Assembly: GCF_000143415.4 (NCBI RefSeq)
Contig: NW_003314283.1
Span: 258,752 to 322,751, forward strand
DNA: 64,000 bases
Origin: Selaginella moellendorffii
Taxonomy: Eukaryota; Plantae; Lycopodiophyta
Direction of reading: 5' to 3'
The translations under genes were made by a program, and so were the position numbers. The notes below the pieces were generated by a model. It did no database searches and was not told where the DNA came from. It was given only the letters and a program-made list of their open reading frames with translations. Of this stretch, positions 1 to 64,000 are shown in pieces (the stretch's first letter is position 1; every line of letters starts with the position of its first letter).

Positions 1-970
1 GATCCAGAAGCTGTAACTTACGTACGAAACCTTGAGAAGGTCTCAGAGTTACTGTGCTTAGACGAAGTTGATGCTGTGGAGATTCACACCGGACAAGGGT
101 AGCGTTTTCTATTCCAATTAGTGTCATCTAAAGTCACTAGTGCTAAACTTCTAGACGTTTGGAGGCTTTTCATCAGCTGGTGACAAACCTCGGCAGTTCT
201 TTCGATCATCTAAAGCTTGTGGCGGTAAGCACTTGCTTTCTTTCATGCATTTCTTCACTCGTTTGCAGGTAAGCGTTCCTGACTTGGGCGATTCAATGAT
301 CTCTTCCATGACGTCAATGTACGAGAGCATGAAACCATATGTCAAATGTGCAAACCTCTGGCAGGTATTGTTTTCGTTTTGATTTCAACGATGCTATATA
401 TGATTCTTTAGCTGGATGGACGTCCAATGAGTGGTGATATCGGCAAGGGTGCTACTCGAGCTGCGGTAATCCTGGGTGGAAGAGTTTTAGCGGCTTTGGA
501 TCGTCCCCCAGGTATTTGCCGATCTTTTCACTTAGACCACCAACACTGTTATCATCTTTCCTTTTTGTCTTATTTGCTACAGGTTTCTTACAGCTTGCTG
601 GTGGGACAAATTCACACACCAGAGAGGCTTTAGAGCTCGATGGACTTGTAAACAATGGTTTGTCTTTCACTACTTGGTCGGTTGGTTTTACTATTATACT
701 CTACACAGGCAATGAGTCTATGATTGCTGGCATTGCGGGCATTGCTTTCGGTGGCTATGCTCGAAAGGTATCACTCTTTTATAAGCATTATTCTTCTCTT
801 CCGTGCGGCAAAGACTTAACGTTTTTCCTGTAAAAAAAATCGACCAGATTGTTTGTGGTTTGCTCAAGGAGCTAGAAGCAACAAAGTCTACACGATTGGA
901 GGACCATCCAGAGCTGTTGTTTAAGTCGATCTCTATCACAGGAGAGCTTGTATGGCCCATGAAGCTTTAA
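1..970 (+). CDS. 3' part of a multi-exon LdpA-like Fe-S protein gene (LdpA C-terminal domain); 5' end is outside the window
   Basis: Spliced exons read VDAVEIHTG, WQLDGRPMSGDIGKGATRAAV, PPGFLQLAGGTNSHT and IAGIAFGGYARK, motifs typical of cyanobacterial/plant LdpA. The last exon ends WPMKL-TAA at 970. Confidence 0.85.
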
Positions 971-3065
971 TCTGGGTGCGCTCGCGCGACTGGTACGCAA
1001 AAAAAAGAGAAGAACACATTGTCATGGCGATTAGCTAATGAGTAGTTGCAGGAAAAAACGCATCTCAGGACTGAAGTTTCCAACAAGTTCATGTAAGAAC
1101 CCTGTTTAAGGTGCCTCTTGATTGTGTCTCTTCATCATTTCCTATACTAATCCTAAAATTATAGAGAAATCGCGAATGGTGGCGGCCGATTCTCTCGAAT
1201 TGAATGAGCTTTATTCGCTTCATCAAGGTTGGATGAGTGAGAGCGAAGATCTGTCTTCCATTAAACAGATGCCAAGCTAATTATTGAGGAGAAATTCCAC
1301 ACTCCCATTTTTTCCCGGAAGCATGATGAAAAACTTTCCAAGCTAAGAGCAAGACCGGACTCTATGAATGGCTAGCTATCAGCTTTTTATTTTCTTTTCT
1401 ATGTTTTTTCCTTCGTACTTGGGCTGGAAAATCAGTGCAAACATGATGGTGGTGGATCCTTTCAGGTGGTGAAAGTGGTAAAAGTGGTGTGGAGTGGAAT
1501 AATGCTGATGAGTTTGGACATGACTCATGAGGGGAGAGCGTTATCTTCTTGTCATGTTATTTAAATGGTACACACTGAGTAGAAGCATAGAGATATTCCC
1601 TCCACCAAGCAAGAAAACAAGCTATTTTAGCTTGGTCCCAATGAGAGAATCATCAAAATCTTCAAGGCTCTCTCTCTCTCTTTTCCTTTGAATTTATCTC
1701 CTTCAACAGAAAGAAACAAGAAACAAAGGGTGGGCTATGCTCTGAGGGGAGCTTCTTTTTTGTTTGGGCTTTTGGTACTTTGTCATCTGGAGTTTGTTGT
1801 TTCTTGACTGGAGAAAGAATGAATGGATTCTTTTCAACTCTATTCTCTTTTTCTCTATCTACTAACTCCTCTGGATGGAGAATATGATCGCCTGATTGAG
1901 GCAGTTTCTCAATCACTTATATTCGATCCAGCAAAGAAACAGCAGAGGAAAAAGTGGCACACTTTACATTTTGCCCTTCCACCACCAAGAGCTATTGCAC
2001 TTTGTACAGCACCTCTGATTGATAGCTTCAACTTGAATCTGAACGAGATCTTGCTGATTTCAGGATCATTCCAGACTTACACTAGCACTGAAAATTGTGA
2101 AATTTGAACATAAAAACAGAGCACTCTGTTTTTTTGGTTTTTGCAATCTGGCACAATATCTGGAAAATTGTCACTTTTTGTTCCATCAGCGCTCGCAAAA
2201 ATTTCTGGCATTCCAGCAGAGGTCCTCTGCTGTGTCGCATGTTATGTGGTCAATTTCCATTCCAGAACCTCTGGATCTTCATAATACTTTCGCCTGTCTT
2301 TGTACAATTATATGCTTCTGCCGATCGATTTCGATTGATTTGCACTTCCCTCCTCTTGTTTCCTTTGGATGCGCCCCATTTATGCCATGCCCACCAGACC
2401 ACACCCCAGCACATAGAAATCATGGATTCTTTCACTGTTTGTCTTTTCTCTCTTTTCTTTTTGGGCTTCTCGGTTCTTGGTGTTGCTGGTTGTTGCTGTT
2501 TGATTGATGGACTGATTGATTGATTGGGCCATGCTTCCTTGATGTTGTTTTCTTTCTCTCTCCAAGGCTGCGTAGACAAGACGAATTAATAGTGCTCATC
2601 GAGGTGACTTGTTCCCTCGAAATTCTAATCCTTTCTAAAGCACGGCACGGCACGGAGAGAGATGGAACAAACTAAGTTAACAGCGAATGACGTTTTTATA
2701 GTACAGCCAGGAGCTCGATTTCCCTGGAGGATTTTTCTTTCAGCGGAGATTTCTCCCTTCCTTTTGTCGTAAGAATTTGCCTAAGTAATCCTATACCACC
2801 ACCACTGTAAATATGCTACAAAGCTTTCCTTCGTCGACCACCACGAACGATCTTCTCGCAGTCGTGATCTTCCTCCTCTGGCCAGATGTGGAAGTGATAC
2901 CGTATCCATCAATCAATCAACCGAGTGTGTGAGTCACTGTCCTGTCTGTTTGGTTGTCTCCTCCTGCCTGTGAATCTTCAAGGCCCTGGCCCAGCTTCCC
3001 TCGCCAATCCCGAGTACGGTGTAAAGTTTCTAGTACCTCCCAAGTCATAGTCATCGCAGTTACTT

Positions 3066-5963
3066 CTAGCTCTGATCCCCCGGACAGACTTGAAGAACAA
3101 CCTGTTGCTGCTCGCCATGCACCAACTGGAGCTTCGACTTTACAGCTTGCTGCTGATGGTGATGATCCTGGAGCTCTAAATCCCCTGCTTTGCCTGCCAG
3201 TAGTAGCCTGCTGCGGTTGGATTCTGCGTCGAAGCTCGCATGAACGCTGTAAACCACGTAGAAAATCACCACCACTATCGACCAGAGCCCAAACCTCCTG
3301 TAAGACTGCCAGTCCACCGAGCCAAGCAAGAACACGTTGAGGAAGATGGAGACGGCGGCTAACCACGGCATGAGCGGAGCACCCCAGTCAGCCGGCTTGT
3401 GAGCTTGCGGGACTTTCCACCAAAAGATCATAGTGAGAAGCACGCACAAGACGCCGAAGAAGACGAGCCCCCACCAGAGGTCGTTGCGGTTCAAGTTCCA
3501 AAAGGTGACGAAGCCGATGGCGGAGCCGGAGAAGAGGGCGAGGAAGACGAGCGTCGGCCAGGGGCTGGAGATCTTCCTCACGACGTGCCTCCGGAAGATG
3601 AGAGCGTTGGCGACCATGTAGAAGACGAAGAGCGTCCCGATAGAAATCATGTTGAGTAGGATCTCTAGATCGGTGAACAGAGATATCGCAGAAGTTACAA
3701 CGCCTGGACATCGAAACAAAAGTATTAAATTCGCAAGCCTGGAGAACTATAAAGAAAGACGCGTAGTGCTCACCTAAGAAAACTGTCGCATTGATTGGAG
3801 TCCCTGTAGAAGGATTTACCTTCGCAAACCAGTAAGGGATAACGTTGGACCTTCCTATCACGCACAAGTATCGCGCCTGTCCAAGCATAGCAACAAGCAG
3901 GGACGTAAAAATCCCCAAGCTTGCACCAACCGAGACTATCTTCGCAGCCCAATCCCAGCCAACTTTCCTGAAAGCCATCGGATAGGAGGCATCCGCGTCA
4001 ATCTGTGAATCACCACAAGAGGATACAATATCAGAACACACCCAAAACCATATAGAAAAGCTTACCATATCGTAAGGGACGAGCATACTCATGGAGGCAG
4101 CCATGAGGCAGTATAAGACTGAAACGATAGCGACCGAGCCGGAGACACCAATTGGTATGTTCTTCTTCACAGGCTCTTCAACCTCTTCCGCCAAAGTTGA
4201 AACTGCGTCGTAGCCGATATAACTGAAGTAAACAATCGCGGCACCATTTAGCACTCCCCTGACTCCGTAAGGGAAGAATCCACCTTCGCTGCTCGGGTGT
4301 CCGGGTGTTGTGAAGTTCTTCACGTCTCCCTTGACAAATCCGGCCACAATGATGAACAATATGAACAAAACATGGGCTACTGTCATCACCATGTTAAAAA
4401 TGGAGCTGTCTTTGGTGCTGCAGAACAAAGGATATAAAAACATTATAGTCAAATCTTCCCGGATACAAAAACAAGCACAAGCAAGCTCAAGAAAGTCGCG
4501 CGACTGCTCGCATTCCAAAGCCTCGCATAACAAAATAAAGACGAAGTTCGCAACAATTTCCAGCCAAAACAATTGACCACGAAACCATTTCGAGGATCAA
4601 GACTGGTGACCCTATCCACTTGAGAGCGACGATAAATTCATGGGACTCTGTGCAGTAGCAACCAAAAACACTAAAGACACCACACAGGCCAGCGGTTTTA
4701 ATCGATCGGATCCGGCACACGCATCGAATTCTCTCGAGATAAGAACGACCATAAACTTTGGGGGGCCTGTAGAAACTAAGAACCAGGAGCAATCATCGAG
4801 GCATCAATAAACAGAAACTATGCAAAAGGATCCCACCAGGGAAAAAGAAACTCCAAAAAAAAATGAACACCAAAAGCAGCAAACCAGGCAAGAGAAGAAT
4901 TTTGATGGATTTCTCATACCTGTAGCACAAGAATATTGTGATTATGATGAGCAGAGCCACGGCCGGGAAATCCAGCATGTTGTATTTGGAATGGATTGCT
5001 GTCACCTCAATTCTCCAAGCGGCCACTCCAAAGATGGCTGAAAAGTACGCAGTGAAGCTCCTGGCCACGGCAGCGTTGGACAAAACGTACTCCATGAGGA
5101 GGTTGGCACCAGTGAAAAACGCAGCGAATTCCCCTAAGAAAATCGAAGAAAAAAAATCCAACCTCAGCTCGAAACAAAGAAAAGAAACAAAGGCCACAAT
5201 TCAATCCACAAACCATCGAAGATCACAAGGAAAAGAATTCCAAAATCAGCTCGAGCAAGAACGAAACAAAGACCATCGACAATCCCTTTCTCCTTTGAGC
5301 AAGAAACAAAACAAAGAAAGTAAACAAAGATCACAATTCAATCCCTGGCTCAAAAGGATCACTCACAACTTAACCATCAAAAACCACAAGAAAAAATCAG
5401 CAGCTCGAGCAGAACACAAGGAAAAGAAGCAGAGTTCCAATTCAATCCACACTCCCTGGCTCAAAGGATCACTCACAACACAACTTGGAGCAACGCAAGC
5501 ACACAAAAAGAAAGCAAAACAAGAAAAAATAAAGGAAAGGAGAGGAGTTCTTGGAGTTCTTACCAAATGTGATGCGCAAGTAGCTAAACGCGCCTCCAGC
5601 GACGGGCATTTCCACCGCGAATTCGGTGTAGCAGAAGGCCGAGAGGAGCGCCGAGATGCCAGCCACAATGTATGCCAGCACTATCGATGGGCCGGCGAAG
5701 CTCTTGGCGGCGGTGCCGGTCGTGACGAAGATCCCCGCCCCCAGCATCCCTCCCATTCCCATCGCGATTAGATCATACCACTTGAGCTTGCGCCGCATTT
5801 CGGCGCCGGATCGCGATCGCACCTCGTTCATCTCCTCGCTCGGCGTCCACGACGCGGCCATTCGCTGCTTGAGCCGCGAATGCGTCTTGGAGATCGCGGA
5901 GAGATAGGCCGTGACGCTGGCGAAGGAGGAGGAGGGATCCTCCATGTCGACGCATCGATTCAT
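3066..5963 (-). CDS. Cationic amino acid transporter (CAT/SLC7, APC superfamily), multi-exon
   Basis: Motifs GGMLGAGIFVTTG, AGPSIVLAY, CYTEFAVEMPVAGGAFSYL, FSYIGYDAVSTLAEEV, SIGTLFVFYMVA and the C-terminal WGAPLMPWL..SIFLN across ORFs 5469-5963, 4793-5197, 3388-4572 and 3066-3719, joined by GT-AG introns. Confidence 0.95.
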
Positions 5964-7486
5964 CCAATCCAGAAAGGAAGAGAATTTGGGAAAATTTCCT
6001 AGTATCGCTCCAAGAACAAGGACTAACTAGCTAGGTTGGCTTTTATAAAGGAGGTTCCACAAAAGGAATTTGCTCCAACGGTGGAGATGCGCAAACCGAG
6101 ACTACCCCATGACGTGGACGGCTGCGATTTGGGGGATCGTAGTAAAAGGGTCAAAACCAAAACGGACGGAGACAATCAATCCTGGCCGTCCACGTGAAAT
6201 TTGGCGCAGATAAACTAAACCTTTACCGCCCTTCACGCGTGAGGGGCGCTAGTACGGACGTTTATCTGGAAACGTACTCCGGTTGGTTGACCTTTCCCCT
6301 TTACCTGTGATGGTGGCCTGCCGGCCGCCTTCCCGTGCCAGTATTTACTCTCAGCACGCTATGGCCGCCAAACGATCCATCTCCCGGCACGGTTAAAACA
6401 CGAAGTAACCTGGCCACGGGGCTCGAGGTCTTTCACTTTTCACCTCATCCGTCCGGTAAATTCTCCAGTGCCAGGCCGCCAGCCGCCGTAACAGCGACGC
6501 GTGGTAACTAATCTCCCGCCAAAGTAAAGGGCTTACTAAATTTCGAGGGAATATTAGGGTTACGTGGCGCCGTGGTTATTGATTGTATGGAATATTAAGT
6601 GTAACTTTCGAAAGGAGCCACTCCCATTCATGCATTGTCCTTGTATCATAGAGATTCAATGAAAACACCACGGCTATAGCTTGGAAGTACGCTTTCATCT
6701 TGCCCTAATATACGTGCGAGGAGGACGACTCAGGAAAGCAACCTTTCACGCAGCGCTAAATCTTTCCAATAAACTATACACACCAAAGATCAAGCAAACA
6801 CAAAGGTGGCGATGATCTTGTGACAAAATCTCCAAATCTGTCTTGAAATCTTCATAGTTTTCTCTTTTCTCTTTGGTCCTGTCATGCCAAATGTAATTTT
6901 TAGCGCTTTCCGTTGCACGGCGGACGCAAGCAATCGTGATCCAGTCAACTTGGCCCGGCTTTGTTGTGAGAACATTAAACTTTAAAAGTCCCCACGGGTG
7001 AGATTTGGATCAGTTGGATCATTTCAAACTTGCTTGTTGCTGGTTGGTTGGCGCGCGAGCCAAAAGTTCGATTCGATGGTGCTTCCGTGCTTCATCGCCT
7101 CTGAGTCTTGTTTACATACAAGTGTTCCACCCAGCCACGCAAAATCCTGGGATTGATTAACGTAATCCCAAATGCCACCTTCTCCTATAGATGAAGATTC
7201 TCCATGATTAAGTAAGATTAGTCAAGAACACTGTAAGATCCTGCAATTCTTCGTATCTGTGAAAAAGATTGAAAAAACAAGCCATGCATTTTGCATTTGG
7301 GAAGCCCTTGAAACATCAAACTCAAAGATTGGAATGCTTGGAAGTGTGAAAGTCCAGCACACATAAAATGCAGATTCCATACTTGTTCACGCTTGGAGCA
7401 TTCATAATGTTTTTCTAAACACCACTTGTGCTGGGTTGATGATTTTTTGACTACATGTTGTTGGGGTCTTGCCAACCAGAGGCACG

Positions 7487-7603
7487 AAACCATTTACATA
7501 TTGATGCAATGCAAACTCACTCGCTCACTCTTGGGTCCCTCTACTCATGAAACCATTTAGATATTGATGCAATGCAAACTCACTTGCTCACACTCTTGGG
7601 TCC
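7487..7603. repeat. ~63-bp tandem duplication
   Basis: GAAACCATTTAsATATTGATGCAATGCAAACTCACTyGCTCAC..TCTTGGGTCC occurs twice in tandem. Confidence 0.85.
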
Positions 7604-9606
7604 TTTTAGTTTTTTTGGTGAACGTTTGCAATCCACGACAAGAACCGTTTTGCAATGAAGATTTGGTTGAGATCAGTCACTGCTTAATCTGCCTTTGATT
7701 ACTCTAATAAACTAGGTGGCAGAATTTCAATAGGCAATTTACAAAATGTAGTCTCGGATCTGCTGCGTCAACTTTTCCATGCACACAGATCCGCTGTCCG
7801 AATTTTTTTTTTCATAAGGGGGCAAAGTTGACGTGTGTCTGACAAATTGCGCATCACTAGAAAAGTCACCTGTTCCTGCATTCATCTAAACAAATCGCTG
7901 CTGCACATTGACATTTTGGGAAAGCGGGGAGGCGTTTCTGATTCTCTCTTCTTTCACAAAAATAAAAACGATAAAACAACCATGGGGGAAGTTGAACTCG
8001 GACACAAAACAGACAGCGGTGGTGATGGGTTGCGCTTGTTCCAATTATTTAAAAGAACAGCAGATTTCTTTCATGGTGGCCAACATTTACAAATGAGAGA
8101 CAAAGACGCCAACTTTCAACAAAGGAAATACGACTTCATAATCTCCTTTCCATTTTAAAAACCCGAGAAGAAAGATTTTATAGAGAAAGTTTTTGGCAAC
8201 ATGTAAGTTATGAGGAGCAGAACAAAGCAGCCAGGCAGGCCATGCCTCCTCGCAAGGAGTCGTAATCCAAAACACGTCCAAGCAGCAGTATAGCAGCAGC
8301 AAACACACCTCCCATTCTTTTCGCGACGAGATTTTTATAGACGCCCTGCAACAATCGCCAGGATTTTAAAGGCTGCCATGGATCGATCGATCGAGATCAG
8401 CGAGTAAAGTATACCGCCAGTGGATCATCCAATCGCGAAAGCCGCGTACACAGCTTCCCTCAAACAAGAGTAGTTTTTGCTTGTGTCCAGCTTGCCTTCG
8501 TTTTGCTTTCGTTTTCAAGCAGAGACACGCATGGCCCATCCCCGTGATCCTAGTTAAGAGAGAGGGAAAAACAATCAAGGATTTTGGCAATGGCACTTTG
8601 AAATGAAAGAAAAAAGTCGAACCTTTGTTTCTTCTTGCTGCTCGTGGTCCATCACCCACTCTTTACAGCAGCTTCTTATCATTTTCTCGCCAAACGCCGT
8701 TCCTTTAGGTAGCTTTCTCCTTTCTCTGCTTCCTTTCTTTTTCATTGAGCTCCCGGACCACTCCTCCCTGGCCAGGAAAATTGCAAATTTTGGTGGAACT
8801 TTCGGGAGCTCGAAGAATCATACCTGATCTCTGGAGGAACGGTGTTGAATCCTGGTCACATATAGTCGGTGCAAAGGCAGAGAAAGGAACTCGCTACTTA
8901 GCATTCAAGCAAGTTGTGCGTGACTGCTCTCTCGTAGAGATGGGACCAGCATTATATGGTCCCGTCGTGGGGAGTTTCTAGCCAAAAGCCACGAGTCAAC
9001 TGTATATGCAGCGTAGGACCAAAACTCGCGGTAATGGAAATCTGAATAATTCACCTCAGTTATTTCGTTTTCGAAAATTTGGAAAAGACCTTACCTCATA
9101 GTGGATGAGGTCAGTTTTCTCTCTTTTCTTCCCTTTGACAATTTGAGACGTGATGTCACTTGAACTTATGTGAGCCTGAGAAGAATAAAAGAAAGTACTT
9201 ATGTTTCCTCGAGGCCTCAAGGACTCACTTCTGCAACATCGGCCAAAAAGAATTGAGTTAGAATGCATGGAAAAGAAAGTACTGAGATCTTTAGTCTAAC
9301 TTACATCACTTCGATGAACTTGCGAAAATCTTGATAGCGACAATCTGTAAGTTCGCATCGTGTCATGTTTAGCACAAGGAATATGAGAAAGAAAGAAAAA
9401 ATCGTGTCTTTGACTTAAACCAGCAGTAAAACCTATGCAAGTTCCAGTTAGTTTCTCCCAGGATTGTCAAGAAAAGCGAAAAACAATTACATTCATTAGT
9501 GAACTCGATCGCTGCTCCTTTGAGAAGGCTCCTTGATCTTCTCTCTCTGATGAAGAAGAAACGAGAAAAAGAAAAACGAGAGAATGCACGATTTCGTGGA
9601 TGTGAG

Positions 9607-10194
9607 CTAGCAAATCCACTTCTCACCCCTGACTTGTTTCAGTGCCGCCACCCTCGAGTTCTCTCTAGCGATGGCTTCTTCCTTTCTAGAAATTCTATCC
9701 TTCCATGCCGCCAGAGCCTTCTCTCTCGCCTTCTCAGCCTCTACTCTCACACTCTCACCATCGATCACTACATTCTCTAACGAGTTCTTGCCACTAGAAA
9801 AGCACCCCCTTGTACTGTGAATGTAGCGTTTGCCACTAGCCCTGTGCTCTAGAGATCCATCCCTGACTCTCTCTATCATCGTTATCCCAGCCGGAGCTTT
9901 CCCAAAGAGATGGAATCCATCGTCTTCTTCCTGGGATGGAGCAGCCACTGGACGATCTGGCTCCTCCTCCGCGCGGATAATCTCCACTGTCTTGTCCAGG
10001 AATTCGTGGAGCTGATCTTGGAGCCGAACCTGGTAGAACTTGAGGTGATGATCGTCGGCGGCGCCTTCTTCTACCTGGTGATCGATTGGCCTAGCAGCGG
10101 ATGGAGTGAGAGAGCTATAATCCACGACGCAGCTGCGCAGCCGCTTCTCTTCCTCCTCCCCTTCGCTCGATTCTTGCATCGATCGCTTTCTCAT
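9607..10194 (-). CDS. Uncharacterised intronless plant protein with a charged C-terminal helix (..EEAIARENSRVAALKQVRGEKW); probable start MRKRSMQE at 10194
   Basis: Open frame (ORF 9607-10476). The C-terminus resembles a conserved plant unknown-function motif, and a telo-box AAACCCTAG lies just upstream. A frameshifted paralog sits at 19418-20020. Confidence 0.6.
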   Translation of the reverse strand: MRKRSMQESSEGEEEEKRLRSCVVDYSSLTPSAARPIDHQVEEGAADDHHLKFYQVRLQDQLHEFLDKTVEIIRAEEEPDRPVAAPSQEEDDGFHLFGKAPAGITMIERVRDGSLEHRASGKRYIHSTRGCFSSGKNSLENVVIDGESVRVEAEKAREKALAAWKDRISRKEEAIARENSRVAALKQVRGEKWIC

Positions 10195-10369
10195 CTCCAA
10201 AACCCTAGGAAGAATGCGCTCACCTCTCTGGATCCAGCAATGCGCGGCCGATCTACACGAGCTAGCTCCGCTCCTCCAGCGCTCCAAGATCGCATCGAGA
10301 TCACCCTTTCTCGCTAGGGTAAACCATGGAGGATGGAAATATTTCGAGGGCTTTTGGTGTTTGAAAGAG

Positions 10370-10860
10370 TCAAGATATTGTCGATCCTTCCTGCTGGAGG
10401 AGTGCGCGGCTTCTTCTGCCAGGGCAGGCACTGGATTCGCGACCGTGGCAGCGTCATGGCGCCGGCGACGAGACAATCCCAGGTTTTCTAGCTTCTCGAG
10501 TTCCAGGGGAAGATCTGGAAGACGTTACATTCTCTAGCAATTCGGAGCCGCAAGGAACGAATGATAGCCTCCAGCTCTATGGACAGATCGAGAAGTATGC
10601 TGGTGAAAGAATTTCGTCGTTTTCATGCTTGTTCTTCTTTCTTTCCAGGGTTTTTGTGGACTCTGCGATGTAAGCACAAGGAACTCTTGGACGCTGGCAA
10701 GAAATCCAAGTAAGCTCTATCTGTGTTTTTGTCTTTCACAGAGAGAGCACTGGTGATTTTGTTTTCCTTCTCCAGGGAGACCGAGCAAAGGAGATCAGTT
10801 GTCCATTTTGGAGCTGCTCCACAGATCACGTATCGCTTGTTTCTGGAACGCCTTGTAGAG
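10370..10860 (+). pseudogene. Truncated 5' fragment of the DUF1350 gene (inverted duplicate)
   Basis: Near-identical to the reverse complement of ~18690-19250 (AASSARAGTGFATVAASWRRRR; GAAPQITYRLFLERL), but lacks the ATG region, has internal deletions and stops after exon 3. Confidence 0.85.
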
Positions 10861-11199
10861 CCCTTAAGGACTAGCAAAAGTCTAGCAGTTTCGGTGGGCA
10901 GAGAGGTGAGAGTTTCATATTGTATAGAATGATTTAACTCTGTCTTTCCATGCATGATCATAACAATGCTATAATGAAAGTTGTTTGTTATGATAGCACG
11001 TCAAAGGACTGACCATTTCACTTTTAAGCCCACTTTAACCAAGACACATCATATCATTTGTTTAAATCATTATTTTGAATTAAGAATGTTGTTTTTCAAT
11101 GTAGCAAAGAGTTTATCCTTAGCTAGCTAGAGGATCACTTTGGGATCTTATATAAATACTTTAACATAGTCAAAAATAAATATTATATTTACTTGACCC

Positions 11200-13450
11200 T
11201 TGGAGTTATTGATTATGACCCAAGGGTATTCCCACACTTTAGAAGTTAGCCTTTTCAGCCAAGGGTTTATAACAATTAAAATTAAGTGTCCCCATTCTAT
11301 TTATTATGTCTTTAGTTTATACCAAAGTATTCAAGTTAAATGTGCTAAACTTTTATATCCAACACACTTTTGAATTATAACTTTGAGGCATCCTCCACTT
11401 GATGGTATGTACAATGAATGTTTTCATATTCTAAACTATCACTATGCCTTAATGCCCTTCAAACACTAGATATGTATTTACAGGTGGTATCATATAAAAT
11501 ACCAATTTTATACCCATGTCAATTAATTTCTCTTTCATATATGTCTTATGGATTATGATTTAGAAATTTTGTTCCTCCTAGCTTTCAAGTTATTTCATTG
11601 GACAAATTAAGTGATCAACCTATGATCATGCATGAACACCTTTATATTTAGCATCACAAGCTTTCCCTTCTGAAGTCAACTCTTCAATTACAACCTCATT
11701 CTTTTGACTTGTCAATCCCACTTAATAAGTCATCCAGCCAGTATAATATAATTACTCATAAGTATATACATCCTCAAATCCCAACTTTTATTCAAAACCA
11801 TTTATTTAAACATGTAATAACTACTTCCCCTACTTTGATAGCTTCACCTCATAACAAATTTTAAAACCACATTTCTATTATGCTACTTTAATTTGGCATA
11901 TGCTTATAAACCATTTGTACTTAATTTTAAGCTTACCCAAAATTGTCTTTGGAATATTAAAAGGATTCCACCTTTTAGCTTGTTAAAGCTTCTCCTTTCA
12001 CAAGCTTATCTAATTTAATATAAACATTTTTATATTTTAGACTTTCATAATACCATATCTACAAATAGTAAAACCCTCAAGTATACATTTGATTCCCCAC
12101 TCTCAACTTATATAACCACCTTAGGTTATATCCCTTAATTTCTATAGTTCAATTCTATCTTTCTATTACTTGCTCTTAGCTCTATATGTTCCTTTTATTT
12201 ATTCTCCTCCATGTTAGGAGAGTAATTTTGCACTTTCTACTCATGCTTTAGCAAATATTTTTAAGGATAAATTTACTCAATAATTTAGAAAATGGTTCTC
12301 TTAATTAAGATAGACTCAATTTGTAATCCTATACACCAAGATTAATGTTCTTTATATGCCTATTGTTAACTATGCCAAAATCTTTTTTGGCCTTATCCAC
12401 CTTGGATAGGTAAATTCCCTCATCTTTAATTTTTCCAACCTTGAACTTTAGATAACACCTCTTATTCATTATTTTTTAAGGACTTAATCCTTTGGACATT
12501 ATCTAATGCCTTCATAATATATTATTTTGATGTTTTATGTGTTTATATGGTTTAATAGTAGACTTCTCAAGCAATGAGAGTTTTCTTTTATAACAATGAT
12601 TTACTATATTGTAATGCAAGTAACTTACCCTTCAAGAGATATATCAAACTTCATTCTTAACTCAATAAAAAGTCTTAGGAAGTTATTTTCCACTATCCTA
12701 ATTAATTGTATCAAACTTGTGCTATAACATATTGCCAATGCTTCCACACTTTCATTCATATTTAATTAAAAACATTTTAGTTCCATGCCTTCCAGCTTAG
12801 CCAAACTTATTTCTTTTGGAATTCCCTTGGCAAGGATCTTCTAAACTAACCACCTTGGCATACTTAATGAACCCTCCAATGAGAAACTTGGTATCTTTGT
12901 ACCATCAGCTTTATGCGTCTGTACTATATATTCCACTTGTATTTATATCTTTCACCAAAATCATCCTTTGCCATTTCTTATATTAAAATAACTAATATTA
13001 AATTCAAGCTTAAACACAATTCTTCTCAAAAGTTATTTCTATGTGAATATATTTTAACTTCAATATGGCATTATCAGCCACTAATGAGATACTCACTATT
13101 TTTAGTGAGTATTTTTAAATTTCATAGCCACTCTAGTTTTTAATTGGGCACAACTCATTTTTTTCTAAAATCTATTTTATTTATATCCTTAGAACCATCT
13201 CTTAACTCCACTAAGTCACATATCTTTTGGACTTGTTAGTCTTGCTACTTATAAGCTCGTAGTGTCATGGCTCTTGAATATAACTTATGTCCTAACCATT
13301 CCATTAGTGTTACTCAAGTAGAATCTACTAGAATATTTAAGTATATTTTAAGTATATTCACTATAGATTTGCTTAAGCAATACATATAAACCATAACCAA
13401 TAAATTTAAAATTAACAAATATATATTGATATAAATTATTTATATCTTTT
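11200..13450 (-). mobile_element. Highly decayed AT-rich LTR-retroelement remnant (possibly Ty1/copia)
   Basis: No ORFs; only faint RT-like fragments (e.g. EGIYLS at ~12400-12420). 13315-13400 resembles 24005-24100, so it is a dispersed repeat. Confidence 0.3.
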
Positions 13451-13999
13451 TATTTGTGATTATATAAATTACATTCCTTCTGTATGTGGCTTGGTTTTTC
13501 TTTCTGAGTAAACCCTTGGTTTTTACATTCTTAAACACAATTACTACTTGTTGTTTTGATAGAATTTAGCTATATCCAAGTTGTTTAAAGTTTGACTTTG
13601 TAATTTACATATTGTAATTGAAAATGTAAGTCTTATAGGGACTTACTTTTTCTTCAATACCTAATACTTTGCTTCTAATACATTTTGCAATGTTGAGGTA
13701 ATAATTAACTATGTGAACACATCAAGATTGCAAAATAACATTATAATATCATTATATTTAGATTGCAGAGGCATTCTAAAGAAGTCTCATATTTCTTCTA
13801 GGGAATGATTCTAAATTGTATTTAGACTTTTGTAAGAAATTAATCTTTTTGGTAACATTGTCAAAACTTGTTCAATTATATCCATAAATGGTTTGTTAAA
13901 TTGCCTTGTACTTATAGACATATCAAGTTATTTTTGTGTCCCAAAACGTATTCTGGCTACTATAGATAGCTGTGATAAAACCTCAAAGACAACTACACT

Positions 14000-16900
14000 T
14001 TTAAGGATAGAAGCACATAAACCACAGACCATAGAATATTCTTAAAATATTCTTATGGTTCGTGTCAAGTTTTCTCATGAGGCTGTAATGCCTTAAAGGT
14101 TGGGAGGTTGGCTTAAAGTTCACTCTCTTGTTCATTTCATTCGTATCAGAGAAACATGTTCTTTTAGGGATGGCAAATGAGTAAAATGTTGATCTTGATG
14201 AGGAGTATGGCATTAGTGATATGGCCATAACAATGAGGAAGAAGCTCTTGATGATGTTGTTGTGCAGCAAGGATGTTAGATTTCTGAGGTTTAAAATGAC
14301 ATTAAGGAGGTTAAGGATTTCTTACTTTGCATGGACCCTCAAGAGTTGAATCAATCTTATATCTGTGATTACCATTAGCATGTCAATCATACCAAAGATT
14401 ATGGTATTGTGGAATGGAAGTCATCACCAAATGTTTGTGATAGTCAAGAGGTTGATTCTTGGTTGGAATTGTGGGAAAGTTGTTGGTCTTACAATCCTTG
14501 TGAGGATAAAGTGAAAATTGATTTTTTTGTGACAAAGTTTACAAATCATGTTTCTTCATGGTGGAAGAATTACATTAAAGTTAATTAGAAGCCAGCTTCT
14601 TGGAATGATTTGACGAAATTTTTTGTGTTTCATTTGTCAAGAAGTTTGAAGAGGTTAATCTCTTGAACCAGCTGTTAAAGATTCAATAGACTTTATCTTT
14701 GGATATGTATGCTTACAAATTTTATAATCTTTGCCTTGGTCTCATAAGCACTTATAATAAGCTACTAAAGGTGCAATGTTTCTTCAAAGGTTTAAACTCA
14801 GTAGATGTATAGTAGAAGGTCAAGAAGGATTTTCCAGCAATATTGACTAATGCTATCACTAAGGCTTAAATCTTTTTCACCTAAACTGTCAGTCAACTCT
14901 GGTCAACGAGATGGTTTACAAGGTAATCAACATAATGACCAACTCACCAATGCTTCATATTCAAGGAAGAAACAACCATTATCTATCGTGGCTCAAAGAG
15001 TGGCACTGAGGCTAAGAAGCTTTGTTCAAACCAATGGGAGAAAGATAAGGCAAAGGGCAATTATTTTCATTGCCTTAGGGTTGGACATCAAGGCAAAGAT
15101 TGTCTTGAAAGGGTCAATGAATTCTAAAGGTGAATGTGGTGGGATCCATTGTGGATATAGTTCAAGTATTTCTTGTGGTGGATCTTTCACATGGAGCCTC
15201 TTATGGTCAAAACAAATGCAAGTGATATTGCTATTGAAACCGTATTGCCTTAAGTTAGGCATCCTCTTGCGTACATGAGCCATAAGTTTGATGTTACACA
15301 GCATAATTAACCTATTCAAGATAAGGAATTATATGTTGTGATCACCACTGTGAAGGAATGGTGACATTATTTATATGGATCAAACTTCTATGTGGATTTA
15401 GACCATCAATCTCTCTAGTATTTTAGTCGACAAACAAATCTTCGAGTTTGCTTTGCTTGTTGGCAAAAGTTTTTATAGAAAATGTTTATTAATATCCAAT
15501 ACAAACATGGAGGTAACAATAAGATGGTTGATGCATTATCCAAGATGGTAAATTATATTTCATTTATAAAGCTATTCGGCAATCTTTTGGATGAGTTTAA
15601 GGAGTTTGTTGACTTTGACTCCTTTATCATTAATATTCGCATGAAGGTTTTGTTGAGGGATGCTTTTACAGATTTGAAGGGTGAAAAGTTTATGTCATTC
15701 GAGATACAAAATGGAATCTTAGTGAAGAAGGGACATGTGGTGGTTTTGTGTTGACAAATTTATCAAATAAATTTTAGTTAAATGTCATGATGTGCCAAAT
15801 ACTGGGCATTTAGGGGTATTAAGAACATATATGTTAGTGAAAAAGCATGTTCATCAAAAACTCACTAACCTTTATCATCCTTTATGTGTACTTGAAAATA
15901 AATGGGATAACATCACTAATTTGCCCAAGATTTTTCAAGGAATTGATGCTATTTGGGTTGTTGTGAATCGTTTAACGAAGATGGCTCACTTCTTTCTCAT
16001 GAAGACGACAATAAAAACTTTTAAACTTGCTTAGTTGTTTGTAGACTAGTTTGCCCGGTGATATTGTGAGTGATCAAGATCCCAAATTCACATCCAAGTT
16101 TTGGCAAATAATCATTGAGAAGCAAGCTGAGTATAAGTAATGGTGAGCATCCACAATCAAATAGGTAAACAAAGTGCATGAATCAGCTGTTGGAAGATAT
16201 ATTAAAGTCTTTTGTGTGTGATTTGACTTAACAGGGAGTATGGGAGAAGTACTTGCCTTTGCTTTAATTTGCTCACAATAGTGTTTATCAATTGGCTATT
16301 GGCATATTTCTATTTATGGCGATATATGGTTATGAGCTTAGGTCTCCCATAAGTTTAGGTTTGACTTTGGTTTGGGTATCTTATGCTTGTGATTTCCTAG
16401 AGGATATGCAAGACAAGTTTGAGTTGGCAAAGTTAAACATGAGGCAAACTCAAGATTAAGACAAAAGATTAGTTGATGAGTATTATTATTATCAAAAGTA
16501 CAAAGTTGGTGATAAAGTTTTCTTTAAGCTGTGAAATGCATAACAGTTTCTAAAAGGAGGTGGTAGTGCTAAGTTGTCTCCACAGTATTGTGGGCTTTGA
16601 ACAAACATGTGGGAAATATTGCATACACTTTGGACTTGCCAATTAGTTCAAAAATTCATCTAATATTTCATGTGAGCATGCTTAAAGCATGTTTCCACTC
16701 TAGTGATGTCGTGGATCAATCCATCATCTATGTCTTAAAGATTGATACTGAGAAAGTTGGGCCAACCAATATTCTTGCTCAAAGATTGGTGAAAACACAC
16801 TAAAAAACAATTAAAAAATTGTTAGTTCAATGGAATGATTATTCTATATATAAAGAGAGTGTTTCTAAGTTTTGGTTATGATTTAGATGACATTCTTGAG

Positions 16901-17212
16901 AAAGGGGAAAATTAAGTTTTATAGCCATATTGCTATATTGTTTAAGTCATTCATATTTTCCATGACTGTATTGTCATGTAAAAAAGCCATATTACTTTTT
17001 TTATTTTATGGTTATTTGTCGCAATGTTAGTGTTCCTGTTTGCACTTTTTCTCCATGGGTATATTACCTTGGACTCCCTTCATATAAGGCTTGCTTAACT
17101 TCTCAATGCTACTATACATGGGTGAGTCACGAGAGAGGGGAGAATGACACAAACTACAGGAACATTCCAAGAATATTCTATGGTCTGTGGGTTCACTCTC
17201 TTGTTCGTTTCA
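14000..17212 (+). mobile_element. Decayed Ty3/gypsy (chromovirus-type) LTR retrotransposon with internal deletion
   Basis: PBS-like TCGTATCAGAG at 14141. RNase H remnants (QDKELYVV..W.HYLYG, DHQSL, NKMVDALS), integrase (CHD..GHLG..RTY, IWVVVNRLTKMAHF, IVSDQDPKFTSKFW, IHLIFHVSMLK), chromodomain-like LVQW, and a PPT at ~16898. The LTR end GTTCACTCTCTTGTTCrTTTCA occurs at both 14118-14139 and 17191-17212. Confidence 0.9.
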
Positions 17213-17345
17213 AAACTTATCAGCATCTATGAGATGCCTTTTTTTGTCTGCACAATTTTCACAACCATTCAAAATCTAAAGATTAGTATATTTCCTATAG
17301 TTGTTTTGTCAACCATGCAGGGTCACACTTACATACAGATATTCG

Positions 17346-19236
17346 TTACTCAGCACGGCTTTGTATCGACAATAGCATCCATGCTGCGATTTCCTCCACC
17401 AAGTTTTCGATATCTTCCAGAAGCTGCTGGCGAAGCCGCTGAGACGCTGGATCAGATCCAAAAGTCTGCCCAACCTCTTTGGCCACCCCTTCGAAAAGAG
17501 TGCCCACTGCTAGCGATGCTAGCAAATCGCTCCCTCGCGTCACAGCGTCAGCCATCACGCCAGGAACCTCGGGGAATACCTGTTAAACTATCAGAAACTT
17601 TGCAAGAACTGGAGTGTTTTCTTAGAGAGAAGTATCACCTGCTGGAGAGGCCTGGCGTGATCTCCAGATAACGTCCTCACTGACAAGTCGAGGTTCATGC
17701 TCACAGCAGAGCTCGAGCTCAAGATCTTGGCCAGCTCTGGAGTTTCGTCGATCACATCGTCCTTGAAACGCACCAGTAGATTACGTCTGATGCCATAGTA
17801 GGATCTTATCTGGACAATTGACACAAACATTAGCTCAAGCGTTTCAGCAAAAGCACGAGAAACACACACACACACACACACACACAAAATAAAAAAAGAG
17901 TTTTGTACCAATCTAGTTGCATCTTCTACGGTTGGAGTGAAGTCTTCTTTACCGTTTGCCAGCTCCATGTACAAGGAGGGAAGCTGCTCGACAAGAGGAA
18001 GGATCTGCTTCACGAGTGGCGGACTGAGAGTTTCGAGTTGCCTCTTTGCCATTTCTGCCTATGAGAAGCAAATGCTTAAAAACACAGCGATTGCATGAAA
18101 TGTAGAACGGTTACCCCGAAGCGAACAGTGGGAGAGTTGCTGATTTGTGTGAGGAGGGGCCCGAGGTTTTGAGCCATTGGAACTGCAACCGGTGAGAACA
18201 AAGGAATTGCTTGCTTGGCCCCCTGAACAGTGCTGGGATGTTAATTATGCTTTTGAAACGAGAAGAATACACACCTTGTTGTTGAAAGACATCAGAACGT
18301 TGCCTGCCCGTTCCACTGCATAACGGGCTCCTGTGACATAGACCAGAGTGAACACAGAACCTTCAAGAGGGTCGGGTCGATGGAATACAACCAATAAGAA
18401 GATGTACCAGTGCTCCTAGAGAATGCCCGACACCAAAGCTAGGCAGTGATTCCAACTGATAACACAAACAAGCAGCTTGTAAGATGCGTTACACTAAAAA
18501 GAACCAAACTTACAGATTGCTCTTTCAAGGCTCTTATGCAGCGATCAAACTTAAACTGCGTCTCGTCAGCGATCTTCAAGTGGTCGAAGCCACTCGCGAA
18601 TGGCGTTGCTATGATCAAGAATCCTCTGCATGGAAAAGAAAAATGTGGAGAGTTAAATCAATACGAAAATCTCACCTCTCTGCAAGGCGTTCCAGAAACA
18701 AGCGATACGTGATCTGTGGAGCAGCTCCAACGAAAACACCACCCACAAAATGGACAACTCCAACAGGATCTCCTTTGCTCGGTCTTAGAATCCATGCTCC
18801 CTGGAGAAGGAAAACAAAATCACCAGTGCTCTCTCCGCGAAAGAAAAAAACACAGATAGAGCTTACTTGGATTTCTTGCCAGCGTCCAAGAGTTCCTTGT
18901 GCTTTCATCGCAGAGTCCACAAAAACCCTGGAAAGAAAGAAGAACAAGCATGAAAACGAGGCAATTCATCGAAATTCTTTCACCAGCATACTTCTCGATC
19001 TGTCCATAGAGCTGGAGGCTATCATTCTTTCCTTGCGGCTCCGAATTGCTAGAGAATGTAACCACGAGACGTCTTCCAGATCTTCCCCTGGAACTCGAGA
19101 AGCTAGAAAACCTGGGATTGTCTCGTCGCCGGCGCCATGACGCTGCCACGGTCGCGAATCCAGTGCCCGCCCTGGCAGAAGAAGCCGCACAGTGATCTCC
19201 TCCAGCGGGAAGGGTCGACAGTAGCGCCTCGCCCAT
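17346..19236 (-). CDS. DUF1350 family protein (plastid-targeted alpha/beta-hydrolase-like), multi-exon
   Basis: VVHFVGGVFVGAAPQITYRLFLERLAER, GHSLG, NVLMSFNN, YYGIRRNLLVRFKDDVIDET and GDHARPLQQ, with a Ser/Arg-rich transit-like N-terminus from the ATG at 19236. Confidence 0.9.
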
Positions 19237-19417
19237 CCTGACTCTTTCAAACACCAACAACCCTCGAAATATTTCCATCCACCATTCTTTACCCTAGCGA
19301 GACGATCGATCGATCGATGCGATCTTGGAGCGCTGGAGGAGCGGAGCTAGCTCGTCTAGATCGGCCGCGCATTGCTGGATCCAGAGAGGTGAACGCATTC
19401 TTCCTAGGGTTTTGGAG

Positions 19418-20020
19418 ATGAGAAAGCGATCGATGCAACAATCGAACGAAGTGGAGGAGGAAGAGAAGTGGCGTCGTGGACTATAGCTCGCTCACTCCAT
19501 CCGCTGCTAGGCCTAGAATCTAGCGCCAGGTAGAAGAAGCCGCCGCCGACGATCACACCCAGGCTCTACCAGGTTCGCCTCCAAGATCAGCTCCACGAAT
19601 TCCTGGACGAGATTATCCGCGCGGAGGAGGAGCCAGATCGTCCAGTGGCTGCTCCATCCCAGGAAGAAGACGATGGATTCCATGATGGTAGAGAGAGTCC
19701 GGGATGGATCTCTAGAGCACAGGGGTAGCAGAGCTGTCATCTCTTTGGGAAAGATAACGATGATAGAGAGAGTCAGGGATGGATCTCTAGAGCACAGGGC
19801 TAGCAGCAAGCGCTACATTCACAGTACAAGGGGGTGGTTTTCTAGTGGCAAGAACTCGTTAGAGAATATAGTGATCGTTGCTGAGAATGTGAGAGTAGAG
19901 GCTAAGAAGAAGGCTCTGGCGACATGGAAGGATAGAATTTCTAGAAAGGAATCGCTAGAGAGAACTCGAGGGTGGCGGCACTGAAACAAGTCAGGGGTGA
20001 GAAGTGGATTTGCTAGCTCA
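19418..20020 (+). pseudogene. Frameshifted inverted duplicate of the 9607-10194 gene
   Basis: Reverse-complement homology to 9607-10194 with small deletions, an internal duplication of ERVRDGSLEHR, and frameshifts. Confidence 0.85.
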
Positions 20021-20251
20021 ATTCCACGAAATCGTGCGTTCTCTCTCCTTTTTTTTTCGTTTCTTCTTCATCAGAACGGAAGATCAAGGGGCCTTCTCAA
20101 AGGAGCAGCGATAATGTCAGCTATTGTTTTTCGCTTTTCTTGAAAACGCTGGGAGAAACTAAGCGTTGCTAGTTTAATTCTTTCGTATTCCTTGTGCTAA
20201 ACAGGTTCACAATGCAAACTTACAGGTTCTCGATACGAACTTTCAGATTTT

Positions 20252-22864
20252 TTATACATTAGCTTTGAGAACCCAGACCGAATCAGTCAACCACTCTTTT
20301 AGATACAAAGACACGTTATTGCCACCAATCACTCCACATAATGGCTGTATGGTCCCCTCAACTTTTTGCTGTTTCTGTGGCGCACCACTAGGGCGTTGAC
20401 TGGTAAAATAGTTGAAACCAAACTGTTCTAGATCCTGCTCCGTATGAGGCAAAACTGCCAGTCGCAGCAGTCCATTCTCTGAAGCAAGATTTATAAGCCT
20501 GTTTAAACCTTCATCTTCTTTTGTCCTACAATTCATCAAATCGAGAGCACTTGAAATTTCACCTTGAGGAGTTGTATCAGTCCTGGATTTCATCTGTAAC
20601 AAGCAAGGCATGAGCTGCCGCTTCGACTCATAATCATTGGTGAGAAAAAATAATGCGTCGGGACGAAAGCCATCCCAGCCACCATCACCAGTCCAGAGAA
20701 CCGTTGGAAATGAGTCAGCCTGCCCTTCAACGTCGTTGAGATACTTCTCAAGTGTATAGCAGTCGGCACCATGGGTGTGACTTTTACCGCACATCTTTGT
20801 CACAACTTCTGTTTCAACGCGTGCTTTCACCACCTTTGCCTTCTCAAAATATATTGCGGGAACTTGAAAAGTGCTGTTCTGCAGTTCCACACTGCGATTC
20901 CGAAGAAAGCAAGAAACAAAGTCTACAGGAGCCTTTCCGTCCAATGCGTCAGCCACCATAATCCCCGCCAGCCTATCAAACTCAAGACCCACTGTCACAA
21001 GCTGCTGCTGACAAAACTCATCAAAGCCTGTTGGCTGCCGATTACGAAAGTAATGGAAAAGAGCTCGGAAGACAGCAGGTTCCTGAAGTTTGATCCAACT
21101 GTCTTTATCCTGCTTTGCAAAGAACTTATCCAAGTCCTCCAACGCAACACTGTTTCCATTGCTTAGCCAGGCTAACCCAAACTCCACAAGGCTCAGAGAT
21201 GGATTGTTGATGTTGAGTATAGTGGATATGGACCCAAACATCTGGTGATACACTATCACCTCTAGCTCCTTGAGCGCTGCAGCATTCCGAGTCCTTTCAA
21301 AAAACAGCTCCACATCCCTCAGAACCGTCTCATCCATGTAGACTTCCAATCCTGATGTGTTTGGTACACCTCCCAGAGAACGACTGATTGTACTTGAGGT
21401 GCATATCTTCTCAAAAAAGGCAATCAGAAATTCTGTTGCCTGCTCCAAGGGACGCTTACTCCCAATGAAATACTCAAGAGCTGTGACAAAGAACCTGTAC
21501 CTCCCTTTGTACAAATCACAGACCCTCTGCATATCAATACCATCCACACTTTGGAGCAGTTTGCCAGCATAGAGCTTGAAGTCCTCAACAGTGATGAATC
21601 CACCAAATCCATGAAAGACAACAACAGAAGCTTTCCCCTTCAGAGTGGCAGAGATATCCCGTGCCACGGTAAGCATACTAGACCCGCTGCCTGCATAGTA
21701 GAATTGTCGAAATCCACTATTTATCAGCGCAGGCACGAGAATATCTAGGAACGATCTCATACCACTTCCAAGAGTTACCGAAGAAAATCGCTTTTCCAAC
21801 CAGCGGTTTATCATCTTGCACTCGTCAAATATGATTGGACTATTCCACTTCCCTATTAAACGATCCCTCCCTATTAAACGATCGAGTACCTCCTGGAACT
21901 GACCTTCAATGGGTTTCAAATCGTCTTTAGTCCGTATAAGGTCTAAAAGTCTACCAGTGAGCGCCTTGAACGGATCTTTGAAGTTGTACAAGTACTCGAG
22001 CGAAGGCAATGCAACCTGCTTGAAGAGCCATGCTTGACCTGTCAAATAGCCCGTTTTCTCCACCTGCCCCAGCAAATAAAACCTGCTAATCAGCAAAGCT
22101 TTGAGACAGATTGTAGCACTAACTTCTGGAATGTCTCCAGTTGGATACAGCTCCAGCAACTTTAATGCCACTAACTTGAGATCTCCTGAACCTTCAGCTC
22201 CAATACCAGTGTCAGAGACCCCCACAAAGAAGAGCCCACGCTGCGCTACAGCGATCTCATACAATGTCCTGGTCTTCCCTGATCCCGACACGTTGAAGAG
22301 AACGGTAAGGGTCGGCAGCGCTTTGGAAGTTCCCTCTATGATACGCTTGGATGCTTCGAAAGGCTGGTCTAGTGCATGCCACAAGAGGCGGGGGCATTCA
22401 TCTGTAGGATCTTTTGGCAGTGGGACTTTACACGTTGGGAAATTCGCCAGAAACGCATCCGCCTTGGGATATTCAAGATTTGGCTTGCGCAACTCATGCC
22501 AAAACCTATCCAAGAGACTTTCTATATGTGCCACAGTCCCAACTGCTTTGACTGATTCTGCAAGAAAAAACAACGCAAGTCAAAATTTGCAAGAGACACC
22601 CAAAAACGGACCAAGAGATCTAAAAAGGAAAGACAAAACAATGAAAGCCTACATCCACAAAGGCTTACTCTTGGACTTCAGTAAGAGATCGCACAGCTGC
22701 TGCTCCTTCTTGCGCAGCTGCGCCTTGTCGTGGACCAGCTGCTCCTCCTCCTCGGGATCACTTGGTTGCTTGAGTTTCCCCTCAATAATTTGGCCCTCAA
22801 CCACAGCAATTTGCTGTTGAACTTCCTGAAATTCCCTTGACAAGCCATAAACCGGATCATCCAT
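20252..22864 (-). CDS. Crinkler/RHS (CR)-like protein: coiled-coil header + P-loop NTPase + PD-(D/E)xK-type nuclease; exons 22864-22669 and 22557-20252
   Basis: Walker A LFNVSGSGKTR, Walker B PIIFDEC, C-terminal GLEFD...FRPDALFF...LLQMK. Exon 1 encodes the helix QLRKKEQQL and splices in frame through a GT-AG intron. Confidence 0.7.
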
Positions 22865-25737
22865 CAGCTGCCTGGAAACAACAAATGAAAAACCTTAATA
22901 CCTTTTATCTTATCCTTTTAAAAAAGTTTATCTTTTATGTTTTATAAAAAAATACATTTAAGTGTTCAGGATATAAGAATAGATATATTAATTGGGGTTT
23001 AGACCCCTGCTTATTGGATGAATTAAATTCAATCCCAAATAAATTTTATATATATATATATAAAAAAAAAATTAGTGTATGTGATTAATGTATTTACATG
23101 TTGTGTAAGAGCTTAAAATACATTTAAAAAAACCTAGTTTATATATAAAAGTGAGTGATTCATATTGAATCCAATCTGATAACTATCAAAATATTACATT
23201 GTAACTAATGATTTGGACCTTAGATCATTCTAAATGATGGAAGGCATTTAAGGTTTATTAATCAATAGGCTAATATATGAAGGAACATTAAGTGGAACTG
23301 CCATTGAATCTGCAAGTAGTGTAATTTGTTCTTGATCCTTTGTATGAAACACAATTGCTGTATATTAAACTAAATGTTATAATAATTTACTGTAATGTTT
23401 AATACAATTCCTTTTACTGAGCACAAAGCCCAACGAACCCTTTAGGGAAACTCTGCTTAAAATTATAGAAGAATATTTATCAAATACTTATCCCATGACC
23501 TAGTATCAATAGCTTAAAGTTATACTCAACTCCACTATATATGAGTTTATAGAGTTTATATAGTGTACCAATGGGATGCTATGACATATGTATTGGAGGT
23601 TTAAATGCTCCATAATTTGCCACATAATACACATTTAGAAGAGTACCTCAATGACATGAATACAACATTTCCTCATAGTTTATTGTGGTTTACATTTTGG
23701 ATCACACTATTATTTTGAGTAAGAACCAGTTAACAATCCAATTAATTTTCAATTTAAACCAACTTGTAAACCTATTCTTAATAATTAATATACTAAACCT
23801 ATAAATATATTTTTCTTATTAATCCAATTGAACAAATAAAGTTTATAATTATAAGCATGTTTGTAATTTGTAAATACAAGATTAATCTTATTTCATATCA
23901 ACCACTAGATGATAGAATAAAAAATAATATACTAAAAAGGGTTTAAGAAAGTTTATAAATTATAAATTTAAGATTAATTTAAATGAATAATAACCGTTAG
24001 ATGGTAGAATATCCTAGAATATTCAAGAATATTTTAGGTATATTCACTACCATCCTAGTCCTCCTATAAGTTTACTTAAGCAAACAAAAATAAATAAACC
24101 ATACTCTAAATATTTAAAAACCACTATCAATATGGTTTTATAAAAAGGATTAAAACACAACTAGAAACCATATATTAAATGAAATTTGAATCAAGTCAAT
24201 TAACTGATTAAAAAAGTAAATATTAAACTTGAGAAAAAACTATTTTGAGAAATAAAGTATGTTATAAATATGTTTCATATAATTTGGTATTGAACTAATT
24301 TAATCCCAGTAAAATAATGCAAAAAATCTTTTAGTTATATTATGATTTCTTTAGAGCTTAAGGTTTTATAACCATACAAGGGAAGAATGTGGAGACTCTC
24401 ACCCAGATTTTATAAAGTGTGATCTTGAACCGTAATTAAAATCTATTTATGCTTCAATAAATGGCATATTTAATGAATTTAAAACATTTAAAACTTCTTT
24501 TGAAACTATAGTGCATGTGATGAATTACCACAAGTTAACTATGGAGCATCCTTGTGCTAAAAGTAATGAAGTGGGATTTGAGTTTCAGGGTTTTAAACCA
24601 TTGAAAAAATGTTGTAAATATGATTGTAGGTATCAAAAATTATCTATTGGTGAGTCTTTTCAAATATTCTTCTTTTACTACTATAATGGTAGAAAATCAA
24701 TATTGTTGCACCTTTTATCAATTTCCACCTAAGTTAATTAAGAAATTGATCATCACATATGCACTTAGACAAGAAAAAACTAAAGAAGGAAGTTTTAATT
24801 TGTCATTTAGTTAAGCATATTTGATATAATGATGAAAAACTTATGTTGTTGGTTTGCAATTATTAGTGTTAAAAACCCCCATGATATTGAGATAATAATT
24901 TATCGTATTCACTAAAAAACCCTTGGTATCATGCTTTATATGTGTCTTATTTCCATATGCTATTTATGATAAGTGCCTAAATCTACTCAAAAGGCATGTC
25001 TATAAAATGTAGAGAGTGTCTTGAACACTATAATGTTGTTTTTGTGTCATGATTTACAATTAACACCATTTCATATTTAGTAAATTTTCAAGTTTCTCAT
25101 TCCATATTTAATAACCAATTTGCCAATTTACCTCATCCTACTTGGATTTAACTATTCACTACCAAGGGATCAGCTCGGCAGTATGAGACATTTCAGTTGC
25201 GCAGAGAACATGATGCGGATGGATTAATTAACTATCAACTAAAAATGAAATGTTACCCATCTATTTATAAATTCCTAAATTCTCTTAAGGTGTAATTGCA
25301 CTCACCAAAACTTTATATTCCTAATATCCTTTGGTAAATAAGATTTGATCATAAAACCCTCTAAATCTCAAATTTTTGATGTTTTTACTTCAACATCCTA
25401 AGGGGAAACATTGTGGCCTAACAACCCAATATAAATACCCTTACTCCCTTATTTCCATCTTGAAAAAAAAGCCCAAGCCCCTAGGAAAGAGCAAGGACTA
25501 ATGAATTGTATAATACTCAAGTGGGAGCACCACTCCACATGAGTCAGAAACATTATAGTTGATTTCCTTTCTGAGAGTGGAAGTTGCTTTTAAACATTTC
25601 TTTGAGGAGCCTTTTTAACACCCCTTAAGTTTATATTCAGTCTCACCCAAGGGTACTAACCCTCAATCTTAATCATAACTCGGTTAAGAAGCACTGCTAA
25701 AGAGTTCTTTCAAAAGTGGGTTTTGAACGTCATTATC

Positions 25738-25975
25738 TTTACTATACTTTTGGAACCCTTTGTAAGTTGCCCCCTTTGGGAAACAATTGCTTAAACTTTC
25801 ACCCCATGGCTTGTATTAATATAGATTTAGTTTTGGACTCAATCTTAAATTTAATTTTGGACTTGATCTCAAACTCAATCTCAGATTCGATCTTAAACTT
25901 GGTCTCGGACCCAATTTCAGATTTTGGTATAAACTCAGCTTTGAACTTAAACTTAGACTCAGTCTCAAATTTGAT
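25738..25975 (+). repeat. Decayed fragment of the LTR family found at 58080-59676 and 62455-64000
   Basis: CTATACTTTTGGAACCC..TTTCACCC..TGTATTA followed by SISD-type short repeats; matches 63405-63700. Confidence 0.7.
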
Positions 25976-26154
25976 ATTATCTAATTGTTGTGATTTCAGG
26001 ATCCTTTAGCCTATAACACCTAAAGGAGTTGGTTATTCACTACTCCACCACCCATAAACAAGTTCAATGCTTACATCAAATATTTTTATTTAATCCCAAT
26101 CCCATGACTTGTTAACCATGTCTCCAAGAGCATCCCCCCACTTATTAGTGCGTG

Positions 26155-28000
26155 ATGGCAGGGATGATGGTGATCGACAGCATCAACATGAATCTCCTCT
26201 TGGCGGAGGCCTCTAATGTCTTCATGCTTCCAGGTATTGCATTGTTGTCACGATCAATCCCATGCATTTGCCACAAGCCCTTACCGAGAGCTCTGTGTCG
26301 GATTTCCTCTCAAAATATCCGTTTCTGGTTCTCTCCAGGTAAGATTTCTGTGTCTTTCTTTGTGGGATCGAATGCAATTGAATTCGTCTACTTGGTTCTA
26401 TTCACCGCAGGAACTCCAGCGCTTGTGAGAGCAATGCTGTCGAGAAGGTCGTTTGGACACAGCATGCTTATCAAAATCCTCGTAAGCTCCCTCCTCGCCT
26501 TCATGCTATGATTTTAATTTTCTCTGTATTTTTTTTTTTTGTGTGTTAGCTTTATGCAAATGCTAGTTTAAACGCGGCATCTCCACAACTTCATGCATGA
26601 TCCATGGTCGTGAGTAGGAACTTATGTTTTCACGTTCGTATTGCTATCTAATCACTGCCCTTGTTTTTCCTCCTTGGATACCTGCCTAAGTGTCTAGAGG
26701 ATGGCGATTCAAGTTCTGTGCAAACAGCAACCGGTATACTAGGTGTGTGAATGACGCTCACGTTTGCTGGATTTGTTGCAGGGAGTCGAGCGTGGCAAAA
26801 GCAGCCATTGAGAAGTTAGCAAAGCCAAGCGCTGGACATGTACGTAGTTCTCGTTATAGCTCTCTAGACATAGATCATCTTTGGTTTCTCCTGATCCGTT
26901 GTTCGTTTTCCTGCAGGTTCAAATCCAAGCATTATCTCTGGCAGCTCGAATCTTCGGACTGTCGGATGTAGCGGCAGCGGCACCGGTTTTGCAGGCCAAC
27001 TATTAAATTCTGGCCCAACTCGAAATTCTGAGCGAGGTATATCTTCTTTTCTATTGTCAAACACTTGTTGTTTCCTAACGGTATTGGTTGTAGCTTGCTG
27101 AGACACCTACTGGGGCAAGGCTTCTACTTACTGGTACATTCGTTTCTCACTCGTTTTTTTTGGATCTAGTGAGGTCGTTCTCTTCTAATTGTCTCTAATA
27201 CAGTTTAAGCTCACTCAGGAATGCTGAAGTCTGGTACGCCTCTCGGGATGACCATGGAAAATCTCGCGAGACGTTCGGAAGATGGGACAGGGATGCAAAG
27301 GACAATGCACTAGATGCGCTTGGTCAGCGTAAGTCGTTTCTAGTGTCTGTTGTTTGGATTTGACTACTCTTTTGTCTCTCTTTTATTTTTATCCTTTTTA
27401 AGTCCTGCTGCTTCGCCGTGTGAGGCCACCGGCACCTGATGTTGTCTATTCGGCTTTTAATTAGAGCTGGTAGGCTGTTAAATTTTCTTTTTCTGTTGCA
27501 AAAACGCTCTCCTGCAGGCTGCTGTTCATGCGTTAGTCGCAGCATTGAGATGTTCTCCTGGATGAACAAGCTGAAAACGTTCTGCGCGATCTCATATCCA
27601 TGTATCTCCACAGACGACGCTTAAGGTAAGTCGTGAGTTGCTTCAAGCTGTTAGTGCGAGACCATCAACTAACCTTTCGAAAAGCATTTACTTCAAAGAA
27701 TGTTATTGCAGGTGTATAGGCTCCTCAATTGTCGTACTGGCTTCTGCTGGAAGTCAGCTCCAACGATGGCTTGGTCGAGTTCATCGACGAGAAAGGTAAT
27801 TGCTCTCTCTGTCTCTCTATGGGATTCAATACACACAGGTGAGGCACGCTTGGTGTGCTCTGGCCACCGGATTGAGGCAGCCATCCTGCTAGTGCGTGGC
27901 GATACACAGGAAAAGGTTTACTTTTTGTTGTCAATTGACCCTTTCTCTTCTTTCTCAGCTCGCAGGTGTTAGGACCACATCCAAGCAAGAGACGTTTTAA
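26155..28000 (+). pseudogene. Pseudogenised inverted duplicate of PSMD5, introns retained
   Basis: Exon-by-exon similarity to 34652-37107 (MMVIDSINMNLLLAEASN vs MMAIDSVDTNLLLVEASN; ..KRRF*), with many deletions and frameshifts. Confidence 0.85.
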
Positions 28001-28374
28001 ATGGTATGTCTCTTATAGCAGTGCCTTTCATCAAGTTTTGTCCAGCCTAAATTCTGCACTCGCAAGAAAGGAGCCCAGCTTGGATCATTGCACGTCCGCA
28101 CATCATCCGATTTGTCATTCCTACGTGTTTTTGTTTGTTTTTTTTCGTGCTTGCTGGTAGCTGCATCTAGTACAGAACAGCTGGCTCAAGAGGATCATGG
28201 CTTGATGACTTGTGATTATTATTTCTTCGCACTGGAAAATCATTTTTATTTAATGCTAGTGTACCTTTGGTGATGTTTGCTGAAAGCTGTTCCACGAATT
28301 TCCTGCACAGAACAAGTTTGTGTTTTATCGTAAAACGTCTGTTGAGAGCGACCATTTTAGAATGTATTACTTTG

Positions 28375-28383
28375 GGCGGGAAA
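28375..28383 (-). promoter_or_regulatory. E2F site (TTTCCCGCC) just upstream of ORC1
   Basis: GGCGGGAAA ~35 bp before the ORC1 ATG; plant ORC1 genes are established E2F targets. Confidence 0.65.
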
Positions 28384-28416
28384 TATTTAGGGCTTATCAG
28401 GGTTTCTCGACAGACA

Positions 28417-31399
28417 ATGCGGGGGAGGAATGCGGGGACGCCGCCGGCTCCCCGTCGCCAGTCGCCCAGGTTTGCGTCTCCCAGCTCGCACTGCGATCCA
28501 TCACCCAAATCTCCGCAATCACTCGGCCTCTCTCCAGCCCCGCGCTCTGTGAAGCGCGATCTTGGATTTTCGCCTGTGCTGCTAAGGGCAAGATCGAGGA
28601 GAAAGAGCAGGGATGGCGATAGAAAGTATGTTTCTAGGATCGAATGGAACGATGGCGTGTTTGAGGTTGGGGAGGATGTCTACGTCAGGAAGCTAGAGTC
28701 CGCTGAGCGTGATGAGTCTGACGAGGAAGTGGAAGATTGTAGGGTGTGTGGGAAAGTTGGAGGAGAGGTCATGATCGAGTGTGATGCTTGTCTCGGTGGC
28801 TTCCATCTCGGCTGCCTGGAGCCTCCGTTGGAAGAAGTCCCAGAAGGAGATTGGATTTGTTTCAAGTGTGAGAAGAAAGAAGCGGTGGGGGAAGAACCAA
28901 GTCGGCGGAGGCATAGAACTGCGCGAGAGAGACTACTGGCTAAGGAGCTTTGGGCTGCTCGTATCGAAAGGTGAAAAAAAAAACTTGTGAAGACCAGCTC
29001 GCTAACTTCATCTTTTTCTTTTGTTGTTCTTCAGGCTGTGGATGGAAGCTGATGGCTCACCTTGGTTTTCTGGGAGATGGTATCTTGTGCCCGAGGAAAC
29101 TGCTTCAGGCAGGCAGCCGCACAATGGAAGTAGAGAACTTTTTCGCACGAAACATGTCGATCACAATGAGGTGCTCGCTCCAAAGGATTTTTTTTATGAT
29201 TTTTTTGCTTTCGTTTTCATTCACAGGTGGAATCGATTCTCAGGCATTGCTATGTTTTTTGCCCAGAAGATTTTTCTAAAGCTAGCAACGAAGGGGATGA
29301 TGTGTTTTACTGCGAGTATGAGTATGACATGAAGTGGCACACTTTTAAGAGAATTGTCGACTTGGTAGAGGAGGTACACGTTGATCTAGAAGGTTGTTGG
29401 TTTTTACACATAACGCAGGCTGACCACGACTTCGAAGAGTACGACGAGAGTAAGGCTTCGAACAAGAAGCGGAGGTCTTCCACTCCAAACAAAACACCGA
29501 ACAAAACACCGAAAAGAAAGGTAAATGTAGGCTGCTTTACGATGCAAAAGATTTTTATTTTGTTATATCAGTCTCATACAGAAGTCACTGGATCTGAGGT
29601 TTTACGGCGAAAGATCTTTCCCGAAGACAGTGGAAAGGATTTGACTGAAATCGAAAAGGCAAAGATTGCACTTTCACTTTCAACAACTCCAGGCTCTTTG
29701 CCTTGTCGTGAAAAGTACGCGTATTCGTTTTAGATTTCTGGTCGTAGTTCTGATCTTCGTGAATCAGGGAATGCAAGGAAATTGAAGCTTTTGTAACGGA
29801 TGCTCTAAAAGAAGGGTTGGAGAATCTTGGAAAATGTCTCTACATCAGCGGTGTCCCAGGAACTGGAAAGGTATGATAAATTTCCAATGCATGTGATTAA
29901 TGTTGATGTCATGGCATTAATGTTCCTAACAGACAGCTACTGTTTTGGATGTCATGAGGCGGATGGAGAAGAAACTAAGCTCGAAGGAAATCCAGCCATT
30001 TCGGTTTGTGGCAATGAACGGGCTGCGTCTCACGTCGCCGGAGCAAACATACACGGTAATTGCGCAGCTTGACTTATTCTAGGTGTTTCATACAGAGTTT
30101 CAGGTTCTTCATGAAGCTCTGACTGGCCAGCGATTGAGCTGGAAGAGGGCACTGCAGCTACTCGATGAACGGTTTTCGAACTGCAAATCTTTGGGAGGGG
30201 TCGATAGTCGACCCTGCATTCTTTTGGTCGATGAATTGGATCTTCTGGTTACGCGCTCACAATCCGTAAGATTTTACTTCATCAAATCGTTGAACATTCT
30301 ACGGTTACTCGCAGGTTCTCTATAATCTTTTTGACTGGCCTTGCCGACCAAACTCGCGTCTTATGGTCATCGGTACGTTTTGAATACATTCTGCTGAGAC
30401 TCAAGGCTTTTTTGTTTAGGAATTGCAAATACGATCGATTTGCCTGAGCGTTTGCTACCACGAATTGCCAGTAGAATGGGCCTTCAGAGAGTGTCTTTTA
30501 GTCCCTATTCGTACATTCAGCTACAGGAGATTATTAGTTTCCGTTTATCAGGGACTGAGGCGTTTGAAAAGCCAGCAGTAGAGTTTGCTTCACGCAAGGT
30601 AACGACAGGGACGCCTGACAATTTGTTCTCATCGGAACTGTGTTTTGGAGGTTGCTGCTGTATCTGGTGATGCACGACGAGCGTTGGAGCTCTGCCGTAG
30701 GGCTGCAGAGCTTGTGGAGTGCCGACAAAAATCTGGAAACTTGGAAGGTAGATGTACATGCAATGTTTTCGGATGTCCTGACCGTTGCTCAGAATCCAAC
30801 ACTAGATTGATTGGAATGGCCGACGTGGAGGCCGCTGTTACGGAAATGTTCCAGGCACCGCATGTTCAGGTCGTCGACTTAGAAAGCTTTGCTTTGTTAC
30901 TAACATTCTTTCCTTAGGCAATGCGAATGTGTTCTAAGCATGCAAAAATATTTCTCGTTGCTATGGTTTACGAGTATCACAGGACCGGCATGGTTGAAAC
31001 AACTTTTGAGCAAGTATGTACATGATATTATATACATCAGCTATCATCTAGCCAGTAATCATGATTCCAGGTTTCAAGAGCGCACAGTCTCTTGTGCTCT
31101 AACAATGGCGAGCAACCCCCAGACAAAGACGTTCTACTCTCCATCGGGTACAATTTGTTTTCCGTGTTCACGTGTAACTCGTGAAACTCAGGTGCAAACT
31201 CGGGGAGTGTCGGCTGCTACTCTGTGAAACGGGGAGTAGGCACAGGCTGCAGAAACTTCAATTAAACTTCCCCAGGTAGTGGAGTTCTCTCTGTGTTTAT
31301 ATTTTCCAATGCTGACGCCCGTCCCTGGCTAGTGATGACGTTTCCTTCGCGTTAAGAGAGTGCCTTGATCTTCCATGGATAGCAAAGTATTTATCTTAA
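28417..31399 (+). CDS. ORC1: Origin recognition complex subunit 1 (PHD finger inserted in BAH, plus AAA+ ATPase), multi-exon
   Basis: PHD CRVC..MIECDACLGGFHLGCLEPPL..GDWIC; BAH WYLVPEETASGRQPH, DDVFYCEYEYD; AAA+ LPCRE, CLYISGVPGTGK, ILLVDELDLL, VAAVSGDARRALELCRRA; ends WIAKYLS-TAA at 31399. Confidence 0.97.
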
Positions 31400-31409
31400 T
31401 ACAACGCCT

Positions 31410-32342
31410 TCAATTGGGAATGAGCCCGAGTATAAGTTTCGCGCACACTATCAGATCTCTGGCTACCTGGGACAACGAAAAACTTGAGGAGTTCTTCTCT
31501 GATTTGGAGCCGAAGTATCTTCGCGTGTTGATCGTTGCAAGCGAACTCCTGGCTTCGTCGCTGGTGTGATGTACGACCCAGTCGTGATCGAGGACCTGCT
31601 CTGGAGTAAGCCTCTTCCTTGGATCTTGGTGGAGCATTCCTCTAATAAGATCCTTTACTGAAGGTGAAGCATTGGACCAATACTCCGGGTCGAAATCAAT
31701 CCTGGCCGCTTCGATCGCGTGTATAGTCGATTTGAAGGTGTTGCCATGGAAGGGGAAGTTTCCACTGAGAATTGCGAAGATAACGACGCCAGAGCTCCAG
31801 ATGTCAATTTCCTTGCTGTATCTCCGCTTGAAAACTTCGGGGGCCATGTAGCAGAGAGTTCCTATGAGATCCGAAAGATACTCTCCGGGCTGGAAGTGTG
31901 CTGCAAGTCCGAAGTCGGCTAGTTTGAAGCAGTTGTCGCCCAGCAGGATGTTCTTGAGGCTGATATCCCTGTGAATTATTCCATTGGAGTGGCAAAACTT
32001 GACGGCCTCCATCAGGTTCTTGCACAATTGAGCAGCTTCCATCTCACTCAAAAGGCTTCCATTCGAGAACAGGCTACCTCCTCTGCAGAGCTCCATGACA
32101 AGGTAAGTCTCCTTTTCATCGCTGAATGCTGCTTCCAGCTTCACTATGTTTGGATGGCCATACAGCTGCTTGAGAATCCCGACCTCATCTTGGTGCAAGT
32201 GTTCTATTTTTGTGATTTTTTTGCAAGCAAGCTCCTCACCTGTGATCCTGTCTATGCAGACTCGCGCTACACCAGACGCGCCGTGGCCGAGTTCCTCCCC
32301 CAGCTTGTATTTCTCACAAAGGGACCCCCTGGCGGAGTTCAT
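31410..32342 (-). CDS. Intronless CDPK/PPCK-like Ser/Thr kinase, catalytic domain only (no EF hands)
   Basis: LGHGASG, ACKKI, HPNIVKL, HRDISLKN, DFG, GTLCYMAPE, DIWSSGV, RLTPEQVLDHDW in one uninterrupted ORF; ATG at 32342. Confidence 0.9.
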   Translation of the reverse strand: MNSARGSLCEKYKLGEELGHGASGVARVCIDRITGEELACKKITKIEHLHQDEVGILKQLYGHPNIVKLEAAFSDEKETYLVMELCRGGSLFSNGSLLSEMEAAQLCKNLMEAVKFCHSNGIIHRDISLKNILLGDNCFKLADFGLAAHFQPGEYLSDLIGTLCYMAPEVFKRRYSKEIDIWSSGVVIFAILSGNFPFHGNTFKSTIHAIEAARIDFDPEYWSNASPSVKDLIRGMLHQDPRKRLTPEQVLDHDWVVHHTSDEARSSLATINTRRYFGSKSEKNSSSFSLSQVARDLIVCAKLILGLIPN

Positions 32343-32538
32343 ACACGGGACGAGTCCGCAGAAGAAAACGCAGAAGCACATCACTGATAAAGGTGGACTC
32401 TGAAGCGTTTTTTTTTAGCCGTAGTCTTTATATAAGGGGTGCGACATGTGAAGATCATGGGAGCTGCATGAAAAGGAACAGTTCGCATTGATCCGAGTTA
32501 TTAGCAGCTACAAGCAACTGACAGCTCTTGTTTAACAG

Positions 32539-34424
32539 ATGAACACTCAAAAAGAACTGTGGAAGCGAAGCGAGGTAGTACACGCATTGAATCGGTCAAG
32601 CAGACGTACAGAAGATTCGAAGCTATGGGCCTTCTGCGACTTTTTACGACACGGAATCCGGGCCGTGGCTTGTGACGGAATCCTACGGCTGGCCATCCGG
32701 GAAAAGTTTCAAAAGCTTTGGAAGGCGAAGGTGAAGCATCATGTGAATTACGCACACCTCGCGGCTACGAGTGGCTCTCCCGACATGGCGCGCTGCCAGG
32801 AACTCACGAGGCTCTCCGTAAGTTTCTTGCCAGATCCATTTCTTTGATACGTTCTCGTGTTTTATTTTTTACAGGGGTCTACCTCTGGTGAAGCCACGAG
32901 CCATGATCATCTGAAGTGGCAGGGGACCCGGCATTTTTCGGCTGCCGCAGCTCAACTTGGTACAAAAGATTAAACTTGTTTGTTGATGTGGTTTTCTTCC
33001 AGGATCTACCGACGAGGAGATACAGTACAGTGGCTGGGTTGAGAAAATCAACAACAAGGGGGCTGTCCAACCTCGAGTGATGGTGGTGAGTAACCTGGCG
33101 GTCTACAACTTTAAAAGCAGGCTCACGGTGCAGTGCAAGCGCCGGATTGACATTTGTGCTGTCGTGCACATCGTACGGAGCAAGTATAGCCATCAGTTCA
33201 TCTTGTGCTGCCCGCAGGTCTTGTAGCTTCCTTTTACATTTTGTCGCTACTCTTTTGACAAAGGTTTATCGGTGCAGGAGTACGATTACTTATTCTCTAG
33301 CATCCAAGTAGAAGAGATATGTGACATCATTGTCGCGGTTCATAAAGCTGCGACTGGGAACACAATATCAGTCGAATATAAGGTAGCGTGTCATTGTGTG
33401 ATTTCTTACTTTATACCATGGAAGTTCACAGGTTGAGGTGGATTTGTCGGAGTTTGTTCTCACCAGGCAAGAAGCGAAGAAGATTAGAAAGGTATATAAT
33501 CATTTAGTAAGTCAGATGGATGCGAGAAGCAATAATTTGATTCGTTATCTTCTACTAGGAGCATCCCGAGCTGGCGCTGAAGAACAGTGCCGAAGATCCA
33601 GTGCAAGTTAAAACAAAAACCGTACGTATTCTCAAACTTCCGTTTGATGCTTTCTTATCCTTTTGTTTAGAACAATGTGGCACAGCCTTCCACGATGACG
33701 CAGATGAAGGCAAACGTAAGACGTGTTTTGCGTGCTTATCATCCATGACTATCTTTGTGTTTTACCGCTCCAGGGAATGTCTTGGAGTGTGGAGGACGCG
33801 ACACCCTCTTCGAAGCTGTTACCGGAAAACCACGTAAGCAAATGCATGATCATTATATCATTGTATTAATTCGTTTGCCTCGATGTGCCACACAGCCACC
33901 GTCAGCGGCACTAAAAGACGTGGTGGTCCTCGGCCACGATGTTGGCGGTGATAGCACAGACGATCTCAAAGTTTTTAAAGTTATTGACGAGGTGAGAGTC
34001 CACTTCCCATTTGGTTAGTTTCGCTCTAACGAGCTTTTCCACACACAAATTCCTCTCTCTTGTCAGCTCTACGTTATGAAGAACAAGAAAACCGGCGAGA
34101 CCTTTGCGCTCAAGCCAGTGGAGTCGCAGTCTCAAACTCGTCAGCCGAGGTAAAGTCTATCGCCCACTCTCATACGTGTTCCAAAACATCGCCCAAAACT
34201 TTCCAGAGGCTCTCTCGTCTCGAGGTGTTGCTATCGCCACCCGCTTTGTATAAGCCTTGTGTTGTTTCAGGTACCAATTCTCCGGGTGGTAGTTTTCACA
34301 TCGTCCTTCTTGCCTTGCAGATGGTAATGTTTTGCTCGTTTCTCTTGGCGCTCAAGCACATTGTCAGCTCATGTCAATGGAGACGATAGAAAAGGAAACC
34401 TTGTGGGGGACCAATTTGACATAA
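32539..34424 (+). CDS. Multi-exon gene: myosin-I TH1 (PH-like) domain followed by a truncated protein-kinase N-lobe remnant
   Basis: In-frame spliced exons read HDHL.. STDEEIQYSGWVEKINNKGAVQPRVMVVSNLAVYNFK..CKRRIDI..SKYSHQFILCCPQ|EYDYLFSS, then DDLKVFKVIDE|LYVMKNKKTGETFALK. The 3' exons are tentative. Confidence 0.6.
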
Positions 34425-34651
34425 CGAGCCCCGCGACAAAGAAAGAGATTCAAGCGGCAGATAAAAACGAGCTACCACCGGCCTTGCGAAGAAAAGAACG
34501 AACAAAGAAAAAGAAGAAAGTTAAAGCGTACCCAGTGCTAGGAATGACAAAACGGAGATAGTGCAGTGTACGTGCAATGATCCAAGCCGGGCTTCACTGA
34601 TACAAACGAGTTGATATAAGACCAGTGTTTCTGCTATAAAAGATATACCAT

Positions 34652-37107
34652 TTAAAACCTCTCTTGGGTGGCGACCACTGGAATCGCTTGTGCGTGGCCC
34701 TTGGACAGGTAAGGACCCCTGCGAGCTGCCTCATTCAGCTACAAACACGCATAAGACAAACAAAGAGGCTATGAGAAAAAAAGAGACGAACCTTTTCCAG
34801 TGTATCGCCACGCACTGACAGGATGGCTTGTCTCAATCCGGTGGCCAGAGCAGCACAGCAAGCGTGCCTCCATTCCATGCCTGTGGTGTGCATTGAACTT
34901 CAGCTCTTGCCACGACCCGTGGAGAGAAAAATAACTACCTTGTTTGCTCGATTCGATACGCGCGTCGACGATGAAATCGACCAAGCCATCGTTGGAGCTG
35001 ACTTCCAGCAGGCACCACGTTCTGGAAGCCAGCGGGACAAGGAGCCTATACACCTGCAATAACATTGTTTGACGTATTCAGTTTTGGAAAGTTGATGGTC
35101 TCGCACTTACAGCTTCACGCAACTCGGCCGTTTGTTTGAGGAGGTGAAGAAGGGAATTCTGAACGAGCACAAAGGAATTAAAGTCGGTTGGAGAAGGCCG
35201 GCTTACCGAAAGCGTCTTCTGCGAAGATACATGGATGGCGTCAAAGATGAGATCGCGCAGAACGTTTTCAGCTTGTTCATTCAGTAGAACATCTTCCCTT
35301 TCGGATCCTGCGATTAACGCCAGAGCATGAATACCAGCCTGTAGGAAAGCACTAGTTTTTGCAACAGAAAAGGAAACTTTAAAAGCCTACCAGCTCTGGT
35401 TTAAAAGCCGAATGGACAACATAAAGCGCTGGTGGCCTCGCACCGCGGAGCAGAAGGACTTGAGCACCATGCGAAACTATTTCACACAATTTAAAAGGAC
35501 AAAAAAGAAAAGAGAGGGAGAAGAGTAGTCAAATCCAAACAACAGACAAAAGAAACGACTTACGCACATGATCCAATCTGACCAAGCGCATCTAGTGCAG
35601 CGTCCTTTTCATCCTTGTCCCACCTTTCCGAACTTCTCGCGAGATTTTCCACACGCCCCAGGCAGTTGCCAATTGCATCGATGATTTGCAGTGCATCTAC
35701 ATGCAAACAAAAACTGCTCAAGTGACAATCATTTTATGTGGCGTACCAGGCTCTGAAATAGTTTTTATCAATCTAGACGCAACTTGCATCGAGCGGGAAC
35801 GCACCATACTATCCACTTCAGCATTCCTGAATGAGATAAAAAGTATTAGAGTCTATTAGAAGAGAGGAAAACATATTAACAAGCTCACTGGATCCAGAAA
35901 ACGAGCTGAGAAACGAATGTACCAGCAAGTAGAAGTCTCGCACCAGTAGGTGTCTCGGCAAGCTACAGATCAAATTACGTTAAGGAAACAACAAGTAAAA
36001 AAAAAAGAAAGGGAAAAATACCTCGCTCAGAATTTCGAAAGCGTTCAGTTGAGCCAATGTATCACTAGAATTTTTTAGTTGACCTTCTAAAACGAACAAG
36101 ATCCCAGATGTTTGGACTGCCGCTGCCGCTACATCCGATAGTCCGAAGATTCGTGCTGCCAGAGACAACGCTCGGATTTGAACCTGCATGAAAACGAACC
36201 CGGTGATTAATACATAACGACTGGTCAGGACATACCAAAGATGATCCGTGAATTGCGAGCTCCTTGAGGCTGTTCTGGCTCGCACCAAAAATGATCTCCT
36301 ATAATCTCACCAGTCAGCTAGAGAGTTATAACGAGACTACGGACTACGTACAAGTCCAGCGTTTGATTTTGCTAGATTCTCAATAGCATCTGAGGCTTCT
36401 TTTGCCACGGTCGAGTCCCTGCAAGAAAACCAACAAACGTGAGACGTCATTCACACACATAGTATGCTTGTTTACTCGTCACATAAAGTGCTCAGTAACG
36501 GGTCCATGATGCCAGCATCCGCTGCTGTTTGAACAGAACTTGAATCACCATCCTCCAGATACTTCGTTATCTGCCAGGAATCCAAGGAGAGAAAAAAAAG
36601 GGCAGTGAACACGAAACGTGAAAGCATAAGTTCCTACTCACGGAGAAGCATGCAAGACGACGAATCTGTGGAGATCCCGCGTTTAAACCAGCATTGGCAT
36701 AAGGCTAACGCAAAAGGAGGTTAGAATCGTAAGCTTTAAGACGAGGAAGGAGCTTACGAGTACTCCGATAAGCATGCTGTGTCCAAACGGCGATTGTAAG
36801 ATCTTCTCGACAGCATTAACAATAGCACTCACTAGCTCTGGAGTTTCTGCAGTAGATAGAACGCTGTCCAACAAGACGAATTCGATCGCAAAAATCCCAC
36901 AACAACCAGAGATCTTACCTGAAGAGAACTGGAAACGGATATTTCGCGAGGAAATCCGACACAGAGCTCTCAGGGAGGGCACCTGGCAAATGCGCGGGTG
37001 AAAGGGAGAAGAGACAAGAATGCAATACCTGGATGCGCGGCGAGATTAGAGGCCTCCACCAAGAGGAGATTCGTGTCGACGCTGTCGATCGCCATCATCC
37101 CCACCAT
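34652..37107 (-). CDS. PSMD5: 26S proteasome regulatory-particle assembly chaperone S5b/PSMD5 (ARM repeats), multi-exon
   Basis: IRALSLAARIF..DTLAQLNAFEILSE; YRLLVPLASRTWCLLEV..VDARIESSKQGMEARLLCC; LNEAARRGPYL..VATQERF*, matching plant PSMD5-like proteins. Telo-box at ~37135. Confidence 0.8.
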
Positions 37108-37406
37108 CGCGCGAGAACAGAGAAACAGAGCGCAAAACCCTAGATCCGTAAGATATAACTAGGGTTTGTAGCTATGGCGGGAAAATAATTAAAGTCGATA
37201 TAAAAGCCTTTTTATAGGAAGTGACACATTATTGGAAAATTGAAAATAATGTTACAACAGTATTGTCTGTTGAAGGATTTTTCTTCAATTATAGATAGGT
37301 CTTAAGAAATTTTCATTAAAACCAGGTGTGTCAAACTGGAGCTTGAGCTCAGTGAATCAAACGAGCCCTTGAAAATCTCTAGCAACAATCTGAAAAAAGA
37401 ACTGGT

Positions 37407-37430
37407 AAGCTCTATTTCGTTAAAGTGGGA
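37407..37430 (+). repeat. Left terminal inverted repeat
   Basis: 23/24 identical to the reverse complement of 50562-50585; preceded by TGGT. Confidence 0.88.
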
Positions 37431-38610
37431 TTTATTCAGTAAAATGGGATTAGGTACAAATTTTCAAGTATTTGAAAATGACGTGAAATTATATGTTTTT
37501 TGTCCAGGGGCTAGACATATCTGGGGCATGGTGACTAGCGCGGTGACTTTATGTCCAGACTGAGTCCATCTGGTTGTATAATAAATCTCATTGTCAAGGT
37601 GAACAATCTGAATCTGAAGCTAAAGAAGAGCGATGGCATGCGCGCACACACTATTTGTTTGTTCATTAAGCGTGTGGTGAGCTTTCCAAGATGAACGTCA
37701 TTCCTATTAGCCAGACATATAACTTAATGGTGAGAACATTTAGATATTATTCAATGTTATCTTTTTCTAACGAATCTAATTGTGAAGGTGTAGCAAGAGG
37801 CATTGCTAGTCTGGAGAAGTCATTTAACTCATTTGACCCTTGAAATTTTCATGAAACTAAATAACATTCATATTATTAAGGAATTTCTCTAGTACCTTTT
37901 TTTTACGACATAGAGGCTTGCATTTCTTTCAAAGGTGATTTAGTAAAAGGCCTGAGGGCACATGCCATTCTATTTCTCAGACCGGTATTAAGATATACTA
38001 GTGCAAAGGGAAAAAGGTATTTGGTGATCAAGTAAATGGCATGAGGGCACACGCCATTATAAGCCTAAGTGCTAGTGGACACCTCCTTTTTGGTACTCTC
38101 AGCGGTACTATCATCCTTCTCCGGGTCAGTTGTTTTGCTTTGGATTGTTGTCTTTGACGTTACTGGGGCGTTCTCGATAGTTGTTAATGTTGCCGTTTGT
38201 TCAGAAAAATGATCACCTGGAGTATAGTACGGGGAGTTTGGAAGACTTATATATTCTACATCTTCACCTATCTCCTTCTCCGTCTCCTTTTCTGCCTCAC
38301 CTACAGATTTTGTGCTTGCCATGAGAACGCTCTTCACCCTAAAATATGGAGTTCGTTGTGTTATAAAAGGAAACCAACACACACGCTACAAGGGAATGAT
38401 GGTACATAAAGCACGTAAGCCCACAATATAGGTTTATGTGCCATTAATATGGGCCACACGCCATATTATTAGATTTATGCACGTGTGATTGGTAAATGCA
38501 TATGTCACATCATTTTTGTTTTACCTCACACACTATATCAAGCCTCCTCTGATTCAGATTCGGATTGTTCACCTTGAAATAAAATACATTAGAAACTTAG
38601 TAAAGGAATA

Positions 38611-41600
38611 TTAATGAATCTCACCTTGAACTCGGGTTATGAATGCTCTTGCTGCATCTCTTGCATGGTCTGGCAAGGTGATGATGGCACTCTGCTTCCG
38701 CATCCAACCATGCACAACATTATCCACCGATATGCTCATGCTGGGATCCCTTGGATTCAGCACCCATCTCTTTTCTAGGCAATCCTTCGTATATCCAGAA
38801 CTTGGCTTGAACCACTCCACAGTTACATTGAAGGAGTTAGTTTCCGCGTCCTCCTCTGCATCAGTGATGCAGCGCCCCACCCATATCATTTGTTTTTTAT
38901 TACTGGGTCTAACAAGCATGACCATTCCTTTGCAGACCTGTACTGGATTGAATGCTGAATCCGGCTTCTTGTTCCTCGGCCCACAATAGTGATCCTCAAC
39001 ATCGTTATCTGTCACTGCATTTCCAGAGGACATTGTTCCGCTACTATCTGGTGCTCTGGGTTCTGGCCAAAAGGACTCTTCCAATTCTTCATATACAATC
39101 GGCCCATTTTGGATAGTAGATATAATCTTCTCCCAGTATTCGAGCAAAGGCTTGCACCTCTGAAAATAGGATTCTCCACCAAACACCAACCCCCTCTTCC
39201 AGAAGGCAATATGCTGTCTAATCCCGGCCACTATACTTTCCTGGTCTTTGAGTCCATCCGGGTGCATCGGCCGTGGGGAACCCTGAGGAATCATAGGTTC
39301 CCCAGTTATGGGATCTCTCTTGAAGAGTTCAATGCCGTCCACTGGCAGCCACACTGTGTCCCATTCTCTCATCTTGTACCTCATCACTGGAGCACTGTCA
39401 CGCATGCTGAAATGAAACTGAAGAGGCTTGGAGTGGCCAATCAGCATTTCGGATCCATCCCTAATGTAGCCTCTTACAAACCCCTTAAAGTTTGGAACCT
39501 CTGTCACAAGTGCAGCTTCAACAGTGCCTTTGATGCAATTTTGGAATTCATCGTAGAGTTGTGGGAGGGTGAGGACATTGGATCGCTGGAGGGACTCTGC
39601 CAGGTGACTGAACATGGCATCGACGTCTTCATGAGTGTGCCCAACCATGAGAAAGCCAAGTGTAACCGTTTCAAATATGCCTTTGGCAACAAACATCGCC
39701 AAGTACGCGAAGACGTACATGTTTTTGTTCTCACTGCCAGCATTGTCTGTTTGGAGCAGAAGATGGGGTGGAAGGCCACATCGGCCGCAAGAACTTCCTT
39801 GAGATTCTGCTTCGTTTGGATGAGGCTGTGCATTCACCGGGCGACTAGCCTCGTCGGAATGGCATGAGGCCTCACGTGATAACCCTACAATCTGACGGCC
39901 AACATATTCACTGGGATGGCATGGGGCCCCACGCGATACTGCAAGCCTTTGCTCCTCCTCCAGCTGAACCCTGTATGGGGTTCGATTGACAAGGGCCTTA
40001 TGCAAGGGTTGGCCGTTCAGCTCAGTCTGCGCACTTTGCAGAGACCTTAAGTGTTTTGCTAGGGACGCAATCATCATGTTTGCACCCCTGCCACCCCATA
40101 GAGGTACAAAGAAGTTCCCATAGTTCTGGGCACCATGCCCATGAGCGATTATGCCAAACAGAGACACAGGCAGTTGCATGGATGAAGAGATTGCCTTGGG
40201 GGCAGGATTGAGTCGAGGTAAGCACGTCTTTTTCTGGTCCATTTTGTCGTGGATGATGCAGAGGTAAGAGTCAGGTCTCTCCATGGAGAGAATCCTGTTA
40301 TGATAATATGCAGTCCTGCAGCTTCTCTGCTCGATGTTGTGGTCGAGCCGCCTTCTAACTAACGTCTCTCGCTCTTGAGCGATGCAAGAATTCTTCGACA
40401 AAGCCATTTTGATAGCAGTGCACTCGTCATACTTTGAAAAGCTGGAGTACTTTCTTATACTCACATCCCTGAACCTGTTGCTCCACAATCGACTAAATCT
40501 AGATTGGCTCAGCTTCCTGTAGCCATTACTCTGGAGTTCCCGATTCACATTTTCCAATATGGCCCCCTTGGTATACATGGAAGGGAGAACTCGTTGGGTG
40601 TCTCGAGTTCCATCTTCCAAGAGGCGGGTTTTATGTGGTTGCTGCTCGCTACATGTCTCGACAAACCTCTTGAAGATTGCTTCTCCATATACAACATGAC
40701 CCCTGGTTTTTTGAGTACCGTCGTTCCCATGGACTGCCTGTTGAACCCTTTGTTCCTCGAACTCAGTTTTGATTCTATAAAATGTGGTTCGAGGGACTCC
40801 ATAAATGATTCTCCATGCCTTCATGCATACCAAACCCCTCTGGAAGACCATGCCCCCCACCTGATGTTCTGAAGCATCAACAGATGACCGTAATGCCTCA
40901 TACACAAAATTGCGAGCTGCCTTCCAGGACAATGTTTTGTATCTTGCTCTCTCCTCTTCAATAGCATCCCAATCAGCATGTTGACAGCACCTCCTCTTGC
41001 AACAAGCAACTGTCGAGACCATTCGAACCTCCATCGCCATTTTCTGCCTTTTCGGTTCGTTGCTCAGATCCCTTTGGCTGCGCTTTAGGAAGGTGTATTT
41101 TCTTTTCCCATGAAGAAATGTTCTGTCATCAGTTGTAGTGGTGTTTGATTGTGAATCCTTCACATTCTCAAACACTAAGTGCCTCAATTTCCACCGCACA
41201 ATGCTTCCAATAGTCAGACTGTTTTCTTCTGTGTCAACAACCTCTAAAATCGCAACTCCAATATCATCCTAGCCCAATTCTTGATTAGCAACCGCATCTC
41301 TTGGATCGACAACTATGGCTAAGCCCTCAGCTACCACCTCCCCCTCGGGGTTGTTTAGAAACACCTTCGCCTGAATCTATGTCGCACGGTTTTTAAGATC
41401 CACGGAGGGAACATGCGTCGCACTTGCGCTGTCCCCAACATCTGCTTTCTTCTGAAGATTTTTCAAGGCAACAACAACATTTACCCCGACGACCATCTCT
41501 CCTCGTTCAATAGCGACCACATTCCCATCGAAGACAGTCTTTACTGATACAGCAGCATTGCCTTCCCCAAGCCTTTGACAGTGTATAACAAAGTTCCGAT

Positions 41601-41679
41601 CCATAGACACAAGGGTCCTTTTTGCAACTCTCTTCCCACCATTCAAAATGTAAACCTTTTCCCCAACCCTGAAGGCCAT
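38611..41679 (-). CDS. DUF7869/Sola-like RNase H-fold transposase (~1020 codons; two in-frame TAGs at 41377 and 41269)
   Basis: Cys-rich CCKRRCC and C..AW..IYG; catalytic-type motifs IIHDKMDQKK, LQTDNAGSENKN and FLMVGHTHEDVDAMFS. ORF 41377-41679 is in the same frame as ORF 38611-41199. Confidence 0.85.
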
Positions 41680-42042
41680 TCTGAAAGTGCAGAAAAGAAG
41701 TTAAAACCATACAAAAAATGATTGGAGAATGGCCTAAATCATAACATACCAAACAACCTCAATAGCATGAGGCCACATGCCATTATTCAAACATGCTATT
41801 GACACCCACGTGAAATTTTGCATTCACAAAATTGGCATGAGGCCTCATGCCATCTTGATATACACACAGCTGCAGGCAAGTAAAAACATACATGACAATA
41901 CGCTAGCCATGAAATTGCAAGGGCCCAAGATGGCATGTGGCCTCATGCCATTTCTAAATGTGGTCCTAAGCCATTCCATGGTGAACATACCAGGAAGCAC
42001 AAGTGCCGAATATCAAGAGGAAGCGGTAGCCACACCAAAGAT

Positions 42043-42115
42043 AGTGCCGCTCGCAACACCGCAACTACTCGTAGTGCCGCTCGCAACACCGCAACTGCTC
42101 GTAGTGCCGCTCGCA
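42043..42115. repeat. 30-bp tandem repeat (~2.5 copies)
   Basis: TAGTGCCGCTCGCAACACCGCAACTrCTCG repeated. Confidence 0.85.
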
Positions 42116-42974
42116 CAAACTGCCACTCGCATAAACTGCCGCTCGCAATGGCGTTCGCAATGCCGCAACCACTCATAGACGCATAAACCACAGCCCACAA
42201 TGCCGCTTACACAAGCAGCGCTCACTACGCTCAGCGGAACCAAGAACACGGCGCACAAAAATGATAGACCTAGGAATGAGTTCGAGAATTCAAAAATAAC
42301 ACACGCTTGAACGTCACATCAAATCCTCTGACAAACCAGATCTTATGATTCCTCTGACAAATTTCAAACTGAGTAGCTTCTAGACTTTGCTGTCGGAGGT
42401 TGAACTTTGTCACATCATGTCCTTGCCTCGATCCAGCTGTGCCATGTCAGTGATTCGAACTTTGCCATGCCATATCAGCGATCCGCGCCAAGATTATTCG
42501 CCGTGTAAAGGAATAATTATGCTGTGTGTGTACGTCCATTTATGGCAATATAAGGCCACACGCCATTCAAAGAATAATGCTAGTCGATCATTTTTTGGTG
42601 CATTTTTGGGTTCAAAATTGCATGAGCCCACACGCTATAAAGTTTACCTATACCAAAAATAGAAACAGCTTTATTTACTTGGGAATTTAAGTGGTTGAGG
42701 CATTTTTAAACTTACAAACACATGCCCTACTTACATTCCTTTGGTTGCTTAAAATTCAAAAATATTATAAACCTTTCTTTTTGCATTTTCAATGTTTTCA
42801 ATTATGGTTTTTGATTTTCGCAGGACCAGCCTAGTAATCTATTTGCATCCCGTCATGTTTATAGCTAGCTTTCGTTTGTCCCCTTCGCTAGCCTGAGATA
42901 CATCTGCTCGGCATCTGCCTCTTACAGCATTTGCCCAGAAAGGGCATCTTTCTTCACGCAGCATTTGCCACATG

Positions 42975-43000
42975 TTTAGGGTTTAGGGTTTAGGGTTTAG
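42975..43000 (+). repeat. Short interstitial plant telomeric tract (TTTAGGG)3TTTAG
   Basis: Read directly. Confidence 0.9.
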
Positions 43001-44214
43001 CAATTCAGTAGCTTGATAAACATGCAAATACAGAACTTGATGCAAAATCCTTTGATATGTCACAATGCCCTTAGGACCATAAACACATTTCAATAAAGAG
43101 GGTCCTTTCATTTCATAACTCCTTACGTAGATCTTGGTGAAACCAGAGTTAGTGAAGTTAGTTTCTTGTGATCCCGCATCTGATTGTGATGTCCCTTTGC
43201 AGTGTCGATGGAAAGGTCAATGCACACCAAACTGTAAAATCTTGGAGCAAAATAACGGTCAGATCTATGGCAAATGCCCCTGAAACATTGTAAGGCTCGT
43301 GTGGTCTCATGTGGTGTCCGATCGAGATGCTTCTTTGCAGGGTCATCAAGAAAGACATTGTATACCATTCTTTAAAATCTAGTTGCGATCTAACGGTTGG
43401 ATCTCCAGAAAACTCAAAAAAATCTCGCGCGTGTCAGAATATCCTAGGAATATACTCCTATGTGCCCCTGAAAATGGCATGTGGCCCCACGCCATTCAAG
43501 AGATAACGCCAGATGACGCCGAGAATTTTTTGGTGCATTTTTTGGGTTCAAAATTGCATGAGCCCACACGCTATAAAGTTTATCTTTGCCAAATAGAGAA
43601 AAGTTTATCTGTGTCATGTGAGGTAGTTACAGTCCTTTGTGCTCGGCATCTGCCTCTTGCAGCATTTGCACTGAAAGGGAATTTTTCTCCATTCAGCATT
43701 TGGCCCTAAAAATGGCATGCGCCCACACGCCATTCAAGGAATAACGCCACAGGACGTCTGGATTTTTGGGTTTAAAATGTTTAGGGTTTTTTGGGTTTTT
43801 TCAAAATATTTTGGGTCCAACGTTTTTTGGGTTTCTTTGGTTCAAAATTGCATGAGCCCACACACTATAATATTGATTTGAGAGAAAAATAGAAAAAAAT
43901 AGAATTTCTTTATTTAGCTGAACATCTGCCATTTTTGGAAATACAAGATGCTTTGGAATATCCAATCATGCATGGTATAAATATAGCGAGGGTATTAAAT
44001 GATATCCCAATCATGATCTTTCTTTTGGATTTCGCGTGCATGCAGTCCGAGGACTGATGACGTTGCGGATTTCTTTTGGATTTTGCGTGCTTGCATGCGC
44101 GCGGCAATCCAGAAATTAATGGTGGCGCCCAAGTCCGAGGAATGGTGACGTGGCGGGATTACCAACTGTTGTGACATTTCGCGCGTGTGAGGTTAGGTTT
44201 TGCATTTTGCTTCG

Positions 44215-44412
44215 TACTCGCGCTCGCACACTCGCGCTTGCGCTCGCATCACACTCGCGCTCGCGCTCGCATCACACTCGCGCTCCCGCTCGCATCGCGC
44301 TCCCACTCGCAATCACGCTCACTTCTCTACAGGTTTCTCGTGTGCATCGGCGTCCACTCGCGCTTGCATCACACTCGCGCTCGCATCGTGCTCGTGTGCA
44401 TCGGCGTCCACT
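44215..44412. repeat. CG-rich degenerate tandem repeat (CTCGCGCTCGCATCACA units)
   Basis: Read directly; lies upstream of the + strand cargo gene. Confidence 0.8.
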
Positions 44413-44841
44413 TCAAGACACACCCAGTTTGTAACTTCGCCGCCAACTCCGCCGCCCACTCCGCCACCCATACGTAGCCCACTTGGCGTCTCGGGAGATT
44501 TCAGCGCCACTCTCCAACTGTAAGTGGCAGAGTAGCCTTGCTGCTACGATCCGCTGCACACACAATGCACATTCACCAGAGAGTCCGGCCTCGATTGTCA
44601 CGGCCTCCATTCGGCTTCAAATGGTAAGTCTTTTAGGCCAAGTAGAAAATGGCATGAGGCCACATGCCATTCAGTAGCAACATTGGCATGCACCGATTGG
44701 GCTCTCGAGTGCAGTCCGGTTACAGATGGCGTGTAGCCTCACGCCATCTTAGGATGCAGCCTCAAGACATCTGATGTAGTGGTGAATGGCGTGTGGCCTC
44801 ACGTTATTTCCAGCTGCTAGCTTTTCATCTGTCAGCTCTAA

Positions 44842-47800
44842 TTGTTGTGCATTTCTGAACAAGCGAGGAATTGCGTTCTTCTTCCAGCCACTGTCAATGT
44901 GGATGCAGAGAAGGGGGAGGAGCTCACCAGTTGGACTTTCGGGATGGAAGGCGAGGATCTGAGGCTGTACAACACAGATGGTAGGAGAAAAGAATGCATG
45001 GGGATCCTCATCCAAGTGACAGACACTCCATGCAGTTCCATGCAAGAATATGGACTGGCACTTGTGATAGAGACAACATCCGCCTTCAAGATCCACCTTG
45101 CACATCCTAGCGACCTCCTGGAGGGGGGCAGCGGCTATGAGGAATTCCTAGAGGGAGCTAGGGAGAGGTTGTCTAGGAGGCCCACAATTTCAAAGACGCT
45201 GCGGGTCTATGAAGATCACATGGAATCCACGGACCTCACCTACGGCGATGTTCAAAAACTATATTCCAACATTGAGCCGTTGAGAGTGCCTCCAGTTCGC
45301 GAAGCGAAGGGGAAGGGGGTCGATTTGGAAACTACCCCGAAGCAGAAAAGGGTGGTCAAGCTCAAGCCGACATCCGACTCTCTTGCTCCAAAAAAGAAGC
45401 TACTCGGTGATGCCATTGCCTCAGGTTCGAACACTACACCCAGCAAAAAGAAGAGCCGCAAAGAGCAGAAAGAGCAAGAAGAGGCAGCAAAAATCGTCGC
45501 AGATAATAGTACTTGTTACTATTCCAACAAAGTATATACAATCGACGTGAGCCGTATCGACATCCAAAGCAAATACAACCACAGGCTAGTATCTGATGAG
45601 TGGGTGGAGAAACTGAAGCAGAAGATGCTGGCAAGTCCAGTAACACCCGACATCGCAGACGTGATCCCCTACTACCAAACAATGAAGGGCGAGACGAGGT
45701 TTCCAGACTTGATCAATAGGAAGGTGTTGGACGATCAGAACATCCGGTTCTATGCCGTCTCCGGGCAGCATTCTAGCTTGGCGATGCAAGAGATAGTTCT
45801 GGATATTATGGTGGGCGAGGAGGTGAAGAAAGTCTTCAAGACAAGAGTTGTCCGCCTGATAAAAGGCAACTCGCCCCTCCGATCTATCATATCCATCTCC
45901 TACGCGCAGAATGTCAAGCAAGAAACGTGCTACAAATCGGGTCTGCACGAGACATTGGCATGAACACGGAAGCTCTGGGTTCAACTGAAGAAGCCACAAA
46001 AACTAGGACAAGGACGTGCACTAGCAACTAGCGCCTGGCAGGTAAGCCTCGTTGCATGTGGCATAGCATGTGGCCTCACGCCATTTCCATTGCAGGAATT
46101 CTTGAGTCTTCTCTCGAAAACACTAGGGGTCAATGACACACTCAGCATCCATAACATTCTACTTGCGACAAAAGTTGTTTTTGACAAATGGGTAGATGTG
46201 CTGAGGAGGTACCATGACGGGGAATTGCTAAACTCAATGGGTGTGGAGGACGGCCGGAAGCCCAATGATTTGAAGCTCAACGCCTTGCGTTTCTCGCGGT
46301 CTCTAGACGACGACGACCTTTTGACAGTGGCTAATGCTCTTCTACGTGGTGAGGTAGTCTTCAACAAGACCAAAATGACTCCCGGCCATATTGTGACATA
46401 CGAGGACTTGTGCACGACTCTGAGAGCTCGTGCACTATTGAAGGATTGGATCTTCGAGCAAGTGGCCGTGGAGAGGGTGAGCATCGACACCACGCAAGAG
46501 ATGATGGAAGAGCTGGAGTTGTCAAATGAAGACATCAACGACTACGTGAAGGGGGCCCCCAAGTTCATCGATCTGCTGCGGGATGCCACGAAAAGTAAAG
46601 CTGAGAAGTTGGATCAGTATCCAAATTTCATTAAAAGGGATGTCGACCGCCGGCTTCAGAAACAGCTCGACCCCGCAGCAGAGGCCTATCGAGAACCTTA
46701 CCGGGTATACGTGAATTCGGATGAGGATCAAAGGTGGAGGAGCATCGTTTCCCGCGGAGATGAGCAGGTCAAGAACATCTTTTGTGTGATGGACTTCACA
46801 AACGAGGAGATCACTCATGCAGATGAAGTCAGCTCCATCATTGACTTAACGGTGGGACTTGCGGAGGTGGAATCTTCAGTCCACTATATGATCTACGACT
46901 CCGAATCCTATCACAAGTTCTGGAAGGCCTTGAACGAGGTGAAGGCTCGGTTGAAAGGCAAGGAGATGCAGGAGATCCATGGGATAATGGCTAAGAAGAA
47001 AATACCGACGAATGTCCGCATCTTCACACTCGCCCTTGTTATTGGTCCTACAGCAGAGTGGGACTGGAGTGACTTCCCAGCTTCGTTCGACAAGGCCGAT
47101 CGAATTGATCTGAGGGAGGTCAATTTACCCGTGCCTGAGGAACTGAAGACGGCTATGGAGCTTTCGAATCCAGAGAAAGCTCCAGGTGCAGCATGGGAAA
47201 TGCTCAGCTGGGTCTTCAACGCAATAGCACCTGCTTCCGACTCCAAGGGCAAATGCGTTGTCGAGTACAACTGCGGCAGACTATTCTTTCGAGCCGCACT
47301 ACTCAAGGGTGTCCCGTGTGTTGCGGTGATAAACTCCATTGAAGAGGTGACTTCAATGAAACATATAATTACATTTGCCAAAGAAAAACAGTATCTTCTC
47401 TGCGAACCTAGTGAGTACACACTTTAAGTTTAAATGTTATCTCACAAGCTCTGTATGCAGGAGCGTGGCCACCCCCAGATGCTGAAACGGCATTAACAGC
47501 TACTATTGGGCCGAGCTCACAACCTGCACAAGGTAAGGTCACGTGAGGCCTCATGCCATTTTGATTATAAATCGTTGTGAATATTCAGACACGAGGACTG
47601 AAAAACGCACTGGTGGCGCGTCGAAGAAGGACAAACAGACAAGCAATAGGAAAAAAGGAGGTACAAATTATATTTGCAATGGCGTGTGGTCTCATGCCAT
47701 TCCTTGTAGGAGACACTTCTTCAAAGGCAAAACAGGCAAGCACCAGCCAAGCTCAAACTGACAGTGGTCATAAAAAGCGAAAGCACGTTGGACAGTCGTC

Positions 47801-50143
47801 GGGATCAAAGGCGTTTGATTCGAAAAGGAAGAAGGGCAACGAAAAGATGATAGGTAATGCCTCGCGGTCACCACCTCCTGACTTAGATTCCTATGGCGGA
47901 CTCCCCTTCCCCAATCTCAATGGAGAGGTACAATGGATGAGGGATGCTTTTCAAGTCAGGGCCACGTTTTTCTCATCTCGTCGTCTTCGAAGGGTGCAAG
48001 AACGTGCAGAAACTATGTTAAGACAGTCGGGTGAGGATACGGTCCTAGGTCACGCACTAAAACAGGCTATGGATATCTTGTATTTTGAGATGGAGACTCG
48101 GCCAGATGATTTTCCCAAGATGGTCCTGGAAGAACAAGCCATCCAGCCTGAGCAGCTTATGGAAGAAATGCAGGAGGGGGATGAGGAGCCAGAGAAAGAT
48201 AATGAGCAGGAAGAGCAGAAGGACGAAGAGGAGGACAAAGAAGAGGAGGATGAAGAAGAGGAGGACGAAGAGGACTTGGATGGCCCTCACAATGGTGACG
48301 ATCACAATAACGACGATGACGATGATGACGACGATGGCCAGCCTGAGGTGGCCAAAGAGCAGCGGAGGAAGGTCATACAAGACAAACCATCAGGTAAATA
48401 ATAGTACATCCATTCCTAACCTTTTACCATTTCTAACATTGTCCATGTAGGTTGTAAAGCAAATGGTAAGTAGAAATTATTCAGTTGAATTAAGATACAA
48501 ACTCTAGCCTTTAGTGTCGAGGAAGGATAGTGTCAAGCAAGGGTCGAAACGTATGTCCAATCCTTCAGAATCAGCAGTGCGCCCAATAGCAGTTGATGGT
48601 AAATACAGTATAGTCGATTCAATGTGCTAATGAGTTTGTTTTTAGTAGCTAGTAGGGAGGATACCATCTCAATCGAAGGGAGATATTTGGACATGCATAT
48701 GGATCTGCCAGTGGACTCTACTTGCCTGCAAGAGTCATCAGAGCTGGTGGAGGCTACTATCCATATCAACGCCAAGCAAGCTAACCATGCTCCACTTGAT
48801 GCTGCCCATACCACTGAGTCAATCTTGTCCACGTATCCAACTGATGGTGACCAGGCGCCATTGGACCCGCATGAGGCCGCCCCAGCCGCCGAGCCGGTCG
48901 TATCCTCATTTCCAACGGACTCAACGTGTGCCCAATCGTCTGACTACGCGCCGTTGGAACCTCCCTACACCGCCCCTGCTGCCTGTTCGGTCATGTCCAC
49001 TTTGCCAACGGAGGCACCAGCTGAAATGGCGTGTGATCACATGCCATCGGAACCACCCCGTGCCACTGTTGAGCCAGTTGTACCAGAGTCTACAGCTGAA
49101 ATGGCATGTGCCCACACTCCATCGGATGCGATTGACCCCACATTGCAGAGGAGAGTATTTCCGCCCTTTACGTTTCCTCGACCAAAACCCTCTCAACAAC
49201 CATCGGGAGCACCATTCGCTAATATTGTAGATGGTAAAATTGACTTGTACCATTTTTTATGCTAACGCATTTCATTTCAGAGTCACGGCAAAGGTATTGT
49301 ATCGTTTTTGATCTGAACGGTGTCCTTTTCTCCCATGAGCGTGGCTTGTCCTCGAATGTCACTGCACCCTCCAAAGCCTGCGGTCGCAAGTTGGTCAAAA
49401 GAGACAGATTCACATTAATCACACGGGAGAAACTGCGGGATCTAATAATGACCATGCGACACTTAAAACAGAGGGCCGGGTTCAATTTGCAATTGGGAGT
49501 TTGGACATCCATGATGCGCCACAATGCATTAACGTTGCTACAGATGATGCACGATCAGACGCGAGTAATATTACCATTTGACTTTCTCCTAACGCAGGAG
49601 GATTGCTTGACTATGGTCCATGTGAGGGGTAGCAAGCCCATCTTCGTCAAGCCAGAGGCTGTAGTGATGAACCGGACTGCTAGGTCAAGTGAAATCCTCA
49701 TCATCGATGACTCGCCGATTAAAACTACAGCGAACACGCACACATATGCAGTGCACCCCATCTCTTGCAGTATGGAAACTAGGGAGAAGAAACCGTATGT
49801 TCTGGGGGACCTTGCAAAACGGCTTGGAGCGATGGTGATAGAGAACCGGCCAGTCCGGGAGGTGGCTGCAGAAATCAACCAAATGGCAGATGGAACGGTA
49901 TATCAGAAGCCATTTGATCGGACAGACACCAGTCATCATTTATGGCATGTATATTGTCTAGCCAAGCACTATCCGCATCTCCATAATCTGCTCAACCGGA
50001 TGGGTTCTTCGACCATTGAACATGAGCGTGGACGTATTAGAGAAGAGATGGCATTACTATTGGGTTTAAATCCTGATAGTGTGGAGAGTGATGAAATTCC
50101 AAGATTATTGTATAGGCGTTGGAGGCAAAAAATAACAGTCTGA
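44842..50143 (+). CDS. Transposon cargo gene, multi-exon: ParB/Srx-like domain - degenerate N4/N6 DNA methyltransferase-like domain - acidic tract - Pro/Ala-rich linker - FCP1/NIF HAD phosphatase; premature stops at 45961 and 48528
   Basis: ParB-like TIDVSRID..NHRLVSDEWVEKLKQKM..FYAVSGQHS..A; MTase-like NPEKAP..KGKCVVEYNCGR..AALLKG; NIF YCIVFDLNGVL, GVWTSMM, LIIDDSPIK. Phase-compatible GT-AG introns at 46042-46095, 47411-47460, 47533-47589, 47661-47709, ~48394-48450 and ~49234-49281. The 5' end and the 48500-48650 junction are uncertain. Confidence 0.7.
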
Positions 50144-50561
50144 GATGGCATGTATTTATTTAAAAATGTAACTTATTATGGCATGGGGTTCCATGCCATT
50201 GTATTAATATTAAAAGACAATTCTTTGAGAGGATTTGCATTATACTAGAAGTGTTACAGCATGTTATTGGAAGTCTGCGAAGTTGTTTTATTAATAAGGG
50301 GAAAGTAAAGATTGAATGGGGACTTGGGCTCCACCTAGACTCGGAGCAACTGAGCCAATATTAAAAAGATGGAAAGAAATTGGACGACGATGATAAGGAG
50401 AAGAGAGAGGTGAAGCAGTGGCAAGGGGAGGAGAAGTGATTGAGTAGACATTTCCTTGTTTAAAATAAAATGGCATGTGCCTCAATGCAGTTGAATTTTG
50501 TTATATTTATATACTATATAAAGGTTTGGAAACCTTATTTTACAAGTGGGATAATGACAAT

Positions 50562-50585
50562 TCCCACTTTAACTAAATAGAGCTT
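50562..50585 (-). repeat. Right terminal inverted repeat
   Basis: TCCCACTTTAACTAAATAGAGCTT followed by TGGT. Confidence 0.88.
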
Positions 50586-51351
50586 TGGTCAAGCTTTTCT
50601 TTCCTTCCTTTTATTTTTGTTTTGTTCTTCTAATCCTCTTATCTATTTCTCAGGACTTACGAAAACATTTGATTGAATGCAATGTCTGTGGTAATCTGCC
50701 ATTCGTGACACTGATCGGCTATATGCAACTGTGTTATAAAGAAGATAACTCCTTCCAAAGAACACCTAAGAATTAACGCTGTTTTTTTGTGTGTGTGAAG
50801 AAATGAATGTAACTCTCCAGACCTGCGCTTGAATTTATCCTCTGAGGTGCCTGCTGCGGCTCTCAACGGGATCGAGCAACACTCCCACTATCTACATGTT
50901 TCATGAGAACACAGACTTACACAACTTGTATGAGCAACCTAGTCATCAAGGGTAATTTCTTTTCATTTCCAACACTAAGCTAATACGAGGGCGGAGGCTC
51001 CAAAGTGACGAGCACCATGGAAATCTAATGCTCTCTAAGGCTGATTTTATGCATGGCATGGAAAGTTTTCCTTCTTTATCCTCTCTTCTATGAATTTTTT
51101 TCTGTGGTGTTGTAGCTTGATATAAAGTCTTACCATATAAAGCTTATCTTCCATATTGCGATTTCGTGAGAGAAGCTTCTCCACCAGTGTTAGCTAGACC
51201 TGAATATATTAACGTAAACAAAATTTTCTTAAAATTCCACATACAAATTCATGATTCCACAAACTCTAAAAACATGTGGCATAAACTTTAAAAAAGGCTA
51301 AGAAACCCAATTACCCTTATCTCACCATAATTTAGCTTTAAGACCAGTCTT

Positions 51352-53917
51352 TCAGATACAAAGACACGTTTTTGCTCCACCTAATGGCTGTATGTCCTGA
51401 ACTGTTTTACATAATGGCTGTATGTCCTCAACTTTTTGGCGTTTCTGTGGCTGGCCACCACTAGAGAGCTGACTGGTAAAACCAAGCTGTCCCAGATCTT
51501 GCTCTGTATAAGGCAAAACTGGCAGTTGCAGTAGTCCATTTTCTGAAGCAAAATCTATCAGCCTGTTCAAACCTTCATCTTTTGTCTTTTTCTTCCACTC
51601 CGGAAAATTAAGATTGCCCAAAGCATTCGAAACTTTATCTTGAGTGGCTTTATCATTCAAGGATTTCATCTGTAATAAGTAAGGAATGAACTGCCATTTC
51701 CCTTCATAATTGTTGGTGAGAAAAAACAATGCGTCTAGAGGAAAGCCACCCCAGCCACCATCACCAGTCTGGAGAACCGTTGGAAACGTGTCAGCCTGCC
51801 TTTCAACGCTCTTGAGATACTTCTCAAGTGTATAGCAGTTGGCACCATGGATGTGCCTTTTACCGCACATCCTTGTCACAACTTTTGTGGCAACACGTGG
51901 TTTCACCACATTTGCAACCTCAAAATATATTGCAGGAACAGCCTTTCCGTCCAATGCGCCAGCAACCATAAGACCCATAGCCACCTGCCTTTCAAACTCT
52001 AGACCGACTGTCACGTTACTACCTTGACCCTTGGCGTTAAACTGCTGCTTATCAGGATGGTCAGGTGATGCCCTTCGTGGGTCCTCATGACTTGAAATAG
52101 CTGTTGCTGTTGTTGTATCAAATACTCTTGGCTGACTCCAAAAGTAATGAAAAAGAGCTCGGAAGATGGCAGGTTCCTCAAGTCTGATCCAAGTGTCTCT
52201 ATCCTGCTTTGCAGAGAATTTATCCAAGTCCTCCAATGCAACACTATTTCCACTGCTTAGCCAGGCTAACCCAAACTTCACAAGGCTAAGAGATGGTAAA
52301 GTGGACATAGACCCAAACATCTGATGATACAGTATCACCTCTAGCTCCTTGAGTGCTGCAACATTTTGAGGCCTTTGGAAAAACAGCTCCACATCCCCCA
52401 GAACCGTCTTATCCATGTAGAGTTCTGGTTTTGATTTACCATGCTGAGAACGACTGATTGTACTTGAGGTGCACATCTTCTCAAAAAAGTCAATCAGAAA
52501 TTCTGTTGCCTGCTCCAAGGGACGCTTGCTCCCAATGAAATGCTCAAGTGCTGTGACAAAGAACCTGTACCTCCCTTTGTACAAATCACAGACCCTCTGC
52601 ATATCAATACCATCCACACTTTGGAGTAATTTGCCAGCATAGGTCTTGAAGTCCTTGACAGTGATGAATCCACCAAATCCATGAAAGACGATAACAGAAG
52701 CTCTCCCTAGGGTGCGGAAGATATCCTGTGGCCTAATCAGCATAGCTTCGGTGCTTGCATAGTAGAATTTTCTAAATCCACTATGTATGAGAGCAGGAAT
52801 GAGAATATCAAGGAATGATTTCGTGCAAAATCCAAGACTTGGCGAAGAAAACCGCTTCTCTAACCAAGTGTTTATAATTTGGCACTCATCAAAGATGATC
52901 GGACCATCCCAGCTCCCTCTTAAACGATCCAATACCCCCTGGAAATTACCTTCAACGAGTTTCAAGTCCCTTTCAGTCCGTATAAGGTCCAAAAGTCTAC
53001 TGGTGAGCAACATAAACGGATCTTTATGCTCGAATAAAGGCATTGCAACCTGTTTAAACAGCCACGCTTGACCTGTACTGTCCATTTTCTCCAGCTGACG
53101 TAGCAAATAAAACCTGCTAATGAGCATAGCTTTGAGACAGATTGCAGCACTAACTTCTGGAATGCCTCCAGTTGGATATAGCTTCATCAACTTTGATACC
53201 ACTAACTTGAGATCTCCTGAACCTTCAGCTCCAACACCCCCCACAAAGAAGAGCCCACGCTGTGCTACGGCGATCTCATATAATGTCCTGGTCTTCCCCG
53301 ATCCCGACACATTGAAGAGAACAGTGAGGGTCGGCCGCGCTTTGGAAGTTACATCCATGATATGCTTGGATGCTTCAAAAGGCTGGTCTAGTGCATGCCA
53401 CAAGAGGCGAGGGCATTCATCTGTAGGAGCCTTTGGCAGTGGGACTTTACAAACCGGGAAATCCACCAGAAACCCATCCGGCTTGAGATATTCAAGATTT
53501 GGCTTGGGTAACTCATCCCAGAACTTATCCAAGAGACTATCTACATGAGCCACAGTCCCATCTGCTTTGCCTGGTTCTGCAAGAAAAAACAACGCCAAGT
53601 CAAAATTTGCAAGAGACGCAACTGGGGACCCAAAAAGGGACCAAGAGATCTAAAAAGGAAAGACAAACAATGAAAGCCAAAGGCTTACCCTTCGACTTCA
53701 GTAAGAGACTGCGGAGCTGCTCCTCCTTCTTGACCAGGCACTTCTCCTCCTTGGGATCATTTGATTGCTCGAGTTGCACCTCGACCGCACTAATTTGGCC
53801 ATCAACCGCATTAATTTGGCCCTCAACCACAGCAATCTGACGTTCAACTTCCCGGAATTCCCTTGACAAGCCAGAAACAGGATCATCCACCTCCATGGGC
53901 TCAGCTGAAGACGCCAT
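51352..53917 (-). CDS. Second Crinkler/RHS-like NTPase + nuclease gene (paralog of 20252-22864), two exons
   Basis: Same Walker A FNVSGSGKTR, Walker B IIFDECQ and GLEFE..LDALFFL..LLQMK; same intron position after LLLKSK; ATG at 53917. Confidence 0.7.
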
Positions 53918-54558
53918 AAGCCAAACCCTAGCCTTTAGGATACACTTTTCTTTCAAAAGAATTTGATGGGTTAACACAACTTTAAAACAGTTTTAAAATA
54001 TTTAGGACTTCATTTAGTCCATTCAGTTTTGTATATAAGCAAAAGTCTAAACCCCAATTAATATATTTATTTCTATATCCCTGTTGTAAATGTGATTCTA
54101 GATATTAAAAATTATTTATCAGTTAGTCCTTTCGGATATTTTTTCCTTACTACCATGACAGCAGAAGCTTGTTATTGCTAGATCTTTTATTAATCTCCAT
54201 TCAAGTTAATTAAGAAATTGATCAATAGCCATATACTTAAATCGGATAAACATAAAGTAGGAACTCATATGTGTTTTTTACTGAGTATACTTGGTCTGAT
54301 TTGAGAAACTCCTATCATTAGCTTGCATTTGTTAGTGTTGAGAACCTCTGCGATATTAAGTTTCATCCTTCAATATTCACTAAGTGATAGTTTACTGTAT
54401 CTACTAATTTGGCATATCTACAGAATGTAGAGACTACCTTAAACACAATGGTGCATCCTATTCCTAAATTTGAAATTTAACACCATTTTATATTTAGTAA
54501 GTTTGAAGTTAGTCCTCCTGGTATTAAGGATATGTAAAGGTGAAAGCATTACTCCAGG

Positions 54559-54658
54559 NNNNNNNNNNNNNNNNNNNNNNNNNNNNNNNNNNNNNNNNNN
54601 NNNNNNNNNNNNNNNNNNNNNNNNNNNNNNNNNNNNNNNNNNNNNNNNNNNNNNNNNN
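54559..54658. other. Assembly gap (100 N)
   Basis: Run of N. Confidence 1.
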
Positions 54659-55122
54659 GCAGTTGCGGTGTTGTGAGTAGCGCTATGAGTAGTTGCAGTG
54701 TTGTGAGCGGCACTGTGTTTGGTGTGGTGCCGGCTTCCTCTGGATATTCGACGCTTGTGATTCATGGTATGTTCGCCATGGAATGGCTTAGGTCTCACAT
54801 TTAGAAATGGCATGAGGCCACATGCCATCTTGGGACCTTGCAATTTCATGGCTAGCGTATTGTCATGTATGTTGTTACTTTCGTGCAGCAGTGTGTATAT
54901 CAAGATGGCATGAGGGCTCATGCCAATTTTGTGAATGCGAAATTTCACGTGGGTGTCAATAGCATGTTAGAATAATGGCATGTGGCCTCATACTATGGAG
55001 GTTGTTTGGTATGTTATGATTTAGGCCATTCTACAATCATTTTTTGTATGGTATTAACTTCTTTTTTGCACTTTCAGAATGGCCTTCAGGGTTGGGGAAA
55101 AGGTTTTCATTTTGAATGGTGG
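54659..55122 (+). mobile_element. Internal fragment of a second copy of the Sola-like transposon family (inverted relative to 41635-42090)
   Basis: High reverse-complement identity to 41635-42090, including palindromes at 54807, 54905 and 54975 and the transposase start ATGGCCTTCAGGGTTGGGGAAAAG at 55079. Confidence 0.9.
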
Positions 55123-55299
55123 TGGGGGGGGGGGGGGTTCCAAACATGTAGTAGGGATAGTGGGTAGGTCAAGCATGGCTGACTAACTTAAGGCATAGTA
55201 TAACTTTCACTTGTATATTTGAACAGTTCTAAAGCAGTTAGCATCCCAATGCCAAAACCAACACATAAAATGGAGCTAAATGGAGTCTGGTATTATTTC

Positions 55300-57035
55300 A
55301 ACATACTAGTGGCATAACGTAAAGATATGGGTACTCCACTAACTAGCATAGTATGAAACTTGGGCTATCGCTCTGTGCTCCTATCCCTTTGCTCCTTGGG
55401 TTATATGCTTGAGAATTGTTTTGTATTCTAGTTCTATTGCTCTTTAGCTCCATGCCTGGGAGTTTGGCTCCATTTCTTCTTTTAGTGGCTTAATGCCTTG
55501 AAACTCATGTTCCATTCCACTGTCATTATACATGTGACATATGGCATATAATATGTGACATATGGCATATGGAAGGTTCAGGTTTCACTTTATGGTTATC
55601 CTATGGTAAATTATTATAGGACAAAGGGTAAAAACCACATGTGCTATATTTGGTATGAGATGATACATCTTAACTAGTACTATCCAATGAGATTGAGCAA
55701 CTAGTCTCATTGCATATGCATAGATAAAAACAATGATCCAAATGGGTGCATATTTGGGTGCTATGACTTTGCATTTGTTCTTTCAGTATGGATTTTGGTT
55801 ACCTTTTTATGCTATATTATGTGAGGTTAGATTTGAGGTGTTCCATTTGCATGAGTTTGTGCTTGGGCTCCTGAGTGAAGCACATTAACAACTCAAGGTT
55901 ACACTTTAAGTTGGCAAGATTAATAATAGCCTATCGGTTTTACCATAAGTTGTTCTATATACTATGAGTAGAAGTAAACTTTTCTTAAGTTTGCTATATA
56001 TTGACTATGATGGTCTTACAAGTGGTGAGTCATAGGATAGATAGTGGTGAACCATTAAACCATTTTGTCTAAGCTTGTTATTAAAAATTTCTCAATTCTT
56101 GTCCAGGGAACCTTGTTATGGCTCTTTGAGTAGCTTGATGTTGGATTAGTTTTAAGTTTGGTCGGAAAGAGAGTGGTATGAACTTATCCATGTTGTAAAC
56201 AAAAGTTGGTGTCCAGTGTTATAAATCTCTATCAGTGGGGTATGGCATTTATGTTACATTTTGTGGAATAAAGTTGACATTTGATACTCATGTAAACTTT
56301 TGAAGTAATAACATGGGCTTTTTTGTGGTGTTACTCTATTGATGATCAAGTCATTGTGATTTTTATATCATATCCATGTGATCATGAATAATATGTTTAC
56401 GAAGTTACTAGGGTAAATAATGATCAACCCCAAAATGGTTGATAGTGAAGCTAGTTTACTTGCAAATAATAACATTATAATAGCTTTAACTGGATTCTCA
56501 ATGGTGATCCATTATGTTAAATTTAAGTTAATACCTTGTTTCCTTGAGGGTTTACCCATTGAGGTGTTGGAAAAGTTGTAACATTCATTTGCCATGGCTT
56601 GTTGATTTATCTGTTAACACTTGGAGTAAATTGTTAGATAGAGAAAGTGTGTAATTAAAGCATTAACATCACTAACACTTGTGTTAGTGAAAGTGGCATT
56701 ATTGTTTCGAGTGATGAGGAATTTTCCATAAAGTTTGATTTTTCATGTCATTTTTTTTTATTAGTGTTTTTGGCTTCATATTAGATCTTGAAGGTGGTTG
56801 AAAAAGAGTGTTAGTGCAATGTGGATATCTAAAGATATGGTTTTTGTGATCAAGCTTTTAGATATTTATTTTGCATTTTATGGATGTCGGTGTTGGATGT
56901 CGGAAATATAGGTATGATGTTCAATGTTTAGATATATTGTTAGGTCATAAGAATTTGTGTTGAGGTGAATCTATATGAGATTATAGGTAGAAGGAAGTTG
57001 GTTGAGTCGAACCCGAGACCCACTCTAATACCAAA
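55300..57035 (-). mobile_element. Decayed Ty1/copia-like internal region
   Basis: PBS-like TGGTATTAGAG on the minus strand at ~57023-57033; faint integrase-like remnants (KTDR ~55935, ANG ~55845); no intact ORFs. Confidence 0.4.
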
Positions 57036-58079
57036 TGTAAGCTTTTAAATTTGGATTTTCTAAGAGGTCACCTAACACAATACTACTCAAACCCAAGGAA
57101 CTTAACCCTAACTATCCTAAAACCCTTAATTAATTGAAAAAAAGGTTGCACTTTTATTTATGGGTCCTTTCCTTTTATATTTAAACCCTATGGATCATTT
57201 CTCAAGTCATTCTCTTTGGTTGCTTACATTGGGGTTAAGGCAATGGAGTTGGATAGAGTCTGAAGTAAATATAAAAAAGTGGTTGTTGCATTTTTCTAGA
57301 AAGATGACTTTTATGCCTTTCTTTTATAACATTATATTATGTGGTAAATTGCACCTTACATTTTATTATACTCTATGAGAGTAGTGAGCTCTCATTGATC
57401 TTGAGTTGGTCTTGATAGCCCTGCACTTTGGCTAAGGATGGTGATGTCCAATTTAGTTATTTGAGGTTAAGATGTTAGAACCTATACTATAACTTTGTCT
57501 ATGAGGAAGTTATGTACCATTTTATGGTCATCACTTTAGTTTCAACTAAGTATTGATGATGCATAGCTAGCCTCTTCAAGGCATGCTCAAAACTGTTGGT
57601 TAAACACATTAGTGAGTTTATTGTGGTTGAGTTGGATTTGAGTGGTCATTTAGTATATACTTATCTATGTTTCTATATCTAGTACCTTGAGTGTATCTTT
57701 CTGTTGGATAAGTATGTAGCTCAATGATGTGAGTTTAGTGTTTGGGTGTTGTGAAAGGCAAGTTGAAGAATGATTGCTGATTGCTTGTAAATTTTGTCGA
57801 GGACTATAGACACTTTCTTTGCTCGATGAAGATTTATTAATGATGGGCTTGCTTTACTAAATGATGTTATGGAGGATCGTGTCATTAAACTTGCATGAAT
57901 TTTCCATGTTAGCATATTGATTTTACCTTTGTCGATATCATTTGGATGCATTTAGTCTGTGGTGTTGGATTTCATTGAGTCTTGGACATGGTGAATCACT
58001 CCTTGATGATGTGTTATCTATAACTGAGTATTGTTGAAGGATTAATCTCTTATATTGAGTAAAGTATCTTCAACTTTGG

Positions 58080-59676
58080 TGTGAGACACAAAATCCCTAA
58101 GCCCCAAAGTGGAGCTGAAAGGGTGCCACATGGTAATGGCCGAAGTGAAAGCTAAACGAGTGTAACACGTTTAGACTCAAAATTCCAACTTGAAAGGTCG
58201 AGAGCGGGAGTGGAACTCCCAACGAAGTGCTCGAGGAACAAACACAAAGCGAGCAATAAGTGAGTCTCTAGAAACGGGACCCGAGATGGACCCAAGATGG
58301 AGTCTAAGATGGACCCGAGATGCAGTTTGAGATGAACCCAAGATAGAGCCCGAGATGGACCCAAGATGGACCCGAGATGGAGTTCGAGATGGAGTTTGAG
58401 ATAGAGTTTGAGATGGACTTGAGATGGAGTCTGAGATGGACCCGAGATGGACCCGAGATGGAGTCCAAGATGGACCCGAGATGGACCCGAGATGGAGTCC
58501 GAGATGGACCCGAGATGGAGTCCAAGATGGACCCGAGATGGAGTCTGAGATGGAACCGGGATCGAGACCGAGACCGAGACTGAGACCGTGACCGAGACTG
58601 AGACCGAGTCCAAGTCCGAGACCAGGACCGAGACCGAGTCCGTGTCCGAGTTCGAGTTCGAGTCCGAATACTAATATAGGCAGCTGGATGAAAGCCCAAA
58701 GATATCGTCCCCCAGAGGGGGGAAGGGGGGGGTTCCAAAAGTATAGTAGGGAGAGTGTGGGGGTTGGAGCCCAATGGAGCCAGTTTGGCTAGGAAAGGTT
58801 AATTTGGCCCAAAAAGGCCATACCCAATGTTGGGTGATGAACTGACCACTGGGAAGTCCAAGACTAGAGTGAATACGGACTGATAAACGGGGTAGCTTGG
58901 TGAAGTGTTCAAGAGCCGACTCTAGTTCCCCCGGGAGATCGAATGGCCAATGCTCCTAGTCTAAATGTGGGTGGCACTACCTACTTGGATACCTGGCGTG
59001 GCTCAACAGAACCTCACTCTAAGCCCATGGCTAGAGCACCCAAAGGCGAAAGGCAAGGAGAGTACCCACAAGGCTCACATAAAGCCACGGTGTTCCGAAA
59101 TGTTGTCCCAAAGTCCCAGGCTGTGAAAAGGAAGAGGAGCAATCCCCTAGTGTAGAGACCAAGGACATAGTCACACAGTGAGGAAGTCCCAGAGGATAGT
59201 GGGACTTAGTGGTCGGGCCTGTAGGCCTTGATCTAGTGGCAATGTTGGCGAACGCGGCTATGGACAGAAAGGGATTTGGTGGGGACCGAAACAAAAATAT
59301 TGGGGAAGGCTGTTCCCCATATCTGCAGGCATCCTAAAGATGCTAAAGAGTGGATCTGGGATGACCACTCATAGACAGATGGCCCAGTCTTTGAGAGACG
59401 GGATTGCAACACAGGTGGTGTTGGACCACTAATGTGACCAAGGTGAATGGGCATGGCCTAGCGTAACAGACTGATATGTTAGTGGTACCTTCGGGTGTCG
59501 GTCATGGGATTGGACATGTGGAGCACTTGGACCAAGTGTGCAAAATTTGAGTGGCATAGATGCCATTCTTGAGGTTAGCAAGCCCCAAATCCTGAATTGG
59601 ATTTATGGAGGTTGTGAGTAAGACTCTTTTTAGTGGTCGGAGAGGTGGTTAAATGACTAAAAATTAATCTATTACA
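58080..59676 (+). mobile_element. ~1.6-kb LTR (TG...CA) with internal GAGATGGACCC/GAGACC minisatellites, followed by a tRNA-Met-type PBS
   Basis: Starts TGTGAGAC and ends ATTACA; TGGTATTGGAGC follows at 59680-59691; an inverted homolog lies at 62455-64000. Confidence 0.7.
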
Positions 59677-62454
59677 ACTTGGTATTGGAGCTGTTCCTTA
59701 GTCCGACTTTTATTAGTGCTCAAGTATATCACCATTGATGTTGGCATCGGAAGGTCCTAGGAGTTTGCCTATCCTTGAGGAGTAGCTGTCAAGAGGACAT
59801 GGCTCTCCACTCAAATTCATGCGTGAACTTGGGCACGATGTGGTGGATAGAAAAGGGCCAGTAAGGGATTGACTTTGAGATCTTGGGAACAGTATAAGGG
59901 TTTCCTTAGAGAGTTGAGGACGTGATCTAGATAAGCATTTGACTCAATAAACTGGCTAATATAGTTGTGGTAAACAGCTATAATTGGGATCACGGGAAAG
60001 ATAGAGACTCTAAAACAATGAAGGAGTCACAAGATTATCCTTATTTAGTTGAGGTTGGTGCTCATGAATTTGAGACCAAAATTAATGACTATGGGAAGTC
60101 AAATACGGAAGAGGACACAAGTCCTTGAAATGGTAGCCAGGGCTACCTTTAATAAATGCTGGAACAACCCAAGGAGTTGAGGGTGTATTTAGTGGATGAG
60201 TTAGTATTCTCATCACATGGACAAGTAGTCTTAAAGGGCAAAGATTGCCCCTAGAGAACAAAATCAAGTGTTGGAGTAACACTTGCAAAGATGGTCCTTG
60301 TTAGTAGGACATGAATACAAGAAGTTATATTTCAGCAAGCTGGCAGCTCAAAATAGTACCTTATGGGTCATTGCATTATAAAGTCCAAAAATGCTAAATG
60401 ACTCAAGTAGAGTCAAGGAATGGTCCTAAAGGATTGCTAAAAAATATTTGGACTGTGGTGTGTTGTGCCCCACGATGAATGGGGAGGATCATAAGATCCA
60501 AGTATGAGAATAGTGGGTATCTCATTAATGGCAGAAGGTGCCATATTAAAGTTGTGGGAAAAGTGTTCCTAAAAGAAAACAACTTTGACACAAAGTTATG
60601 TATAAATTCTATAGTGCAGTGCTAATGAATAGTTGGTATAAGAAAGGACCGTATTAGTCTTAACAAAGACCTAGACACAAGTAAAAGTGTCATAAAAATA
60701 GGCTCATGGAGCCAATGGTGTGGAGACACCGAATGTGCCAAGGCAGGATGCCTTGATGTCAAATTAGTGGGTTCATGAGAACCCTTTCCCAAAGGAATTC
60801 TAATGGAAATAGGAATGGCATAGCCTAAGCTAGAAAGCATATAATTTGAGTGTAATGACCCAAATAATGATAGAAGTGTGGAAGCACTAGTAATGAGTTG
60901 TAGGACTTGACAACTATGAAGCAACTAAGTAAGAGGTGCAAGATAATTAGTTAAACGGGTAAAAGTAGTTACCCAAGACTTCTTAATGGCAGAAGGAAAT
61001 TAGATATACCCTTACGGGGGATAAATTGCTTATGTTGCGATATAGTAAGTTAATGTTGTAAAAGAAAATGCTTATTGTCAAGGAGGCCATCATTGGGACA
61101 CCCAAACACTCTAGGACATCAGGAGGTGGTGTTTAGTGTCACGAGGGCAATAGATAAGGCCCAAGGGACTAAGTCCCTAGTGAATGATGGATAAAAAGTG
61201 CTATCCAAACGTCCAAGGTTGCGGAGATAAAAGAAGACTGTTTACCCAAATTGGACAAAGCCAAAATGGAGTTTTGCCAAGGTAGTGATAGGCATATAAA
61301 AGCCCATAAGTAGCAATATTAATCCCAGGGTGTGAGATTATAAGTTGAGCATACCGGATTGAGGAACCACTCCCTAGGCTATTGGGTAGGTTCATCCTTA
61401 AGAATAGTTGCTACGGCAAAGTAGAAAGTGCAAAGCTATCCTCCTAGTCTGGAGGAGAATAACCAAAAGAAATGTGTGAGGCTAAAAGTAGGTAGTAAGG
61501 GGATAGAACCAAACCATATAAATCAAATTGCATAACCAAGGGTGATTATGCTAGTTGGGAGTAAAGAATCAAGTGGGTGCCCAAGCATGTTGTTACTAGC
61601 AACCGTGATGTCGTGGAGAGTCTAAAGCATGGAATTGTCCATATTAGACCATATAGCAATTAAAAAGCTTACAAAAGAAAAGGCCTTAGCAAGTTAAGAG
61701 ACAGAATTCCTTCAAAGGTTCCCAAAGACAATTCTAGGTAGCTGAGTACTTAGAAAGCCAAGTGTAAATAGTTCATAGAATGTGTGAAATTAGAGTGGCA
61801 CAGCAGAAGTGTGGCCTTGAAACTTGCCATAACGCAATGCTATCAAGGTTGGGGAAGCAGTTCCCGAGTGCTCAAAGGGATGGCTTTGAATGAAAGTCAA
61901 TGGTTGAGGACTTTCACGCTTGTGCATGAAACCATATTACATTGGTCGGATGATTTTGCTAAGTGAGATTGGCAAGTCATGGGAACAAATCCCTTAATTG
62001 AAGGTGCTAATTTCAAAAGGGGTGGCCCATGGGGTTAGGTATGGAGGAATCCATGCATGATCACAAACTTGTCAAGTAAAAGGACTTGGCAATGCAGAGG
62101 AACTAAGTTCCTAAGTTATGATTTATAGCGTGCTTTAACTATAAGTTGGTGCACCGGCGTGGGGAGTCACGTCAGGCATCTTGGATGATGCCTTTCATAG
62201 ATGCATATACGAAGGTTAGGTTCAAGTCCTGACCCTCTAGTGCTTGGGTTTGTGTCCCAACTCACTAGGGCGTGGTGATGGTTTGAAATATGAGGACACT
62301 CATTTTTTGGTGGTCATGGACTCCAAGTAAGGAGACTGGCTTGGGCACACCGGAGTTGTGATGCACAGTTATATTGCTTAGTGTGGCTCGGCATATCTAA
62401 ATTAAACACTTTGGTGTGAGTGGCACCAAGACGTAATGAATGAAATGAGGACAC

Positions 62455-64000
62455 TGTAAGCGACTAAATTTTTCTATTCTACTTTAGTCACTTTAACCAC
62501 ACCTCTGACCATTTGGAGGAGTCTCATTCACAACCTCCATAAGTCCCACTCAGGACTTGCTAGCCCCAAGAATGACATCCATGCCACTCAACCTTTGCAC
62601 TTGGTCCTAGTGCTCCACGTGTCCGGTCCCATGACCGACACCCCAAGGTACCACTGACATATCAGCCTGTTATGCTAAGGCCATGCCCCTTTACCTTGGT
62701 CACACTGGTGGTCTAACACCACCTGCATCACAATCCTATCTCTCAAGGACTGGGCCATCCGTCCATGAGTGATCATTCCATATCCACTCCTTAGCATCCT
62801 TAGGATGCCCACAGGCGTGGGGAATAGCCTTCCCCAATATCCCTTTTCCAGTCTTCACCAAGTCCCTTTCTGCCCATGGCCGTGTTCGCCAACACTGCCA
62901 CTGGATCGAGGCCCACAGGCTTGACCACTAAGTCCCACGGTCCTCTGGGACTTCCTCACCACTCGACTGTATCCTTGGTCACTACACCAGAGGACTACTC
63001 TTCCTTTCCACAGTCTGGGCCTTTGGGACAACATTTCAAAACACCGTGGTCCTACGCGGGCCTCATAGGTACTCTCCGCGCCTTCCGCCTTTGGGTGCTC
63101 TAGCCATGGGCTTAGAGCGAGGTTCCGTTGAGCCACACCAGGTATCCAAGTAAGTAGTGCCACCCATACTTGGACTGGGAGCATCGACCATTCGATCTCC
63201 CGGGGGAACTAGAGCCGGCTCTTGAACACTTCACCAAGCTACCCCACTTGTTGGTCCGTATTCACTCTAGTCTTGGACTTCCCAGTGGTCAGTTCATCAC
63301 CCAACACTGGGATGGCCTTCCTGGGCCAAACTGGCCTTTCCTGGGCCGAACTGGCCCTTCCTGGCCAAACTGGCTCCACTGGGCTCCAACCCCCACACTC
63401 TCCTTACTATACTTTTGGAACCCCCCGCAGCCCCCCCCCCCCTGGGGGACGATTGCTTTGGGCTTTCACCCAACTGCCTGTATTAGTATTCGGACTCGGT
63501 CTCGGGCTCAAACTCGGACTCGGACTCGGTCTCGGTCCCGGTTTCGGACTCGGACTTGGTCTCGGTCTCGGTCTTGGCCTCGGTCTCGGTCTCGGTCTCG
63601 GTTCCATCTTGGACTCCATCTCAGACTCCATCTCGGGTCCATCTCGGACTCCATTTCAGACTCCATCTCGGACTCCATCTCGGGTCCATCTCGGACTCCA
63701 TCTCGAACTCCATCTCGGGTCCATCTCGGACTCCATCTCGAACTCCACCTCAGACTCCAACTCGGGTCCATCTCGGACTCCATCTCAGACTCCACCTCGG
63801 ACTCCAACTCGGGTCCATCTCAGACTCCATCTCGGACACTTTCACGTGTCATGTGTTGGTCCTTTTGGGTCCCTTTTTGAAGCCTCGCTTATTGCTCGCT
63901 TCATGCTCATTCCTTGAGCACTCCATTGGGAGTTCCACTCCCGCTCTCAACCTTTCAAGCCGGAGCCTTTTAGTCCAAACGTGTTACGCTCGTTTAGCTT
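62455..64000 (-). mobile_element. Second LTR of the same family in opposite orientation, running off the window
   Basis: Reverse-complement similarity to ~58148-59676 along its whole length; ends ..GCTTACA on the minus strand at 62455 with no PBS after it. Confidence 0.75.

Follow-up and report, generated by a model that had tools for sequence, protein, structure and literature searches.

A Sola-like DNA transposon of Selaginella moellendorffii carries a predicted ParB, methylase-like and FCP1-like fusion gene

A high-copy transposon with two divergent genes

The window, a 64,000-nucleotide stretch of the Selaginella moellendorffii genome (contig NW_003314283.1, positions 258,752 to 322,751), contains a 13.2-kb DNA transposon with terminal inverted repeats (TIRs) at 37407-50585. 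This element encloses the ORFs of 44842-50143. Neither the transposon context nor the palindromes had been noticed in the initial annotation of these ORFs. The element comprises the following features:

37403..37406, no strand: left target-site duplication (TSD), TGGT
37407..37433, + strand: left TIR of 27 bp with 93% complementarity to its right counterpart
37947..50199, no strand: array of 21 palindromes of 22 bp, with the symmetrised consensus ATGGCRTGWGSSCWCAYGCCAT
38611..41679, - strand: DUF7869 (Sola-like, DDD) transposase gene (Pfam PF25273, E 5e-41)
41680..44841, no strand: intergenic region between the divergent genes, holding 11 of the 21 palindromes
50559..50585, - strand: right TIR
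50586..50589, no strand: right TSD, TGGT

We classified the element as a Sola-like, high-copy DNA transposon with a divergent DUF7869 transposase. Elements of the Sola superfamily have 4-bp TSDs and TIRs of 11-1124 bp, and are mostly 2-9 kb long (PMC10741241). Here TGGT is found at both flanks of the single insertion examined, and the TIRs are 27 bp long at 93%. Contig depth in runs X3 and X11 jumps from about 0 to 86-146 at 37407/8, and the contigs of both runs lose their match at 50585/50586; this depth was not taken as copy number, and the step at the element ends alone was used.

The transposase gene has 1,022 codons counted from the first ATG. In the window copy it is interrupted by two in-frame stops (41377-79 and 41269-71), at both of which a 97% identical copy encodes Trp. 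Alignment with the 11 homologues found revealed conserved Asp residues in HDKMD (11/11), TDN (11/11) and HEDVD (10/10), which probably correspond to the DDD catalytic triad of the Sola superfamily. The accessory gene and the transposase gene are arranged head to head, and CG-rich tandem repeats precede each of the two genes within the intergenic region. Among the listed C-to-T type differences of the window copy, 43 of 62 occur in CG or CHG context, compared with 32% of cytosines, and we therefore conclude that the host methylates the element.

Gene model of the accessory gene

Eight GT-AG introns of 47-57 nt fuse 44842-50143 into a single frame of 1,630 codons from 44842, with a predicted protein of about 1,600 aa. 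All parts are on the + strand:

44842..46041, +: exon 1 frame (first in-frame ATG at 44944; the frame start at 44842 is not necessarily the true 5' end), with an unexplained N-terminal region, a basic linker and the ParB/Srx-fold domain
about 45514-45927, +: ParB/Srx-fold domain in exon 1, SGQHS box at 45760-45774
46096..47410, +: exon 2, a conserved helical domain followed by a methylase-like region
about 46096-46670, +: conserved helical domain
about 46700-47409, +: methylase-like region
47461-47532, 47589-47660, 47710-48393, +: exons 3-5
48451-48465, 48515-48598, 48646-49233, +: exons 6-8
47461..49233, +: low-complexity linker with basic clusters and a Pro/Ala/Thr-rich tract (exons 3-8)
about 48156-48338, +: acidic tract within exons 3-8
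48394-48450, 48466-48514, 48599-48645, +: further introns
49281..50143, +: exon 9, FCP1/NIF-like HAD domain and a short helical tail
49310-49324 (DLNGV), 49502 (WTSM), 49646 (VKPE), 49700 (IIDDSP), +: FCP1/NIF marks

As a gene model, the fusion holds up. The initial annotation had joined five ORFs by short GT-AG introns into a single gene, and all five of its junctions (SAWQ/EFLS, CEP/RAWP, PAQ/DTRT, KKG/GDTS and IVD/ESRQRYC) are present in compatible phases within the eight-intron open frame. It was wrong in describing the 48500-48650 junction as damaged: the frame is carried through by the three further introns and two small exons of 15 nt and 84 nt. The sole true lesion had gone unnamed there, and is an in-frame TGA in exon 1 at 45961-45963. 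The T at 45961 is C in 99.6% of the X1 depth and also in X3, X11 and X20, and the stop is private to the window copy.

The model fits better than expected by chance. Every combination of AG acceptors located 40-70 nt behind the eight donors was evaluated, and 36 of the 5,400 combinations (0.7%) leave the frame open. The acceptors used are the first AG on offer in seven of the eight introns. GC content is 29-41% in seven introns versus 47-57% in the exons, except for the 15-nt exon (33%). In the RefSeq model of an S. moellendorffii homologue, the sequence spanning intron 1 is REWQEFESF and lacks the 18 residues that retention of this in-frame intron would contribute. Three exonic insertions in other copies (9, 15 and 24 nt) are all in frame.

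No spliced transcript was seen in the contigs of X20, the single probable RNA run, which keep intron 8 entirely and extend 25 nt into intron 1. X20 reaches 22 of 30 bins in one of two stretches and 16 of 30 in the other, a pattern partly like divergent transcription, in contigs that cannot show transcription. Unspliced contigs could indicate that introns are retained or transcripts end early, with the ParB-methylase-like and FCP1-like parts made as separate or minor products, and S. moellendorffii homologues of 379-451 aa do stop after the methylase-like domain. We regard this as very unlikely, given that the coding blocks are only 47-57 nt apart with good GT-AG signals, that so few acceptor choices preserve the frame and that the insertions within small linker exons are in frame. 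Moreover, X20 also covers parts of the intergenic region, consistent with carry-over of DNA from a high-copy repeat. Separate genes for the five ORFs were considered and rejected, as was a prokaryotic or phage identity of the locus.

The accessory gene is open in most copies of this young, high-copy family. Searches of protein databases for the same domain order returned no full-length protein with the whole architecture, using word-index searches with exon 2 and the FCP1 exon that were both weak. The order does occur in a distant relic, locus L045, where a ParB box, helical domain, methylase-like stretch and DLNG-type FCP1 follow each other as in the window, on the strand opposite a related transposase. 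This was the only one of 52 non-redundant transposase loci with the complete order, and most of the loci are short or decayed. Searching the PDB by sequence was uninformative, and the window proteins had no useful matches in PHROGs or NCBIfam. Homologue alignments used 14 of 15 search matches plus four cluster members, leaving out P0050 (repetitive, 2,573 aa).

Large transposons often carry cargo, and both genes of the window copy contain stops, as might be expected if captured host and microbial fragments were riding without function. We consider passive cargo extremely improbable: across the family, the reading frame stays open for 1,600 codons, homologues at 23-33% identity retain invariant residues, and a distant relic has the same domain order.

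Domains and their signature residues

Structure comparison bore out the ParB module proposed in the initial annotation. The modelled domain has the ParB N-terminal fold of the ParB/Srx superfamily, with matches to ParB/KorB/PadC structures at Z 9.8 (PadC, rmsd 2.9, 98 aligned), 9.3 (KorB, rmsd 2.7, 94 aligned) and 8.5. The last match covers residues 204-498 and therefore takes in the helical domain too. The best Foldseek matches were all Noc, ParB or Srx, with a best E-value of just 1.8e-3. The ParB CTPase motif is a GxxR nucleotide-binding box with an arginine. This arginine is missing here: the box reads SGQHS in the window protein, and of 11 homologous rows, 10 share this sequence and one has DGQHT. 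A metagenome scan with the ParB box pattern gave 66 pattern matches, none of them confirmed. A Riccia homologue combines the ParB box and PF01555 within a single chain.

The methylase-like region was assigned through a homologue. Pfam gave no match for the region itself, and its predicted model has pLDDT mostly below 50. Residues about 232-451 of the Selaginella homologue P0047 superpose on PF01555 methylases (TM 0.65-0.68, ~200 residues), several of which carry a fused ParB_N. The window region aligns with P0047 and P0074 at z 9.8 and 8.9, better than all 500 shuffles; for the homologue P0060, the PF01555 fold is weakly supported. Phage and bacterial ParB_N + N6_N4_Mtase fusions (PF02195 + PF01555) are the closest structural neighbours of the Selaginella homologue and share the domain pair and order with the window protein, which differs in its long intervening helical domain, its spliceosomal introns and its lost catalytic motifs. 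Profile comparison with 58 phage beta-methylases (from 120 loci fetched) was no better than shuffles in any of three set-ups, an HMM of the region matched none of 80 loci, and tblastn of P0060 against phages gave no match.

Beta-class N4C/N6A methyltransferases have (D/S/N)PP(Y/F), for instance TSPPY, as catalytic motif IV and FxGxG as SAM-binding motif I. The window protein has DFTN (46792-46803) in place of the former and EYNCG (EYNCGRL, near 47263) in place of the latter; P0047 has DLRR at motif IV and P0060 has DFFSGSV at motif I. Neither PPY after the Asp nor FxGxG occurs in the window protein, P0047 or P0074. The N4/N6 fold of the type in phage ParB-MTase pairs proposed initially is supported through the Selaginella homologue, both catalytic motifs are missing from the window protein, and the methylase part is likely dead, judging from these residues.

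The linker of exons 3-8 includes an acidic tract with D/E at 39 of 60 residues. The earlier label "histone-chaperone-like" is overstated for a tract characterised by composition alone.

Exon 9 matches Pfam PF03031 (E 1.3e-5, 25.4 bits versus a cut-off of 21.8), in agreement with the FCP1/NIF domain proposed initially, and NCBIfam gave no match for this domain. A single-sequence structure model of the exon has pLDDT 37. The DxDx(T/V) signature reads DLNGV, with Asn replacing the second Asp. Relic copies also have this Asn, and in some of them the first Asp is gone as well. The CTD-phosphatase part is likely weakened as an enzyme.

One or more domains could be active enzymes with variant motifs, placing 4mC/6mA on the element or dephosphorylating the CTD and repressing their own or neighbouring transcription. 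What we take to be the first Asp and the positions of T/S, K and DD are conserved in the FCP1-like domain, the window protein and P0047 both still have an Asp where motif IV would lie, and the relative from Ectocarpus is predicted to be an active methylase (PMC12477816). Such activity is unlikely in light of the missing PPY and FxGxG, the loss of the first Asp in some relics and the Asn at the second Asp, a residue that assists catalysis in SCP1 (PMC7281111). All three domains lack a signature catalytic residue (SGQHS, DFTN, DLNGV), and a binding scaffold is therefore likelier than an enzyme.

Palindromes, known systems and a possible anti-silencing role

Seventeen of the 21 palindromes lie outside coding sequence: 11 are intergenic, three are in introns 1, 3 and 4, and three are in the 3' flanks; each coding region has two. 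Three more occur in a second fragment of the same transposon family. The palindrome was found nowhere else in the window and in none of 50 simulated sequences with the same dinucleotide content. No shared gapped palindrome stood out in 44 long related loci, all of them decayed. The element-targeted role suggested initially is plausible because the gene sits in a TIR transposon carrying these 21 copies, to which binding is predicted.

ParB-family proteins bridge and condense DNA. Together with palindromes spread along the entire element and a gene head to head with the transposase, this might point to a structural transposition helper like CACTA TnpA, which would fold the 13-kb element via the palindromes and pair its ends with no silencing role. 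However, 11 of the 21 palindromes are in the promoter region and none is within 380 bp of either end, and synapsis does not need an FCP1-like domain or an acidic tract. Most Sola elements are 2-9 kb (PMC10741241), and many related loci, which are decayed, have no such gene. We consider a helper unlikely.

Our preferred reading, which we judge evenly balanced between right and wrong, is that the five ORFs are exons of a predicted accessory gene whose protein is a non-catalytic scaffold on the element's own 22-bp palindromes, aiding transcription despite methylation. The element ends, open frame, ParB fold, NIF match, palindromes, residue loss and methylation-type decay support it. The ParB-plus-helical module would read the palindromes clustered in the shared promoter region and the introns. 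The methylase-like fold may contribute DNA contact rather than writing marks, and the FCP1-like domain, with its Asn, could bind a phosphorylated protein, for which the Pol II CTD is the simplest candidate, or turn it over slowly. The acidic and basic tracts would serve as flexible linkers and may contact histones. The net result would be a family-specific, VANC-like factor, either anti-silencing or activating, that would work in trans on every copy. Against the scaffold stand the decay of the window copy under methylation despite its own palindromes, the absence of direct matches for its methylase-like region, the unspliced X20 contigs, the weak database searches that returned no full-length protein and the single related locus with the complete order, and the palindromes could equally be transposase sites.

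An extended form of the scaffold reading, which we hold to be improbable, is a triple pseudo-enzyme that the transposon family would have assembled from a ParB-methylase of phage type and a CTD phosphatase of the host. As a sequence-specific reader, it would load on its own palindromes and grip phosphorylated RNA polymerase II via the Asn-substituted FCP1, countering silencing through the CTD code rather than DNA demethylation.

The architecture, initially thought undescribed, is not wholly so because a ParB + N4C/N6A methylase gene has been published for Sola1-1_Ec32 of Ectocarpus, on the strand opposite the transposase (PMC12477816). Sola1-1_Ec32 is likewise described as a large Sola element with a 4-bp TSD, and its protein was suggested to bind the element that encodes it and to modify it. 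By description, it is 21.5 kb with a 282-bp TIR and a 1,104-aa protein with a methylase predicted active, whereas the window element is 13.2 kb with a 27-bp TIR and a protein of about 1,600 aa that has lost its catalytic motifs, and adds an acidic tract, an FCP1-like domain and a defined 22-bp palindrome. Red-algal Plavaka elements, as far as the accessible preprint text describes them, carry PAG3, a ParB-like accessory gene close to inverted-repeat arrays, and PAG2, which encodes an N6-adenine methylase. They differ in being separate genes with 2OG-oxygenase and SET partners and another transposase superfamily, and that text notes no phosphatase-like domain for them (10.1101/2025.02.11.637652).

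Like FCP1/SCP CTD phosphatases (PMC7281111), the window protein has a NIF domain above the Pfam cut-off and keeps the first Asp; it differs in having DLNGV for DxDx(T/V), in its fusion to a transposon protein and in having no BRCT by Pfam. VANC of the Arabidopsis VANDAL (Mutator) elements counters silencing and binds short motifs that are concentrated in the introns and in the intergenic and terminal regions of the element (PMC5735166). Palindrome placement resembles that of the VANC motifs, and the proposal that the window protein works like VANC is a functional analogy. VANC's function is demonstrated and its motifs are 8-9 bp and non-palindromic (PMC5735166), whereas the role of the window protein is predicted.

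ParB-methylase transposon cargo is thus known from algae, and the phosphatase fusion was not found reported. No paper in the literature searched describes a transposon accessory protein with an FCP1-like domain, and subscription journals and preprint supplements could contain one.

This family offers a clean test case, being young and high-copy, with the gene open in most copies and a single 22-bp palindrome. Loss of the methylase motifs argues that the retained function can be binding rather than methyl writing, and the fusion with the FCP1-like domain suggests a connection to the Pol II CTD that we found reported for no transposon. If true, VANC would be joined by a second anti-silencing design unrelated to it, which is possibly also a sequence-specific epigenome tool.

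Gene structure and the element around it

The initial annotation had joined five ORFs into one ParB-methylase-acidic-FCP1 gene. Its five splice junctions were all found in the sequence, but the damage that it placed at 48500-48650 was not, as three further introns resolve this region and improve the gene model. With them, the fusion gene (44842-50143, plus strand) comprises eight GT-AG introns, each 47-57 nt long, and its frame counts 1,630 codons when read from 44842 (1,596 from the first ATG, 44944); the sole internal stop is TGA at 45961. The open frame is kept by 36 of 5,400 acceptor combinations, and seven of the eight introns end at the earliest AG lying 40 nt or more past the donor. Retention of intron 1 would keep the frame without a stop and add 18 residues. 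These residues are missing from a RefSeq model of the Selaginella homologue, and several predicted homologues begin or end close to this position.

Features of the transposon that carries the gene
37407-50585: element, 13,179 bp, bounded by 27-bp inverted repeats and flanked by a TGGT target-site duplication
Leftwards from 41679, minus strand: DUF7869 transposase gene (E 5e-41)

The transposase has three conserved Asp motifs and, in the window copy, two stops. By its 4-bp target-site duplication, its inverted termini and its apparent DDD transposase, the element fits the Sola superfamily (PMC10741241). In two shallow runs that leave the flanking host DNA unassembled, depth steps from ~0 to 86-146 at the left end, and matching of contigs stops at the right end; thus, the family is high-copy. 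A plant-type telomeric repeat (GTTTAGG, 3.9 copies) lies at 42974-43000, between the two genes of the element, and depth there is raised in sequencing run X3.

The element holds 21 copies of a 22-bp palindrome, 17 of them non-coding, and a second fragment of the family holds three; the palindrome was found neither elsewhere in the window nor in 50 simulated sequences. The coding copies at 49026-49047 and 49101-49122 (fusion gene) and within 39859-39937 (transposase) are in frame and without stops. The fragment (54659-55122, 464 bp, inverted, beside a 100-N gap) shares 92% identity with the 5′ region of the transposase (41636-42098) and represents another, incomplete member of the family.

The surrounding plant nuclear DNA holds compact genes, including a kinase, an amino-acid permease and a gene with PHD and BAH domains that is probably ORC1-like; candidate host introns measure ~46-90 nt in a rough scan. 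Two intronless minus-strand ORFs (20252-22579 and 51352-53649, the latter directly adjoining the element) encode 765-775 aa, are 81% identical to each other and CpG-depleted (o/e 0.41), and share a P-loop-like GSGKT motif; neither has a Pfam match. Local inverted duplications (9448-10860/18678-20162, 26150-27918/34539-37112 and 58149-59661/62483-64000; 70-84% identity) comprise host genes and a tandem-repeat array.

Domains of the predicted protein

Among 1.84 billion representatives, 15 homologues matched (23-33% identity), the nearest named ones from Selaginella moellendorffii, Riccia and Calypogeia, as would fit DNA of a non-seed plant, perhaps a spikemoss. A structure model built on these matches (836 residues folded) is confident at residues ~190-560. 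In this prediction the ParB-like part resembles PadC (Z 9.8, rmsd 2.9, 98 aligned) and KorB (Z 9.3), and the match to pNOB8 ParB (Z 8.5, 193 aligned) extends into the helical domain. ParB CTPases carry an arginine in the corresponding box; here and in nearly all homologues the box reads SGQHS, lacking that arginine. For the first 180 residues, weak counterparts were found in three homologues.

The methylase-like region was not recognized directly by Pfam, the structure model or comparison with a phage beta-methylase profile. It aligns with homologues P0047 and P0074 above 500 of 500 shuffles, and the Atlas model of P0047 matches PF01555 methylases (TM 0.65-0.68 over ~200 residues). The Riccia homologue P0060 combines a ParB box and PF01555 in a single chain, the latter below cut-off (E 2e-4). 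DFTN stands at motif IV and EYNCG at motif I, so the region is likely a pseudo-methylase. P0047 and P0063-P0065 (S. moellendorffii LOC9650508 and LOC9646204; host-annotated, 379-451 aa) consist of just the helical and pseudo-methylase domains, lacking both the ParB box and FCP1, and are possibly a domesticated derivative.

The last exon scores above the Pfam NIF cut-off but has DLNGV at the signature and so lacks the second Asp, which helps catalysis in SCP1 (PMC7281111). The ParB-like fold, NIF match and element context support part of the initial interpretation, a DNA-targeting module joined to a phosphatase, but all three enzyme-derived domains have lost signature residues, and we consider it unlikely that one or more of them are active enzymes. 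The acidic tract is real (D/E at 39 of 60 residues), but its proposed likeness to histone chaperones is one of composition.

Other copies and related loci

We compared the window with public runs from S. moellendorffii, four per comparison, representing no more than three samples, of which one may be the window's source. Position 45961 is C in 99.6% of X1 depth and in the single contigs of X3, X11 and X20. Other copies carry exonic insertions of 9, 15 and 24 nt and a 1+2-nt deletion adjoining acceptor 7. Differences from X1 are mostly of C-to-T type (72 of 94), and among the rows listed (80 of 242), 43 of 62 C-to-T type differences lie in CG or CHG context versus 32% of cytosines. Given the C at the stop position, the insertions and the predominance of C-to-T differences, the fusion gene is open in the family and the window copy has decayed. 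Beside a frame kept open, the idea that this decayed gene was passive cargo appears highly improbable.

Splicing of the gene was not seen in the run contigs, including those of X20, a probable RNA run, in which intron 8 is retained and intron 1 entered; none of the runs is catalogued as RNA. This counts against a spliced, open gene and would favor the alternative that no true fusion is made. X20 seems to contain a spliced host transcript, and a possible carry-over of high-copy DNA would explain the retention; with just 36 of 5,400 acceptor combinations preserving the frame, we judge that alternative very unlikely.

A transposase-alignment scan kept 80 of 212 loci, or 52 once near-identical loci were merged. 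In only one of the 52 (L044/L045), upstream of the transposase and on the opposite strand, do a ParB box, helical domain, methylase-like stretch (called by eye), short acidic patch and DLNG-type FCP1 domain follow in this order. L060/L061 has the helical domain at the same place, truncated by the locus end. Upstream of their transposases, L023 (weak match), L040/L041, L062/L063 and L079 carry FCP1-like domains, as tandem pairs in two loci (L041, 1729-3336; L062/L063, 3975-5728); one tandem domain reads FGLRGVL, where G replaces the first Asp. All these loci are full of stops, and the remaining ones are short or lack fusion-type domains. A profile of the FCP1-like relics only, which were originally gathered with the window's FCP1-like domain as seed, matches that domain at E 2e-12.

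Known relatives and a proposed role

ParB-methylase transposon cargo is already known. Ectocarpus Sola1-1_Ec32 has a ParB and N4C/N6A methylase gene opposite its transposase and a 4-bp TSD, and self-binding has been proposed for its protein (PMC12477816). In red algae, Plavaka elements bear ParB-like genes and methylase genes together with arrays of inverted repeats (10.1101/2025.02.11.637652). Methylases that are linked to ParB and came from phages have been noted in eukaryotes (PMC4738411), and TSPPY is present in active 4mC methylases of Marchantia (10.1101/2021.02.12.428880). In the part of the literature that our searches covered, no such protein was described with an FCP1-like domain.

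With the gene placed opposite a transposase, its product could be a transposition helper, which we think rather unlikely. The placement of the palindromes resembles that of the target motifs of VANC (PMC5735166). We consider evenly poised the reading in which the fusion protein acts on transcription. The ParB-helical module would bind the palindromes that lie in introns and in the promoter region common to both genes, the methylase-like fold would supply further DNA contact, and the FCP1-like domain would hold or slowly dephosphorylate a phosphoprotein, e.g., the Pol II CTD. Through palindrome binding and phosphoprotein contact, the protein may thereby favor transcription of the methylated element.
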